Shown: piece by piece, positions 1 through 64,000 of the stretch
How positions within the stretch are numbered: the stretch's first letter is position 1
How the letters are laid out: each line of letters begins with the position of its first letter
Assembly (NCBI GenBank): GCA_038889075.1
Contig: JAWAHS010000002.1
Coordinates: forward strand, 204,930 to 268,929
Direction of reading: 5' to 3'
DNA from: Ignisphaera sp.
GTDB lineage: Archaea > Thermoproteota > Thermoprotei_A > Sulfolobales > Ignisphaeraceae
Length of the DNA: 64,000 nt
Made by a program: the position numbers and the translations under genes
Notes under the pieces: generated by a model
Told to the model about the DNA's origin: nothing
The model's database searches: none
The model's input: the letters and a program-made list of their open reading frames with translations, nothing else

Positions 1-2
1 CT

Positions 3-1256
3 CCTCCACTTGGTGAACTTAGTTACATTCCGGAGGTATATGGTTGGGATTTCTGGTTTAGGTACAATCCATACGCAGAATGGTATTACAATACACTAAG
101 GATATCCGGAAGTGCCACGGCCATATTTCACGAACTTGTCTATGGTAGAGATTTTCGCTATGAAATGTTTGCCAAGATATTTGAAGAGGAGTCAAGCAAG
201 TGGAGGTCATCTGAATGGGTTAAGCTATTTACTAAAAGTGGTATAGGATATGTGGTCTTTGTTACCAAGCACCATGATGGTTATCTTCTTTGGCCAAGTA
301 GTGTAGTAAATCCTAGAAAGCCGAATTGGTTTTCTACAAGGGATTTTGTAGGTGAACTAGAGAGGGACTGCAGATCTTCGGGTATAAAATTTGCAACATA
401 TTATTCAAGTGGTATTGACTGGACATTCAACACTACTATTATAGATGGCCATGAATCGTTTAAAAAAGCAGTTGTATTTGGTGACGATTATAGAGACTAT
501 CTTAGAAAGCATTGGTATGAGCTTATAGAAAAATACAAACCCGATATACTATGGAGTGATATAGGGTATCCATTTGAGGAAGATCTACCAGAGCTATTTT
601 CATACTACTACAATACTGTTGAGAATGGTCTTGTAAATGATAGATTTACAAAGAAGTACTACGATTTTATTACACCTGAATATAGACTCGTTACCAAGAT
701 CTCTGATGTAAAGTGGGAGACTGTTAGAGGATTGGGCTATTCATTTGGATATAATAGAGCTGAGGGATCCGAACACAGTCTATCCTATGAAAAGCTTGTA
801 CACCTATTAATAGATGTTATTAGCAAGAATGGCAATCTACTCTTAGGTGTTACACCAAAAGTAGATGGAACGATACCTGAACATCAAGTAGAAACACTTC
901 TAAGACTTGGACAGTGGTTAAAGATCTATGGCGAAGCTATATATGGGACAAGACCATGGTTGCAAGCTGAAGGTATTGCAATAGGATCTGAAGATGCTAT
1001 TTCACTTAGATTTGTTAAAAAAGAGGATAAGCTATATGTATTCCTACTAGGAAAACCAAAATCTAGGAAAATAATCATAAAACCATTTGATGGTACAATA
1101 AGGGGTGGGAGCGATACACATATTGAAATGATTGGCGAGGAACCTATTAGCTGGAAGCAGACAGCTTATGGAATTGAAATTGAAATTCCAAGATATCTCT
1201 ACCCAACACCAGCCTATGTCATAAAGATAGAGCCGATACCACATATAGAGAAATAA
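3..1256 (+). CDS. fucA: Alpha-L-fucosidase, GH29 (5'-truncated by window edge)
   Basis: Motifs TKHHDGY, WSDIGYP (nucleophile Asp region), VNDR, WETVRG.GYSFGYN, SKNGNLLL. The frame stays open upstream of the ORF-track start at 165 to base 3 and encodes NPYAEWY, so the true start lies before the window. Confidence 0.9.
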   Translation, partial: PPLGELSYIPEVYGWDFWFRYNPYAEWYYNTLRISGSATAIFHELVYGRDFRYEMFAKIFEEESSKWRSSEWVKLFTKSGIGYVVFVTKHHDGYLLWPSSVVNPRKPNWFSTRDFVGELERDCRSSGIKFATYYSSGIDWTFNTTIIDGHESFKKAVVFGDDYRDYLRKHWYELIEKYKPDILWSDIGYPFEEDLPELFSYYYNTVENGLVNDRFTKKYYDFITPEYRLVTKISDVKWETVRGLGYSFGYNRAEGSEHSLSYEKLVHLLIDVISKNGNLLLGVTPKVDGTIPEHQVETLLRLGQWLKIYGEAIYGTRPWLQAEGIAIGSEDAISLRFVKKEDKLYVFLLGKPKSRKIIIKPFDGTIRGGSDTHIEMIGEEPISWKQTAYGIEIEIPRYLYPTPAYVIKIEPIPHIEK

Positions 1257-1533
1257 GAAGTACATCCAATTCTACGTTTTTAAAGTTGTTATTTGTGGAT
1301 TAAAAGGCCTCTATCCCAAGGTGGAGATAAAGGCTTCCAAATTAACGTGTATCTAGCTGTATTCTTAGGATGGTTAGGTAAGGTAAGGATAGAGCATGTT
1401 ATCTTAATCCAACTCCCTAGCTAGGAGTGTGCTGTCTGGGACTGGATGTAGTATCAGATTCTCATTAAAGATAGTGCAATTTAAATTGAGTAGGAGTTGT
1501 ACAGAGATTCGATTAAATTTCTACTTAATTTAA

Positions 1534-3381
1534 CTAGATGGATTGGAGTTGATTATAGAATTGATCTGATACACGTTTTACATCCTCTATCGATGCAGTG
1601 ATTTTCTTTATATTCAGTTTAAGTCTCCTTATTATCAGTGGATTTTTATACCTTCTATCGGCAAGGATTATAAGAGCATGATCATTTTCAGATCTTATTG
1701 CTCTTCCTATCGCTTGCATAACCCTAGTTATAGCCACTTCCGTATAGTAATCTACTTTTAAGTCTTCCCTATCTTTTGTATTCCTTAAAATCGTTTTTAT
1801 ATAATCATCAGGCTGAGGATAGGGCATGCCTATTGCAATAACGCATTTTATTATACTTTCACCATCCTTTACAAGTTCAACGCCTTCTGCAAGCCTTCCA
1901 CCAGCAATTGTATGGAGTATGGCATCTTCCTTCGAAAATAGCAGATTTCTTATGATTGGAAGAGGTTCTCCACCATCGATAACCGAATTATTAGAACGGT
2001 TAAGATATTTCAGTATACTCCACATAACCTCATAGCTTGGGTAGATAACCATGGTAACCCACCTTTTGTTATTACCGTGAACCTTCTCAATGAGTTCAGC
2101 ATACACTCTATACATGTATTCATCTCTGGCTCTATAGCTTGTAGTAGAACCTGCGAATATCAATGTATATGAATTTTCACGAATATAGTTTGGAGCTCCA
2201 AATTCTTCAACATCGATATCCGCAATATCTCCTCTGACAGAGACTACATGGCTGAGAAATTCCTTTGAAGGAGGAGTGCCACTCATCATGATAACAAGTT
2301 TGAACTGTTCAAGCATTTTTCTGAGAGGATCGAAAGAAACCGGCAATGCATGCAGCTCTACTTCAGCATTAAATGATGTTAAGGCAAATAAGTCAAAGTC
2401 TTCTTGGAAGAGGGTCTCTAGAAATTTTGAAGTATACAAAATCTTTAAATCCGTAGCCATAACCTTATCTACAGAGCTTCCAATGGTAGATACTATCTCC
2501 ATAGCTATATCAGTTGCAATTGATGAAATTCTCTCTACCAGCGATTTCTCTAATCCAATTCCATCCTTACCAATGTATTTAAAGCCTCTACCATCAACTC
2601 TAATCATTCCTAGCATACTTAATATATCAATAACGTCTTTTTCGTCAGATCTGTATTTTAGAATCTCTTCAATAGCATTTCTAATTGAATTGAGTTTGAT
2701 GGAATCACCCATGATGCCTCCAATATTGTGGATATTATGGGCTTCATCAATTATAAGGAGTGTCTTCTGGGGATTTATATGGGAGAGGGTTGATAGCAAT
2801 ATACGTTCTTTGAATAGATATGGATAGGTTGCTATTGTTAGATATGTATGGTTTGAAAGTGATAATAGGGAGAAGTAGGGACATACACCAGCTTTGCTTG
2901 ATAGGTTTCTAGCTATTGTAAAGTGGTCTTCAGAGGCATTGACGATTCTCTTAATAACCTCTATAGACGATCCAATCGCTCTACTATAGTATTGGCACCT
3001 ACCTTGAATTCTAAGAATGGAGCAGAACGTCCAGAAGCCTTCATTAGATACGGCTTTATCTACAGCATATGGACACATTCTTCTACCACTGTAGAGTACT
3101 GTAAACTCTACACCAATATTCCTAGCTTCCCTTATAACAGGGTCGAGCTCATTTCTAGTTCTAACCAAATACAGAATTCTATCAACATCACCCCTTTCAA
3201 CTATTTTAATAGCTGAGTAGAGTACCGATACCGTCTTTCCAAAACCAGTTGGAGCACAAATGTTGATAATGGACATCCTTTTACTAGAATTTAGTATAGC
3301 ATTCACCAACTCGAGTTGGCCAATCCTTGCTATCTTATATGGAAAAGTATAGATCTTTTCATAATCCATGGGATACAGCAT
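1534..3381 (-). CDS. xpd: XPD/Rad3-family Fe-S DNA helicase
   Basis: Walker A APTGFGKT, four Cys of the Fe-S domain (two CPY motifs), DEAH box, SGT, AEGVE, QAIGRAIRS motif VI. Confidence 0.9.
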   Translation of the reverse strand: MLYPMDYEKIYTFPYKIARIGQLELVNAILNSSKRMSIINICAPTGFGKTVSVLYSAIKIVERGDVDRILYLVRTRNELDPVIREARNIGVEFTVLYSGRRMCPYAVDKAVSNEGFWTFCSILRIQGRCQYYSRAIGSSIEVIKRIVNASEDHFTIARNLSSKAGVCPYFSLLSLSNHTYLTIATYPYLFKERILLSTLSHINPQKTLLIIDEAHNIHNIGGIMGDSIKLNSIRNAIEEILKYRSDEKDVIDILSMLGMIRVDGRGFKYIGKDGIGLEKSLVERISSIATDIAMEIVSTIGSSVDKVMATDLKILYTSKFLETLFQEDFDLFALTSFNAEVELHALPVSFDPLRKMLEQFKLVIMMSGTPPSKEFLSHVVSVRGDIADIDVEEFGAPNYIRENSYTLIFAGSTTSYRARDEYMYRVYAELIEKVHGNNKRWVTMVIYPSYEVMWSILKYLNRSNNSVIDGGEPLPIIRNLLFSKEDAILHTIAGGRLAEGVELVKDGESIIKCVIAIGMPYPQPDDYIKTILRNTKDREDLKVDYYTEVAITRVMQAIGRAIRSENDHALIILADRRYKNPLIIRRLKLNIKKITASIEDVKRVSDQFYNQLQSI

Positions 3382-3405
3382 CCCTGGAATGCTGTCGATT
3401 TATCG

Positions 3406-4404
3406 CTATGAAATACTGATGCCAAGTTCCCTTTTCAAATGCTTGAGAGCTTCGATAACAACACTGAGTTTTTCTAAGGCTACTCTATACTCCTTTTCTT
3501 CATCTCCTAACAATCCTCTTAAGCCTCCGAAACCACAGTCTCCGGAGACCAAATCTATTCTACTACCTATCTTTTCATATAGCCTTTTAAGTATATTAAG
3601 TGATTCCTCAATGCTTTCCACAGTAGGTTTAGATGCGCTTACTATACCAGGTGATATTATCTTGTCATACTTTTCTAAGAGAGTTTTATCGAGAATGTCC
3701 ATGTTTTTTGGATTTGAATAGAATTCAAAGCTATAGTATTTGATTCCATCAATCTGAACTATAAGGTCGAAAAGCCTTTTATTTAGAGGACCACATATAT
3801 GAATGCCAACCTCGGATCCAGATGCCTTCTTAGCCAAATTGCTGAGAATTTCTATAATCGTATCTTCCGTCCATCCAAATAGTATTCTCTTACCAACTAA
3901 AAGGATAAGGCTTGGTTCATCAAAAAATACTATACTGTAACCAATATCTTTGATAAAGTCTATAATCTTAGAAACATACCTTTTAAAGAAGTTCTCTACA
4001 ATATACACATTCGCCATACCGGTTGCATATAATCCTCTTGAGGTATCCTCAGAGAGGTAAACCCTTGAGGCTAGTGTAAAGGCACCTGTTATAGGGGCTC
4101 TAAAACCTTTAAAAACCAATCCACTATCCTTTACAATAGACATGGCTATGTAGGCATCAGGTATTTCGATGCTAAAATTAAAATTCTGCGTCATCTGAAG
4201 CTTTTCGTATGAAGAGAAATATACGCCCTTTCTATTTTCGACTATGCCAAGGTTTTCGAGAGGCTTTAAATATATGTCGATAAAGCTTCTAAGTTGTGGA
4301 AAGGTGGGAACATCGATACCGATATCGAATAGATCAAAAAGTACGCGTCTAATGTTATTAAAATTGTAACTTAGAGGGAAGCTACCAACATGGCTAGACC
4401 TCAT
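3406..4404 (-). CDS. Cobalamin-independent methionine synthase catalytic-core (MetE C-half) family protein
   Basis: N-terminal HVGSFP, DEP, zinc ligands HICG and GDCGF; 332 aa single barrel. Confidence 0.75.
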   Translation of the reverse strand: MRSSHVGSFPLSYNFNNIRRVLFDLFDIGIDVPTFPQLRSFIDIYLKPLENLGIVENRKGVYFSSYEKLQMTQNFNFSIEIPDAYIAMSIVKDSGLVFKGFRAPITGAFTLASRVYLSEDTSRGLYATGMANVYIVENFFKRYVSKIIDFIKDIGYSIVFFDEPSLILLVGKRILFGWTEDTIIEILSNLAKKASGSEVGIHICGPLNKRLFDLIVQIDGIKYYSFEFYSNPKNMDILDKTLLEKYDKIISPGIVSASKPTVESIEESLNILKRLYEKIGSRIDLVSGDCGFGGLRGLLGDEEKEYRVALEKLSVVIEALKHLKRELGISIS

Positions 4405-4679
4405 AGAGACCCCTTCAGCTACTGGGGTAAACTTAATTCAGGAGGTTATATATCTAGGAGAAAGCAAATCTTTGACGGATTTTTACATCCAAATCATATT
4501 CTATGTTTCAACTTTTAAGTATTGCTAAAATTGATGTAACTTTATAGTCATGCTATATACTTTTTACCTGCTCGGTAAACCACATAATATTGTATCTTTA
4601 GCGGTGTCGTCTTCTTTAGGTCCTAGAATTTGATAGGGTTTTTAAGTAGGTATACAGTGGGATAGTATATCGAGTGCAT

Positions 4680-6152
4680 TCAGCTAGCTCTATTATTTGC
4701 TAGTAATGGTATAGTGGCTAGTGTGGAGCCTATTAATATCCATATGGGCGAGGGTAGCGAAAATAGCAGAGGAGTTGTCAATGCTTTTGAAAATCCATAG
4801 ATCACTACTGTGTATGCTAGGATAAGTTCGCCAACTACTATGGATAGCAATGGATATACAAAGCCATTCCTTTTCCTCCGTATTGTGTTTCTCCTAGCTA
4901 TACCCACAATCGTTATTGGTGCTAGAGGAAGTAGTCCTGCAGATGATATTACCGAGAGTTCTACTATGTATCCTACCCTCATTATACTTGCTAGTGAAGC
5001 TAGTGTAAGGAGTAGAAGTACGGCTACTACTGATATTGCTTTTGAGGTTTTTTCGTTTGGATTAGTAGAGACCTTCTCATAAAGATCCCTAACAATCGAG
5101 CTTGATACAGTTAGAACAATAGAGTTTGCTGTTGATATGGCAGCTGCTGTTATACCTACGTATGCTATAGCTGCTAGAATTGGATGCGAAAGTGTTAACA
5201 TAAATGGTGTTACTAAATCTCTATTTCCTAGAAGTACACTCTCCATATCTTTTCTATTTAGAGATACATAGCTCCTAAATAACATTCCTAAGAGTACGCA
5301 TATGATAGTATATACAAAGCCGTACAGCGCAAAATATTTAACAGTCCTCATATACGCTCTTTCATCTCTAGGTATATAAAGCCTCTGTACAACCTGTGGG
5401 TTAGTTAATGCGAAGAATATCCATGGAACCGTAAGACCTATGAACATCTGGGGGCTCCACGTAAATGAAAGCAGGTTACCATTAGAGCTACTGGTAAGAC
5501 TCCTAATGAAAGTATGGTAATCTATACCACCAATTGGTAGTAGGAATGATACTATCCATATAATAATTGCAATACTCGATCCTAGCATCCATATCCCCTG
5601 AAATGCATCTGTTGTAGCAACACTCCATAGACCCGCTATAAGTATCCAGAATGCAATTGCAGTAAATGCAAATAGTATCCCATATTCGTATCCTAGAGCA
5701 ATAGAGCCGAATATCTCTCCAATACCCTTAAGCTGTGCTGCGGTATACGGCACTAATGTAAATAGATATACGAGAGCAACGGCTATACCAATAGCTTTGG
5801 AACCGTATAGATCTGATATCATTTCGGATGGACTTACCCACCCCCTTCTCCTGGCCTCATACCAGATTTTAGGTCCTATAGACCCCAATATAATAACGGT
5901 TGAAGCTAGATATACTAATTCAAAGCCTAGAGCAGCAACACCTCCTACAAATGTTAATCCAACTAAACCAACCATCATAAAAGCACTGTAGGTTGTTGCC
6001 GCATATGTCATCGCGGATAGAAATCCCCCGACCCTATAGCCTCCTACAAAGAATTCTCTAGCACCTCTACCGAGATACCTTCTGCTAAGCCATGCTACTA
6101 TAGATCCTACAATAAAAAATAGTGCTAAGATAGCTACGTATAATTCCTTCAT
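4680..6152 (-). CDS. Sodium:solute symporter (SSS, PanF/PutP-like)
   Basis: About 13 hydrophobic segments; YAATTYSAFMMVG, GLWSVATTDAFQG, PQVVQRLY, AAAISTANS motifs. Confidence 0.9.
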   Translation of the reverse strand: MKELYVAILALFFIVGSIVAWLSRRYLGRGAREFFVGGYRVGGFLSAMTYAATTYSAFMMVGLVGLTFVGGVAALGFELVYLASTVIILGSIGPKIWYEARRRGWVSPSEMISDLYGSKAIGIAVALVYLFTLVPYTAAQLKGIGEIFGSIALGYEYGILFAFTAIAFWILIAGLWSVATTDAFQGIWMLGSSIAIIIWIVSFLLPIGGIDYHTFIRSLTSSSNGNLLSFTWSPQMFIGLTVPWIFFALTNPQVVQRLYIPRDERAYMRTVKYFALYGFVYTIICVLLGMLFRSYVSLNRKDMESVLLGNRDLVTPFMLTLSHPILAAIAYVGITAAAISTANSIVLTVSSSIVRDLYEKVSTNPNEKTSKAISVVAVLLLLTLASLASIMRVGYIVELSVISSAGLLPLAPITIVGIARRNTIRRKRNGFVYPLLSIVVGELILAYTVVIYGFSKALTTPLLFSLPSPIWILIGSTLATIPLLANNRAS

Positions 6153-6340
6153 CCTACTTCACCTTTTAAAGTTCTTTCCAAAATCTTAAATCCAATAATT
6201 ATCGCAAGTAGCGTCAAAACTATCCAGTACAGAAACATCCCAAGCTCGATGGTACTTACCATCATTTCTGAAAGCCATTTAAACATTGGAATATAGAATA
6301 GCACTACGATAACTATAGCTAAGGCTATCAAGGTTTTCAC
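6149..6340 (-). CDS. Small two-TM symporter-associated membrane protein
   Basis: GTG at 6340 preceded by a GGTGA RBS; 63 aa, two hydrophobic helices; stop overlaps the symporter start. The longer ORF-track start (6553) overlaps the divergent gene and is unlikely. Confidence 0.7.
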   Translation of the reverse strand: MKTLIALAIVIVVLFYIPMFKWLSEMMVSTIELGMFLYWIVLTLLAIIIGFKILERTLKGEVG

Positions 6341-6353
6341 TCTCAATTCACCG

Positions 6354-6369
6354 TTAAACGTTTGTTTAA
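6354..6369. promoter_or_regulatory. Palindromic candidate operator TTAAAC-N4-GTTTAA in the divergent promoter
   Basis: Perfect 6-bp arms between the minus-strand TATA-like TTATAAAC (6379-6386) and the GTG at 6340. Confidence 0.45.
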
Positions 6370-6419
6370 ATGAGAACAGTTTATAAGCCTTATATACAAA
6401 ATCTATGTATATGTAATAT

Positions 6420-7445
6420 ATGGTGGAAGTGGCTGGAATGGCTCCAGAGCTTTCCCAAAGAATTCTAGATCTACTCTCTAGTAACCCCAGTGGTATTCCA
6501 CAGTCACATATACACAGAGCGCTGGGTGTTTCAAAGGCATATGTAAGTATCATTTTAAAGGATATGGAGAGACGCGGCGTTATTTATAGAGATAAGGTCG
6601 GAAATTCATATATAGTTAAACTAGCTACTAAACCTAGCCAGATTGGTAGAAAATTAAAGCTTGGCATAGTATGGTCAAGCGAGTATCTATTTCTAGGACA
6701 CTTCGCTAAAGCTCTTAGAAATGTACTTGGTTTAGATCTTGCTATTACTGTATATCCCAGTGCATTACAAGCAACATCAGCTATTATTAGAGGTGAGATT
6801 GATGCTGTTCTCAGTCCATTGGTAACCCAGCTGTATGCGTATATTTCAACAAAGAGTATAGTAATAGTTGGTGGTGGTGCTGGTGGTGGTGCGATGATAT
6901 ACGAATTCCCTAGAAGTAGATCAAATATTTTAATATCGAGTGAAGCATCATCAATGGATTTATGTAGAGTGGCTGCTTTGAAAAAGGGAGCAATAGAGCA
7001 GGAGGATGTAAGATACTTTGCCACACCTAGCGAAGCAATAGAGACCATTAGAAGGGGTAAAGCAAGGTACGCAGTTTTATGGCATCCTTTAACAGAATAC
7101 GTCAAATCTATAGATCACAGTAAGGTGGTAGAGTGTAGTGAATTTGAAGAATTAAAATACTGCTGCACTCTAGCAACATCAGGGAATATGGATATAGAGA
7201 CTGTTAAAAAAATTTCAATTGTATATAGAGATTCTATAGAGGAATTCCTAAAGCAACCTTTGAGATATTTAGACTGGTACTCGTCAATAACAGGAATAGA
7301 TACGACCTTACTTAAAAAAGCACTAAATGTCTATACATATACACCGGAAATTGATGCCAGGAGCGTCTGGAGGGTTATAGAGACATTAAATTTAAATGTT
7401 CCGCAAAAAAGTAGCGTGATCAAGGCCATTCTATCGCATTTCTAA
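6420..7445 (+). CDS. Putative transcription regulator: winged-HTH fused to a type-2 solute-binding (SsuA/NMT1-like) domain
   Basis: N-terminal GIPQSHIHRALGVSKAYVSIILKDMERRGVI wHTH. The remainder resembles SsuA/THI5 binding proteins (AIIRGEIDAVLSP, ARYAVLWHP, YCCTLA). No signal peptide. Confidence 0.75.
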   Translation: MVEVAGMAPELSQRILDLLSSNPSGIPQSHIHRALGVSKAYVSIILKDMERRGVIYRDKVGNSYIVKLATKPSQIGRKLKLGIVWSSEYLFLGHFAKALRNVLGLDLAITVYPSALQATSAIIRGEIDAVLSPLVTQLYAYISTKSIVIVGGGAGGGAMIYEFPRSRSNILISSEASSMDLCRVAALKKGAIEQEDVRYFATPSEAIETIRRGKARYAVLWHPLTEYVKSIDHSKVVECSEFEELKYCCTLATSGNMDIETVKKISIVYRDSIEEFLKQPLRYLDWYSSITGIDTTLLKKALNVYTYTPEIDARSVWRVIETLNLNVPQKSSVIKAILSHF

Positions 7446-7482
7446 TGTTAAACTGCATCCTGCATGTCGGTACTATTTTCAA

Positions 7483-8451
7483 TTATTTTTCATAGAGCCA
7501 GCACTTAACCTTTACACTATTGGCTATAAAATCTGGTGGCACGTTCTCAAGACACTTCTTCGTAGCATAGGGACATCTGGCAGCATATTTACATCCCTTG
7601 GCTAGAAACTCTTTCTCCTCTATAGTCCCCGTTAATTTTATTGCCTTCAACCATTTTTCTCTCCATTTGGGATCTGGCATAGGTGCTGATAGAAGTAGTG
7701 TTTGAGTATATGGGTGTTTAGGCTCGGTGAGTACCTTATCTACAGGACCCTGTTCTACAACCCATCCTCTGTACATAATGGCTATGTAGTCACTTATATA
7801 GTAAGCTGTTGAAAGATCGTGTGTTATGTATATAAATGATATCTTGAGATCATCCTTGAATTCCTTAAATAGATTCACTATAGTTACCCTAAGTGATGCA
7901 TCTAGCATTGAAACCGGTTCATCTGCTAATATAAGTCTCGGTCTCGTAATTAGTGCTCTAGCAATTGAAACCCTCTGTAGCTCTCCCCCAGAGAATTCTG
8001 ATGGATACTTTCCCTTAACCTTCTCTAAGCTTAGTCCAACCCTCTTGAGAACCTCCTCTATATGAGCATCAATTTCGTCTGCTTTAATTTTTGCGACGTT
8101 TTTGGCTGTTTCATAGAGGTAGTTGTAGACCTTTTTCAGTGGATTGAAAGATGCATAGGGATCCTGAAATACAGCCTGTACTTCTTTCCTAAACCATACT
8201 AGATCCTCACCTTTAAGCTTATGTATATTCCTACCTTTATATAGAACCTCACCATATTCTGGTACGTGTACTCCTAGAATTATCCTTGCTAAGGTAGTTT
8301 TTCCAGAACCACTTTCACCTGCGATAGTAAATATGAATGGTTTATCCTCAAGGGATATCGATACATCATCTATAGCTCTGAATTCAAAGCCAAACAAGCC
8401 ATATCTGAAGATCTTTACAACATTCTTTAACTCAAGCAATGCTTCACCCAC
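7483..8451 (-). CDS. oppF: Opp/Dpp-family ABC transporter ATP-binding protein
   Basis: [27 protein letters not shown]-terminal Cys-rich oligo_HPY domain. Confidence 0.92.
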
Positions 8452-8457
8452 ATTTCA

Positions 8458-9456
8458 TCACCTTTTCACGTATAGCCAACATGAAACAAATCTTTCTTTA
8501 CCGATATCTATTATAGGCGGTTCCTCCCTTCTACACACATCCATTGCATAGGGACATCGGGGATGGAATCTGCAGCCAGGTGGAGGACTAGTGAGATCAG
8601 GTGGTTGTCCCGCTAGACCTTTTCTAAGTGTTTTATCACCTATTCTAGGTAGAGACTCTATCAATGCTCTAGTATATGGATGTAGAGGATTCTCAAAGAT
8701 ATCTTCAGTTGCTCCAAGTTCAACGCCTTTTCCAGCATACATTATCAGTATTCTATTTGTAACCATTGCTTGTACACCCATGTCATGCGTCACTAGTATC
8801 AAGGTATTTTTCAATTCTCTCTGTTTATCTAGTAACATCTGTAGCACACCTCTCTGGACAACAACATCTACAGCTGTTGTTGGTTCATCAGCCAATATCA
8901 CCCTTGGTTTAAGCATAAGGGCGAGTGCTATAACTACCCTCTGTCTCATACCACCAGAAAGCTGATGAGGATAGGCATTCAAAACCTCTTTACTAAGCCC
9001 AAGACTTTCTATATAGTCTCGGGCAGTCTTATACGCCTCATCCTTATCAACATCCATATGCGTTCTAATGGTTTCAATAAAATGGTCACGTAACCTCTGT
9101 AGAGGATTCAACACATTCATAGAGTTCTGTGGTATATAGGATATGTGCTTCCACCACACTAATGTTCTATCCTTCAACGATAAAATATCTATACTCTGGT
9201 CATTAATACGAAGAGTAACGCTTCCCCTTTGTACAACAAGTGGAGGTCTTATATAACCATACAGAATTTTAAGAAGCGTAGACTTTCCACAACCAGACTC
9301 GCCAGCAATTCCCAGAACTTCGTTATTCTTTGCATAAAAATTTACATTGCTTACTGCATCCACATATACCATGTTATCATTAATCATAACATTATATCCT
9401 CCAGCTAGATTAACCGTATTCAGCACTATATCTGGATCAGACAACACCCTCACCAC
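8458..9456 (-). CDS. oppD: Opp/Dpp-family ABC transporter ATP-binding protein
   Basis: GESGCGKST, LSGGMRQR, ADEPTTA, HPYT, GCRFHPRCP. Confidence 0.92.
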   Translation of the reverse strand: MVRVLSDPDIVLNTVNLAGGYNVMINDNMVYVDAVSNVNFYAKNNEVLGIAGESGCGKSTLLKILYGYIRPPLVVQRGSVTLRINDQSIDILSLKDRTLVWWKHISYIPQNSMNVLNPLQRLRDHFIETIRTHMDVDKDEAYKTARDYIESLGLSKEVLNAYPHQLSGGMRQRVVIALALMLKPRVILADEPTTAVDVVVQRGVLQMLLDKQRELKNTLILVTHDMGVQAMVTNRILIMYAGKGVELGATEDIFENPLHPYTRALIESLPRIGDKTLRKGLAGQPPDLTSPPPGCRFHPRCPYAMDVCRREEPPIIDIGKERFVSCWLYVKR

Positions 9457-9753
9457 TACTTTCCATTTTCACCATCCGAAATCCTACCGCTATTGGATAT
9501 AGGATGTACAGTTTAAAAAACTTATCGTTACCTAAAGTAGCCGATCTTTTAAATGATCCATCAAGACCATAATATTCTGTCCTATCTAACCATGAATTCT
9601 CTAGTGGCAGTTACCCGTATATAATCCATCTCTAATATTCTGTATTGTATGGAATAGAAATGATGCATCTAAAGTTCATTTTACCAACTGCTTTAACTCT
9701 TCAACTAAAGTTAAAACTTGATGTCCGAATTTTAATAGTATATCGGTGCTGGT

Positions 9754-10782
9754 ATGGCTATACCTATTGTACTAACTGGTGTAGCTGTATGTGATATTAT
9801 AATCGCTAACCTTGAACGAATAGCAGAACCTGGCGATATAGTATATGTCTCAGGTTCATCATCGATTGAAATTGGTGGTCACCCGTGTAATATAGCTATA
9901 GATCTGGCTAAAATGGGTTACAAATCAAATGATATTATTGCTATTAGCTCTATTGGTAGGGATCTCTGTGGCGAATTTATTCTAAGTACTCTAAAGAAAT
10001 ACGGTATTGTAGTCGAATTTCAGATCGAAAGAAATTCGAATAGTAACAAGAATATAATTCTAGTTGTTAAGGATGAAGATAGAAGATTTCATGTTGATGT
10101 AGATGCGACAACAAAGTTATCCGTAGACCACGTTACTAATGTTATTAAAAGGTACAGACCCGGAATATTCTACATAGCGCCCGGTTTACTTGGCAATGTA
10201 GATGATAATTTAAGGAATATTTTCAGAGCATCAAAGGAGGTCGGCGCGATAAATATTACCGATATAGCTGCTGCTAAACCTTTTGGCAAGGATACCTGGA
10301 CTTTTCTTATAAACTCACTAGAGGTTGTTGATGTATTTCATGCAAATCTTTATGAGGCTAGGAGGGTTTTTGGTGTAGATAGCATTACCGAGATTATGAA
10401 GAGGATTCTCGGATTAGGTGTTAAAATAGCACTAATAACTAATGGTGAGAAAGGTGCATATCTTGCTAAAGACAACTATATAGTATATCAACCCGCATTT
10501 AAAGTAGAGGTTGTGGACCCTACCGGAGCTGGGGATGCTTTCCAAGCTGGCTTTATATATAAATTAGTTGATACTTTGAAAAACGACCTCAATCCAAACA
10601 AATTAGACAATTTAGAATTAGAAGAATTGAAGTATATACTTCTATGGGCTCAAGCTGCCGGAGCCTCGTGTGTAACAGGAATAGGTACTACATCATCAGT
10701 TTCGCGACAAAACATTGAACACCTTATTTTAAGCCAAGGGGATAGCATATTGAAGGCTACAAAGGTAGATGTACTAGAATAG
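9754..10782 (+). CDS. PfkB/ribokinase-family carbohydrate kinase
   Basis: GGHPCNIA and DPTGAGDAF PfkB signatures. Confidence 0.9.
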   Translation: MAIPIVLTGVAVCDIIIANLERIAEPGDIVYVSGSSSIEIGGHPCNIAIDLAKMGYKSNDIIAISSIGRDLCGEFILSTLKKYGIVVEFQIERNSNSNKNIILVVKDEDRRFHVDVDATTKLSVDHVTNVIKRYRPGIFYIAPGLLGNVDDNLRNIFRASKEVGAINITDIAAAKPFGKDTWTFLINSLEVVDVFHANLYEARRVFGVDSITEIMKRILGLGVKIALITNGEKGAYLAKDNYIVYQPAFKVEVVDPTGAGDAFQAGFIYKLVDTLKNDLNPNKLDNLELEELKYILLWAQAAGASCVTGIGTTSSVSRQNIEHLILSQGDSILKATKVDVLE

Positions 10783-10913
10783 AATGTAGACCTTAATAAT
10801 ATACGGGATTATCAATTTAGATATCGTAAAGCTCTCAAATCGTGGCTTAGATACACATTTGGAAGTTATAGACGAATAAGCTGGTTCCATCTAATAATGG
10901 TATTCACTAATCC

Positions 10914-11873
10914 TCAGCCACTATTTTCCTTTCTAACAAATTCTTCTAATTCATTCCTTTTTGGAAAGGCTGTTACGGCACCCCGTTTAAGGCATTTAAG
11001 TGCTCCAGCAGCATTCGCATATTTTACTGATGTTCTTAAGCTGTTTTTCTCTAGGATGTAGTATACTATAAATGTAGCAGTCCACGCATCTCCTGCACCA
11101 GTTGTGTCTATTGGTATTATTTTGTATGCAGGTGCATATATTTCCTCTTCTCTAGTGATTACGTACGAGCCCATTGAGCCAAGTCTTATGGCAACAATTT
11201 GAATAGATGGGTATCTTTCCATAACTTTTCTAGCAACATATTTATAATCTCTAGAGCCGAACATATTTTCAATTTCATCATATCCCATTGTAATCATCGT
11301 TGCTATCCTTAGATATCTATCCATGCTTTCTAGTGCTCTACTACCACTACCCCATACATCCCGTCTATAGTTCGGGTCTATGGATACATAAATACCATCC
11401 TCAAAGGCTCTTCTCATAACCATATACACACTTTCACTAAGAGGTGGGTAAGCGATTGCAACCCCAGAGATGTGGATAATCCTAGCCTTTGAAATCCCCT
11501 CGAGATCAATATCACTAACATCAAGCATAGTATCTGCGGTTTTCACCCAAGGCTCTCTATAGAAAAAGAAATCCCGTTCACCACCTCTATATAGAGTAAC
11601 AAATGCTAAACTGGTCCTTGCTCTCTTTCTCACAAGCCATCTAGTGTCAACCCCCTCCTGATTAAGGAATTCCTTTAACATGTCACCAAAAGGATCATCG
11701 CCAATAGCACCAATGAAGGCCGATCTATGTCCCAGCCGAGCTATACCTACAGCAACATTAGCTGGAGCCCCACCAAAATGTATTTCAAATCCCAACCCAT
11801 CTCTATAAACACTGGCTTCTGTAGGTATTATATCAACAAGTATTTCACCCATGCAAATAGCTTCAACGGTCAT
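10914..11873 (-). CDS. PfkB-family sugar kinase (fructokinase/KDG kinase-like)
   Basis: GGAPANVA, DPNYR, DTTGAGDAW signatures. Confidence 0.9.
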   Translation of the reverse strand: MTVEAICMGEILVDIIPTEASVYRDGLGFEIHFGGAPANVAVGIARLGHRSAFIGAIGDDPFGDMLKEFLNQEGVDTRWLVRKRARTSLAFVTLYRGGERDFFFYREPWVKTADTMLDVSDIDLEGISKARIIHISGVAIAYPPLSESVYMVMRRAFEDGIYVSIDPNYRRDVWGSGSRALESMDRYLRIATMITMGYDEIENMFGSRDYKYVARKVMERYPSIQIVAIRLGSMGSYVITREEEIYAPAYKIIPIDTTGAGDAWTATFIVYYILEKNSLRTSVKYANAAGALKCLKRGAVTAFPKRNELEEFVRKENSG

Positions 11874-12212
11874 TGAATACCCCCATAAACCTCTATATTT
11901 AGGTCTAGCTTAAAACTCTTATCCAATTCAATTATTCATAAATATTGTATGGTTAAAAAGAGCATAGGTCAATGTATTACATTATACATAGTTTTCAGAG
12001 AGGTGCTGTGCCGTAAGGGGTCATTGAATTAATATGTTGTAAAATATTAGATTATATTAGCAACTCCTCCATCAAATAGATCGTTTTTCATATATTCAAA
12101 ATTATTATATGTTTTTAAGTTAAGAATTGATAAATATTACCCAGTGTAGATTTTACATCTCTAGGTAGCTTTTAATTTTAGCTTAATATCATACTAATTC
12201 TGGTGTAAGACT

Positions 12213-13559
12213 TTGAGCTTTATAAAGAACAGGCCTGTATTAGAAAGGGGAGATCTACATAGAATAGCTCTAGATATTATAGAATATGGCTTAGAGTCTG
12301 CAGATCCATACAGAGCTGTGGTTGCTTCTCTTAGGATCAGCGATAATATAATTTATGTAAGGGATACTATGGTTAAGGTTAGAGGAAGGATACACGTTAT
12401 TGGCTTCGGTAAAGCATCTAGAAGAATGGCTGATGCAATGTACAATGTTTTAGGTAATAGGATTGCCGGTGGTATTGTTATTTCCCCAGAAGGCTCAGGC
12501 TACATAGGTCCAATAGAGATTGTCAAGGGAGATCACCCAATACCTGGAAATAATACCTTGAAATCGTCGCAGAGGGTATTGGAGTATCTTCAGAATAATG
12601 TATATGAAGACGATACAGTATTCATACTCATCTCAGGGGGAGGTTCAGCTCTTTTCGAGGTTCCAGAGCGCAACGTTTCATTGGATGATGTAGGTAGGTT
12701 GGCAAAGGAGCTTATGAGAAGAGGTGCTGATATATTTGAGCTAAATACTGTTAGAAAGAGATTTTCAAGAGTTAAAGGAGGTAAGCTTCTTAGATATATA
12801 AGAGCTAGAAATATAGTATCTCTAATTATAAGTGATGTTATTGGAGATAGATTAGACACTATTGCATCAGGACCTACAGCACCTGATGAAACAAGCTATG
12901 GAGATGTCTATAGTATTCTCACTAGACGTGGACTATGGAATGAGATGCCAGAAACCATGAGAAGTATAATAGAGGCTGGATTGCGTGGAGAGCTTCCAGA
13001 TACACCTAAATCTGGAGATCCTATATTTTCAAATGTTCACAACATTATAATCGCTAGTAATGCGATAGCACTAGAATCAATGGCTAGAAAGGCAGAGGAG
13101 TATGGCTTTAAATCACTGATACTAACATCTATGGTTGAGGGGGAGGCTAGGGAAGTAGGAAAAGTAATTGCATCAATAATAAAGAATATTTTAGCGTATT
13201 CAAGACCTGTAGAGAAACCTGTTGCCATACTTATTGGTGGGGAAACGGTAGTTACTGTAAGGGGTAAAGGAGTTGGTGGAAGAAACCAAGAGCTATGTCT
13301 ATCCCTAGCTGTATCAATAAAGGGTCTAGAGACCGTGGCTGTGTGTATGGGAACCGATGGAATAGATGGTATAAGTCCAGCTGCAGGAGCCATAGTAGAT
13401 GGATATACTATTGATGAAGGCTATAGGCTAGGGCTAGATCCAATAGCATATCTTGAAAATAATGATAGCTATACCTATTTCTCAAAGATAAATAGAGCCA
13501 TTATAACAGGCTATACTGGAACAAACGTAAATGATGTATTCCTAGCATTAATAAGATGA
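12213..13559 (+). CDS. gck: Glycerate 2-kinase (MOFRL family)
   Basis: GFGKAS, DHPIP, ISGGGSAL, VKGGKL, SDVIGD..DTIASGPT, GGRNQE, TDGIDG, TGTNVND. Confidence 0.92.
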   Translation: MSFIKNRPVLERGDLHRIALDIIEYGLESADPYRAVVASLRISDNIIYVRDTMVKVRGRIHVIGFGKASRRMADAMYNVLGNRIAGGIVISPEGSGYIGPIEIVKGDHPIPGNNTLKSSQRVLEYLQNNVYEDDTVFILISGGGSALFEVPERNVSLDDVGRLAKELMRRGADIFELNTVRKRFSRVKGGKLLRYIRARNIVSLIISDVIGDRLDTIASGPTAPDETSYGDVYSILTRRGLWNEMPETMRSIIEAGLRGELPDTPKSGDPIFSNVHNIIIASNAIALESMARKAEEYGFKSLILTSMVEGEAREVGKVIASIIKNILAYSRPVEKPVAILIGGETVVTVRGKGVGGRNQELCLSLAVSIKGLETVAVCMGTDGIDGISPAAGAIVDGYTIDEGYRLGLDPIAYLENNDSYTYFSKINRAIITGYTGTNVNDVFLALIR

Positions 13560-13591
13560 TGATATGTTACTCAATGTTTGAATTAAATGTT

Positions 13592-14875
13592 TCAACGACA
13601 TTCTACGTTTTTAAGAGATTGAAACGCTTTTTCAATAAAAGATATTGGATGTAATCTCCTTGTCAATACCTTTCTTAAAACTACTATAAGTACTGTAGCT
13701 GTTATAATGAAAAACACGTAGGACAACACATCCACTGTTTGGGTAGCATTTGCGTGCTCCTGGATAAACTCTATTGCTGTTCTATTTAGCGAATAGATGG
13801 CCCACGCTTCATTTGCTGGTCTTGGCTCAAGTGTTGCATACTCTGATGCTGCTACATATATGCTATTTGTATCTATCTTTATATCACCCGTCCACAGAAT
13901 CCATGGCGAATTTGTGGATATTGTTATGTTTGCAACTATATCAAGATCATCGTTGAATACGAGTAGGCTATTCATTGTTATGTAGTGTGGAGCAATTATT
14001 CGAGAGGCAAATGCTACTATTCTATCACGATCTAGGATGGCAAGTCGAAATATTATATTGCCACCTAGTTTTCTCTCCTTCAAAATATTACCGTTACTAT
14101 CTATCTTTACAATACCCATAGAACCGCCTATATAGACATGATTCTGGGCATGTGCTATGGCATATGGATAGGCTCTGATATCCTTTAAATCAATCGTCTT
14201 TATATGATTCAAATTATCATTGAATATGTCAATCCTAGGCATTTCAAAATCTCTTAAGTCTACATATAAATAGAGTAGCCATATCAGATTATTACTCTGA
14301 TCTTTGATAATCCTAGGTAAAGCATAGGGCCACCTCCATGATAGCTGAACCTGTATAGCATGGACAGCTTTAAGATCCAAACCATCTGCAGTTCTTTTTT
14401 CAACTCTATATCCACTAAAAGTAGAACCGTTAACTATACCCGCTATATAGATGTGTATGCTATCGCTATATACAGATGTAGCTACATCCATACCATCTGA
14501 AGGATTGGATATATTCAAGGAGACGACATTTAAATCCCAATCAAACGCTAGTATGATCCATCCAAAGTCAGTATCAGAAATCTTTACGGTGCCAACAGCA
14601 TATATACCATTATTTACGGCACAATCGTATAGTGTGCCAACGCCACCTCTCCATACCTTTAAAAGAGCCCCACTACTACTATTCCTAACCTCAACCCTCA
14701 TGATAGGCACACCATCAACTTCATCAAAACCAGCAACATAGATTTTGCCGCTATATGTGCAAAGAGATAGTGCAACATCCCTACCAGGACTATAATCATC
14801 TACAACAATCCATTGAAAAACACTCTGCATGGATAGTAGTAAAGCTATAACTTTAAGTATAGCCACTGTATGCAA
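13592..14875 (-). CDS. Secreted/membrane-anchored beta-propeller-like protein
   Basis: N-terminal signal-like segment, repeated IY[VI]AG/xRVExR blades, C-terminal TM helix followed by a basic tail. Confidence 0.6.
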   Translation of the reverse strand: MHTVAILKVIALLLSMQSVFQWIVVDDYSPGRDVALSLCTYSGKIYVAGFDEVDGVPIMRVEVRNSSSGALLKVWRGGVGTLYDCAVNNGIYAVGTVKISDTDFGWIILAFDWDLNVVSLNISNPSDGMDVATSVYSDSIHIYIAGIVNGSTFSGYRVEKRTADGLDLKAVHAIQVQLSWRWPYALPRIIKDQSNNLIWLLYLYVDLRDFEMPRIDIFNDNLNHIKTIDLKDIRAYPYAIAHAQNHVYIGGSMGIVKIDSNGNILKERKLGGNIIFRLAILDRDRIVAFASRIIAPHYITMNSLLVFNDDLDIVANITISTNSPWILWTGDIKIDTNSIYVAASEYATLEPRPANEAWAIYSLNRTAIEFIQEHANATQTVDVLSYVFFIITATVLIVVLRKVLTRRLHPISFIEKAFQSLKNVECR

Positions 14876-15316
14876 ATTATCTACCCCAGATATCTATTTG
14901 AGTACATTTATAAAAGCATTTGTAGAAGCAATCATTGCACCATCTCCTAGTAATCCTATACTGATAATACCTAGAGGATTTCCTATATGTATACACGGTT
15001 TATCGATAACCTTCCGTAACACACTATTTGCAATTTAATAATATTGTTAATGTAGCTACATTTGGATTCGCAGATTTAATAGCAATAGCTATATAGGTAT
15101 TGAAAACTTGAAGTTTTCTAAGCTATTGCTGTAAATTCATAGCAATACTTTCCCTTTTATAATGGCATCTATGTTGGAGCCCTATTAGGATATTTACCTG
15201 CATTGTATACATTCGCTATGGTTGCTGTAATCGAGTTTGTGTTGTAAATCGTAGCTCGGCTATTATCCACCTATTCTTTATATACCCTATCTATAGATTC
15301 ATAAGTTGTATTGTAG

Positions 15317-16822
15317 GTGTCTGTGGTGGAGGCTAAGGTGTTTGAGTATACCATAGATGGTAAAATACCATATTATGTAAAGGAGCAAAGCGATTTTATT
15401 GAAATATCATTTAGAGTCGATAGTAATGTCGATGTACTCTTCATAGAGTTTTCTAGCCCAGAGGCTGGATGCAAACTCGGTATAGGTGTTGCTGACTCTA
15501 CTGGTTATTTAAGAGGGTGGAGTGCTGAAAGAAGGTCAAAGATATATATTGCTAAGGGTACTGCGACCCCTGGATATTTACCAGGTGATATTCCCATAGG
15601 AATATGGAAGGTTATTGTAAGGCTCGACAGCATGGTTAATGGTGGCTGTAGATATAGGTTAAGGATAATAGGTTATAGAACTGTATTAGGTGGAATAACG
15701 TTTGATGATGTATTCAGGACCCTTGCATACTTAACTAAAAATACTAATCTGATTGAACTTGTGAAAGGTTATTCTGAGCTCATTTCTATAATGAACTATA
15801 CATATCCATGTAGAGACTATTCTGGTACATATAAGGGATCTAAATATGTCGAGGATAACCCTACTTGGTACAGAGGCGATCTTCATGTACATTCAATACA
15901 TAGTGATGGTAGAAATACCGTGTGTGAGGTAATTACGTTAGCACGTAATAGAGGTCTTAATTTCATAGCTCTAACAGACCACAATACAGTTAGCCAAAAT
16001 TACGAGCTCAATATAGACAGCTATAGGGATCCTATAGTCATTCCAGGAATGGAGGTGACCACCTTCTATGGGCATATGAATATATTCAATATTAAGAGAT
16101 GCGTAGATTTTAGAAGAAAAAGTAGGGAAGATTTTGAAAAACTCATTGAAGAGGTACATAGTGATGGAGGTCTCATATCTGTTAATCACCCTGATTTATC
16201 CAGAGAACCTATGTGTAGAGATTGTCCATTTAGATACAGAGATATAAAGGGTTTTGATGCTATTGAGATCTGGAATGGTCCATGGCATATATTAAATAGC
16301 GAATCACTTCTATGGTGGCACCATCTTCTTACAGAAGGCTTTAGGGTTACGGCAATTGGAGGTAGCGATTACCATGGTGTTGATCTGACAAGACTTGGTG
16401 AACCAACCACATGGGTATATGCGAATAGCTGTACTATTGAAGGCATACTCAATGGCATTAAAATGGGTAGGGTGTATATAACATACACCCCTGAGGAGCC
16501 ACTAATAGATGTAAAAGCCATCACTAACAGTGGCAATTCCTATATGATTGGAGATAGCATTAGAAGGGCGGACTCTAGCTCTATAGAACTCACTATAGAT
16601 ATTAAAAAGGCTAAGGGGTTCACTCTTAGAATTATAACATCGCGGGATGTATATAGAGCTGTGGAGATACCTGAACATAGTTTTAGATATAGAGAAAAAA
16701 TAGAGGCTAAAGATCATAACTTTATAAGAGTTGAAGTTGGCAGATATAGTGATCCCTACAAACTCATACCACATAACTATGACGACATTATAGCACTTAC
16801 CAATCCAATGTATATAGAATAA
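15317..16822 (+). CDS. PHP-domain metallohydrolase (CehA/McbA-like)
   Basis: GDLHVHSIHSDG, TDHN, GMEVTTFYGH, NHP, EIWNG, GGSDYH. Confidence 0.85.
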   Translation: MSVVEAKVFEYTIDGKIPYYVKEQSDFIEISFRVDSNVDVLFIEFSSPEAGCKLGIGVADSTGYLRGWSAERRSKIYIAKGTATPGYLPGDIPIGIWKVIVRLDSMVNGGCRYRLRIIGYRTVLGGITFDDVFRTLAYLTKNTNLIELVKGYSELISIMNYTYPCRDYSGTYKGSKYVEDNPTWYRGDLHVHSIHSDGRNTVCEVITLARNRGLNFIALTDHNTVSQNYELNIDSYRDPIVIPGMEVTTFYGHMNIFNIKRCVDFRRKSREDFEKLIEEVHSDGGLISVNHPDLSREPMCRDCPFRYRDIKGFDAIEIWNGPWHILNSESLLWWHHLLTEGFRVTAIGGSDYHGVDLTRLGEPTTWVYANSCTIEGILNGIKMGRVYITYTPEEPLIDVKAITNSGNSYMIGDSIRRADSSSIELTIDIKKAKGFTLRIITSRDVYRAVEIPEHSFRYREKIEAKDHNFIRVEVGRYSDPYKLIPHNYDDIIALTNPMYIE

Positions 16823-17524
16823 GTGGCATCCATAGAGATTTGGCACCTCTACTGCTCCACTTATAGTGACTCAGTGGATAGAATATTATTGCTTCATTAT
16901 CACTGGGTAAGCATATGGTCGTCAGCTACTTTAGGTATGCAATATTTATCTGGTTTTATAGAGCATTTCATATTAGTGGTTGAGTATTTAGCTAGGTGGG
17001 GACTGTGGTCTTTCTGAGGAATGGACTGGTGATTCTAGATTTAAGGTATTCCATTCAGCTTAAACGATGTCCGTGAACTCTATGTAAAGTGATCTCTATT
17101 GGATGCTGCGGAACAAAGGTGTAGCTCACTCTAGCAAATCTATAACAACCCAGGATAAGAAATAGCTTTAAGATGCAAGCATAGTTCATGTAAGTTAACA
17201 AGCGGATTTTTACCATCTTATCTCAATGGTGTATAGGTATGATTCTTCTTAATTTTAGCTAAAATGTTTAAAATATCACAGTTTTAGACGATTTCATATA
17301 GAAAGAATTTCTTGATAAATTCTACTATTTGTGGTGGGAAATGTTTCGTCTTGTCTTATACTTAATTTTGATGGGCTGTATCATAGAAAGTGTATATCAT
17401 TTACGACTAGACCGTACTTAGAGCAGCATAATAGGATAGTATATTTTGAAGAGGTTCTATAACTTTCTGGAAGCAGTGCTGTAACATAAATAAGCTTTTT
17501 AATCATATTCATCTATACCTTTTA

Positions 17525-17986
17525 ATGGTGTTCTTATTGTCGGTAAAGATGATTGATGTTAGCAGCAAGGATGAGATTCACCGAGAGGCTGTAGCGAGAG
17601 GCTGTATAAAACTTAGGAAGGAGACTGTTAGTAGGATAAAGAGTGGAGCTATTGAAAAAGGTGATGTATTCACGGCTTCAGCCTTAGCTGCTATACAAGC
17701 TGCTAAACAGACTTCCCTGCTACTACCATTCTGCCATGTTATAAGGATAGACCTTGTTAGACCTAGTATATGGATTGAAGATGATGAAAAGGTTTGTGTA
17801 GAGGTTTCTGTTAAAGCACGTGAACGAACCGGTGTTGAGATGGAGGCATTGACAGCTGTATCTCTCGCTCTTCTAAATATATGGGATATGGTTAAAGCAT
17901 ATGAAAAGGATGAGAATGGTCAATATCCACATACAGCTATTGAAAATATACATATTGTGAGGAAAACTAAGGTTACATTAAGTTAG
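17525..17986 (+). CDS. moaC: Cyclic pyranopterin monophosphate synthase
   Basis: MIDVS, KGDV, LLPFCH, TGVEMEAL, DMVK. Confidence 0.95.
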   Translation: MVFLLSVKMIDVSSKDEIHREAVARGCIKLRKETVSRIKSGAIEKGDVFTASALAAIQAAKQTSLLLPFCHVIRIDLVRPSIWIEDDEKVCVEVSVKARERTGVEMEALTAVSLALLNIWDMVKAYEKDENGQYPHTAIENIHIVRKTKVTLS

Positions 17987-17993
17987 TAATCTA

Positions 17994-18317
17994 ATGTGCG
18001 GTATGTTATTTAGAGGTGATGGTTCTATAATTTATTTGGCTCTTCTCGTAGGGCTTCTCGTAGGGCTCCTATCCAAGTTCAGGTTTAGAAGGATGAATAT
18101 TAGTAGAATTGTAAATAGATTTGTAATCGTCACAGTATTTATTCTAGTATTGCTAATAGGTATTGTGGCAGGCTATACTATTATGGCTAGGCTTTCTATT
18201 ATCGGTATTCAAGCTCTTCTCATATTGGTAACGGAACTTGCACTCCTAACGGTTTTACCAATAGTAATAGGTTTTTGTCTATCTTTACTAATTACGAGAA
18301 TTGGTAGAGGAAAATGA
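17994..18317 (+). CDS. Small membrane protein, probable N-terminal part of a split LysO-type exporter
   Basis: Three TM segments; ATGA overlap with the next gene. Confidence 0.55.
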   Translation: MCGMLFRGDGSIIYLALLVGLLVGLLSKFRFRRMNISRIVNRFVIVTVFILVLLIGIVAGYTIMARLSIIGIQALLILVTELALLTVLPIVIGFCLSLLITRIGRGK

Positions 18318-18943
18318 TAGGCAAATTAGCTGTAGTTGTACTGTTTGTTATAGGTTTTGGGATAGGTGTAGTACTCTATCTCATCAATATATCAATATAT
18401 ATACTATCCAAAGCAGTAGAGCTATTTCTATACATACTCATAGCATCAATAGGTATTGTAGTGGCTTATGAAGCTAAATCCATTAAAGAAGTTATGGCTG
18501 GTATAGATCTATCCGTAAGACTCGTTATAGCCACAATCCTAGGCTCTATATTAGGTGGCATCCTTACAGCGTTAATACTTCATAGTGATGTAATAGTATA
18601 CCTAGCTATAGCCCTTGGAATGGGATGGTATACATTCACAGGTTCGTACCTGGCAACTATCGATAGCTACCTAGGTCTTCTAGGATTCACAGCAAATATG
18701 TTTAGAGAAATAGCTACAATACTCCTCTATCCAATTCTATCAAAGAAATACCCTATTGAGGCTATATCCATTGGCGGGGCAACAACTATGGATACCACAC
18801 TACCTATTATAGCTAGATTTACAAACACTAGTGTAACTATAATTGCATTTATACACGGACTTATACTCACACTATTGATACCCATAATAATTCCAGCAAT
18901 AATGGCTACGAATCCAAAAACTTTTATCCCTAGCAATAGGTAG
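18314..18943 (+). CDS. LysO/DUF340-family membrane exporter
   Basis: GMGWYTF, ANMFRE, GGATTMDTTLP signature. Confidence 0.85.
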   Translation: MIGKLAVVVLFVIGFGIGVVLYLINISIYILSKAVELFLYILIASIGIVVAYEAKSIKEVMAGIDLSVRLVIATILGSILGGILTALILHSDVIVYLAIALGMGWYTFTGSYLATIDSYLGLLGFTANMFREIATILLYPILSKKYPIEAISIGGATTMDTTLPIIARFTNTSVTIIAFIHGLILTLLIPIIIPAIMATNPKTFIPSNR

Positions 18944-18975
18944 TATCAGCTAACATTGTTAGAGGCCTGGATACA

Positions 18976-20085
18976 ATGTATGAGATTAGAAAGGAATCTC
19001 TATACAATCTATTGAAGAGGCTTGTAGAGGCTGTAGGTCCATCGGGTTTCGAAGATCCTGTAAGAGATATTGTTATAGATGAACTTAAAGGTTATGCAGA
19101 TTCCCTATGGGTTGATTCTCTCGGTAATGTTATTGCCGTTAAGAAGGGATCTAGAGGATCGGCTAAGCTCATGATTGCTGGACACATGGATGAAATAGGG
19201 CTTATTATTAGCTATATTGATGAAAGAGGCTTCTTGAGATTTCAACCAATTGGTGGTGTTTCTGAACGTACACTAATTGGTCAAAGAGTTATTATAAGGT
19301 CATCTAGTGGTGGTATTGTTAGAGGAGTTATAGGATCAAAGCCTCCTCACATAATGAAGCCTGAGGAGACAAAGCAGATTCCAGAGATTAAGGATCTCTA
19401 CATAGATATAGGCGCTAGCAGTAGAGCTGAGGTCGAAAAACTAGGTATCACGATTGGTAGTGTAGCGGTATTTGAAAGGGATTTGAATACCCTAGGTACA
19501 TCTGATGTTGTAGCTGGTAAGGCCCTAGATGATAGGGTTGGCGTTGTTGCTATGATAGAAGCGTTCAAAGCTATCGATGGTAATGATGTTGATGTATATG
19601 CTGTAGCAACCGTTCAAGAGGAAGTCGGTTTAAAAGGTGCAAGAGTAGCAGCATATTCTATAACACCACATATTGCGCTTGCCCTAGATGTCACAATAGC
19701 TAGTGATGTGGCCGGCGTCTCTGAGCAGGACTGGATAACACAGCTAGGTAAAGGACCAGCCATAAAAGTTGTTGATGGTAGAGCAGCTTCCGGGCTTATA
19801 GCACATCCTGCTATTAGAGATAAGCTTATAGAGATTGCAAAACAGTATGGAATACCATATCAGCTTGAAGTACTACATGGAGGAACAACAGATGCCTCCA
19901 TAATAGCACTGAATAAAGAGGGAGTACCAGCTGCAACAATATCGATTCCTACAAGATACATACATTCACCTGTAGAGGTTGTGAATCTAAATGATATTGT
20001 AATGTCATCTAGACTCACAATGCTATTTGCAACTAAGATATCATCAGAATGGGTTTTAACGATCATACGTAGAAATCTGAAGTAG
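18976..20085 (+). CDS. M42 (TET) aminopeptidase
   Basis: GPSGFE, GHMDEIG, KALDDR, QEEVGLKGA, GTTDA, RYIHSP. Confidence 0.93.
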   Translation: MYEIRKESLYNLLKRLVEAVGPSGFEDPVRDIVIDELKGYADSLWVDSLGNVIAVKKGSRGSAKLMIAGHMDEIGLIISYIDERGFLRFQPIGGVSERTLIGQRVIIRSSSGGIVRGVIGSKPPHIMKPEETKQIPEIKDLYIDIGASSRAEVEKLGITIGSVAVFERDLNTLGTSDVVAGKALDDRVGVVAMIEAFKAIDGNDVDVYAVATVQEEVGLKGARVAAYSITPHIALALDVTIASDVAGVSEQDWITQLGKGPAIKVVDGRAASGLIAHPAIRDKLIEIAKQYGIPYQLEVLHGGTTDASIIALNKEGVPAATISIPTRYIHSPVEVVNLNDIVMSSRLTMLFATKISSEWVLTIIRRNLK

Positions 20086-20249
20086 ATTAATACACTGTTA
20101 GATGACTCTATCAATTGTGTGCAACAATATAGATTATTTTTATATAAATCAACATCCATTACCGTAGATGGAAACAGTTTCGGAGGGCTCTATAGAAAAA
20201 TATATAAATGCTCTTCGGTGAATAGTGCCCGGGAGAAATGTGAAGCACC

Positions 20250-20669
20250 ATGCCTGGCGAAAATGGGCTATTCATGGGGGCGTCCATACTAATTGTAGTT
20301 ACAGCTATCATAGGTGTTGCATTCATTCAATGGGTAGTAAGCTCAATCAATTCATTTGAGGTAGCTCAGCTATATATACTTGATGGTAGCTATATCGATA
20401 CTTCAAGTAGAATTCTATTTCTGCATATCAGAAATCCCAGTAATGTACCGATAGCTATTCAAATGATTGAAATAGTTGGTTTTGAAAAGGTAGATAGATT
20501 TACTAGATTTAATGAAGGACCGTATCTAATGCCAATAATTGTGGATCCTAATTCCGATCGTGTTATACGTGTACCACTATCACGTAACTATATTAATGGT
20601 GTGATATATCAAGTCAAGGTATATACTGCTACGGGTAGAGAATACACAACGATAGTTCAAGCAGAATAG
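20250..20669 (+). CDS. Archaeal pilin-like protein
   Basis: Single N-terminal hydrophobic helix (ASILIVVTAIIG...WV) followed by a beta-rich domain with IRNPS and a YQVKVYTATG ending, typical of crenarchaeal pilin-like proteins. Confidence 0.5.
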   Translation: MPGENGLFMGASILIVVTAIIGVAFIQWVVSSINSFEVAQLYILDGSYIDTSSRILFLHIRNPSNVPIAIQMIEIVGFEKVDRFTRFNEGPYLMPIIVDPNSDRVIRVPLSRNYINGVIYQVKVYTATGREYTTIVQAE

Positions 20670-20794
20670 AACCTTTTCACATCCATTACGATTCTACGTA
20701 CATACCAATCGCATTGCTTATATATTATTGGAAGTAGAATTCCTTAAATATTCTATAGGTACATTTTACAATACTAGAGAGTTGGTGTGAAACG

Positions 20795-21265
20795 ATGGTT
20801 TTTCCTGGTAAACGGGTTATAGTAGGCTCCGATGATGTATACCCAATTGTAAATACTGTTATCAAATACCTTACGGAGAAGGGATTTGAAGTTGTAACTG
20901 TAGGTGCTGCAAAGAGTAACAAACTAGAACCCTGGCCTATAGTTGGTTACGAAGTTGGTAAAGCCGTAGCTAGTGGTGAGGTTGACTGGGGTATTGCTAT
21001 ATGCTATACAGGTACTGGGGTGTCGATAGCTGCTAATAAGGTTAGAGGTGTTAGAGCAGCTTTATGTAATGATCCTGGAACCGCTAGAGGTGCAAGGCTT
21101 TGGAATGATGCTAATGTTCTCGTTATGAGTGGAAGGTTGGTTAGCGAGTATCTAGCTAAGGAAATTCTAGATGCATGGATCTCAACCACTGAAATAGATG
21201 AAAGTGAAGCAAAAAATATAGAAATGCTAAAAAACCTCGATAGAGGTCTACAGATAGAGCAGTAG
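20795..21265 (+). CDS. rpiB: RpiB/LacA/LacB-family sugar-phosphate isomerase
   Basis: ICYTGTGVSIAANKVRGVRAALC and GARLWNDANVL motifs. Confidence 0.85.
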   Translation: MVFPGKRVIVGSDDVYPIVNTVIKYLTEKGFEVVTVGAAKSNKLEPWPIVGYEVGKAVASGEVDWGIAICYTGTGVSIAANKVRGVRAALCNDPGTARGARLWNDANVLVMSGRLVSEYLAKEILDAWISTTEIDESEAKNIEMLKNLDRGLQIEQ

Positions 21266-21299
21266 AAGCATCTCATAGCAGATTTCCAAGGGATAAAGT

Positions 21300-21971
21300 A
21301 TGTACAGATACCTTCATCTGGAGAAACAAGTATTAAACAAGATGAAAGGCGAAATGAATTTGTATTGGATGCCGTGTCTCCTAGTGAAATTTCCCGAGTG
21401 TAAACCTAAAGATACATTTATATCTGATTGTTTTCTTAGAACATATATCGATAATCCATATCTAGGACTACTGCTCTTAAAGAAGGCACCTAAAAATATA
21501 AAGGTAGTCGACGAGCCTCCCATAGAGGCTCAAAGAATTAGTGTCGAGAAATGTAGTGGCGTTAATTTAGTTAATGAACTGAATGAAGTAAGCAACGAAA
21601 TCTACCGAGGGGAGTATACGAGACTCTATGAACTTGTAGATAAGCTTACCGAATATGATGATATCGAAGTTAAGATGAGAGTATTTTTAAGAACAAGAAA
21701 ATATGTAATACCTGCTGAGAGGGTTAGAGAAGTTGGAAAGAAAATAGCTGTAGAATCCATAAAATCAGCATTGAAAACCCTATGTATAAAAAATATTGAG
21801 GAAAGCTATAGAACACCAACAGCGGTCACCGAACCCATATACATATTATTCTATATAGATTCAAGATATACCTTAGCAGGTTTCATAGTGGGCAAAAAGA
21901 TTATTGAAAGCAATTCCCATGCAAAAATAATATCAAAATTTAAGGAGAATATGAAGGAAGTTTTTAGATGA
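21300..21971 (+). CDS. Hypothetical protein
   Basis: 223-aa ORF co-oriented with rpiB, coding-like composition. Confidence 0.6.
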   Translation: MYRYLHLEKQVLNKMKGEMNLYWMPCLLVKFPECKPKDTFISDCFLRTYIDNPYLGLLLLKKAPKNIKVVDEPPIEAQRISVEKCSGVNLVNELNEVSNEIYRGEYTRLYELVDKLTEYDDIEVKMRVFLRTRKYVIPAERVREVGKKIAVESIKSALKTLCIKNIEESYRTPTAVTEPIYILFYIDSRYTLAGFIVGKKIIESNSHAKIISKFKENMKEVFR

Positions 21972-22042
21972 AAATTAAACATAAAAAGTAATAATTTATA
22001 TAATTTATATATTATCCAAAAACTTCCTACACTTTGCTACTA

Positions 22043-22294
22043 TCAGATGACCCTTATAGTACCATCCTCCCTATACTCATAGCATAGAAAGCCATATAGC
22101 ACTGTAGCATGGCATTCTATACTATTCTTTCCTCTCCTTCTGTTATCAGCTACATAGCGCACTGTCTCATTTCTCCATACGCTATCTTTATCAGCACTTT
22201 GTTTGCTACCATTACCGAATCCGCTAATTAGGGCTTTTATTTCTCTACCTACTATCTTTATACCAGATATATTGAGTTTAAACATATTTCGCAC
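22043..22294 (-). CDS. Small hypothetical protein
   Basis: 83-aa ORF with a TATA-like TATATAAG about 30 nt upstream and two inverted repeats in its promoter. Confidence 0.55.
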   Translation of the reverse strand: MRNMFKLNISGIKIVGREIKALISGFGNGSKQSADKDSVWRNETVRYVADNRRRGKNSIECHATVLYGFLCYEYREDGTIRVI

Positions 22295-22299
22295 ACCGA

Positions 22300-22335
22300 G
22301 TATAGTATATATGATAACACCCTTATATACTATAC
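22300..22335. promoter_or_regulatory. 12-bp inverted repeat GTATAGTATATA-N12-TATATACTATAC overlapping a TATA box
   Basis: Arms 22300-22311 and 22324-22335 are exact reverse complements. Confidence 0.6.
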
Positions 22336-22340
22336 GTATA

Positions 22341-22367
22341 TATTAGGTATACTCAGTATACCTAATA
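22341..22367. promoter_or_regulatory. 27-bp palindrome TATTAGGTATACT-C-AGTATACCTAATA (candidate operator)
   Basis: Perfect 13-bp arms with a 1-nt spacer. Confidence 0.65.
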
Positions 22368-22570
22368 ATACTTGTCTATACATTCTACAAGCAAGTTTAA
22401 AGAAAGGATACATGTATCCATAGAAACAATTTCAGCCCTTTATCCACCTATAATGAGCATTGCTCCGGATCGCCAAGGCTATATGTAGGTAAAAATATGC
22501 TTTATTTAGCAGTAATTCATAAAATCATGGTAATTACATCTATGAATCGTTTTCTCAATTCAAGGGTGGT

Positions 22571-23215
22571 TGGTTTGCTTTAACCGAGAAACTACGTAGA
22601 TTATGTAAGGATGGGAGTGGAGTTGCTCCTAAGACTTCTATTACATGTTTTGAGGATTTCGCCACTTGGTATATACCAAAGTAGAGAGAATACGGTTGTT
22701 GTTATAAGTGATGGTACAGTGATTTTTGGGTATAGGTAATATAGAACCTTTTACAGGACTAGTTGCTATGGAGAGTAAGTGTCTTCTCTCTAAATATCCT
22801 GATGGGACTATCTATGTATCTATAGCTGTTCGCAAGAAGGATCCGGGAATATGGTCATGGAGGGCTAGAGCAAGAATTTGTAGCTATGGGTGGAGCAGTT
22901 TTCCAAACCAGATAATCAATGGTTTTAGATTTTCGGTAGTATTTAGAGGAACTTTTACTATTTTAGAGTTAGAGAGCTAACTGATGAAATGTCTATAGCA
23001 ACTATCCATGCCATAGCAAAATATGGAGAGGAAACCAGTATCTATGGAGATAGGATTATTGGGACTGTGCAGGGAATAGAATTGTATGTAAGGAAGTCTA
23101 TGACTGTTGCTGAAAAAGCTATGGAGCTCGAATATGAAATAAGGGAATTGATAGAAAGGTTCGGGAAGTACATGGAGGTACTAATAGGGAAGAACTTATA
23201 TAGAACCTATACCAT
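22571..23215 (+). pseudogene. Degraded NAD(P)-dependent malic enzyme
   Basis: Fragments in shifting frames match malic enzyme motifs in order: VAPKTSITCFEDFATWYIP, NTVVVISDGT, GIGNIEPFTGLVAMESKCLL, FPNQI.....VFRGT, TDEMSIATIHAIAKY, ELEYEIRELIER. Stops, frameshifts and large deletions present. Confidence 0.8.
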
Positions 23216-23247
23216 GAGTATAGAGAGCTTAAGGTGTAGAGAAGGCT

Positions 23248-24129
23248 ATGGGTATCAAAATGCTAGAGGAGGCTATAGAGAGAGCTGCTGTAGAGGCTAT
23301 AACAAGAGCTGTAATCTACATACCACCAGATGTTAAAGAAGCCCTTAGAAAAGTATATCGTGAAGAGGAAAGTGAAGCAAGTAGATCTCAACTAGAGGCA
23401 ATACTAAAAAACATTGAATTGGCTGAAAAGATGAAGAGACCAATATGTCAGGATACAGGGGTCATACTATACTATGTAAAGGTAGGCTACGAGTTCCCAT
23501 CATTCAAAACAGTTGAGAAAAGTCTAGTAAATGCCGTTAGGACAGCTACAAGGACCATCCCCCTAAGACCCAATACCGTCCACCCATTTACTGGGAAAAA
23601 CCCTGGCGATAACACTGGGAGATACATGCCATATCTCAACATAGAGTTCATCGATGGAAATGAACTAGAGATTACAGTAGTACCCAAAGGTGGAGGCTCT
23701 GAGTATGTCTCTGTTCTAGAAATGCCTCCCCCTGGAGAGGGTATTAAAGCAATAAAGAGAGCCGTAGTCGATGCCGTACTGAGGGCCGGTTCTATGCCTT
23801 GTCCACCTACAGTTGTTGGTGTAGGAATCGGTGGGGGTTCGGACATAGCTCTTCATCTTGCTAAGAAAGCTGCATGTCTTAGAAAGCTAGGTTCATCAAA
23901 TCCGGATCCAGAGTTAGATAAGTTGGAAAAGGAACTGTATACAGCATTGAATGAGCTTGGCATAGGTACAATGGGTATGGGAGGGAAGTCTACAGTGCTT
24001 GCTGTACACATGGACTATGCATACAGACATCCAGCTGTCCTACCCATAGGTATAGTCTTTCAGTGCTGGGCTGTAAGAAGAGCTACTGCTAGGGTTAAGC
24101 CGGATGGAAGCTACGAGGTTTTTCAGTAA
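23248..24129 (+). CDS. Class I (Fe-S) fumarate hydratase alpha subunit (TtdA-like family)
   Basis: PICQDTG, PLRPN, PKGGGSE, PCPP, GIGGG, HPA...CWA.R. Confidence 0.9.
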   Translation: MGIKMLEEAIERAAVEAITRAVIYIPPDVKEALRKVYREEESEASRSQLEAILKNIELAEKMKRPICQDTGVILYYVKVGYEFPSFKTVEKSLVNAVRTATRTIPLRPNTVHPFTGKNPGDNTGRYMPYLNIEFIDGNELEITVVPKGGGSEYVSVLEMPPPGEGIKAIKRAVVDAVLRAGSMPCPPTVVGVGIGGGSDIALHLAKKAACLRKLGSSNPDPELDKLEKELYTALNELGIGTMGMGGKSTVLAVHMDYAYRHPAVLPIGIVFQCWAVRRATARVKPDGSYEVFQ

Positions 24130-24139
24130 TTCGGGAGGG

Positions 24140-24420
24140 GTTCAGCTCTTGTATAGGTTTATATTGGTTGGTTTCATCGCCTCATACTTTTTCCTCTGCA
24201 TTCTGCTCGGGTTCTCATTGGGCTTGGGGGTATTCAGGGGCACCCCTAGACATCCACATCTTGGGTATCTCGGGGAGAGCTACTATCTAGAGCATCTCAG
24301 CGGCTCTCGAACCCCTCATCCAGCTACCTCCACACATATCGCTGTACAAGGTGTTTATAGGCGTTTCTATCAATATCAATCAATGAACAGATATGAAAAA
24401 CGAAACAATTGCACAAGGCG
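24140..24420 (-). mobile_element. Non-autonomous TnpB-derived miniature element (IS200/IS605- or IS607-type MITE)
   Basis: The minus strand encodes RYPRCGCLGVPLNTPKPNENPSRMQRKKYEAMKPTNINLYKS* (24270-24142), resembling crenarchaeal TnpB C-terminal tails. It is preceded by GGAGGT plus ATG (24319) and a TATA-like CTATAAAC. GC-rich relative to its surroundings. Removing it restores GGGAGGG-gttaat-ATG for the beta gene. Confidence 0.75.
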
Positions 24421-24426
24421 GTTAAT

Positions 24427-25029
24427 ATGGCAATCTACTACTTGAGAACACCTCTCCAGGAAGAGGATGTCAGAAAGTTAAAAGTTGGTGATGCGATATA
24501 CCTTACTGGTATCGTCGTCACGGCCAGGGATGCCGCACATAGAAGAATGATTGAGTATTTAAGGGAGGGCAAACCCCTTCCCATAGATTTAAAGGGAGGT
24601 GCGATATATCATTGCGGTCCAGTAGTTGAAAAGATCAATGATGAATGGAGGGTGGTTTCTGGAGGACCTACAACTAGTACTAGAATGGAGCTATACGAAG
24701 CTGATATAATAAAACACTTTGGTGTAAGACTTATTATAGGTAAGGGTGGCATGGGCTCAAAAACAGCTCAAGCATGTAAGGAATTTGGAGCTGTCTATAC
24801 AACTTTTACAGGAGGTGCAGGGGTTCTTGTGGCAAATGCAATTAAACGTGTTATAAGGGTTGAATGGTTAGATCTCGGGATCCCAGAGGCTTTATGGGTT
24901 CTTGATGTAGAGAATTTCGGACCTCTACTTGTAACGATTGACACTACGGGAAGAAATCTGACCGAAGAAGTTATAGAGGGAGCAAAGCGTAAACGTGAAG
25001 AGATACTTAAAAAGCTTGGGGTAATTTGA
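24427..25029 (+). CDS. Class I fumarate hydratase beta subunit (TtdB-like family)
   Basis: TARDAAH, YHCGP, GPTTSTRM, IGKGGM, WLDLGIPEA, FGPLLVTID. ATG 24427 preferred over TTG 24409, which lies inside the inserted element. Confidence 0.9.
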   Translation: MAIYYLRTPLQEEDVRKLKVGDAIYLTGIVVTARDAAHRRMIEYLREGKPLPIDLKGGAIYHCGPVVEKINDEWRVVSGGPTTSTRMELYEADIIKHFGVRLIIGKGGMGSKTAQACKEFGAVYTTFTGGAGVLVANAIKRVIRVEWLDLGIPEALWVLDVENFGPLLVTIDTTGRNLTEEVIEGAKRKREEILKKLGVI

Positions 25030-25527
25030 ATAAACAATATTAGTATTTAAAATGCATATTTGGGCCATTAAACATGCTGCACTCCCCAGCAAAGTGTTTA
25101 AAGTAGTGTACAGTACTGATTATTAATCTATAATACTATCTATTGCATTAAAAGCTTGAGAGGAAATATTACGATATTCCTTCATATATTCAATCAATTA
25201 CTTAATATGGAAAAATCTAGTGGAATTTTAAGAGCTTCTGAACATCGTTAACCATTCAAATTGTATAGATTATTGCTAATAGTGCCTACATCTACATAAG
25301 CCTCTAACAACTAAGGATTTTACAATAAGAGTCTGTAGAGAGTCTTCAGTAACATTCGATACGAGCTCGATATATGTGGCTGTAAAAGATAGGATGAAAT
25401 AAATTTAATTTGAACTCAAAAGGTAGTCAATTTAGCCATATTCATGCTATTCCCATTTATTAAAATTCGTTAAATATTATTTAGGTGTAGGTTATGGTAT
25501 TTAGATATTGTCTACTCTTTCATATGG

Positions 25528-26865
25528 TTAGATTACATGTTTAGAGACTTTGACATTTCTTACCAATACATACGGTATTTTCGATGGTGTTGAAATTTCC
25601 CACCACTGTACATTGTATGCATCTCTACCAACATGTTCTATGTTGTTCAGTATGTTGGGAAAGCTATCAGCCACCCTAATCTTATTCACAGGTTTCACGA
25701 TCCTGCCGTTCTCTATGTAGAATACGGCATCTCTAGCTATTGTTGAAAATAATCCTTCAACATAGCTCTGCAACCTTGTATACCAGTTGTTAGTTATGAG
25801 TAGACCTCTTTTTACATCCGATACAATTTCATCTAGCTTGGCATCACCAGATCTAACAACTATATTCCATGGACTAGGTCTTATCCAACCTGCATTAGCC
25901 GTGGATTTTGTGTTCATAATTTTTGCTGTTTTGGTATTGTGAAGGATTGTTCTAAGTATTCCATCTTCAATAATAGGTTTGTCGAAGGTTTCTAAGCTCT
26001 CATAGTCGAAACTTGAGGCATTTGGAAGTTCATGGTTTCTAGGTTCGTCGTAGACTGTAAGTTTTTCTGATGCGACTCTATCACCTATTCTATTCTTCAT
26101 AAATATTGATAGGCCCATGATCACAGAGAATGCTGAAGCCATATCAATTATATAATCGAGTAGGTTCCCAAAGACCATGGGGCTAAATACAATGTCGTAG
26201 GTCCCTGGTTCAATATCTTCCCGCTTTCTGGAATCGACGGCATATCTGGCTGCTATAGAGGCCATTTCCTCTAATCCATCTATATCATATTTTGTTGATG
26301 TGAAGCACCACTGTCCGCTTCCATCGGGTTCTGCAAATGCTCTAATATATCCCTGCAGAGCTGTTTTATCCTCTGAAAGTTGTACGCCCTTTGAAGATAC
26401 TAGTGCTATCCTCATATAGCTTAGCTGTAGCATGCCTGCAACGCTATCTATTCTCTCCCTATGTGCTACTTCTATAATGTGTTCGGATATCTTTTCAACT
26501 TCACCCATAGCCTTTAAAATCCTATTATCAGCGAGACCACCAATATATCTTATAGGTGTAGGCTCTGGTAGAGGTGCGTAGAGCTGTGATTCAGCTACCT
26601 TTAGAGTCATCGTAGATATTCTATCCATACCATTTAGAAGCTCTTCTACGGATTTTGGTTCATAGCTACCCACAAATATCCTTTTATCCTTAGTCAAGTA
26701 TAGTTCAACAATTATTGGTGTCCACTGCTGCAAAACAGTAGGTTCACTATTAGCTATCTTCACCATAACCCTCCTAGATGCTGTAACCACTGCTACCGCT
26801 TCATCAAACCCTCTTCTAATAGCTTCATCAACAATCCTCTGTGCAATCTCAATCTCGCTATCCAT
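25528..26865 (-). CDS. pmbA: PmbA/TldE-family protein
   Basis: FDYES, STANAGW, WYTRLQ, IENG..KPV; non-catalytic partner directly downstream of tldD. Confidence 0.88.
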   Translation of the reverse strand: MDSEIEIAQRIVDEAIRRGFDEAVAVVTASRRVMVKIANSEPTVLQQWTPIIVELYLTKDKRIFVGSYEPKSVEELLNGMDRISTMTLKVAESQLYAPLPEPTPIRYIGGLADNRILKAMGEVEKISEHIIEVAHRERIDSVAGMLQLSYMRIALVSSKGVQLSEDKTALQGYIRAFAEPDGSGQWCFTSTKYDIDGLEEMASIAARYAVDSRKREDIEPGTYDIVFSPMVFGNLLDYIIDMASAFSVIMGLSIFMKNRIGDRVASEKLTVYDEPRNHELPNASSFDYESLETFDKPIIEDGILRTILHNTKTAKIMNTKSTANAGWIRPSPWNIVVRSGDAKLDEIVSDVKRGLLITNNWYTRLQSYVEGLFSTIARDAVFYIENGRIVKPVNKIRVADSFPNILNNIEHVGRDAYNVQWWEISTPSKIPYVLVRNVKVSKHVI

Positions 26866-26866
26866 T

Positions 26867-28309
26867 TTATATCACCCCAAGTTTTATTTTAGATAATCTG
26901 ACGTCAGGTCCACCAAACCACACTGGCACTCCTTGCATGGGTTCACCCTTACCACAGGTTCCAGCATAAAATCTAAGATCCTTTCCCACAGCATCTATTA
27001 AGCTATAGAAGGCTCTAGTTGTTAGCTCAAGTACAGGGTTTCTAATGAATTTAGTGGTTTCACCATTTTCTATGAGATAGGCTTCTAAACCAACGTATCT
27101 CTGGCTCCACCTCTCATCATCTATATTCCACTCCATGTAACTCTTTATATATACACCTAGCCTTACATCCTCTAGTAATTCATCAAAGCCGTGGTCACCA
27201 GGCTTAAGGTAGGTATTGGCCATTCTGATTATGGGTTCGCTTCCATAGTGCATAGCTCTTGCGGCAGCATTGCTATCAACATTAAATACCTTTGCTGTCC
27301 ATCTATTGTGTAGAAATTCGTTTATCACACCCTCCTTATAGAGATATCTAGGTCTCGCTGCAACGCCTTCATCATCATATAGGTAGAATCCGTAGCTATT
27401 GGGTATGGTCGGATCATCTATGACTGTTGCATATCGATTACCAATTCTTTCACCAATCATATTAGGCTTAATGAAGCTTTTACCAGCCTGTGCAGCTTCC
27501 CTTCCGAGTATTCTATCAGCTTCGCTAGGATGTCCGCAACTCTCATGAACTATGAGAGCAACTATTTCACTTCCTACAATCACAGGTACCTCTTCCTTAG
27601 GAGGTTCAACGGCTGTAAGAAGTATTTTTTCAAGAGTTTTTGCCTCACTTACAATGGTATTCTCTAAGTCCCACTGTGCAATCTGTTCGAGACCTCCACT
27701 ACCACCAAATTGTTCAACTCTCTGGACTGTACCCTTCTGGGGATGTGATACAACAACATTGTAAAACATCGATAATCTAGGTATTCTGCTTTTAATATAG
27801 GCTCCATCAGTATTGATCACTATCTTATCTTCTATAAATTCGGTGTAGTTTAGCATAAATACCTCTACCTTTGCTTCGGTAGCGCTCTTTGATACGCTAT
27901 TCCAGAGCTCTTTATGCAATGAAACCTTCTGATCAACATCGATAGAATCGAAACTCTTCTGCTCAATAACATTATAGCTAGCTCTACCAACTCTTGCAGG
28001 TACAAACTCTATAGGTCTTTTCATAAGCCTTGAATGGGTTTTCGCTAATCTATACGCATCCTCGACAGCCCTTCTAATAGATTCCCTATCAAGGTTATTA
28101 GTAGACGAAAAACCCAGCGCCCCATCAACTAGCACCCGTATACCAACACCGTCACTGACTTCAAAACCCGTTGCTATAACCGAACCATTTCTTGAGACGA
28201 TACCAAAGCCTTCTATTCTATGATATCTAACCTCAGCATAGTCTGCAGCAAGACTCTCTGCAACCTTTAAAGCATACAAAGCTATATCTTCATCCAAAAT
28301 CCACACCAA
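26867..28309 (-). CDS. tldD: TldD-family metalloprotease
   Basis: HESCGH zinc motif, YDDEGV, RMANTY, CGKGEP. Confidence 0.92.
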   Translation of the reverse strand: MVWILDEDIALYALKVAESLAADYAEVRYHRIEGFGIVSRNGSVIATGFEVSDGVGIRVLVDGALGFSSTNNLDRESIRRAVEDAYRLAKTHSRLMKRPIEFVPARVGRASYNVIEQKSFDSIDVDQKVSLHKELWNSVSKSATEAKVEVFMLNYTEFIEDKIVINTDGAYIKSRIPRLSMFYNVVVSHPQKGTVQRVEQFGGSGGLEQIAQWDLENTIVSEAKTLEKILLTAVEPPKEEVPVIVGSEIVALIVHESCGHPSEADRILGREAAQAGKSFIKPNMIGERIGNRYATVIDDPTIPNSYGFYLYDDEGVAARPRYLYKEGVINEFLHNRWTAKVFNVDSNAAARAMHYGSEPIIRMANTYLKPGDHGFDELLEDVRLGVYIKSYMEWNIDDERWSQRYVGLEAYLIENGETTKFIRNPVLELTTRAFYSLIDAVGKDLRFYAGTCGKGEPMQGVPVWFGGPDVRLSKIKLGVI

Positions 28310-28407
28310 GTAATTTTTGCATGGAAACCACTTAAAAGTTGTTGATATGTAGTGATAGAATTCTAAACTTACTACACATTTCTATACATAAACATATGTA
28401 GAGCTTA

Positions 28408-29526
28408 TCACACATATACATTGGGACCAAATATTTCATAGATTACGAGATCCTCTCTACCATCATTTACTATTACATGATCTCTGGCAGCTTCGTATGA
28501 AACAAATATCTCATCCCTATACGGATCTCCTCCAACAATCTCTACACCATTTATTTTCCCCTTACCTTTCCAAACAAATAGTAGAAAAGCACCCTTTCTA
28601 TCCATATGTAGCCTGGTATTTGGTGCTATTCTTAGTTCAATTCCACTAAATTTCTTTGTCATACGAGGACTGAAAATCCATTTTTCAGAAAACTCTTTAT
28701 TACCATCTATAACCTCCGGAACAATATGGTACTTTCTATAGAACCTAGGATCCCTACATGTATTCCAATCTATAAGTTTCAGAACCTCCTCTTCATTTCT
28801 AGGTCCATTTAGAAGGTATTGATCCTTAGATATAATTCTATCGTACACCTTTGCCTGAAGGATTGTACCTACATCGGATTCCTCTTGAACCTCTAGTGTA
28901 AGTAGAGTGCACGGTGCATGAACGACACCTGCTAGAACGTGAAATCCTTCACCAACATTACATCTGTATGCTGGTGATAAATCGAGTATTTTATCGCTGT
29001 TCCACTTCTTTAGAAGCTCCAAAACCTCATCCTCAGTAACATCTATATGAAATCCTAAATGGATATAGGGGGTAGACCCTTTATTAGTGTGATCTAGGTA
29101 ATGGTAGGCCTCTTCTTTTGGATTGGAGTTCCAATATCTTCTCGCATATTCCTCACTAGCATGGAGGTGTAATGGAATCTGTATACCTGGATCTAGAATC
29201 TTTGTTAGAGCACCAAATCTATTGCCAGATATCTTAGCATAGCTCTTTCCTAAAAGCCTTTCAGGAACCGCCTTTAAAGCATCTCTAAAAAAGATCTTCG
29301 CATCTTTTATATTCACCTCTGAAAGTCCCTCATATTCTGTACCAAGGACACTTACAGCTGAAGCAAGCCACCTTTCACTAATCCAACCCTTATCCTCAAT
29401 ATAAGTCTTTTCTAAACCCAGTCTTCCACCAGCTGGATAAAGGGGTCTTGCTATATAGTTAGGTTTAAGTCTCAGAATACCGTTGCTATTATCGAGCTCC
29501 CTATTCAAAATCTTTTCCGAATCCAT
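28408..29526 (-). CDS. Cupin protein, class I mannose-6-phosphate-isomerase-like
   Basis: ERW, TKILD, HLH...KEEAY...HAP metal ligands, EVQEESD; second cupin at the C-terminus. Confidence 0.7.
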   Translation of the reverse strand: MDSEKILNRELDNSNGILRLKPNYIARPLYPAGGRLGLEKTYIEDKGWISERWLASAVSVLGTEYEGLSEVNIKDAKIFFRDALKAVPERLLGKSYAKISGNRFGALTKILDPGIQIPLHLHASEEYARRYWNSNPKEEAYHYLDHTNKGSTPYIHLGFHIDVTEDEVLELLKKWNSDKILDLSPAYRCNVGEGFHVLAGVVHAPCTLLTLEVQEESDVGTILQAKVYDRIISKDQYLLNGPRNEEEVLKLIDWNTCRDPRFYRKYHIVPEVIDGNKEFSEKWIFSPRMTKKFSGIELRIAPNTRLHMDRKGAFLLFVWKGKGKINGVEIVGGDPYRDEIFVSYEAARDHVIVNDGREDLVIYEIFGPNVYV

Positions 29527-29682
29527 TAAATTGCCACCAAGGAAGAGTGAATCGAGTGCTTAAATAAATATAGATGCTCTGGGAACCTTGGCCAGCAACG
29601 TTAATATGTATGTAATGTTATCAAATTCTCTTCATCCTATCTCGTTTATAATGTTAATCTACTGGTATACTATGACTGGTAA

Positions 29683-30558
29683 ATGTTTATTACCGTAGAC
29701 ATAGGCACTGTATATCGATGGTTGATAAACATGTTTGAAAATCTTAAGACAAGTATCATAGTATGTATCAATAAAGTTTTGGACTACCTTAGATCAGGTA
29801 GGGCTTCTGATATTATAGTAGGATCCAATGTTTCTGGAGATGTATCGAAGGAGTTTGATATCGTTGCTGAGGATATTTTGACCCACTGCATCACTAGTGT
29901 GCTTGATGATGTTGTTGTAGTTGGTGAGGAAAGGGGTATTAGAAGATATGGTAGTGGTAAATGGATTGCAGTTATAGATCCTGTTGATGGTAGTAGCAAT
30001 TTCGATGCTGGAATTCCATGGTCATCGGTATCGGTAGCTGTAGCTAGAAGGACATCTAACAATCGTACGACATTGGAGAACGTTGTACTAGCTATTGTTG
30101 CAGAGATTTTCAGAGATAGAATGTATATATATAGGGATGGAAGCATAGAATTTACCGGCAACGGCATCTCTAGAAAGAGTTTTCCAAAATCCATACTACT
30201 TGGATACTTTGAAACACCAGAAGCATACAGACCAGTAGAGAGGTACATTTCACAGCGAGGAAGAGTTGCTCTAAGATCATTAGGTAGCGCAGCCCTGGAT
30301 ATAGTATACGTTGCTCTAGGAAATGCTGAGGGATTCATTGATGTAAGGTCAAAGCTGAGGAATGTTGATATTGCTGCAGCACTAAAAATAGCTCTAACAA
30401 TGGGTGCTAAAGCCTATGTATGCAATTTTACAGACGCTATGAGTATACCATTAGATGACTTAGTCAAGATAGCATGTATAGCTGTTGGATATGATGAAGT
30501 GCACCTACTTAAACTAGTTGACGCTATAGAAGGTACTATACAGCACGGACGCACTTAA
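29683..30558 (+). CDS. suhB: Inositol monophosphatase / FBPase (archaeal bifunctional type)
   Basis: GEE, DPVDGSSNF, RSLGSAALD, RNVDIAAA. The true start may be ATG 29731. Confidence 0.85.
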   Translation: MFITVDIGTVYRWLINMFENLKTSIIVCINKVLDYLRSGRASDIIVGSNVSGDVSKEFDIVAEDILTHCITSVLDDVVVVGEERGIRRYGSGKWIAVIDPVDGSSNFDAGIPWSSVSVAVARRTSNNRTTLENVVLAIVAEIFRDRMYIYRDGSIEFTGNGISRKSFPKSILLGYFETPEAYRPVERYISQRGRVALRSLGSAALDIVYVALGNAEGFIDVRSKLRNVDIAAALKIALTMGAKAYVCNFTDAMSIPLDDLVKIACIAVGYDEVHLLKLVDAIEGTIQHGRT

Positions 30559-30675
30559 TGGAATTCCTAGGAGGAAGGGAGAATAGGTACGGTCTATTTA
30601 AATTTAACGATCTGACGTAGCTAACGACTTAACATAAGATGCAATAACTATAAACTGGTACTTTACACTATTCTT

Positions 30676-31152
30676 CTACATATTGTTTTGACCCAAGTAT
30701 CTTGCTAGATTTACTATACTGCTAGCTAAGCCCTTTAAGAGATCCGTCTCCCCCCTGTATTGATTAATATATGCTGCGGCATCTCTAGGAATATCATCGC
30801 TATATCTACTTAGAAGTTCGATAAATTCCTCAGTAGCTACATAGATTATGGGTTCTACTGGCACCCTCCAGACCCCACTTTTTTGAGCATTTATCAGAGC
30901 TTCGATGATTTCTTTATCTGATGCATTCTCACTCAGATTATTCAGTGCAGCATAATGTGAATCTATGTAGTGTACAGCTATATATGCAATTACCCTACCA
31001 CTCTTTTTACAAATCAGTAATGTGTATTCAGAGGAATCAGGGAGTACTATATGACCATACTCATCAACATCTATATTAAAATTGTTTAAGTAGTCGATAA
31101 ATTTGTTCAAGTCATTTACTTTGATAAATGATAGTACGATCATGCTGTCCAC
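30676..31152 (-). CDS. Hypothetical protein
   Basis: 158-aa ORF filling the gap between neighbours. Confidence 0.6.
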   Translation of the reverse strand: MDSMIVLSFIKVNDLNKFIDYLNNFNIDVDEYGHIVLPDSSEYTLLICKKSGRVIAYIAVHYIDSHYAALNNLSENASDKEIIEALINAQKSGVWRVPVEPIIYVATEEFIELLSRYSDDIPRDAAAYINQYRGETDLLKGLASSIVNLARYLGQNNM

Positions 31153-31261
31153 ATCAAATTATACTCTATTTTCGAGGTAAATAAATGTGGCGTAGCCACT
31201 TCCTATATAGCCAGTAATATTTATAAGAGATGCTAACTATGGGGATACTGTATGTCATAGG

Positions 31262-32296
31262 GTGATGTTTTTGAAATATGTATCCTCCTCTATATGCGGT
31301 ATTAAGGTGTCCACAATATCGCTTGGTACATGGTATCTCCCTAGATTGAATGAAAAGGACGAATACGGTATCTATAAAATTGATGTTGATGAGACTAAGA
31401 GAGTTTTTAGATATGCATATGATGTTGGTATAAACTTTATAGATACTGCTAATAGATACCACGGTGCCGTATCTCCCGTTCCCTTAACACACGTAGGTTA
31501 TGCCGAGAAGCTCATCGGTAGAATCCTATCTGAATTGGGATTGGAGAGAGAATCAATTGTTATAGCCACTAAGGTTGCTGGGGAAATGGCCAGCTGGCCA
31601 AATGCTTCTGGTCTTAGTAGAAAACACATTATGTGGCAAGTTAGAGAAAGTTTGAAAAGACTACAAGTAGAGTACATTGATGTATACTATGCACATAGAT
31701 TTGATCCAGAGGTTCCTAAAAGGGAGACCATATCAACCTTTAATGATCTTATTAGACTCGGCTACATAAGATATATAGGTATGAGTAATATTCCTGCGCA
31801 CGAGCTCGTGGAATACCAGATGATCGCAGATAGATATGGTTATGAACCTATTGCATTTCTTCAATATAAATACAACTGGATTGAAAGAGATATAGAGAGA
31901 GATATAATACCCATCGCAAGGAGATTTGGAATGTTTCTCACAGTATACTCTCCACTTGCACAAGGTCTGTTAACCGGGAAATATATAGATGCTTCAAAGA
32001 AGCAATGGATCATACCACCTATGTCGAGAGGGGAAATTTCTGAAGGGTTGAGGAAGATGTTCACAGATGAAAATCTAAAAAGGATAGCACTATTTATAGA
32101 GTTTGCAAAGAGCAAAGATATAACACCGACTCAACTGGCGCTGGCATGGATACTACATAGATCCAACTACTTAGGTGTACCAATAATACCGATTATAAGT
32201 GTCTCAAATGTTAAACAGCTAGAGGAAATAGTGATTTCCCTAGATGTTAAGCTGAGTAGCGATGATATGAAGCATCTTGATGATATTGCTAAATAG
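31262..32296 (+). CDS. Aldo/keto reductase
   Basis: DTANRY, ATK, ESLKRL...IDVYYAH, IGMSN, YSPLAQGLLTGKY. Confidence 0.92.
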   Translation: MMFLKYVSSSICGIKVSTISLGTWYLPRLNEKDEYGIYKIDVDETKRVFRYAYDVGINFIDTANRYHGAVSPVPLTHVGYAEKLIGRILSELGLERESIVIATKVAGEMASWPNASGLSRKHIMWQVRESLKRLQVEYIDVYYAHRFDPEVPKRETISTFNDLIRLGYIRYIGMSNIPAHELVEYQMIADRYGYEPIAFLQYKYNWIERDIERDIIPIARRFGMFLTVYSPLAQGLLTGKYIDASKKQWIIPPMSRGEISEGLRKMFTDENLKRIALFIEFAKSKDITPTQLALAWILHRSNYLGVPIIPIISVSNVKQLEEIVISLDVKLSSDDMKHLDDIAK

Positions 32297-32377
32297 AATA
32301 AGTACAGTTTAACACGTAACTATGGTACAGCTTTTTAGTATCCTAAGATAGCAGTAGAGATATGAAGATGGTTAAGG

Positions 32378-33220
32378 ATGGTAAAGCCATCGAAGATGTT
32401 TGTGGTAATTATTTCGTTAAGTATAGTTGGAGGTATCTTTAAGATTTTAGGAGGCTTCGTGGGTGGATCTAAATCTGTATTTGTAGATGCTCTTACATCT
32501 ATTGCAAATACCCTAGCCATCATAATAATGTATAGGTTCTTTAGTACAAGTGTAGAGCCTCCTGATGAAGATCACCACTATGGTCACCATAGGATAGGGT
32601 TGGGAGGTCCTATATCAACGCTGATGTTGTATTCATTTGTAGGTGGGGTTATAGTTGTTGATCTGTATGAGACTTTTGGTAGCTCGTATACGGTAAGTCT
32701 CTTAGCCCCTATATTTGCATTTGCAGGTCTCTTGCCATATACTATAGCTATAGTCCTAGCAAAGCACATTGGTGGTACAACCATATACTATGCAAAATTT
32801 ACAGTTGTTGAAATAATTGAAAGTCTTGTTACAGTAGCAGCCGCATTTGCAGGTGCTCTGGTAAGCTACTTAATAGACTTCATAGGTGCCATAACACTGT
32901 CATGTTATCTATTCATAGAACTTACGAAAAGCTTTAGAGAAATTTTAGAGTTTGTAAGCGATGCTGCGCCAAAGGAGATTATCAAAGATCTAAAGAATAT
33001 TATAGGTAACTACGGAATCTCTGTTGAGAGAATTAGAGTTAGAAGGGTTGCTGAAAATCTCCACCAGGGAGATATTGTGGTGAAGTTGCCATCCAGTATA
33101 AGTGTTGAGAAGGCACATCAAATAATAGATTCTATAGAAAGAGATGTGAGGGATAAACTCAATACAGAGATTATAATACATGTTGAACCTGAGGGTAAGA
33201 GTAGAAGACCAGAAGATTAA
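32378..33220 (+). CDS. Cation diffusion facilitator (CDF) transporter
   Basis: PPDEDHHYGH motif, TM helices, C-terminal AHQI.D.IE...IHVEP dimerisation domain. Confidence 0.88.
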   Translation: MVKPSKMFVVIISLSIVGGIFKILGGFVGGSKSVFVDALTSIANTLAIIIMYRFFSTSVEPPDEDHHYGHHRIGLGGPISTLMLYSFVGGVIVVDLYETFGSSYTVSLLAPIFAFAGLLPYTIAIVLAKHIGGTTIYYAKFTVVEIIESLVTVAAAFAGALVSYLIDFIGAITLSCYLFIELTKSFREILEFVSDAAPKEIIKDLKNIIGNYGISVERIRVRRVAENLHQGDIVVKLPSSISVEKAHQIIDSIERDVRDKLNTEIIIHVEPEGKSRRPED

Positions 33221-33263
33221 CTCCACATACAATAGTATATAATTCAGTGCAAATTGGAAAATA

Positions 33264-33908
33264 TCATCTTCTTTGCCTAAGTTTTATCCAAGGACGATAG
33301 CATATTGCACTCCACACCTCTTTAATTTTACGATGATTAGTTTTATCCAATACTGTATCTAGAAACTGTTTTACAGAGTTATTAGAACTCTTTATGTAAA
33401 TGATCTCATCCTCATAGGCACAGGTAAGCTCCTCTATGATTTTACGAACATTAATATCAATTTTTTCTAACAATATTCCAGTATAGTTAAGCTCCTCTAG
33501 CATTTTCCTAGATGCTATATTGTTTAATCGGGTTGTTGCTACATAGAATCCTACACCCCGCATATTCATCAGTTCCTCTATAGATGCTACAATAGCTTTA
33601 CCAATACCATACCCTCTAAAGCGTCTCTCTACAGCAACATAGTATACTACCCCTATTGATATAGGTTTTACATCTATGACATAGAATACCCCTACACCAA
33701 CAACATCATTATCATTTCTACATCTTACTGCACTACATTTACCTAACTCTATACATATAGAAGCATAATATGCGTGAAATTGCGATAGAGAGTCTCCCAC
33801 AATTTGCTTAACATCATCTATACACTCTATACTGCATTCCTCTATAATCATTGTTACACCTATACGATCTAATATTTTCACCCATCTCTCTCCTATATAA
33901 ACTTCCAC
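33264..33908 (-). CDS. GNAT-family acetyltransferase
   Basis: YVAVERRFRGYGIGKAI acetyl-CoA motif A; N.ASR motif B. Confidence 0.82.
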   Translation of the reverse strand: MEVYIGERWVKILDRIGVTMIIEECSIECIDDVKQIVGDSLSQFHAYYASICIELGKCSAVRCRNDNDVVGVGVFYVIDVKPISIGVVYYVAVERRFRGYGIGKAIVASIEELMNMRGVGFYVATTRLNNIASRKMLEELNYTGILLEKIDINVRKIIEELTCAYEDEIIYIKSSNNSVKQFLDTVLDKTNHRKIKEVWSAICYRPWIKLRQRR

Positions 33909-33964
33909 TCAGTTAAATAATAGCAGGTAATTTTAGAGTGTTACCACTACCAAGGTAAATATGT

Positions 33965-34948
33965 ATGCTCACACAAGCACTGGACGTTGCAGTATCGGTA
34001 TTCGGATCCCTTAGAAGTAAAATAGACGAGGTTTTAGCTATAGATAACGTTGCAAAGGTCAAGAGTCTATGGATTCCATACAAAGGTTCTAGAAATCCCT
34101 ATCTCAGACCGCTTACGATTGCAGCTATAGATAGCGGCTACAACTATAATGAATACAGAGGCTATGCATTGTATGCTATAAATGTTGTTAACGTTATTCT
34201 CGATGTTCTTACAGGTGAAAAGGTAGATGGTTTCGTTGATATAGATGTTGTAAGCTGTAATAATATAGAGAACGAATTATCACTCCTCTCCATCTCTATG
34301 GAGGTAAAATCCATGGTCAAGATTCTAAATAATGCTGATATAATTCTAATGGATGGAAGTCTTATAGCAGTATTCTCGAAGCTTAGAAGAGCCTTGTTAG
34401 AAGACGGCCACGAACTTCTAGAAGCCAAAGGCATAAATCTCTCTCATCTAATTAAGGAATTGATATATGCGATCTCCATATATCCGAAGAAGATAGTATT
34501 CATATCAAAGAACTCCAATGCTAAAGATGTTTTTGGATTTGTAAAGGGAGATATTTACTACTTTGAGAGATACACTAATGGTCTACCGGGGTATTCTAAA
34601 CCAATACCTCTTACACAATCAAAACATCTAGGTATGGCGACGGCAAATAAAGTATTTAGACATACGGTAAAGAATATTGCTGGTACTGATATGTCTATAG
34701 CCGTTACCTATGTAAGATTCGAACCCTTTTCAAGAATATATAGACTTGAGATACCTATAGAATTTGGTGAAGATGCTGATGCTAGAATTAGATATATTAT
34801 AGACATTGTATCGGATTTTATCATATCCGGTTATCCGTATCCACTAATGAGAGCTGATCAGATCGCAAGAGTAGGACTTGATGATATCAACAGAATAGCA
34901 GGAATACTTGGAATCTCTTATGATCCGAGAGCTAGGGAACCTCTATAG
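33965..34948 (+). CDS. nurA: NurA 5'-3' nuclease
   Basis: AAIDSG, ME, MDGSL, ISKNS, GYPYPL..AD..ARV. Confidence 0.88.
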   Translation: MLTQALDVAVSVFGSLRSKIDEVLAIDNVAKVKSLWIPYKGSRNPYLRPLTIAAIDSGYNYNEYRGYALYAINVVNVILDVLTGEKVDGFVDIDVVSCNNIENELSLLSISMEVKSMVKILNNADIILMDGSLIAVFSKLRRALLEDGHELLEAKGINLSHLIKELIYAISIYPKKIVFISKNSNAKDVFGFVKGDIYYFERYTNGLPGYSKPIPLTQSKHLGMATANKVFRHTVKNIAGTDMSIAVTYVRFEPFSRIYRLEIPIEFGEDADARIRYIIDIVSDFIISGYPYPLMRADQIARVGLDDINRIAGILGISYDPRAREPL

Positions 34949-34961
34949 AGTTGATGCAGAA

Positions 34962-36464
34962 ATGTCTGTTTTCCAAACAGGAAGCACTGAGACACTGAAT
35001 CTTCAGCTCGATGTAGTTGGCTACATAGTTGGAGAATCAAAGCCCTATAAAGCTGATATTATAGCATTTAGACCGCTTGCAATTGGAGAATACCTCTACA
35101 TGGAGTACTACAACTATAGAGTTCTAGCAATGGTTAGTACATCGATAACAGGCAGTTCTGTAATAACGGATAGCCTTATTGATCCGAGAGATATCGAACG
35201 GCTTATTAAGACCATTAGGTATGGTGAAAGAATTTACTACTATAGAGGTACGATAAAAATTCTGGGAAGTATCGACGGTTCTAATTCCAAACTATACATG
35301 CCTCCTATACCTCCTCCACCGGGCACGGAGGTGTACAAGGCACCAAAATCGGTGTTAGCAAGGGTTTTTAGCCCAGGTGGAAGAGAGTTTGTCAGGGTGG
35401 GTACACTACTAAGAGAATTAGATGTGGAGGTAAGGGTAAACATCAATAAGATTGTTTCTAAACATCTTGGAGTACTTGCTATGACAGGAATGGGTAAAAG
35501 TAATCTAGTAGCTCTTATTGCTAAAAAGATAGCTGAACTTGGTGGTACAATAGTAATTTTCGATTACCATGGGGAGTACTCATCTATGAAACTAGTAGAT
35601 ACGATTGTAAATGTTATTAGACCAAAGATAAATCCGCTGAGCCTAGATTTGGAGGAGATGTCGAGACTTCTAAATATACCTAAAAATGCAACTAGGCAGA
35701 GAATGGCTTTAAGAGAGTGTCTTGAAAATACAGATGATGGTGAATTTTTTGCAAAGCTTAGAAAATGTTTGCAGAGTAGAATAGGTAGATATGGTGTATC
35801 TGCTCAGAAGGTTTTAGATGCTGTAATGGCATATGAAGGTTTTTTAAAGAAGATTGTAGATGAAAAAATGGAGGATGTTATAAATAGTATTATTCTCGGT
35901 GCTATAAATATTGTTGATCTAAGTGATTTGCATTTAAATCAAGCTGATGCAATAGTTTCTCACTGGCTTAATAGGATTTTAGAGGCTAGAAAGATATGTG
36001 TATGGAGTAGGGGTTCCCATGGGATACCCTCACCTCTCGCCTTGGTCATTGAAGAAGCACATGTATTCATATCTGCCGACTCTGATACTGCTACGAGAAG
36101 GAGTGCAGAGTCCATTGTGAGAGAGGGTAGAAAATTTGGTATAGGTCTTGTAATAGTTTCACAAAGACCCAGAGGCTTAGATCCAACCATACTAAGCCAG
36201 TTAGGCAATCTAGCAATTTTGAGAATCGTCCATCCAGAGGATCAACAGTATGTTGCTAAACACTGTGAACCTATAACCCAGGATATTGTTGAAGAGCTTC
36301 CAGGTCTCAATATCGGTGAAGCTATACTTCTCGGTGAATGGGTTTCTGTTCCCACAATAGTCAAAATAGATCTTGTAAAGGAAAAATTATCTGGTGGGGA
36401 TATAGATGCAGTCTCCCACTGGAGTAAGATATATTCAACTAGAACTGGAAATCTTGATATGTAA
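34962..36464 (+). CDS. herA: HerA bipolar helicase/ATPase
   Basis: N-terminal HAS barrel, [42 protein letters not shown] 34962 preferred over TTG 34908. Confidence 0.92.
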
Positions 36465-37050
36465 GCTTCTTTTTACTCTTTAGAAAGTCGACTGTTTCTA
36501 ATTCCTCACTAAGTATTTCCTCCTCAACCTTAATCTCTCTCAGACAGCCTAATTCCTTTAGCTTTAGAAATACATTTCTAACTGATAGGAAGACCTCATC
36601 CTCACTTTTAGCTCCTGTTATGACCATCTTACCACTACTGAATATTAGTAAAACCACATGCGGATCTGTCAGTCTATATATTAATCCTGGGAATTGCTCT
36701 GGTTCGTACATGGTGTTCTCCAGGAGAAATGCAACTTTTTCGAGCATTATCTCAGCACCAAGATTTGCAGATGCTACAATATTCTGTATCTGTATTCTTG
36801 GTTTAGATGTTATAGGCACATCGTATTTTATCAACATTCTCACAATCTTTTTAACAGCCTTTATAAGATCTGGAGTACTTTTAGCTCCTGTTACAACCAT
36901 TCTACCCGATCTGAATACTAGTGCTGTAACCTTTGGATTGTCTAGCCTTAGTACGAGGCCGGGGAATTGATCAGGATCGTATTCGACATTTGGCAATACC
37001 TTATCTAGATAGTCCAGATCTATATTCTGTTCTATGGATACCGTGGCCAC
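36439..37050 (-). CDS. tbp: TATA-box binding protein (true start probably upstream of 37050)
   Basis: Two TBP repeats (YDPDQFPGL...[13 protein letters not shown]; NIVASA...YEPEQFPGL...[13 protein letters not shown]) and an acidic tail. The conserved VKVENI precedes the GTG in frame. Confidence 0.97.
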
Positions 37051-37239
37051 TATGTTTTCAACTTTTACTCCTATGTATGGATTGTTTAACTCAGCTAGAT
37101 ACTTTTTGTAAAATGCTTTGTAGTAGGAATCAAGTGATTGAATAGTCCCACACTCTTATTTAAATCTCTACACGGTTTATAAAGGTATATTTAAGCCTAT
37201 TTATAAGCTCTATTTATATCAACTATGTAAATCCTCTTT

Positions 37240-38001
37240 CTACAAGAGTGCAAGCAGATCCTCTATAGCCGATAGCTTTGGAAGCTCATAAACTCCATCG
37301 TTTTCAACTATAGCATAGGGTTTTGCATCAGCTAATAGAGCTCTGTTTTTTAGAATTGGCGAAAGATACCCTTCAGGGGAGGTTGTTACAGGTGTACCAC
37401 TCTGATAAAGCCCTGCTGCAGGCAGTACCATAGCTTTTATACCATTCTTTAACGGTGTTAATAGATAGCATGGAAACTTTGTGCTATAAGTAGTAACCGG
37501 ATCTCTCAGTGAGATACTCGGATGCTCGTGTGCCATAATGAGAAGCTCTATATCCTTTTCCTCCAAAACATCCTTATGACCATGAATTAACAGTATATTC
37601 TCTATCTTAAGCTTCTCATGAACTTCAATACCATATCTCTTAGAAATAGAGTATACAAATGTATCATGATTTCCTCTAATAAGTGCTACCTTAGAAAATC
37701 TCTTTGTAGTATATGTAAAGAATTCTCCTAGATCTCTAGACTCTTTCCTTCCAAGTCTATCAAATAGATGCTTCACATCTCCTACAATTATGAGGGTATC
37801 TGCTTTAACTGTATTGAGACATCTCTCTATGTATTCCAAAACTTTTCTTAGTTGCATTCTAGGTAGATATATACCTTTCTCAGCCATATATTCTTCAAAC
37901 CCTAGGTGGATATCGGCAATAGCAATGGCTCTAAACTTCTCTAGATATACAGCAGGTATATCACTAATGGCGAAGATACCTGGATAAAGTTCGTAGAGCA
38001 T
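37240..38001 (-). CDS. Calcineurin-like metallophosphoesterase (SbcD/Mre11-related, MPE type)
   Basis: DIHLG, GDVKH, RGNHD, HGH, HEHP, LPA. Confidence 0.88.
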   Translation of the reverse strand: MLYELYPGIFAISDIPAVYLEKFRAIAIADIHLGFEEYMAEKGIYLPRMQLRKVLEYIERCLNTVKADTLIIVGDVKHLFDRLGRKESRDLGEFFTYTTKRFSKVALIRGNHDTFVYSISKRYGIEVHEKLKIENILLIHGHKDVLEEKDIELLIMAHEHPSISLRDPVTTYSTKFPCYLLTPLKNGIKAMVLPAAGLYQSGTPVTTSPEGYLSPILKNRALLADAKPYAIVENDGVYELPKLSAIEDLLALL

Positions 38002-38097
38002 CTCAAAACACTTCTACTTATAGTAGAAACTCTATAGAGATTTTAAAATTGTAATGTTTATGAAAATAATATCTGCTGTACACCATTAGAGTCAAAA

Positions 38098-38781
38098 TTA
38101 CTCCACTGGTATACCATAAATGGCCAGGGCATATCTATATTCAATGAAAATTCTTTTTTCATTGTCAACCTCAGCAACTATACCCCGTTCATCAAAATCC
38201 AGTATCTTCATCTTTTTTCCAATATCTATTCCAAGATCATAGATATCTGCAACAACCTCACCACCAGCTGTACACAGTATCCTAGCTATTCTAACAGTCG
38301 AACCTGGTTGGAATTTCGTTAAGGGTTTTGCTTCAAGGGCTTCAGTAGATAGTGGTGCACCTGGAATTGGATTCCCATGCGGGCATGTGGATGGTTTCCC
38401 CAGAAACTCATACAACCTTTCAAAAAATTCCTCTGGAAGATGTTCCATCATGTGAGCGTACCTATGTGCCTTCACCGAATCCATATTCAAAAACTTGACT
38501 AAAAAATATTCTGATATTCTGTGTCTTCTAACTATTCTTTCAGCTATTATCCTACCTCTTTCAGATAGCTTAACACCTCTATACGGCTCCCACATAATGA
38601 GATTCCTTTCAGCTAATCTCGAAATCATCTTAGATACTGTAGCAGGCTTTACACCAAGCTCATTAGTTAGTATGGTTGTTCTAGCTTCACCGAAGAGTTC
38701 CTCAAGTCTATATATAGCCATTAAATAATCTTCTAAAGCTCTCATACTTTTATCAATACTGCTTCTCACTATCACTTTCAA
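38098..38781 (-). CDS. dtxR: DtxR/MntR-family metal-dependent repressor with C-terminal FeoA-like domain
   Basis: EDYLMAIY, HTH, RRHRISE.FL, AH.MEH, CPHGNPIP, SH3/FeoA-like tail. Confidence 0.92.
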   Translation of the reverse strand: MKVIVRSSIDKSMRALEDYLMAIYRLEELFGEARTTILTNELGVKPATVSKMISRLAERNLIMWEPYRGVKLSERGRIIAERIVRRHRISEYFLVKFLNMDSVKAHRYAHMMEHLPEEFFERLYEFLGKPSTCPHGNPIPGAPLSTEALEAKPLTKFQPGSTVRIARILCTAGGEVVADIYDLGIDIGKKMKILDFDERGIVAEVDNEKRIFIEYRYALAIYGIPVE

Positions 38782-38791
38782 TCACATATAA

Positions 38792-38839
38792 TATGTTTAG
38801 ACGTATCTAAGCTTATAAATTTAGATGTATCTAAACATA
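38792..38839. promoter_or_regulatory. Twin DtxR-type operators TTAG-N6-CTAA flanking a bidirectional TATA box
   Basis: TTAGACGTATCTAA (38797-38810) and TTAGATGTATCTAA (38821-38834) surround CTTATAAAT, between the divergent dtxR and feoB genes. Confidence 0.8.
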
Positions 38840-38852
38840 CCTACGGTAAATA

Positions 38853-41024
38853 GTGATGAACAATCGCTGTATCTATTGCCCTGGCTGTAGCTACCCTGCA
38901 TATCATACAAATCTAAATGAAGTTGTAAAAAGGGTCCAGGGGTGTGATATTGTTGTCTCTATTATTGCACAACCGAATATCGGAAAGTCAACGCTATTTA
39001 CTAGAATTACTGGTAAAATTTCTCATGTAGCTAATTTCCCTGGTACAACAGTTGATATTAGAATAGGAGAGATCACCCACAAGGGGAAGAATATATGTTT
39101 TGTAGATCTTCCAGGAATATACGGACTTTCAACTACAAGTATCGATGAAACTATAGCTAGGGAATTTATAGCTAGTGGTATTGCCGATGTACATCTGGTT
39201 CTACTAGATCCTTTAAATCTAGATAGATCCCTCTACCTAGCACTACAAGTTCTAGAAATAACACCTAGGGTTATCATAGCTATAACGAAGTGGGATATTG
39301 TCCACTCAAAAGGAGTACACATACATCTAGAGGGTATACAGAGAGCTCTTGGAGTACCTATAGTTGCAGTTTCAAGTATAACTGGTGAGGGTATTCAAAA
39401 TCTTCTGAACACTATATTAGATGTTATAGATGGACGTTCTATACATAGAGATAAACCTATCGAAATCGACTACGGTGTGTTAGAAACATACATTGGGAGG
39501 ATCAGCTCAATAATTAAGGAGCTAGGTATAGCCAGCGACCCTATCGCTAGATGGCTTGCCATAAGAGCTCTTGAGGATGATACCGTGGTTTTAGGCTATC
39601 TTAAGAGCTTTGATATGCTTTATAGAGCTATTGAATTGAGTAAAGAAGAGATCCGGCTAAAGTTTAATAGAGATAGCAGTGAATTGATTGTTGAAAGGAG
39701 ATACCAACTCTGTGAAGAGATTGCCAAGGCTACAAGTGTTAGAGTAAGCATAGCTGCAAGAACCAACCTTATTGATAAAATATTTCAGCATCCCATAACA
39801 GGATTTACAGCAAGCATCTTAATCCTTTTTGCAACATTCATGGTGGCTTTCATCATAAATACTGGCTTTCCATTAAACATGTTTTTCTCACTAATGGGTT
39901 TTGAAGACATTGCTAAATTGCTTCAGGAATATACTCTAAGCGGTTTAATAGCAAGATTATTTAGTGTGCTATCGCAATTGTTGGAGAGTTACCTACCACA
40001 TGGTACGTTTTTAGTAAGCTTCCTTGTAGATGGTATAATCGCTGGAGTTGGTGCAGTAATAACATTTTTACCACTAGTCTTCCTTGTAATATTTTTACAA
40101 TCAGCTTTAGAAGACTCTGGAATTGGTCCTAGAATGGCCCTAGCACTTCACAGTCTATTTGCAAAATTTGGTCTATCAGGAAGAGCTGTCTATCCAATGC
40201 TTATAGCTGTAGGCTGTAATGTTCCAGCAGTACTTTCCTCTAGAGTTGCCATAGACAGTTCAGAGAGGCTCGAAATTGCTATGAACATTTCATTTATACC
40301 ATGTCAAGCAAGATTACTAGTTCTCCTCGCATTTACATCCGTACTCTTTAGAAATAATCCCCTTCTCCAAGCACTTGCAATTACCACAGTTTATGGTATT
40401 GGAATACTACTCTACCTCACTATGTCAAAGCTTTTTAGAATCGCTGTGTTTAAGAGAAAAGATGATCCAGAACTTTTGCTCGAGATACCTCCCCTACACA
40501 GACCGAGTATAAGGGTTATGATGTGGAATTCGTGGGATTTAACAAAGCACTTCCTTTATAAAGCTGCGGTTGTAATCCTAATACTAAGTATAGTAATGTG
40601 GATGTTGTTAAATTTTGGACCCCAAGGATATACTAACGGAGATATTACCAGAAGTTATGGTGTTTACATTGGTGGATTGATAGCTCCCTTATTCTCATCG
40701 CTATTCAACATTGAGATGGAGGCAGCGTGGAGATTAGGGCTAGCACTTTTTGCAGGCTTTATAGCTAAAGAAGGTCTTATTTCAACATTGGCAGTGATGA
40801 GCAGTGTTGAAGAGAGTAGAGCTATAGAAACGCTGGGACTCACACTTCCTCAAGGATTTTCAATACTACTTCTATTTATGTTTTACATTCCATGTGTAGC
40901 AACCACTGTAGCTATATATAGCGAGACTAAAAGCTATAGATATAGCATATTAGTAGTGCTTTACCTATTTACAACATCTATATTTATTTCACTAATAGCG
41001 TATACAATCATGCATATGGTTTAA
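38853..41024 (+). CDS. feoB: Ferrous iron transporter FeoB
   Basis: G-domain (PNIGKS, NFPGTT, DLPG, TKWD), gate motifs GCNVPA and PCQARL, LLEIPP, AKE, YIPC. Confidence 0.95.
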   Translation: MMNNRCIYCPGCSYPAYHTNLNEVVKRVQGCDIVVSIIAQPNIGKSTLFTRITGKISHVANFPGTTVDIRIGEITHKGKNICFVDLPGIYGLSTTSIDETIAREFIASGIADVHLVLLDPLNLDRSLYLALQVLEITPRVIIAITKWDIVHSKGVHIHLEGIQRALGVPIVAVSSITGEGIQNLLNTILDVIDGRSIHRDKPIEIDYGVLETYIGRISSIIKELGIASDPIARWLAIRALEDDTVVLGYLKSFDMLYRAIELSKEEIRLKFNRDSSELIVERRYQLCEEIAKATSVRVSIAARTNLIDKIFQHPITGFTASILILFATFMVAFIINTGFPLNMFFSLMGFEDIAKLLQEYTLSGLIARLFSVLSQLLESYLPHGTFLVSFLVDGIIAGVGAVITFLPLVFLVIFLQSALEDSGIGPRMALALHSLFAKFGLSGRAVYPMLIAVGCNVPAVLSSRVAIDSSERLEIAMNISFIPCQARLLVLLAFTSVLFRNNPLLQALAITTVYGIGILLYLTMSKLFRIAVFKRKDDPELLLEIPPLHRPSIRVMMWNSWDLTKHFLYKAAVVILILSIVMWMLLNFGPQGYTNGDITRSYGVYIGGLIAPLFSSLFNIEMEAAWRLGLALFAGFIAKEGLISTLAVMSSVEESRAIETLGLTLPQGFSILLLFMFYIPCVATTVAIYSETKSYRYSILVVLYLFTTSIFISLIAYTIMHMV

Positions 41025-41073
41025 AGTATTGGAGTGGCAAATGCTGAAAGATAGGATCTAGGGTAGCTTATAT

Positions 41074-42240
41074 ATGCCTGAACTTGTGATAAATATTAGC
41101 AGCATCATATCTTCCCTCTGCCATTCTCTACTTCGTCTAGAGTCATATACGATATGTCCATACAAATGTCTATATTGCTACTCTAAATGGTATATGACTT
41201 CGCCAGCAACGATTGTTTATCCAAGAAGATTTATTCTGGATCAATTTAACACCGTAATGAGGAAGATATATAGAAGGGGGTTGAAATACATTCCATTCAG
41301 GCTTTCTACATTAGTAGATCCTTTTCCGCACCACGAGGAGCTCTACAGATTTACAGAAAAACTACTTAAAATTGCAAGTATATATGAGTACCCTTTAATT
41401 ATAAATACAAAGAGTAGTCTGATAGCTAGGAAGCCATGGATAGACCTCATTATAAAACTCGCTAAGGGAAATGCCATCCTTATTCAAATTTCTGTATCTA
41501 CTTTAAAAGATGAAATAGGTAGAAAGCTAGAACCATCAGCCCCACCACCCTCACAAAGACTTATCGTAGCCAAAAAACTTTCTGAATTAGGAATTCCAAT
41601 ATCTATACGGTTATCACCATTCATACCATTTGTATCACCAACCCTACAGGAGGAGATTAGAGAAGCTGTAGATACGTTTAAGGAATGTGGTGTTAAACAT
41701 GTAATTTTTGAAGGTCTTAGAATAGAACCTGAGAACTATAGCCAATTGGTGGAAGTAGCTTCAGGTATTGCTACAGACTTTGAAGACTATAGCATTAGAA
41801 AGGTTAAGGGCTTAAAGTCTATAGTAAGGATATCCCGAGATATTCTAGAGCCTATTTATAGAACGTATGCTAGGCTACTATCAAAGAATAGCATAGCTTT
41901 TGCTACATGTAAAGAAGGTCTTTTCAATCTACATACATCTGAAGATTGCTGTGGCTTCTATATTCTCAAGAACTGTGTTAGAAGGCCTACTCTATGGGAT
42001 GTATATAAATTTGTTTTAGAATATGGTGCTCTAGAACCTGATAGAATAATTCACAGTATTTGTAAAGAGGGTAAGCTTATATGTAGCAGTAATCTAGATG
42101 GCTATCCAAAGGAGATATCAAAGCCCCTTAAATACCATGAGAGAAGGCTACTAAAGATTCTACATAATAAAGATATTTTAGAACACCTAACACCTGTGCT
42201 AGGCATCGATGATGGGAAAGTAGTTATAAAAATGAAATAG
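41074..42240 (+). CDS. Radical SAM protein (SplB/spore-photoproduct-lyase-like)
   Basis: CPYKCLYC, STLVDPF, NTKS, LEPSAPPPSQRL, RLSPFIP. Confidence 0.8.
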   Translation: MPELVINISSIISSLCHSLLRLESYTICPYKCLYCYSKWYMTSPATIVYPRRFILDQFNTVMRKIYRRGLKYIPFRLSTLVDPFPHHEELYRFTEKLLKIASIYEYPLIINTKSSLIARKPWIDLIIKLAKGNAILIQISVSTLKDEIGRKLEPSAPPPSQRLIVAKKLSELGIPISIRLSPFIPFVSPTLQEEIREAVDTFKECGVKHVIFEGLRIEPENYSQLVEVASGIATDFEDYSIRKVKGLKSIVRISRDILEPIYRTYARLLSKNSIAFATCKEGLFNLHTSEDCCGFYILKNCVRRPTLWDVYKFVLEYGALEPDRIIHSICKEGKLICSSNLDGYPKEISKPLKYHERRLLKILHNKDILEHLTPVLGIDDGKVVIKMK

Positions 42241-42372
42241 GGTACCATGTTCATAGCTAAGAAATGTGCCATTGATTGTATACTCTGTCTCCATCTATTT
42301 TTCAATGCATTGGATATTTATCATTAGAGTTTGAAATGGTTGTAGCTGTCTATAAACACTATTTAGTATTTG

Positions 42373-43152
42373 TTAAATATGCTTCAGATCTTTAGAAACA
42401 ACTTCAGCTATCTTCTTACCCGACAATAACATTGAGCTAAAGATAGGACCCATCCTTGGAAGTCCATGGAGTGCTGCTACAGCCATCCCAGCTACATATA
42501 GCCCTGGTATAACTCTACCTGTGTATTCAACAACTGTTTTTTCTGATAATTCTGAATATGCAGATTTTTCTCCAGCTAGCAATATTTTTGCCTCAGGTAA
42601 CTTTCTAGCTATAATCTGAAGCACTTCTGCGTCATGTCCTGTAGCATCGATAACAGCTTTACTTAATATAAAGAGTGGATCTACATGTAAACCTGACATG
42701 ATTACAGAGCTCCACTGTATTACAATACCCTCTATTCTAGTAGGATTCTCTCTATATATAACATCCTCAATATGTATACCATGGATTATCTTAGCTCCTG
42801 AATCTATAGCACCTGCAGCTAGTTTAGCCATAAGCTCTGATGCATCAACAACATAAAGATCCTCTTCATCATCATAGAGGTGCTTAATCTTAAAATCCTT
42901 TAATATTGGAATCGCAGTCTCATCAACAACAATCTTATGTAGTAGCATACCACCTCCACCAATGCCACCACCAAAGCTCAATCTTCTTTCAAAAACTACA
43001 ACCTTGAAGCCTTCATCAGCTAGATACCTAGCTGCTGTCATACCAGCGGGACCAGCTCCAACGATAATAACATCTACGTTAGATATGTCTAACCAGTCTC
43101 TAGATGTCTGTCTCCAAATAGCTCTAGATATCCTCTCTTCGAGTGGTCTCAT
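42373..43152 (-). CDS. thi4: Thiamine thiazole synthase (sulfide-dependent, His-type)
   Basis: GAGPAG, GGG.GGGGM, GLHVDP, DATGHD, RMGPIF..ML.SG. Confidence 0.95.
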
Positions 43153-43206
43153 GGCTACTCGTAGAGACTGTAGATAGCATCCAGTATATAAGCTATTAGA
43201 GCTTGA

Positions 43207-44298
43207 CTATTGCAATGCTTCTAGCCAGGCTACAGGCTTAATATAGTCCTTACCTCTCGCTTCAAAGGTGCCTATAGCTACCTGTAGATATTCCTCTGAT
43301 TGTCTAACATCCTCAACCATCTCTAGCTTACCATATGCGATAATTTCATCACCATCTCTGGCGAGATCCATATACAACCCTTCATAGCTGATAACATATC
43401 TTATAGGCTTTGGTGGAACAACTCCTTCAATAACCTTTGCATTCTCTATACTGTATATAGCTGGCATAAAGATGGAGTTCCGAGAATCTGCAATCCTAGC
43501 TCTAATCTTTACCAGCCCCAGAGGTTTTACAATCTTATCCTCCCATTTTTCGCTTACTTCATCTTCTGTTTTGACTGGATGTATAGAGAACTGTCTTCCT
43601 TTATAAAAAGCTCTATTCCATTTATATTTACTGTACAGTAGCCTAGCCTCTTCAATTGATAGTGGATGTATCTTTACAATATCTCTAGCCCACTCTTCAA
43701 GAGCTTCTCCCACAGGTCTATAGAAGCCGCTATTGGGAGTATTGAGAAGATTTTTAATAGTTTCTCTAACTCTGTAGCTATTCTCAATACCATATACAAT
43801 CAAATCTATATCCGAATATGTTAGATTGTGAATTTTCAGTAGGATAGAACCTGTTATGCCAAAGTTATTCAAGGAAACACCGCTCTCCTCAGATATCCTG
43901 GTTACCAATTCGACTACCTGTTCTTCCAGTAGGTCTCTAGATCCACTTAGTAGCTCGCGCAGTCTCTCCTCCGGTCTATAGTGTCTATTGATATGGCTCC
44001 TCGGAACCTCTATAAGCTCTATCGATCTGTACTTGTCAAAAACTATATAATGGGGATAGTTTCTTCTAAGAAAATCCATTGTTTGGGCAACACCTATAGC
44101 GCTATAGTATGGTAGTATTCTTCCAAATTGTACGCCATTTCTACTCCATTTAACCCTTATATTCGATTGGTATCCAGGTATGTATTTAAGATAGGCAATG
44201 ATTCTATCGACTGGATGAGTATTTCCGATAACTGCAAATAGCAGTCCTTCCCTAGACTCTATGAAATCTCTATCCCTAAATCCTCTCAATCTAATCAC
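43207..44298 (-). CDS. Archaeal nucleotidyltransferase-domain protein (COG1665-like)
   Basis: GNTHP..R..AYLKY N-terminus; GITGSILL......SDIDL pol-beta NTase motif; C-terminal OB-like region. Confidence 0.8.
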   Translation of the reverse strand: MIRLRGFRDRDFIESREGLLFAVIGNTHPVDRIIAYLKYIPGYQSNIRVKWSRNGVQFGRILPYYSAIGVAQTMDFLRRNYPHYIVFDKYRSIELIEVPRSHINRHYRPEERLRELLSGSRDLLEEQVVELVTRISEESGVSLNNFGITGSILLKIHNLTYSDIDLIVYGIENSYRVRETIKNLLNTPNSGFYRPVGEALEEWARDIVKIHPLSIEEARLLYSKYKWNRAFYKGRQFSIHPVKTEDEVSEKWEDKIVKPLGLVKIRARIADSRNSIFMPAIYSIENAKVIEGVVPPKPIRYVISYEGLYMDLARDGDEIIAYGKLEMVEDVRQSEEYLQVAIGTFEARGKDYIKPVAWLEALQ

Positions 44299-44330
44299 CT
44301 TAGGTTGCCGGGTATAGGTTTCTAAGTATT

Positions 44331-45305
44331 TTAAACTCTAATAATTTTTCTACCTCTAGATAGTGCATATAGTGATATTGCTGAGGCAACTATATCAGCA
44401 GTAGAACCAGGGTTTATATTTTCTCTATGAAGTTCATCATCGAAACTTTTTAGACTATCTATACAGAGATTCCAATCCTCTTTGCAGAGTTTATACAAAT
44501 CCTTTGCACTACTCATTACGTATTTAGCAATTTCAACACCGTTTTTTCTAACAATGAGTGTATCCATCTCTTTGGAGAGAAGGTATAGGTATGTTTCGAC
44601 GATTGCTCTATTCCAATCACCGTGGACAGCAATTCTATCACTTATGTGTTTCATCAATTCTAAAGCTCTCGAATACCCCTCTACAATTTCTCTAGCAACC
44701 ATATCGTATCGAGAGCTATATGCTAGTATATCCCAGAGTCTATAGTTTCCCTCAATAATCTCCCTTCTATATGAAGGACTCCATACATCCGGGTAGATAG
44801 TATCGGTAGGTTTATGCCTTTTAATATAGCTTGGCGAGGCACATCTAACGGCTCTATACATCATTATAGAATCGTATACCGTACTATAACTTTCAATAAG
44901 ATCTTTAGCTACTTCCGCTACCAGCTTAGCATCCAGCTCTATAGCTCTATAACGCTCTTTTAAAAACCCTACTGATAGTGAAAGAGGAGATATCAGAAGT
45001 GCTGTACCTAAAGAGGTATTTCCACCACCACTAAGATACATAGAGTTTTTCACAATACCATAGATAACATCACCAACGGTATTCTTCAGTAAGGAACCTT
45101 TTGAAAGTCTAAGCCCCCTACGGATACCTCTATATAGATGATGGACTGCAAAAACCCCTGCTATAAGAAAGTCTTCAAATCTCGTATCGCTAAAATCCCT
45201 AAGTCTGTGAATATTCCCAGGTTTAGGATAGGCAGAGACTTCGAGTACAAACCCCAAGCTAAGTAGGACAGCATAGCGAATTAAGGTAGTCATTGTTATC
45301 TTCAC
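44331..45305 (-). CDS. citG: CitG-family triphosphoribosyl-dephospho-CoA synthase-like protein
   Basis: LEVSAYPKPGNIHR, NTSLG, DTLIVRK.G, NPGSTAD. Confidence 0.88.
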   Translation of the reverse strand: MKITMTTLIRYAVLLSLGFVLEVSAYPKPGNIHRLRDFSDTRFEDFLIAGVFAVHHLYRGIRRGLRLSKGSLLKNTVGDVIYGIVKNSMYLSGGGNTSLGTALLISPLSLSVGFLKERYRAIELDAKLVAEVAKDLIESYSTVYDSIMMYRAVRCASPSYIKRHKPTDTIYPDVWSPSYRREIIEGNYRLWDILAYSSRYDMVAREIVEGYSRALELMKHISDRIAVHGDWNRAIVETYLYLLSKEMDTLIVRKNGVEIAKYVMSSAKDLYKLCKEDWNLCIDSLKSFDDELHRENINPGSTADIVASAISLYALSRGRKIIRV

Positions 45306-45396
45306 TGAGCCGCAATTTTAGGAGAACTGAAGGTAAAAAGATTTAAGGTAATAAAAATAAATATCTTTTGCTACTAATTTTACTGAAATTGCTTGA

Positions 45397-45903
45397 TCAA
45401 CTCTTTTCTATGACTTTGTACTGAAGTATTTTAAGAACCCTACCCTCTTCAATATTGACTAACACCACTGTTATTCCCTCACCCTTTTTGCAAAGGGTTA
45501 CAGATGCTTGGACTGCTTTCAATACTACGCTACCATCTCCCTGAACATACATCTTGATCAATGGCTTTACTACAGTTATATTGTATCCATTTTCAAGCAG
45601 CTTCTTTACATCTGGATCTGTTTTAAGTATCTCTATAATCTTTGCTTTATACTCATCACTTACTATAACATGGTGCTGCAGTTTTGCTGTATTGGAAAAC
45701 CATCCAAATCTCCAGAGATGTCTATATTGCTGTACCACTGTATTCTTTGTTACATTGTTTAAAGTACAGCTCCACTGTCTTCTAAGAGGCTCTGCGACAC
45801 TTCCAAGACCTTGTTGGGCATATACTATTGTAGCTACCATAGCTACTATAATCATCGTTGTAGCTACTCCAACCGCTAACGTACCTCTTGTTATTTTTAT
45901 CAT
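45397..45903 (-). CDS. Secreted hypothetical protein
   Basis: Signal peptide-like N-terminus ending VYA; 168 aa. Confidence 0.65.
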   Translation of the reverse strand: MIKITRGTLAVGVATTMIIVAMVATIVYAQQGLGSVAEPLRRQWSCTLNNVTKNTVVQQYRHLWRFGWFSNTAKLQHHVIVSDEYKAKIIEILKTDPDVKKLLENGYNITVVKPLIKMYVQGDGSVVLKAVQASVTLCKKGEGITVVLVNIEEGRVLKILQYKVIEKS

Positions 45904-46437
45904 ATTTTACACCTGGAGACTAAGGAGGCACATCTACATTTTTTAGGTTACCTCACGAACTGTGTGTTTCTATAGATAGAATTGATAATGAAACACATCT
46001 CTGACCGGTTCAACAACACATTGCACTACTAATACCATACACTATCCATACATTACTGTAACATCATTCACACAGCATACTTCCACTCTAGGTTGTTTGA
46101 TCAGCCTAGACGGTTCCTTATGGTTTTCCTAAGTCCCTTTCCATGATTTCCGCAGGTCTTCAGAAATCCAGACCGCTGATAGAATTATAGGAAATTGTAT
46201 GCATGGTAATGCATCCTATCTAGTTACAATAAGAGTACTAGAAACACGTAGAGATTTGGATCACCAAACTCTATAGCGAATTTTCATAAGTAGTGAGTAA
46301 GAATCTGGATTTATGCTAAGAGCTGTGTAAAGATATGAGGATGTGCTCAGAAATATATTCTTTAATGAGGGTATCATAGGTATGGTTAGCTAGATTAGAA
46401 AAGTATATCAACCAGTAGCTATAGTATTTTTGAGTAG

Positions 46438-47121
46438 TTGTTGGAGGTAGTACTCCTTATGCCTAGGCTTATATACTGTCCCTTTACTGGCTGCTGTCCT
46501 CTTAGGATTGTTGCGTATACCAATACCGTAGCGAGTAGGCTTATTAATATATACATTATACCTTTTGTACGGGAGGTATTCTCCATTAACATCGATTATG
46601 CTGGACTTGTAGGAGAATTATTTCAGATTATCAATGAATATTGTGAGAGGGAGTTGGAAAATATTAAGAGGATTTTTAATCGTATGGATATCGTGGTTGT
46701 GAAAGCATGCGACGCTCTACCAAGGATTAGTGAATCAGTAAATGTTGATAAATACCGTGATACTATCTTCGTATCACTTAAAAAAATACCGATTATGTGT
46801 TCAGATGAACTTCCAAATAGCTATGTGAAGTATAGAATAAACTATAGATTTAGCGAAGCTGCGGCAAGAACACTACTAATATATAGTGCTATTTACATTA
46901 TTTATAGAATTAAAGGAGTAGAACCTGTAATAAATGGAGAACATATAGTTGATATATTTTCAAAACAGCTTAGTAATACATGGAGAAGTAAAATGAAGCT
47001 AATACCTATTGTTATCAATGATGTGGAACTCTATCTTGATTGGAATAAAAAAGATTTTATAGCACAGCTGAAGAAACTATTAATTAACATAGCTAAACAG
47101 AAAGCTGTGTCACAGCGATAG
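46438..47121 (+). CDS. Hypothetical protein (Cys-rich N-terminus CPFTGCCP)
   Basis: 227-aa ORF; GGAGG RBS before the internal ATG of MPRL, the likely real start. Confidence 0.55.
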   Translation: MLEVVLLMPRLIYCPFTGCCPLRIVAYTNTVASRLINIYIIPFVREVFSINIDYAGLVGELFQIINEYCERELENIKRIFNRMDIVVVKACDALPRISESVNVDKYRDTIFVSLKKIPIMCSDELPNSYVKYRINYRFSEAAARTLLIYSAIYIIYRIKGVEPVINGEHIVDIFSKQLSNTWRSKMKLIPIVINDVELYLDWNKKDFIAQLKKLLINIAKQKAVSQR

Positions 47122-47175
47122 ATAATTTGAATGAAAATGCCTAGGATGTAGTGTTTAGACTATAGATCGAATGCA

Positions 47176-47198
47176 GTTTCTCAGCAAATGGTAGTTTA
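47176..47198. repeat. Degenerate copy of the GTTTCTCAGTAGATGGCGGTTCA repeat
   Basis: GTTTCTCAGCAAATGGTAGTTTA matches the 55112 copy at 18 of 23 positions; all five differences are transitions. Confidence 0.5.
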
Positions 47199-47792
47199 TG
47201 GTTTTTGTATTCTATTGATATACAGAACTTTCTTCGGGTAAGGGCTTCGGAAGCTCCATAGCTACCATTCCACATCTAAGAAGTGTCGAAGCTAGCAATA
47301 ATAAAAATAGAAAATAGCCTCTAAGCTATGCGTTCTACTGATGGAGTTAATAATACCATGTTGAGATCGGTTTACTAATCGAATCTTCAAGTTAACTACA
47401 GTTATCATCGAGTAGCATTGGTAGGAAATGTTTGAATCCAAATCTATTTCTTTAAGGTCACATCCCAGCCGACTCTAAAACTCTAAGATTTATTACAAAT
47501 AGTTATCCCTCTAAAATACAGATAGATGAACTATAATGTGTAGAAATGCTGTCTTTATTCTTTACATAGCTTGGTCTAAAAACTGGTTCACTAGAAACTC
47601 AAAAATAAACAGTGTCTCTCACAATTTATTGAAACTGGATATGTACCCTTTAATTCCTGTCCTAGAGGCTATGCTTTTGGATATCATTCTAGGTATCTAT
47701 TGGTATTCTACTCTGTTGCTACAAAGTTAAACTATATATTTTTCTTTTTATAAGGCTAGACTAGAGATACAGTACTCCCTGGGTCGTAGGTT

Positions 47793-49154
47793 ATGGATTG
47801 GTATGAACTGCAAGCTGAGAATATGATATCCAAATACCTTAAAATATATGATGATTTTGCTAGTAAGAATAGGGAGGTTTTTGAAAGAGCTAGCAAGGTC
47901 TTACCCGGTGGTGCAGTGTATCACATCAGGTTTTTCCATCCCTATCCCACATATATAGTTAGAGCTAAGGATACCTATGTATGGGATGTTAGTGGAAATA
48001 GATACGATGATTATTGGATGGGTCACGGAACCCATATTCTTGGTCACGCACCTGATTTCATTATTGATAGGGTTTACGAAGTTTCTCGGTATGGTACGCA
48101 TTTCGGTTTTGAAAATATCTATGCAATTGAATATGCAGAGCTATTAACGAGGATTGTGCCAAACTGTGATATGATTAAGTTTACTAACAGCGGTACCGAA
48201 GCCAATATGTATGCAATAAGGCTTGCAAGAGCATATACAAAGAAGAGATTCATTATTAAAATTAGAGGAGGTTGGCATGGAGGCTTGGATCAGATTCACA
48301 CAGGTGTCTCACCGCCATTTTCAGGACCTGAGTCAGCTGGTCTACCAGAGGATCTAATTAAATACACCTTGCTAGTTTCATATAATGATCTGAATGAAAT
48401 GGAAAAAGCACTGAAGATGTACGATGTGGCAGCTGTTATTATAGAACCCGTTCCTGGAGCGGGTGGGTGTATAGAACCTATGGATGGTTATCTAAAGGGT
48501 GTTAGAGAACTTACGGATAGATACGGATCGCTACTGATATTCGATGAAGTGATTACAGGTTTTAGGCTAGCCTTGGGCGGAGCCCAGGAATACTTTAATG
48601 TGAAGGCAGATATCATTACCATGGGCAAGATAGTTGGTGGAGGGATGCCAGGTGCAGGTGCTTTTGGTGGAAGAAGAGATATAATGGAACTGCTCAATCA
48701 TGTAAAGTATCCAGAGCCTAGGGCTAGGAGTTTCCATGGTGGAACATTTGCTGGAAATCCGGTAACCATCGTAGCGGGTCTTACAATGATTAACTACCTT
48801 AGTAGAAATAGGGAAAGGTATGGTAGTTTTAATGAAATGTGGAGTAGTGTTGCTAGGAAACTGGATAGACTATGTGAAGAATACGATAGAGTTTGCTGGA
48901 TTACAAATGTTGGTAGCATTATCGGTGTACACTTCACAAAATCAAAGCCTAGAAATATAGAGGACGCTTATTATCTAAGATATGGTAGCAAAATCTATGA
49001 GGCACTTCATCTATTTATGAGAGTTAATAGAATACTTTACCTTTCTGAAAAGATGCCCCACTTCATGCCATCGATGATACACACAAGAGAACAGTCAGAA
49101 AAACTTGTTGAAACATTTGCAAAATTCTTGGATGAATTAAAATTACAGAGGTAG
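47793..49154 (+). CDS. hemL: Class III PLP aminotransferase, glutamate-1-semialdehyde aminomutase-like
   Basis: NSGTEA, GGWHG, FDEVITGFR, MGKIVGGGMP, HGGTFAGNP. The HemL function itself is not certain. Confidence 0.75.
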   Translation: MDWYELQAENMISKYLKIYDDFASKNREVFERASKVLPGGAVYHIRFFHPYPTYIVRAKDTYVWDVSGNRYDDYWMGHGTHILGHAPDFIIDRVYEVSRYGTHFGFENIYAIEYAELLTRIVPNCDMIKFTNSGTEANMYAIRLARAYTKKRFIIKIRGGWHGGLDQIHTGVSPPFSGPESAGLPEDLIKYTLLVSYNDLNEMEKALKMYDVAAVIIEPVPGAGGCIEPMDGYLKGVRELTDRYGSLLIFDEVITGFRLALGGAQEYFNVKADIITMGKIVGGGMPGAGAFGGRRDIMELLNHVKYPEPRARSFHGGTFAGNPVTIVAGLTMINYLSRNRERYGSFNEMWSSVARKLDRLCEEYDRVCWITNVGSIIGVHFTKSKPRNIEDAYYLRYGSKIYEALHLFMRVNRILYLSEKMPHFMPSMIHTREQSEKLVETFAKFLDELKLQR

Positions 49155-49284
49155 TCCACTACCTTCAATACACAGAGAGCTATGGTAAAAGCGCCATCAA
49201 CATTTTCTACACTACGATACTACAATAAAGTACTCAACAAAATTTATAATCTTTGGTAGGAAGAGTAGTAGGTGGTGTAACCCT

Positions 49285-49569
49285 ATGGTGAGGGTAGATA
49301 AGGTAGTGGCAGTTAAGGATGAGACGGCCTTTCTAGCAAAAGGTATAAAGGCACTGAGATATTCATCGTGTGCAAAACTTCTCAGAGTATTTAAGAGTCC
49401 ACAGCTAGGAACAGAGCTTGCGGAATGCATGGACAAAGGCCCTGCATATATAATTAAATTCAAGAACTATACGGTGGTACTGCTACCCGATCATACACAT
49501 GTTGTAGAGGCTAAGAGTAAGGAAGAGGCAGAAGGTGTGGTAACAGATCTAGCAAAAGCCATAGCATAG
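49285..49569 (+). CDS. Small hypothetical protein
   Basis: 94 aa; GGTGGTG RBS-like sequence upstream of the ATG. Confidence 0.55.
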   Translation: MVRVDKVVAVKDETAFLAKGIKALRYSSCAKLLRVFKSPQLGTELAECMDKGPAYIIKFKNYTVVLLPDHTHVVEAKSKEEAEGVVTDLAKAIA

Positions 49570-49635
49570 AGGGGTATATCTTCACACTACATCTATCTAT
49601 ACTAGGTCAAATCATTTTTCACAATATAGTTGTCA

Positions 49636-50817
49636 TCAAATTCTCTTTAACAGAACTAGTGATGCAAATCCGACCATAGATAGCATGAATACAAGCTCAG
49701 GAACACTAAGCATATCGGCTAATACACCACCTAGGTTTATAGCTAAGGCTGGTACTAGATTCTGAATGGTAAAGACTCTAGCTATGTAGCTAATTCTACG
49801 GCCAGCATCAACATCTTTCACAAGATAGTTGAATAGCGTTACCCATATTCCGATACCAGCTACACCAGCTAGGAATCCTCTTATGATCTGCAGATGAAGC
49901 GTTGACATATATGGAAATAGCACATTTACAATTATGGCTAGAGCTACAGCAATTTTAGTTGCATTAAGAGAGCCCATGGACTCTACAACCATACTCCACA
50001 TCATTGGAGCCAACAGACTAGCCATCAAATTAGCACCGTTGATCAGAGTTATCCAGATTTCATCGCCTCCAAATCTATGGATTATATAAGGTGGCATTAT
50101 GGACGTTGGGAGATTTATTGAGAGATACACTATGATTATTGCAATATAGAAATGTTTAGCAGATTTCCCAGAATAGCTCTGTTGTACATTTGCATATTCT
50201 GTAAGGGTATTTGTGAACTCCTTTACAAATACTGTAAGGAATGGTATATTTGTTAGAAGTATTGCTGAAACTACCATGAAGAGTTTGCCGTAGCTTAAAA
50301 TACTATGGGTCTCGTATAGAATTACACCAGCAATAGATGTACCAATTAAAGCGCCTACCGTACCGAGGATGCTATCTAGAGCGATATACCTAGATTTAAA
50401 GTTTGGGGGTATGTTATCAGCTATATAGTCAGCCCAGGCTATTCCAGCTAGAGATGAAATTGAATTTGCAATTGTGAAACCTACTGTAGCTATATAGAGG
50501 AGCTTTAAACCATCGAATAAATTGGAGAGAATGGTGTAGGATGTCAATAGATATACTGCTCTTGAAATCACTATGGCTATTTTGAACAATACAACCCTAG
50601 ATCTTCGTATAAAATCTTCATAAAAACTAGATATAATATATATAATTGAAGCGGCAGCTAGTGGCATGGCTGTAGAGACAGCGATATGGGTATAGCTATC
50701 CGTTAATCTTGCAGCAAATACTGAACGGTATGACCACATTCCACCAAACCATATTCCCCACATGATGGAATCTGTAAGTAGTATAATTACTGTGTTCTTT
50801 AGAGATGTATTCATCAC
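49636..50817 (-). CDS. MFS transporter
   Basis: About 12 TM segments in two halves; GG.LAD motif near the C-terminus. Confidence 0.8.
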   Translation of the reverse strand: MMNTSLKNTVIILLTDSIMWGIWFGGMWSYRSVFAARLTDSYTHIAVSTAMPLAAASIIYIISSFYEDFIRRSRVVLFKIAIVISRAVYLLTSYTILSNLFDGLKLLYIATVGFTIANSISSLAGIAWADYIADNIPPNFKSRYIALDSILGTVGALIGTSIAGVILYETHSILSYGKLFMVVSAILLTNIPFLTVFVKEFTNTLTEYANVQQSYSGKSAKHFYIAIIIVYLSINLPTSIMPPYIIHRFGGDEIWITLINGANLMASLLAPMMWSMVVESMGSLNATKIAVALAIIVNVLFPYMSTLHLQIIRGFLAGVAGIGIWVTLFNYLVKDVDAGRRISYIARVFTIQNLVPALAINLGGVLADMLSVPELVFMLSMVGFASLVLLKRI

Positions 50818-50920
50818 AGGATGGACACCATAGGTAGTGATGGAGATGCTGTGTAGCTACACCATAAACCTTTTAATTTCCAATAATCTAGCTACTAGAG
50901 ATCTAATAGTGTGATAGTAT

Positions 50921-51370
50921 ATGTGTGAGGAGATGTTTAAAAGCATTATCCAGATTGCTATAGTTGTAAAGGATTTAGATAAGGCCATCGACGCATGGTC
51001 TAGTGTATTGGGGGTGAGGCCATCAAGGGTGACTGAAACTGGTGAATTGGAAGAGACAAGGATGAGGTTTATGGGATCTCCCTCTAGGGGGAGAGCAAAA
51101 CTTGCATTCTTTAACTTAAACAATATTGTATTAGAGCTTATAGAGCCTATAGATGGCCCCAGTACATGGAGTGAATTTCTTGGGAAGTATGGACAGGGAT
51201 TGCACCATATAGCCTTTGATATCAGTGATAAGCCTGAGTGTATAGATAGGATTATAGAGGGTGGAGGTAGTATTCAACAAGAAGGGATATTCAAAGGAGG
51301 GAGATATATCTACATCGATGCAAGAGAATCTCTTGGTGCTATTATTGAGCTTCTCGAGCACTATAAATAG
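50921..51370 (+). CDS. VOC/glyoxalase-family protein (methylmalonyl-CoA epimerase-like)
   Basis: QIAIVVKDL, LELIEP, GLHHIAF, IELLE metal ligands. Confidence 0.85.
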   Translation: MCEEMFKSIIQIAIVVKDLDKAIDAWSSVLGVRPSRVTETGELEETRMRFMGSPSRGRAKLAFFNLNNIVLELIEPIDGPSTWSEFLGKYGQGLHHIAFDISDKPECIDRIIEGGGSIQQEGIFKGGRYIYIDARESLGAIIELLEHYK

Positions 51371-51375
51371 AGTAG

Positions 51376-52179
51376 GTGTATATATTGAATGATCTTAGAG
51401 CTATACTTGAATCTCTAGCGAGAGGGGATATAGATGTTGAGGAAGCAGTAAGGAGAATTAGACTATTTGCCATAGAGAATATAGATGGTATTGTTAACTA
51501 TGATTTGGGGAGGTTTATTAGAAGAGATGTACCGGAGATAGTATTTGGTGAGGGTAAAGATACGGCAACCCTAGAGAGCATTATAAGGAAAATTACACCT
51601 ACCATTGGAAGGCTTATCATATCTAGGCTTAGAGATGATCAGATTGAATTTCTAAAAAATCTAGCAGTAAACGGGATAACAATTGATATAAATGATGTTG
51701 GCAGGATAGCTGTTGTAAGACTAGAGGGTACTAGGGTTCCAGAGTACGGTTGTAGAGTAGGTATTGTCACGGGAGGTACAGCAGATATAAGGGTGGCAGA
51801 GGAGGCAAAGACTATTGTTATGGAGATGGGATGCAGGGTCATAACACTGTATGATGTTGGAATCGCAGGACTCCATAGAGTATTAGAAGCGGTTAAAAGG
51901 CTTAAGGAAGAGGATGTTGATGTAGCGATAGTTGTAGCTGGTATGGAGGGAGCTCTGCCATCGATAGTTGCTTCACTATTAGATGTACCAGTTATTGGAG
52001 TACCTACATCTGTAGGCTATGGTATTGGTGGCGGTGGTGTATCTGCACTATACTCAATGTTACAAGCGTGTCCATTAGGTCTAGCTGTTGTAAATATAGA
52101 TAATGGAATAAATGCAGGTATTGTGGCAAGCTTAATCGGTAGAAGAGTCTCCCTATATAGGTCAAAGAGGCAACTATGA
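51376..52179 (+). CDS. larB: Nickel-pincer cofactor biosynthesis carboxylase/hydrolase
   Basis: PEIVFGEGK, GTAD..VAEEA, DVGIAGLHR, AGMEGALPS, PTSVGYG, VVNIDNG. Confidence 0.95.
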   Translation: MYILNDLRAILESLARGDIDVEEAVRRIRLFAIENIDGIVNYDLGRFIRRDVPEIVFGEGKDTATLESIIRKITPTIGRLIISRLRDDQIEFLKNLAVNGITIDINDVGRIAVVRLEGTRVPEYGCRVGIVTGGTADIRVAEEAKTIVMEMGCRVITLYDVGIAGLHRVLEAVKRLKEEDVDVAIVVAGMEGALPSIVASLLDVPVIGVPTSVGYGIGGGGVSALYSMLQACPLGLAVVNIDNGINAGIVASLIGRRVSLYRSKRQL

Positions 52180-52245
52180 TAAGAGTAGAAATGATACCAC
52201 ATATTTTAATATTTTATTTAAAAATTTAGGAAGGTGATGGTTTTA

Positions 52246-53280
52246 TTATCTTGTTATCGGTCTAATCTGTCTAACTATGTGGAGTACGGGTTTAGGTCTA
52301 TAAGGTTCTTCCATATACCTTATTTCATCGTCTGTAAGCTTTATTTTTAGCGCTTCGGTAGCCTCCTCAAGGTGTTCTACCTTACTCGTACCTATTATGG
52401 GGGCTGTAACACCTTTATGGAATAGCCAAGCTATTGCAATCTGGGTAGGGGTTACACCCTTATTCTTTGCTACTTCCATAACCCTCTTAACTATTTCAGC
52501 ATTCTCTGGAGGTTCTATATATGCCTTATATGCGTAGAATCCTATCTCAGGTCTCAAGCGATCGGGAGCATCAGGTCCTACTACAAGCTTTCCATCTCTA
52601 TAGTATTTACCTGAGAGCACTCCCACAGCTGTAGGGCTATATGCTAAATAGGCAATATTGTGTGCCATGCAAAATGGTATCATCTCTCTTTCCTCCTCCC
52701 TATAGAGTAGATTATACGGTGTTTGGGTACTTACAAACTTTTCATAACCTTTGGCCTCTGCTATGAAGAAGGCTTTAGCAAATTGCCATGTCCACATACT
52801 TGAAGCTCCAATATATCTCACCTTACCGTGGTGTACTAAATCTGTAAGTGTTGATAATGTTTCCTCGATAGGTGTTTCGTCGTCCCATCTATGGATCTGG
52901 TATAGGTCAACGTAATCGGTTCTGAGCCTACGTAGAGAATCGTTTATCTGTTTCATTACATGTTTCCTTGATAGCCCTCTATCATTAGGTTTATCGCTCA
53001 TTGGGAAGTAGACCTTTGTTGCTACAACAGCATCGTCTCTCCTACCCTGGAGAAACTCCCCTAAGATTTCCTCGGATTTACCCATAGAGTAGACGTTAGC
53101 AGTGTCAAAGAAGTTTATTCCCAGATCCCAAGCTCTATTCAAAACCTTGAAAGCTTCTTCCTTCCCAACAATCCATCCACCACCACCATATGGTTGCAGC
53201 CTAGGGTCGCCAAAAGACATTGTACCTAAGCATATTCTCGAAACTTTGAGACCGGACCATCCAAGACGTACGTATTCCAT
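52246..53280 (-). CDS. Aldo/keto reductase (YajO/Tas-like)
   Basis: GLKVSRICLGTM, FFDTANVYS.G.SEE, DLYQIHRWD, YIGASSM. Confidence 0.92.
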   Translation of the reverse strand: MEYVRLGWSGLKVSRICLGTMSFGDPRLQPYGGGGWIVGKEEAFKVLNRAWDLGINFFDTANVYSMGKSEEILGEFLQGRRDDAVVATKVYFPMSDKPNDRGLSRKHVMKQINDSLRRLRTDYVDLYQIHRWDDETPIEETLSTLTDLVHHGKVRYIGASSMWTWQFAKAFFIAEAKGYEKFVSTQTPYNLLYREEEREMIPFCMAHNIAYLAYSPTAVGVLSGKYYRDGKLVVGPDAPDRLRPEIGFYAYKAYIEPPENAEIVKRVMEVAKNKGVTPTQIAIAWLFHKGVTAPIIGTSKVEHLEEATEALKIKLTDDEIRYMEEPYRPKPVLHIVRQIRPITR

Positions 53281-53741
53281 GATAGTACACCATAATGTAT
53301 ACCTAGATCATTTAAATTTAAAATCTTTTGTGTGCTATTGCTATAAAAATAGTGCAATTATATAATCGTACCTATTATACTACTGCTTTACATTGATATG
53401 ACTCTATTATTTGATTAATCTAGAACATTTTAGTTGTATTGAAATAGTATCTATCGCCGTCCCTAATTTAAGTAATCTTTAAACTTATACATTTCTTGCA
53501 AGATTAGCATTACCATGTAGATAGATCGTTACCGTGGATAGCAAATTATTAAGGCATCCTACTATGATGTTCAACTGTATAAACCTTTCAAATTAGATAA
53601 CGGTTTTACGTATGGCTACGTAAACTGTTTTAGAGGTAGTGATTGTATGGATTCCACAGCTTTAGTGTAAACATAGATACTCTTATTAGCTATACTGATC
53701 ATAACACGTAGCTGTACATACTAGCTAAATGGTGTAAAGCT

Positions 53742-55019
53742 ATGGGGAAAATTGTCATAGTAGATCCAAGTGTGGCTGGCATCTCAGGAGATATGTTCCT
53801 CTCATCCTTAATTTCATTAGGAGCTGATGAAAGGAGCATTAAAGATCTCGGAGATACAGTATTGAGGTGTATCGATGGAGTATCCCATATAGAGATAGGG
53901 TTTACTGATGTTATTAGAGGTGGAGTAAAGGCTAAGAAACTTGAGGTAAAAATCGAGGAAGAACATACCCATAGGCGTGGTGCTGAACTAATCAGAGCAA
54001 TAGAGTGTATAGCAAAGGGGGTGGAGCTCGGTGAAGAAGCTCTCAGATTTTCTTTCAATACTCTAAAAATGCTTCTAGAGATCGAGGCGTATGTTCACGG
54101 TAGGGATATGAATGAGATTGAGCTTCACGAAATTGGTTCAGTGGATACCATTATAGATATTGTTGGATCGGCTCTGGCACTTCAAAGTCTCAACCTGTTC
54201 AATGCATACACTATTTCAATGCCCGTCGCCCTTGGAGGAGGATATGTAAAGTTCTCCCATGGAGTATATCCAGTACCAGCACCAGCAACCATAGAAATAC
54301 TCAAGAGAGGTAAAGCTATAGTTGTTGGAGGAATGGTGAATGGAGAACTCACAACTCCAACCGGTGCTGCCCTACTCACAAACTTTGTTAAAAAATTCGA
54401 TTACCGATATCCACTGTTTGAATTAGAGGCGATAGGATATGGTGCAGGTGAAAAGAACTTTGATGCTATACCAAATATATTGAGGATCGTCACTGGAAGG
54501 AAGATTGATGAAGTAATAAACTATAGAATTGAAGATATAGTAGTTCTCGAAACCGATATCGATGATACTACAGGTGAAGTTGTAGGCTATACCTTTGAAA
54601 AACTGTTGAATTCTGGCGCAAGGGATGTCTCTATAATTCCTATATACATGAAGAAGAATAGACCAGGGTATACAGTAAGGGTCATAGCTGATATGAAAAA
54701 CTATAAAGAGTTAGCAAGAATTCTAATAGAAGAGACAGGAACTCTTGGAGTTAGGTACAGTGTATATAGCAGGATAGCTGTTCCAGATAGAGAAATAGTT
54801 CCGATAGAGCTGGAGATCAACGGGCACAAAAGGAAGATCATGTTAAAAATTAGCAGAGATGGAAGAGGTAATATAGTAAATGTAAAACCGGAATATGAAA
54901 GCGTGAAAGAAGTTGCACATGAACTTGGAATATCACTAAGAGAAGTTTTAAATATTGTGTATAGAACAATAGATAGAATAACGCAATCAAAATCGCAAGA
55001 CAACAAACTTCAAACATAA
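53742..55019 (+). CDS. larC: Nickel insertase of the nickel-pincer cofactor
   Basis: GISGDM, HEIGSVDTIIDIVG, HG.YPVPAPAT, ELTTPTGAA, ETDIDD, MKKNRPG, ETGTLGVR, KPEYE; full-length in one frame. Confidence 0.95.
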   Translation: MGKIVIVDPSVAGISGDMFLSSLISLGADERSIKDLGDTVLRCIDGVSHIEIGFTDVIRGGVKAKKLEVKIEEEHTHRRGAELIRAIECIAKGVELGEEALRFSFNTLKMLLEIEAYVHGRDMNEIELHEIGSVDTIIDIVGSALALQSLNLFNAYTISMPVALGGGYVKFSHGVYPVPAPATIEILKRGKAIVVGGMVNGELTTPTGAALLTNFVKKFDYRYPLFELEAIGYGAGEKNFDAIPNILRIVTGRKIDEVINYRIEDIVVLETDIDDTTGEVVGYTFEKLLNSGARDVSIIPIYMKKNRPGYTVRVIADMKNYKELARILIEETGTLGVRYSVYSRIAVPDREIVPIELEINGHKRKIMLKISRDGRGNIVNVKPEYESVKEVAHELGISLREVLNIVYRTIDRITQSKSQDNKLQT

Positions 55020-55111
55020 ATATGGAATAGACTCTATTACTGATAACAGCGAATGTTCCATACCCTTCCATCTCTAAATATGTAACCCTTGGTATCACCT
55101 TAATACGGACT

Positions 55112-55187
55112 GTTTCTCAGTAGATGGCGGTTCATCTATTCATATCAATTTTCAGTCTCTCCACCATTTGCTTCTTAACGGTATCTC
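55112..55187. repeat. Dispersed repeat, probable IS-end remnant (copy A)
   Basis: Shares GTTTCT..GTAGATGGCGGTTCA and CTCCACCATYTGCTTCTYAAYGGT with 58059-58133. Confidence 0.75.
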
Positions 55188-55482
55188 TTGAGTGAGCTAC
55201 AAGAGCTCCTTCAGCTCCTGTCACTATGGAGGTTTCACCTACTCCTCATATATTCAAGAGACACTAGCAGATATATGGGTCCTGGGGATTTACTAGACAC
55301 AGAGATCCGCAAGAACTATAAACATATCCCTGGAAAATCAGAGAAGAAAAGCCCAAGTCATATACATTTAAAAATTTACACGTATCTTCTTATATATCGT
55401 TTTTACGAATCTGGATATAGATGTACTGACCTCATCAATAACTAAAAGACTTTTTATGTTATGCAGTTTACAATAATGTGGT

Positions 55483-56586
55483 GTGCTAAATATGCTGTTC
55501 TGTTGCAATAGTTGTGGTACAGTGTACAAATCCGAGGATGTTTTACATGGTTTTAGATGCCGTGTATGTGGTGCTCCCCTTGAGATATGCAATTTTATTG
55601 GAAATTGGCATCCTAGAGGATTTGGATTATCGAGATACCAGTCAATGCTTCCCCTAAAGCTTGTAAAGAGCTTAGGGGAAGGTTCAACACCAATAGTATC
55701 TGCGGAGCTATATGGTGTTAAGGTTTACTTTAAGTTGGAGTATCTAAATCCTAGTGGAAGTTTTAAGGATCGAGGTTCAGCTGTTTCATTATCCCATGCA
55801 TTTTCGGTTAAAGCCTTATGTTCCATTGAGGATTCATCAGGGAATGCAGGTTTTTCAGTAGCACTATATTCAAGGGTATTAGGTATAGAGCCGTATATAG
55901 TAGTGCCATCGAGTATTGCGTATGGAAAGAGGTTAGCTATAGAAGTAGTTGGAGGAAATATTGTAGAGGTTTCCAGTAGAGAGGAAGCATCAGATGTAGC
56001 TAAGAAGATCTCACTAGAGAAAAACTGCTACTATATTGACCATCTTTCAAGCCCACTCTATATTGAGGGGTACAAAACAATATCATATGAAGTATTTGAA
56101 GAGATAGGGGAAGTCGATGCTATAATATCACCCGTAGGGTCTGGTGGACTATTCATAGGTATATATAGAGGCTTTAGTAAACTTTATGAAATGGGGTTAA
56201 TCAAGAAGAAGCCTAGAATGATTGCTGTTCAAGGAGTGGATGTAGCACCCGTATATGAGAGATTATATGGCTTTAAATATCTAGATGGAACTTCTTCATT
56301 AGCAGATGGTATAAGAATAGCATCACCTCCGAGAATAGATGAGGTTGTTAAAATCATTATAGAGAGCAAAGGTACGGTGGTGCTAGTCAATGATAGCGAG
56401 ATCATATCATCTATTAAAGAATTGATAGATATGGGGTTCATAGTAGAGCCGACGTCAGCTACGGCATATGCAGCATTGAAAAAGCTTATAGGAAAATTAA
56501 TGGAGATGGGCGCAGAAACTATAGTTATTCCATTAACTGGTGCAGGCATAAAAATGTTGCAACAACTCAAGCAACTATTAAGGTGA
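55483..56586 (+). CDS. Threonine-synthase-like PLP enzyme with N-terminal Zn ribbon
   Basis: CxxC..CxxC, SLGEGSTP, NPSGSFKDRGS, SSGNAG, PVGSGG, VEPTSA, LTG.G.K. Confidence 0.85.
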   Translation: MLNMLFCCNSCGTVYKSEDVLHGFRCRVCGAPLEICNFIGNWHPRGFGLSRYQSMLPLKLVKSLGEGSTPIVSAELYGVKVYFKLEYLNPSGSFKDRGSAVSLSHAFSVKALCSIEDSSGNAGFSVALYSRVLGIEPYIVVPSSIAYGKRLAIEVVGGNIVEVSSREEASDVAKKISLEKNCYYIDHLSSPLYIEGYKTISYEVFEEIGEVDAIISPVGSGGLFIGIYRGFSKLYEMGLIKKKPRMIAVQGVDVAPVYERLYGFKYLDGTSSLADGIRIASPPRIDEVVKIIIESKGTVVLVNDSEIISSIKELIDMGFIVEPTSATAYAALKKLIGKLMEMGAETIVIPLTGAGIKMLQQLKQLLR

Positions 56587-56749
56587 TAATAGAAAAAGTT
56601 GGATGTAGTATTACGGATTTGCCATAAAAATTCGATACTAAGGTGTAGTGGGGAAACTTCAATACCTAGATTACGATACTATTTATAGTTACAGAATGCT
56701 GAGTAATAGATAGGATTAAAAGATATTGAATGTACTGTGCTAGTCGATA

Positions 56750-57934
56750 TTATATTCTATTAAATACTATATATCCATCGATTATTGTCATAACAACTTC
56801 TAGCTCTCTATTTAACACAACTAGGTCGGCTCTATATCCAGGTCTAATTAATCCTATTCTTTCTCTTTCTACGGCACCTATAGATGCTGCAGGGTTTGTG
56901 CTTACCATTCTAAACGCGTCTCCTATGCTATATCCAAGAGAGATAATATTTCTAAATGCTCTATCCATTGTTAGAGTGCTTCCAGCTAGACCACCACCTT
57001 CCGCAAGCTTTGATATTCCATTTTCTACTTTAATTTTTAAGCCACCGAGTTCGTAGATGCCATCAGGCATGCCAGTAGCTGATACAGCATCTGTTATAAG
57101 GATGATTCTATCAACTCCAGCATAATCTATTGTGAACTTTAGCATTTCTCTTGACACATGGATTAGATCAGCTATTAGCTCTATGTATACAGTCGGGGTA
57201 GAGAGTAGGGCTATGACAACGCCTGGTTCTCTGTGGTGTACCTCTCTCATACCATTATATAGATGTGTAGCCTTTGAAGCACCAGCTAAAATAGCTTGAA
57301 CAGTTTCTCTATATGTTGCATCTGTATGGCCTATCTGAACAGCTATATCCATTTTGGAGACCATTTGTATAAAATCGATGGCCCCTTCAATTTCGGGAGC
57401 GATGGTTACTTCTCTTATGAGACCTCTGCATATACTATAGTATTCTTTGAATTCCTCTATACATGGGCTCCTTATGAACTGCTTATTTTGGGCACCGGCA
57501 CGCTTACTACTTATATATGGACCCTCCAGATGGAGTCCTAGAAGTCTAGAGCCAACTAAGGGCGTCCATTGACTATAGGCTTCTACAAATGCTTTGCAGA
57601 CCTCGATGATAGTGTTATGCGGAGCGGTTACAGTTGTTGGTATAAAGCTCGTTACACCATATCTTGAAAGGGCTCTGGACATGGATAGAAAAGAGCTTGG
57701 CCTAGCATCCATAACATCCACTCCTAGAATACCATGTATATGGGTATCTATAAAACCAGGACCAACTACATAATTATGTAAATCAATTGCTTTCATATCC
57801 GTGGAAGCACAGGGCTCCATGTCAACTTCAGAGATGTATCCATCTTCAATGTATATACAGCCCCTATCAATCGTAAAATACGGTGTGTATATGGTGACAT
57901 TTCTTAAAACATATCTATTCAATGCTTTCACCAA
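56750..57934 (-). CDS. nagA: N-acetylglucosamine-6-phosphate deacetylase
   Basis: PGFIDTHIHG, HLEGPY, APE, GHT, THLYNGM, D.IHV, TDA, LAGSTLTM. Confidence 0.95.
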   Translation of the reverse strand: MVKALNRYVLRNVTIYTPYFTIDRGCIYIEDGYISEVDMEPCASTDMKAIDLHNYVVGPGFIDTHIHGILGVDVMDARPSSFLSMSRALSRYGVTSFIPTTVTAPHNTIIEVCKAFVEAYSQWTPLVGSRLLGLHLEGPYISSKRAGAQNKQFIRSPCIEEFKEYYSICRGLIREVTIAPEIEGAIDFIQMVSKMDIAVQIGHTDATYRETVQAILAGASKATHLYNGMREVHHREPGVVIALLSTPTVYIELIADLIHVSREMLKFTIDYAGVDRIILITDAVSATGMPDGIYELGGLKIKVENGISKLAEGGGLAGSTLTMDRAFRNIISLGYSIGDAFRMVSTNPAASIGAVERERIGLIRPGYRADLVVLNRELEVVMTIIDGYIVFNRI

Positions 57935-58058
57935 AACACTGTGCTACCTAGTTGTCTCTCTTCATATTATACCATGTTAAGAAACGGAATATAAATTTCC
58001 AATGAAATATCAGCATCCTATGGTAACGTATATTAAAGTTATGCAGAGAAAGCAGATC

Positions 58059-58133
58059 GTTTCTAGGTAGATGGCGGTTCACAGATTTTCATTTTCTGAT
58101 ATCCAGCTTCTCCACCATCTGCTTCTCAATGGT
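58059..58133. repeat. Dispersed repeat, probable IS-end remnant (copy B)
   Basis: Two conserved blocks shared with 55112-55187, in the same orientation. Confidence 0.75.
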
Positions 58134-58434
58134 TCTTCTCTTCTCCAATCTATTCTGTAGAAGCTTCTCAGACTCTCTTACTAGAGGCTTTATACAATTC
58201 CACTTGGCTAAGCCAGGTACAGAGTGATTCATTTCGCTAAGCTCATTAAGCCTATCCCTTTCCCCTAATACTGGTAAAATCTTATAGAACTTTCACTAGA
58301 AATCTGTAAAGACCGTGAACAGCTCTTCTAAAATTAGAAAGAAAACAGCTATTGACAGAATTGAAATAGCTATGTAGAGAGATAATTATCGCTATTCTAA
58401 TTCTTCATTTAAATTTATTTTCAGGGTATAGTTT

Positions 58435-59661
58435 TTGGAGTTGTTAGCGATAAAAATGGTAGCTACATTAATACTGTTTTTAATCTCAATTGCAATTGCA
58501 TTTATACTTATCGTTAGGAAGTTCAATATAGCATTAGCATTGGGATTAGCGTTGCTTATCTATTCTCTGCCTCTCCTTGGATCAGATACTGTGAAGGTTT
58601 TTGTGGAAACTTTTACTAGAACTCTTTTAGAGACAATAGCGTCCCTTGTGCTAGCTATGTTTCTAGCCGATCTATATAGATCAACATATATAGCAGATAG
58701 TGTTGTAAAATCTTTAGAGATGCTGAGCCCAAGAGTTGCAGCAATCTCCATACCAGCAATAATTGGGCTTCTTCCAATGCCAGCAGGAGCATACATTTCA
58801 GCAACTATAATAAATCCCCTGTATACGGAGTGTAGGTTAACCTCGCAAGAGAAAACATTCTTAAACTACTGGTTTAGACATATATGGGTTACTATATGGC
58901 CTCTATACCAATCAATAATACTAGCCTCAGCTATACTTAATATGAGCTTTGATGCAATTATACTCCACAACTGGCCGATATTCATAGCCTCTATATTTAG
59001 CGGTATTATTGTATCGAGGACAATCATATACAGGATTAACAGTAATTGCATAGGATGTAGAGACAGGGATTTTAAGGGTTTAGTGCATCTGTGGCCATTT
59101 ATGGCTATAGTTATAATGTCAATGGTGCTAAAACTGTCGCTACCACTAACCCTAGCCATAATAATCATGATGCTTATAGCTGTCTACAGACCATCGATGG
59201 ACATGATTAAAAGTAGTTTTAGATACTCTCTAGATCCAACGATAATAACCCTTATAATTGAGTCAATGATTTTTAGTAGAACAATAGTGGAGACGGGGTT
59301 GGCACATCAGCTAGCAGTATATCTAGCACCATACGCAGATATAGCCGTATTTATGATACCATTTATAATGGTTACTGCAACAGGATTTGAATTCACATTT
59401 GTAACCATTGCATTTCCAGCAGTATTACCTCTACTTACGGACTATAGAATAACACTAGCGTTCCTGGGAGGTTATATGGGTGCCATGCTTTCACCTGCAC
59501 ATGCATGCTTTGTACTTACAGCAAAATTCTTTAGATCAGATCTGGGGAGTGTGTATAGGCGATACCTCATTTTAGCAGCAGGTCTGACTATAGCAATAGT
59601 TATTGCTATAGTTGCTATTATAAACAGTACGATATTTTATTTGCAGAAACTAGAAGTATAG
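58435..59661 (+). CDS. DUF401-family integral membrane protein
   Basis: PAIIGLLPMPAGA..SA, NYWFRH, WPLY, SPAHAC motifs. Confidence 0.8.
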   Translation: MELLAIKMVATLILFLISIAIAFILIVRKFNIALALGLALLIYSLPLLGSDTVKVFVETFTRTLLETIASLVLAMFLADLYRSTYIADSVVKSLEMLSPRVAAISIPAIIGLLPMPAGAYISATIINPLYTECRLTSQEKTFLNYWFRHIWVTIWPLYQSIILASAILNMSFDAIILHNWPIFIASIFSGIIVSRTIIYRINSNCIGCRDRDFKGLVHLWPFMAIVIMSMVLKLSLPLTLAIIIMMLIAVYRPSMDMIKSSFRYSLDPTIITLIIESMIFSRTIVETGLAHQLAVYLAPYADIAVFMIPFIMVTATGFEFTFVTIAFPAVLPLLTDYRITLAFLGGYMGAMLSPAHACFVLTAKFFRSDLGSVYRRYLILAAGLTIAIVIAIVAIINSTIFYLQKLEV

Positions 59662-59717
59662 GAAGACGTTCTTTAGGTAGATCAGTGATATAGATATGAA
59701 AAAGTGTAGATTGGTTA

Positions 59718-60368
59718 CTATATTTGGATCGCTCCTGAAGATATTTTGCTCTCTATACTTCTAGTTTCTACAAATGTTAGTATCCAAGCAATGAACTGTG
59801 TTATTCCTATAAATATGCCTATTATCAATAGTATTGCAGCTACCAGAAATATCGTTGAGTTGAATACATCTTTAAGCTTGAAGAAGTATATTATGTTCCC
59901 TATATAGCCTATTAGGAAGAGTATCCCACCTATAACAGCGATTGCTAAGCCACCGAATGCAATACCAAGGTTTAGCGAAACTGCACCGGCAATTATAGCT
60001 AATAGCGCTAAAATAAGTATAGCGACTCCCCAGATATAACCTATTCTTAGAAGCTTTGATGCAGTTGAAAATTCCGTAGGTCTCCATGTAGCAAACTGCT
60101 TTGCGGATGGAAGTAGAAATACATACACACCTACAACAATTAGTACTAGTCCGATTAAGATCGCTACAAGAACCCCTGCTCCCATGGTAAGCATGGCTAC
60201 TATGTTAAATGTGAATAGGGTAGTCAGTAGTGAAAGGGATGAAGCTACAGTAATTAGAGTAGCGATCACCAGTAGTAGTGAGGCAATCCTTAGCTTGCTT
60301 AGAGCACTTAGTACTTCCTCCCTCTGTTTTAGAGTAGGTACTGCTTCCGTCACAGTACCTTTCCCCAA
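59718..60368 (-). CDS. Multi-pass membrane protein (DUF973/DUF996-like)
   Basis: Five to six TM helices; IGGILFLIGYIG...F.VAAILLII pattern. Confidence 0.6.
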   Translation of the reverse strand: MGKGTVTEAVPTLKQREEVLSALSKLRIASLLLVIATLITVASSLSLLTTLFTFNIVAMLTMGAGVLVAILIGLVLIVVGVYVFLLPSAKQFATWRPTEFSTASKLLRIGYIWGVAILILALLAIIAGAVSLNLGIAFGGLAIAVIGGILFLIGYIGNIIYFFKLKDVFNSTIFLVAAILLIIGIFIGITQFIAWILTFVETRSIESKISSGAIQI

Positions 60369-60491
60369 ATTTTAGATTCGCATCCCCTATTTATAATTCT
60401 TTCTCTCAGTATATCACTTCAGAGCTTCTATATGGAGGAGCATATATATTTAAAATCGATGATCATTGTACAGGATGCTGAGTACTATTGA

Positions 60492-61706
60492 ATGGTGAAG
60501 GTCGGATCTGCAATGCTGAGTCATAGGACATACGTAGGTGTAATGGTAGCTATGCTTATTGCTACTACAGTAGGTTCGCTCTCTGTATTTGTTATAGGAA
60601 CAGTTGCAAGGCCTATTATGGATGATCTAGAGTTGGGCTACGGCACCATGGGTGTGGTAATATCTATGCAGAGAGTAGCATCAACATTGACAGCACCTTT
60701 CATAGGATATGCAATAGATCGGATAGGACCCTTCAAAGTGCTTACTATAGCTATGGTTTTTTCAACTTTTTCACTGTTTCTAACACCATTATCTAGCAAA
60801 TTGTGGATGCTTTTATTAACAAGGATAATAGCTGGACTAGTCTTTCCTGCATACTGGCCCTCGTGCACAAAGATAGCGGCAGTCTCTATACCGAAAAATA
60901 GAATAGGATTTGCTACAGCAGTGTTTGAATCGGGTTCCGTTATTGGTGTTGTACTGACGTATATACTGATACCATATGCAAGATCGTGGAGGTTTCTATT
61001 CATTATAGTAGCCGTGATAGCTCTACTTTCACTCATTATGGTATCACTGCTACTGCCGAGAAATCCAAAGGTTGAGTATAGGTATTTAGAGAGGAACCGA
61101 GGCAGCGTGGTTAAGGATATAGGATACAGTAAACTATTTAGAAACACTATTATAATATTCTTTGCATTTCTGTTTGCCCTTCAGCCTTGGGCTTTCTATA
61201 CGTCATGGCTTTCAACCTTCTTGGTAGAGAAATTTGTAGTCGAATTAGAGGATATCTGGATTCCCATATCGATATTCCTAGTGATTGGAATGGCATTTGG
61301 TATACTATCGTCAATCCTATCTGATAAAATACATAGTTTAAAGGGAAGAAAGACTATTCTTGTCCTTACCTTGGTAGCCACATCCATAGCATTATTCATG
61401 CTTACAGTAGTAGAGCCTGGTATATACACATGGATTTTCTTAGCAGTATCGATCATTTCACATAGAACATTTCTACCACTTGCATGGACAATAATAAACG
61501 ATACAACACCAGATAAATTTGTAGGATTAGTAAGTGGTGTAAATGCTCTAGCAGGACAGATATCCATGATGATAACGCCGATTATAATAGCGTATACTAG
61601 AGAGAGCCTAGGAACATTTAACATCTCCATATTAGTGCTATCAATATTTACAGCGACATCCATACCTCTATATCTACAGCTAAAACGCATTGAGACAACA
61701 CAATAG
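60492..61706 (+). CDS. MFS transporter
   Basis: GYAIDRIGP motif A, about 12 TM segments, SDK motif in the second half. Confidence 0.88.
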   Translation: MVKVGSAMLSHRTYVGVMVAMLIATTVGSLSVFVIGTVARPIMDDLELGYGTMGVVISMQRVASTLTAPFIGYAIDRIGPFKVLTIAMVFSTFSLFLTPLSSKLWMLLLTRIIAGLVFPAYWPSCTKIAAVSIPKNRIGFATAVFESGSVIGVVLTYILIPYARSWRFLFIIVAVIALLSLIMVSLLLPRNPKVEYRYLERNRGSVVKDIGYSKLFRNTIIIFFAFLFALQPWAFYTSWLSTFLVEKFVVELEDIWIPISIFLVIGMAFGILSSILSDKIHSLKGRKTILVLTLVATSIALFMLTVVEPGIYTWIFLAVSIISHRTFLPLAWTIINDTTPDKFVGLVSGVNALAGQISMMITPIIIAYTRESLGTFNISILVLSIFTATSIPLYLQLKRIETTQ

Positions 61707-61779
61707 CTGTTTAAAACAATAAGTTTTTAAATACTGTCATAATATCTCCTAACTATTTTAAAGATGAGGTGTTACCAAT

Positions 61780-63798
61780 ATGGTAAATACGAAAATAGTA
61801 GCGATAGCCATAGCTATAATAGCTATACTAGGCATAGTGTACTACACGTTAGCTGGATTCCAAAAACCATCTCCACAAACACCTACACCCTATCCATCGC
61901 AATCACAAACTCCTACACATTCGCCTACTCCTAGCCCAACACCTACAACCCAAGTACCTGGAATTCCACAGGCAAGCAAATACATAGTTATAGCATACAG
62001 AGATCCGCAACCTATCGATAGAGAACAGCTAGTTCCCTATTCTAACATAAATCCTGGATTCCTTAGAGATCCCGTAATGGATGTCCTCATTAAGGCAGGA
62101 AGGATAACCACTGATGCAGAAATTAGGAGGATCATATACAATGCTATTCAAAAACTTTCAAATGATAGACTATCACTTATATGGCTCGCACAGGCAAGGG
62201 AGGTTAGAGTATACTGGAATTGGATAAAGAATATATACTTCCATCCAACTTTTGTATATCGGGTTGATGACCTGTATAAAGAATCCTATGCACCGAATCC
62301 AAATAAGCTTGTTATTGGAGAATCTGAGGAGGGACACAGCTTAGATCCTGCGGTTACCTACTGGGGCTTTGACTGGTTTATAATACATCAGATATATGAG
62401 AGGCTGGTAGCGTATGAAAGAGATAATGTAGAGTACGTCTCACCTAGTTTAGCAGTTGCCTGGGCACATAATGAAGAGAGTGATGAGTGGTACTTTGTGA
62501 TAAGAGGAGATGTAGTATTCTATGATCCATGGGAAAATAGAACCATACCACTTACACCAAATGATGTGGTCTATTCATTTAGACGTGTTGCTACAATGCA
62601 TCTGGATCCATCGTGGCTCATAGAAGAGTTCATAAATGTGAATGAGACTACGGTTTTAAGTGAGGAAGAGTTTAGAACTATTCTAGCAAATGGCTTATAT
62701 ACTGAATTCAAGGGAGCAAGCAAAAAAGTTTCTTCATTAGAAGAGCTACTCTCATTCTTTGGATATAGTGGTAATGTAGCTGGATTTGTAAAGGTAAAGC
62801 TGAACTTTCCATATGCACCAATTCTATCTGTGCTAGCGACTATACCGGCAAGCATTGTTAGTACGGAAGTTGTTGAAGCTCACGGAGGCGTTAGACCAGG
62901 TGAGGAAAATCCGTATCTATATGACCATCCAGTTGGTACAGGACCCTACTACTTGGTTGAATGGGCACATAGGCAGTACTATAGGCTGAAAGCCAACCCA
63001 TATTACTGGAAGGGTAGGCCGGCTATAGAGGAAATTGAGCTAAGACTTGTACCCGAAGATTCAACAAGAATTATGATGCTGAAGAAGGGTGATATAGATA
63101 TCGCACTAGTACCGCCATCGCTTGTAGATCAGGTTAGAGATGTTACGCTAGATAGTAGCAAACTTATAGTCGATGTTGCACCATCATTTTGGATTTACCA
63201 TGCTACTCTTAACTGTGAGAGGCATCCATTCAATAATACACTATTTAGAAAGGCGCTGGCATGGGCAATACCATATGATATAATAATATCGACAGCATTT
63301 AATGGTCTTGCGGATCAGGCTTATGGAGTTATACCTCGTGGAATGTTTGGCTTCCAAGACGATGAAGTAACTAGATACACATACAATGAAGATGTAGCTA
63401 GAAAATTGTTAAAGGAGTCCGGTATTGATCCAAAGTCTGTTAGCATAACAATCATAGTTCCACAGGGGTATAGTGAGCAGGAGCAGATTGCTACGATACT
63501 ACAATCATCCTGGAGTAAGGCACTAGGCATTGATGTAAAGGTCCAAGTACTATCAAGGCCTGTATTTAATGAGAAGCTTATGAGTGGCGATTTTGATGTT
63601 CAAGTACTTGCATGGGGACCCGACTACGTGGATCCTGATGACTATGCAGGACCTTTGCAAGCAGGAGGATATACATTTGCAGATGTAACACTACATGTTA
63701 TAACATCGGCCAGCGACATCTCTAAGTACGTAGATACTAGTGACATTACTGTGGTTACCTATAGGGATATAGCCATAGTTATTAGTAAGGCAAAGTAG
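61780..63798 (+). CDS. oppA: Family-5 (OppA/DppA-like) ABC solute-binding protein, circularly permuted
   Basis: N-terminal TM anchor, Pro/Thr/Ser linker, SLDPA..IYERL, GTGPY, NPYYW, RKALAWAI, WGPDYVDPD; GAGGTG RBS upstream. Confidence 0.9.
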   Translation: MVNTKIVAIAIAIIAILGIVYYTLAGFQKPSPQTPTPYPSQSQTPTHSPTPSPTPTTQVPGIPQASKYIVIAYRDPQPIDREQLVPYSNINPGFLRDPVMDVLIKAGRITTDAEIRRIIYNAIQKLSNDRLSLIWLAQAREVRVYWNWIKNIYFHPTFVYRVDDLYKESYAPNPNKLVIGESEEGHSLDPAVTYWGFDWFIIHQIYERLVAYERDNVEYVSPSLAVAWAHNEESDEWYFVIRGDVVFYDPWENRTIPLTPNDVVYSFRRVATMHLDPSWLIEEFINVNETTVLSEEEFRTILANGLYTEFKGASKKVSSLEELLSFFGYSGNVAGFVKVKLNFPYAPILSVLATIPASIVSTEVVEAHGGVRPGEENPYLYDHPVGTGPYYLVEWAHRQYYRLKANPYYWKGRPAIEEIELRLVPEDSTRIMMLKKGDIDIALVPPSLVDQVRDVTLDSSKLIVDVAPSFWIYHATLNCERHPFNNTLFRKALAWAIPYDIIISTAFNGLADQAYGVIPRGMFGFQDDEVTRYTYNEDVARKLLKESGIDPKSVSITIIVPQGYSEQEQIATILQSSWSKALGIDVKVQVLSRPVFNEKLMSGDFDVQVLAWGPDYVDPDDYAGPLQAGGYTFADVTLHVITSASDISKYVDTSDITVVTYRDIAIVISKAK

Positions 63799-63834
63799 TA
63801 AAGAATATATATTTTTTATTTCGGTTGATGATTG

Positions 63835-64000
63835 ATGGGGGATATAAAGAGATATATTATTAGAAGAGCATTATCATTTCTACCTACAATCTTAGGTGTA
63901 TTGATACTTACATTTATAATCAGCCATGTTATTCCTGCAGATCCTGTTCGGGTTTGGGCAGGTGGATACAAAGCACGACCTGAAATCATTGAGGAGATTA
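63835..64000 (+). CDS. oppB: Opp/Dpp ABC permease (3'-truncated by window edge)
   Basis: MGDIKRYIIRRALSFLPTILGVLILTFIISHVIPADPV, a typical OppB/DppB N-terminus; not in the ORF track. Confidence 0.88.
   Translation, partial: MGDIKRYIIRRALSFLPTILGVLILTFIISHVIPADPVRVWAGGYKARPEIIEEI

Follow-up and report, generated by a model that had tools for sequence, protein, structure and literature searches.

The genes for the two subunits of fumarate hydratase in Ignisphaera sp. are separated, in the window analysed here (a stretch of 64,000 nucleotides), by DNA whose nature is the question that this locus raises. Both genes lie on the + strand and are intact, with the alpha gene (293 aa; PF05681, 310.8 bits) at 23248..24129 and the beta gene (200 aa; PF05683, 174.4 bits) at 24427..25029, and the beta gene is the sole copy found in the genome (one match). 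The initial annotation had interpreted the intervening DNA as a nuclease-less mini-element derived from tnpB, which retains a promoter and an omega-RNA scaffold and displaces the Shine-Dalgarno sequence of the beta gene. On the evidence presented below, we consider it about 80% probable, as regards identity and anatomy, that positions 24137-24419 (minus strand) are a polymorphic mini-element of the IS607 family that has kept its guide-RNA module.

An empty site at the fumarase locus

An exact empty site was found in the public RNA library X1, from a strain approximately 99% identical to the one studied here. In X1 record 6, 12 letters identical to window positions 24124-24135 join directly to position 24416 onward. 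Mismatches to the window at 3/386 and 3/250 positions show that the X1 contigs come from another strain. By the X1 joint, 280 bp (24139..24418) are present in the window and missing in the empty allele; the exact placement of this insert can shift by 3 nt, since AGG (+ strand) occurs at both 24136-24138 and 24416-24418. In element orientation, the AGG at the two junctions reads CCT. Beyond the shared CC(T), comparison with the empty allele revealed no target-site duplication, in agreement with the initial annotation, which had seen no clear one. The insert was also absent from 10/10 relatives in which both fumarase genes were matched on one contig. The gap between the genes was about 280-290 nt shorter in these relatives, and the spacers of two of them, read directly, measured 15 and 18 nt. 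The search for an empty site in relatives, proposed earlier as a check, was thus successful both there and in the X1 strain.

Insertion took place in the intergenic spacer, which runs for 17 nt from the alpha stop codon to the beta start codon. In the empty allele this spacer reads ...GGGAGG and then CGGTTAAT-ATG, and not GGGAGGGgttaatATG, as had been reconstructed before. GGGAGG (24133..24138, + strand) is the Shine-Dalgarno sequence of the beta gene; its distance to the ATG is 8 nt in the empty allele and 288 nt with the insert, a shift of 280 nt. With the insert in place, AAGGCGG alone remains before the beta ATG. Relatives carry GGGGGT or GAGGTG 7-8 nt 5′ of the same codon. The displacement of the Shine-Dalgarno sequence from the beta gene was thus borne out.

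Two other accounts of these observations have to be weighed. X1 being an RNA library, its joint might reflect removal of the insert from the fumarase transcript at the RNA level, rather than a DNA allele, as in the IS607-related IStrons described as splicing out of host mRNA (10.1101/2023.11.20.567912). This is extremely improbable, in that the region matched neither a group I intron nor any other Rfam family, the X1 contigs belong to another strain, and it is genomic DNA of ten relatives that lacks the insert. The element might instead matter chiefly as a regulator of the fumarase operon that the host has kept, with either an outward minus-strand transcript antisense to the 3′ end of alpha or the left end of the insert serving as a new start signal for beta. 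Such a role would fit two intact genes, a single-copy beta gene that has lost its Shine-Dalgarno sequence, and an A/T-rich stretch on the + strand (GATATGAAAAAC) about 30 nt upstream of the beta ATG. However, a 99%-identical strain and ten related species lack the insert, which hence does not belong to the conserved make-up of the operon, and eight other copies reside in unrelated contexts; we regard this account as improbable.

Copies, parent element and anatomy of the mini-element

A mobile mini-element is expected to be dispersed, and the genome contains nine near-full-length copies of this stretch (77-100% identity, E down to 1e-154), a recurrence far beyond chance, together with fragments consisting of the right end only (seven) or the left end only (two). 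Five further copies were read in three related genomes. The closest sister copy is just 90% identical to the window copy, which gives no sign of a very recent copy-out. The flanks of the copies are unrelated and diverge exactly at GCC... and ...CCCC, the other eight copies in the genome lying in unrelated contexts; CCCC terminates 31/37 extracted right ends. An alignment of the nine own-genome copies with their flanks (14 copies including those of relatives) gave family-conserved termini that delimit a mini-element of 283 bp (24137..24419, minus strand), with the left end GCCTTGTGCAA... at 24419 and the right end ...GAGCTGAACCCC at 24137. The borders of 24140-24420 proposed earlier hence enclose a real insert, with each end off by 1-3 nt.

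The parent is a 1.5-kb element that carries tnpB only and is present in two copies, both with intact RuvC motifs. The contig 9 copy (~16878-18377) matches the mini-element at both ends; for the contig 1 copy (from 444705) the match is at the right end, its left end being lost at the contig edge. The tnpB gene of the contig 1 copy spans 444750-446015, and where it has its ATG start, the contig 9 copy has CTG. Both TnpB proteins pass the NCBIfam model guided_TnpB, NF040570 (101 and 104 bits; cut-off 100), match Pfam PF07282 (57-58 bits) and match Cas12f and TnpB structures. Moreover, their translations display the motifs IDVNFD, VLENL and GDRDV (RuvC D-E-D) and CPRCG...CSRCG (zinc ribbon). They score far under the more specific models IS607_TnpB (33 bits; cut-off 350) and IS200_TnpB (38 bits; cut-off 425), and the OrfB_IS605 domain was not found in them (Pfam, E up to 0.01).

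By sequence comparison, the mini-element arose from this parent by internal deletions. It has kept the left end, the TATA-like box of tnpB, a hairpin-bearing piece of about 70 nt from the 5′ end of tnpB, and exactly the last ~134 nt of the parent. Its left end (24365..24419, minus strand) is homologous to the left ends of the parent and of an IS607 element on contig 5. The TATA-like box CTATAAAC (24353..24360, minus strand) is homologous to CCTATA[AT]AG just 5′ of tnpB in full-length copies, is YTATAA-like in 13/14 mini-element copies, and presumably represents the retained tnpB promoter, with presumed activity. The 5′ tnpB stub (24269..24337, minus strand) aligned to nt 253-321 of the parent with a local alignment score of 36, compared with a maximum of 26 among 200 shuffles; this homology is seen at the DNA level, the 21-aa stub peptide giving no BLASTP alignment to TnpB. 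An imperfect hairpin, GAGAGCC...GCTCTC (24272-24308), is carried by the stub. One copy has lost 12 nt yet retains it, another (G011_C17) has one compensatory change in it, and the single-sequence fold of the stub is not unusual (z +0.44). Within the stub, GGAGGT-N6-ATG opens a frame of ten codons (MRGSRAAEML, then stop). A 45-codon open frame follows 3′ of it, and the first 28 residues of this frame are identical at 19/28 positions to TnpB residues 383-410 (contig 9, 414 aa; E 1e-11). The 3′ module (24137..24270, minus strand; ~134 nt), homologous to parent nt 1366-1500, comprises the last 28 tnpB codons and the right end and is the predicted omega-RNA scaffold; its conserved block begins with CCAAGATGTGG at 24264.

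The longest open frames in the mini-element span 30-45 codons and are all tnpB fragments; a transposase or other complete gene is absent. Terminal inverted repeats of the strict MITE type are not present, the mini-element containing only a subterminal inverted repeat of 14 nt (79%). With dispersed copies, parental ends, no gene and a polymorphic site, it is a non-autonomous miniature IS derivative, or a MITE in the broad sense. These data agree well with the initial annotation. All parts of the minus-strand layout that it had described (TTAAC, TATA-like box, GGAGGT-ATG stub, TnpB-like tail and right end) are present, including the TTAAC just outside the left end (ATTAACC/GCCTTG). A nuclease-less derivation from tnpB is upheld by the sister copies, whose ends agree, and by the full-length TnpB parent that the genome also contains, and retention of promoter and scaffold by the TATA-like box, the 5′ stub and the entire block at the omega-RNA position. 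None of the three outcomes named as damaging to the proposal occurred: the tail matches TnpB, relatives lack the insert rather than carrying it as spacer, and the ends of the sister copies agree.

Serine-recombinase ends, target site and predicted omega-RNA

The family of the mini-element was assigned from its ends. On contig 5, an IS607 element with tnpA_S and tnpB has the left end GCCTCACGCAACTGTTTCGG..., which is identical at 32/35 positions to the first 35 nt of the parent left end. The transposase encoded 3′ of it scored 152.7 bits against NF033518 (cut-off 110), with PF12728 and PF00239, as befits a serine recombinase with an N-terminal MerR-like helix-turn-helix; this gene is interrupted. 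At the right end, the contig 5 element and the mini-element family have about 20 subterminal nt and the terminal CCCC in common, and no more. A search for a Y1 transposase (PF01797, E up to 1) gave 0 matches in this genome, which is 99.6% complete and in which the controls matched. By these sequence criteria the family is IS607-like (serine recombinase) rather than IS200/IS605-like. Both tnpA_S genes in the genome are split; a transposase for the mini-element was hence not found there, and the window copy is probably immobile now.

GCC stands at the left boundary in 19/23 copies; the 10 nt upstream of it vary among copies, and no conserved 4-5-nt motif abuts the left end. At the window locus, the one copy available for this comparison, a CC core (GG on the + strand) is found at each junction as well as in the empty allele, and in element orientation the insertion site is GCC. 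The serine transposase TnpA_S of IS607 is described as acting at a core dinucleotide and leaving scarless joints (10.1101/2023.11.20.567912). For three further copies of this genome, no exact empty site was recovered in the related genomes G012 and G009, where flanks were too diverged or missing; as a weak indication, one locus (contig 1, 207 kb) aligns gap-free to G009 only if GCC is retained in the empty site. The prevalence of GCC at the left boundary, combined with the IS607 assignment, leads to a predicted TAM of approximately GCC and a guide beginning with TCCCGAATTACTG. The initial annotation had taken TTAAC as the TAM, a motif that adjoins the left end in 1/23 copies, and CCCTCCC as the start of the guide. 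The scaffold terminates ...AACCCC, and accordingly the guide starts at TCCCGAATTACTG.

Several features of the 3′ module argue for an omega-RNA scaffold. It occupies the position from which omega-RNA is encoded in every TnpB element characterised in the sources cited (PMC10055086; 10.1101/2023.11.20.567912; 10.1101/2023.03.06.531077), and here it equals the last 28 codons of the parent tnpB and the 45-50 nt up to the parent right end. It is conserved among 32 aligned right ends from 13 genomes, with homology that starts at the deletion junction of the mini-element. Moreover, the last 131-135 nt are retained in each of three mini-element lineages (283, 251 and 255 bp) that differ in their internal parts, and the deletion points of these independent derivatives fall within about 10 nt of each other. 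Since the contig 5 element shares about 20 subterminal nt and CCCC, the other ~95 nt are not explained by a common transposase site. Position, conservation, retention in three independent lineages and limited covariation thus together point to a predicted scaffold. The 20 nt directly 3′ of the conserved right end (TCCCGAATTACTGAAAAACC; 24117..24136, minus strand) are flank DNA and, by analogy with how TnpB systems are described to work (PMC10055086; 10.1101/2023.11.20.567912), would be the guide; it is antisense to the last codons and the stop codon of the fumarase alpha gene.

The predicted structure comprises 13 pairs. In the alignment, 93.5% of cells are paired, compared with 87.5% in shuffles (0/500 as high) and 33-60% with slid partners, and the cells changed on both sides and the covariation score likewise lie above all 500 shuffles. 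The number of pairs changed on both sides (5, versus 3.7 in shuffles; 76/500 as high) and of further pair types (15, versus 14.7; 275/500 as high) stays within the range of the shuffles. Of the 32 sequences, 8 carry a swap from CG to GC at pair 57-77 and 9 at pair 58-76; the swap lies inside a 24-nt block that was apparently exchanged whole and may therefore be one event. The window copy has a C-A mismatch at pair 51-85, and its scaffold has a single-sequence fold z of -1.42, with 14/200 shuffles equally stable. A scan of column pairs for further or pseudoknotted helices (alignment A2) returned mostly noise beyond the known helix. An A/T hairpin near the right end was rejected, because its register shifts among copies, and a C/D-box or K-turn-like reading (GAUGA...CUGA with GGGG/CCCC) was dropped, since changes of G85 to A are unmatched at the terminal CCCC. 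The covariance-model search for an omega-RNA that had been suggested as a check yielded no match (Rfam 15, E up to 10, positions 23000-25500). Three raw-read RNA runs (X2-X4) gave 0 reads at this locus, and X1 contributes contigs only; the right-end pieces in X1, at a depth of 20-50, stem from copies with different flanks and say nothing about transcription. Off-site matches for 18 predicted guides were at chance level, save one 19/20 paralogue without a preceding GCC. The scaffold of the window copy is just 76-82% identical to those of the two copies with intact TnpB, which makes loading in trans uncertain. We hold it possible, at somewhat less than even odds, that RNA from this copy is made and used by TnpB in trans.

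The ends of the mini-element also bear on two competing readings. The right ~134 nt could be solely a cis-acting transposase end, without a functional guide RNA, conserved through the needs of transposition and shared descent. Transposase sites are obligatory in mini-elements, and nt 26-48 of the parent left end are an inverted copy of a subterminal right-end stretch (91% over 23 nt), so that a recombinase site makes up part of the block; the unremarkable fold stability, a covariation that may reflect one block exchange and the lack of detected RNA suit this view as well. It does not account for the ~95 retained nt outside the site shared with the contig 5 IS607 element, for three independent deletion derivatives that end within about 10 nt of one point, for a TATA-like box and 5′ stub that were kept though, in this view, unneeded for recombination, or for the omega-RNA encoded at this very position in every TnpB element characterised in the cited sources. 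We judge it unlikely. The other reading, implied by the initial annotation, is that of a palindrome-associated element of the IS200/IS605 (Y1) type inserted 3′ of a TTAAC target or TAM, with the guide CCCTCCC. The TTAAC does adjoin the left end of the window copy, and the TAM described for TnpB1 of S. islandicus, TTTAA, is similarly T/A-rich (10.1101/2023.03.06.531077). But the motif does not recur at the left ends of the other copies, no Y1_Tnp was found, and the left end is held in common with an element that has a serine transposase. The junction of the empty allele falls within GCC and not behind TTAAC, and the conserved right end lies 3-4 nt beyond where it had been placed, which leaves this reading very improbable.

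Relation to known systems and implications

For the IS607-like mini-element with a predicted guide-RNA module, the IS607 and IS605 elements characterised so far suggest, by analogy, the following course of events. Excision and integration of the mini-element at the CC core would be carried out by a serine transposase acting in trans. The retained tnpB promoter would drive transcription across the scaffold and on into the flank, yielding an omega-RNA with the guide TCCCGAATTACTG... Together with this RNA, the TnpB of a full-length copy would cut the vacated site (...AACCGCC, then the guide match), while the occupied site (...AACCCC, with the same sequence after it) would be spared; homologous repair of the cut site would then restore the mini-element. 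The genome contains about 18 guide modules and two cognate tnpB genes. We suggest tentatively, and with the odds rather against it, that the protein-less mini-elements of this archaeal IS607 lineage are "guide-only" parasites of TnpB.

The closest described relatives are the IS607 and IStron elements of Clostridium botulinum (10.1101/2023.11.20.567912), which are similar in having a serine recombinase as partner, one core dinucleotide common to the two junctions, scarless joints free of target duplication, and a tnpB whose guide-RNA region reaches the right end. As described there, target and right-end terminus differ at position -3 (TGGG versus TCGG), as they do here (GCC versus CCC). The TAM and the rule separating self from non-self, measured for the clostridial IS607, are predicted here. 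The elements differ in core (CC/GCC here, GG/TGGG there) and in the archaeal host, and the window copy is without tnpA, tnpB and intron; moreover, the TnpB in Ignisphaera falls far below the NCBIfam IS607_TnpB model. Protein-less IS200/IS605 derivatives of the PATE type in Geobacillus stearothermophilus are reported to encode omega-RNAs often and to need TnpB in trans (PMC10055086). Like the mini-element, they are gene-less, consist of both ends and a guide-RNA region, and depend on a transposase and TnpB from elsewhere. They are described as relying on a Y1 transposase, single-strand "peel and paste" and a conserved TAM abutting the left end (PMC10055086), whereas neither Y1 nor such a motif was found here. 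Among archaea, SMN1 of Sulfolobus islandicus is a 320-bp non-autonomous element mobilised by the ISC1733 transposase (PMC3718332). By its description it is likewise an archaeal mini-element of roughly 300 bp that descends from, and relies on, an IS of the orfB/tnpB type, and is set apart by ISC1733 being of the IS200/IS605 type.

The literature searched did not describe any archaeal mini-element derived from IS607 and carrying an omega-RNA, though such a description may exist. The principle itself, protein-less derivatives with omega-RNAs used in trans, is already published (PMC10055086), and what is gained here is an instance and its details. It is a well-resolved natural example from a hot-spring archaeon, for which the parent, sister copies, an exact empty site and a transposase partner are at hand. 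It offers as study material a compact thermophilic TnpB and about 18 natural guide modules, and it makes a testable prediction, a GCC-type TAM with self/non-self discrimination at position -3, that parallels the measurements on the clostridial IS607. Should the RNAs be made and used in this way, the lineage would display an unreported CC-core/GCC-TAM rule for a thermophilic archaeal TnpB. On the side of the host, a polymorphic insertion uncouples the sole fumarase beta gene from its ribosome-binding site. If the RNAs are made and loaded in trans, RNA-guided homing, beyond binding by the transposase, would sustain gene-less elements.

Mini-element copies and the parent element

The initial annotation had described a tnpB-derived mini-element at 24131-24429, and the minus-strand motifs that it listed are all present in the sequence: a TTAAC adjoining the left end, a TATA-like box (CTATAAAC, 24353-24360), a GGAGGT-N6-ATG that starts a 10-codon frame and, downstream, a tail frame of 45 codons. 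When sister copies were sought in the same genome (25 contigs, 1.95 Mb, 99.6% complete), nine near-full-length copies were found, the window copy included, at 77-100% identity, together with seven fragments that hold the right part only and two that hold the left end only. In an alignment of the copies with 40-nt flanks, likeness runs from GCCT[TA]GTGCAA to ...GAGCTGAACCCC, the right end of the window copy, and the flanks are unrelated; the conserved termini are thus 24419 and 24137, which corrects the annotated boundaries to an element of 283 bp. Five copies in three congeneric genomes (G003, G010, and G011) have the same architecture and the same internal junction.

A full-length tnpB parent was also recovered. 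The tnpB gene with the same right end occurs at two places in this genome, on contig 9 (~16878-18377) and on contig 1 (444705 up to the contig end). On contig 9 the shared left end is present as well, ~210 nt upstream of tnpB, which makes this copy 1500 bp long. The two TnpB proteins, 414 and 421 codons long between stops, scored above the NCBIfam guided_TnpB cut-off of 100 (104 and 101 bits), passed Pfam PF07282, matched solved Cas12f and TnpB structures (best E 7.9e-11), and contain RuvC and zinc-ribbon motifs. They score far under the specific IS607_TnpB and IS200_TnpB models of NCBIfam, and the Pfam OrfB_IS605 domain was not found in them at E up to 0.01. At the start codon position, the contig 1 copy has ATG and the contig 9 copy CTG. 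The tail frame of the mini-element is identical to TnpB residues 383-410 at 19 of 28 positions (E 1e-11), and mini-element nt 82-151 align with the tnpB 5' end at parent nt 253-321 (score 36; none of 200 shuffles exceeded 26); BLASTP of the 21-aa stub peptide alone against TnpB gave no alignment. By the tail and stub homology, the mini-element is the parent minus three pieces: the greater part of the left non-coding region, ~27 nt that follow the TATA-like box, and ~1.1 kb of tnpB. The core of the initial annotation, a mini-element derived from tnpB, therefore stands on sister copies with the same ends, a full-length parent, and the tail homology.

None of the right-end-only fragments (C2:71318-71457, C12:21840-21963, C7:32942-33049, C7:69469-69591, C1:285714-285822, C8:63849-63906, and C13:35953-36078, where C denotes contig) has an adjacent tnpB frame of at least 150 codons. 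Counting these seven fragments, nine mini-elements, and two full copies, ~18 guide-RNA-type modules stand against two cognate tnpB genes. A lone 46-nt left-end fragment at C12:19463-19508, 98% identical to the left end of the window copy, has no element attached. Within the retained tnpB 5' stub, the stretch 24272-24308 (minus strand) forms an imperfect hairpin, GAGAGCC...GGCTCTC, as do its counterparts in sister copies and in the full-length gene; the hairpin survives a 12-nt deletion in one copy, and in one relative a C-G pair has become U-A, a compensatory change. One sister copy (L003, contig 1 ~207113-207399) has AGAGTA on both flanks. A 19/20 paralogue of its right flank lies at C12:25892-25911, in an apparent coding region and without a preceding GCC, and the flank is probably native and not the product of a target duplication.

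The empty fumarase site and placement in the IS607 family

The fumarate hydratase alpha gene (23248-24129, plus strand; PF05681, 310.8 bits) and beta gene (ATG at 24427, plus strand; PF05683, 174.4 bits) are separated in the window by 297 nt. Forty relatives were searched for both genes, which lie on one contig in ten (G001, G005, G006, G008, G009, G012, G013, G014, G016, and G019), and in all ten the inter-match distance is ~280-290 nt shorter than in the window. Spacers read directly measure 18 nt in G012 and 15 nt in G009, with GGGGGT or GAGGTG preceding the ATG. The exact joint is found in X1, a public RNA library available as contigs from a strain ~99% identical: in a 262-nt contig with three differences from the window over 250 nt, 12 letters equal to 24124-24135 are joined straight to 24416 onward, so that the empty spacer ends ...GGGAGG, then CGGTTAAT and ATG. 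By this joint the insert is 280 bp, with AGG (CCT in element orientation) at both junctions and no duplication. As X1 is an RNA library, the joint might have been formed at the RNA level; because of the strain differences from the window and the genomic DNA of relatives without the insert, a DNA polymorphism is far more likely.

The fumarase beta gene is intact and is the sole Fumerase_C gene found in this genome. The Shine-Dalgarno sequence GGGAGG (24133-24138) has stayed next to the stop codon of alpha and is 288 nt away from the beta ATG, and the filled site reads ...CACAAGGCGGTTAAT upstream of that ATG, keeping only part of an SD-like sequence. Read toward beta, the left end (24390-24426, plus strand) contains an A/T-rich GATATGAAAAAC ~30 nt 5' of the ATG; as pure conjecture, it might act as an improvised archaeal promoter from which a nearly leaderless beta transcript starts.

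The family logic of the initial annotation was not borne out. No Y1 (HUH) transposase was found in this genome (PF01797, no match at E up to 1; positive controls matched), and of its two serine-recombinase loci, the element on contig 5 starts with GCCTCACGCAACTGTTTCGGGTTTCATATAGGTTT, identical at 32 of 35 positions to the left end of the parent. About 70 nt past that end it encodes a protein with a MerR-type helix-turn-helix and a resolvase domain (NCBIfam IS607 transposase model, 152.7 bits; cut-off 110), followed by a different tnpB. At the right end, the contig 5 element and the mini-element family have in common only a 20-nt subterminal stretch (19/20) and a terminal CCCC; that stretch recurs, inverted, at nt 26-48 of the parent's left end (91% over 23 nt), a repeat that is weak in the window copy (14 nt, 79%). 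The serine transposase of IS607 is known to yield a core dinucleotide at both junctions and a scarless joint (10.1101/2023.11.20.567912). Given the missing Y1 match, the common left end, and the core dinucleotide with a scarless joint, we assign both the parent and the mini-element to the IS607 family, with mobilisation presumably in trans.

Insertions interrupt both IS607 transposase genes of this genome. On contig 5 (38314-41579; loci L100 and L114), where the only other IS607 element lies, tnpA_S is broken by a 1.3-kb insert (~39798-41094) with a 386-codon frame on the other strand that resembles TnpB only faintly (NF040570, E 0.006). The gene on contig 1 (340455-341131; locus L109/L120) is split by another copy of the same mini-element in opposite orientation (340608-340882), flanked by HMM positions 91-160 and 155-185; excision at the CC core would restore its frame. 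With both tnpA_S genes broken, the genome seems to be without an intact IS607 transposase. Intact homologues occur in five related genomes (G001, G004, G005, G008, and G013).

Target motif and predicted guide

The 10 nt 5' of the left end were compared across 14 mini-elements and 9 longer elements, 23 copies in all after removal of two spurious regex rows. The conserved left end opens with GCC in 19, the rest having GCT, GTC, ACC, or one ambiguous CCG, and the preceding base is A, C, or T in 22 of the 23. TTAAC, previously proposed as the TAM, occurs in the window copy only. Since the X1 empty allele places the G and CC in the target, GCC is best read as the target motif. A clostridial IS607 element has core GG, target and TAM TGGG, and right end TCGG (10.1101/2023.11.20.567912, where the core-dinucleotide and TAM logic of IS607 is already described); by likeness to it, GCC would be the TAM too. 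The right end puts CCCC before the same guide-matching flank, so that self and target would differ at position -3, GCC against CCC, in parallel to TGGG against TCGG. An archaeal TnpB with TAM TTTAA has been reported (10.1101/2023.03.06.531077). The conserved right end moves the predicted guide start to 24136, TCCCGAATTACTGAAAAACC. Comparison of 18 predicted guides with this genome gave no meaningful second target.

The conserved 3' block as a candidate omega-RNA scaffold

Characterised TnpB elements encode their scaffold at this same 3' position (PMC10055086; 10.1101/2023.11.20.567912; 10.1101/2023.03.06.531077). Across 32 aligned right ends from 13 genomes, the homology common to all starts at CAAGATGTGG, a few nt past the deletion junction of the mini-element, and reaches the right end, ~45-50 nt past the stop codon; the coding sequence upstream diverges among subfamilies. 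Three mini-element lineages with different internal parts (283 bp; 251 bp in G002; 255 bp in G014) retain their parents' last 131-135 nt. The latter two (L073 and L080) stem from other subfamilies of this insertion sequence, and the internal junction is particular to each. About 95 of the retained nt are not shared with the contig 5 IS607 element despite its same left end, and so are not accounted for by a common transposase site.

RNAalifold predicted 13 pairs, with 93.5% of cells paired compared with 87.5% in shuffles (none of 500 as high) and 33-60% with slid partners. Pairs 57-77 and 58-76 change from CG to GC in 8 and 9 sequences, and pair 51-85 is UA in 3 of the 32 and C-A in 5, the window copy among them. 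The CG/GC switch lies inside a 24-nt block with differences at many positions; because this block was apparently exchanged as a unit, the switch may be a single event. Two of five covariation measures were no better than shuffles (76/500 and 275/500 as high), the window scaffold fold is ordinary (z -1.42), and the proposed search against curated RNA families returned no Rfam match to the scaffold region. X1 covers part of the locus with contigs that are uninformative on strand, ends, and level; the right-end pieces found in it at depth 20-50 have different flanking sequence and come from other copies. Three raw-read RNA runs of another study had no reads on the locus and constitute no test of transcription.

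Protein-less PATE-like elements "often encode" omega-RNAs that need the TnpB of other elements in trans (Meers et al., PMC10055086), and SMN1, a 320-bp Sulfolobus mini-element, depends on ISC1733 (PMC3718332). No archaeal IS607-derived mini-element with a guide-RNA module was found in the published literature searched. That the RNA of the window copy is made and used is a tentative proposal, somewhat short of an even chance; for the family as a whole, we put at roughly 75% the probability that the 3' block is its omega-RNA scaffold.
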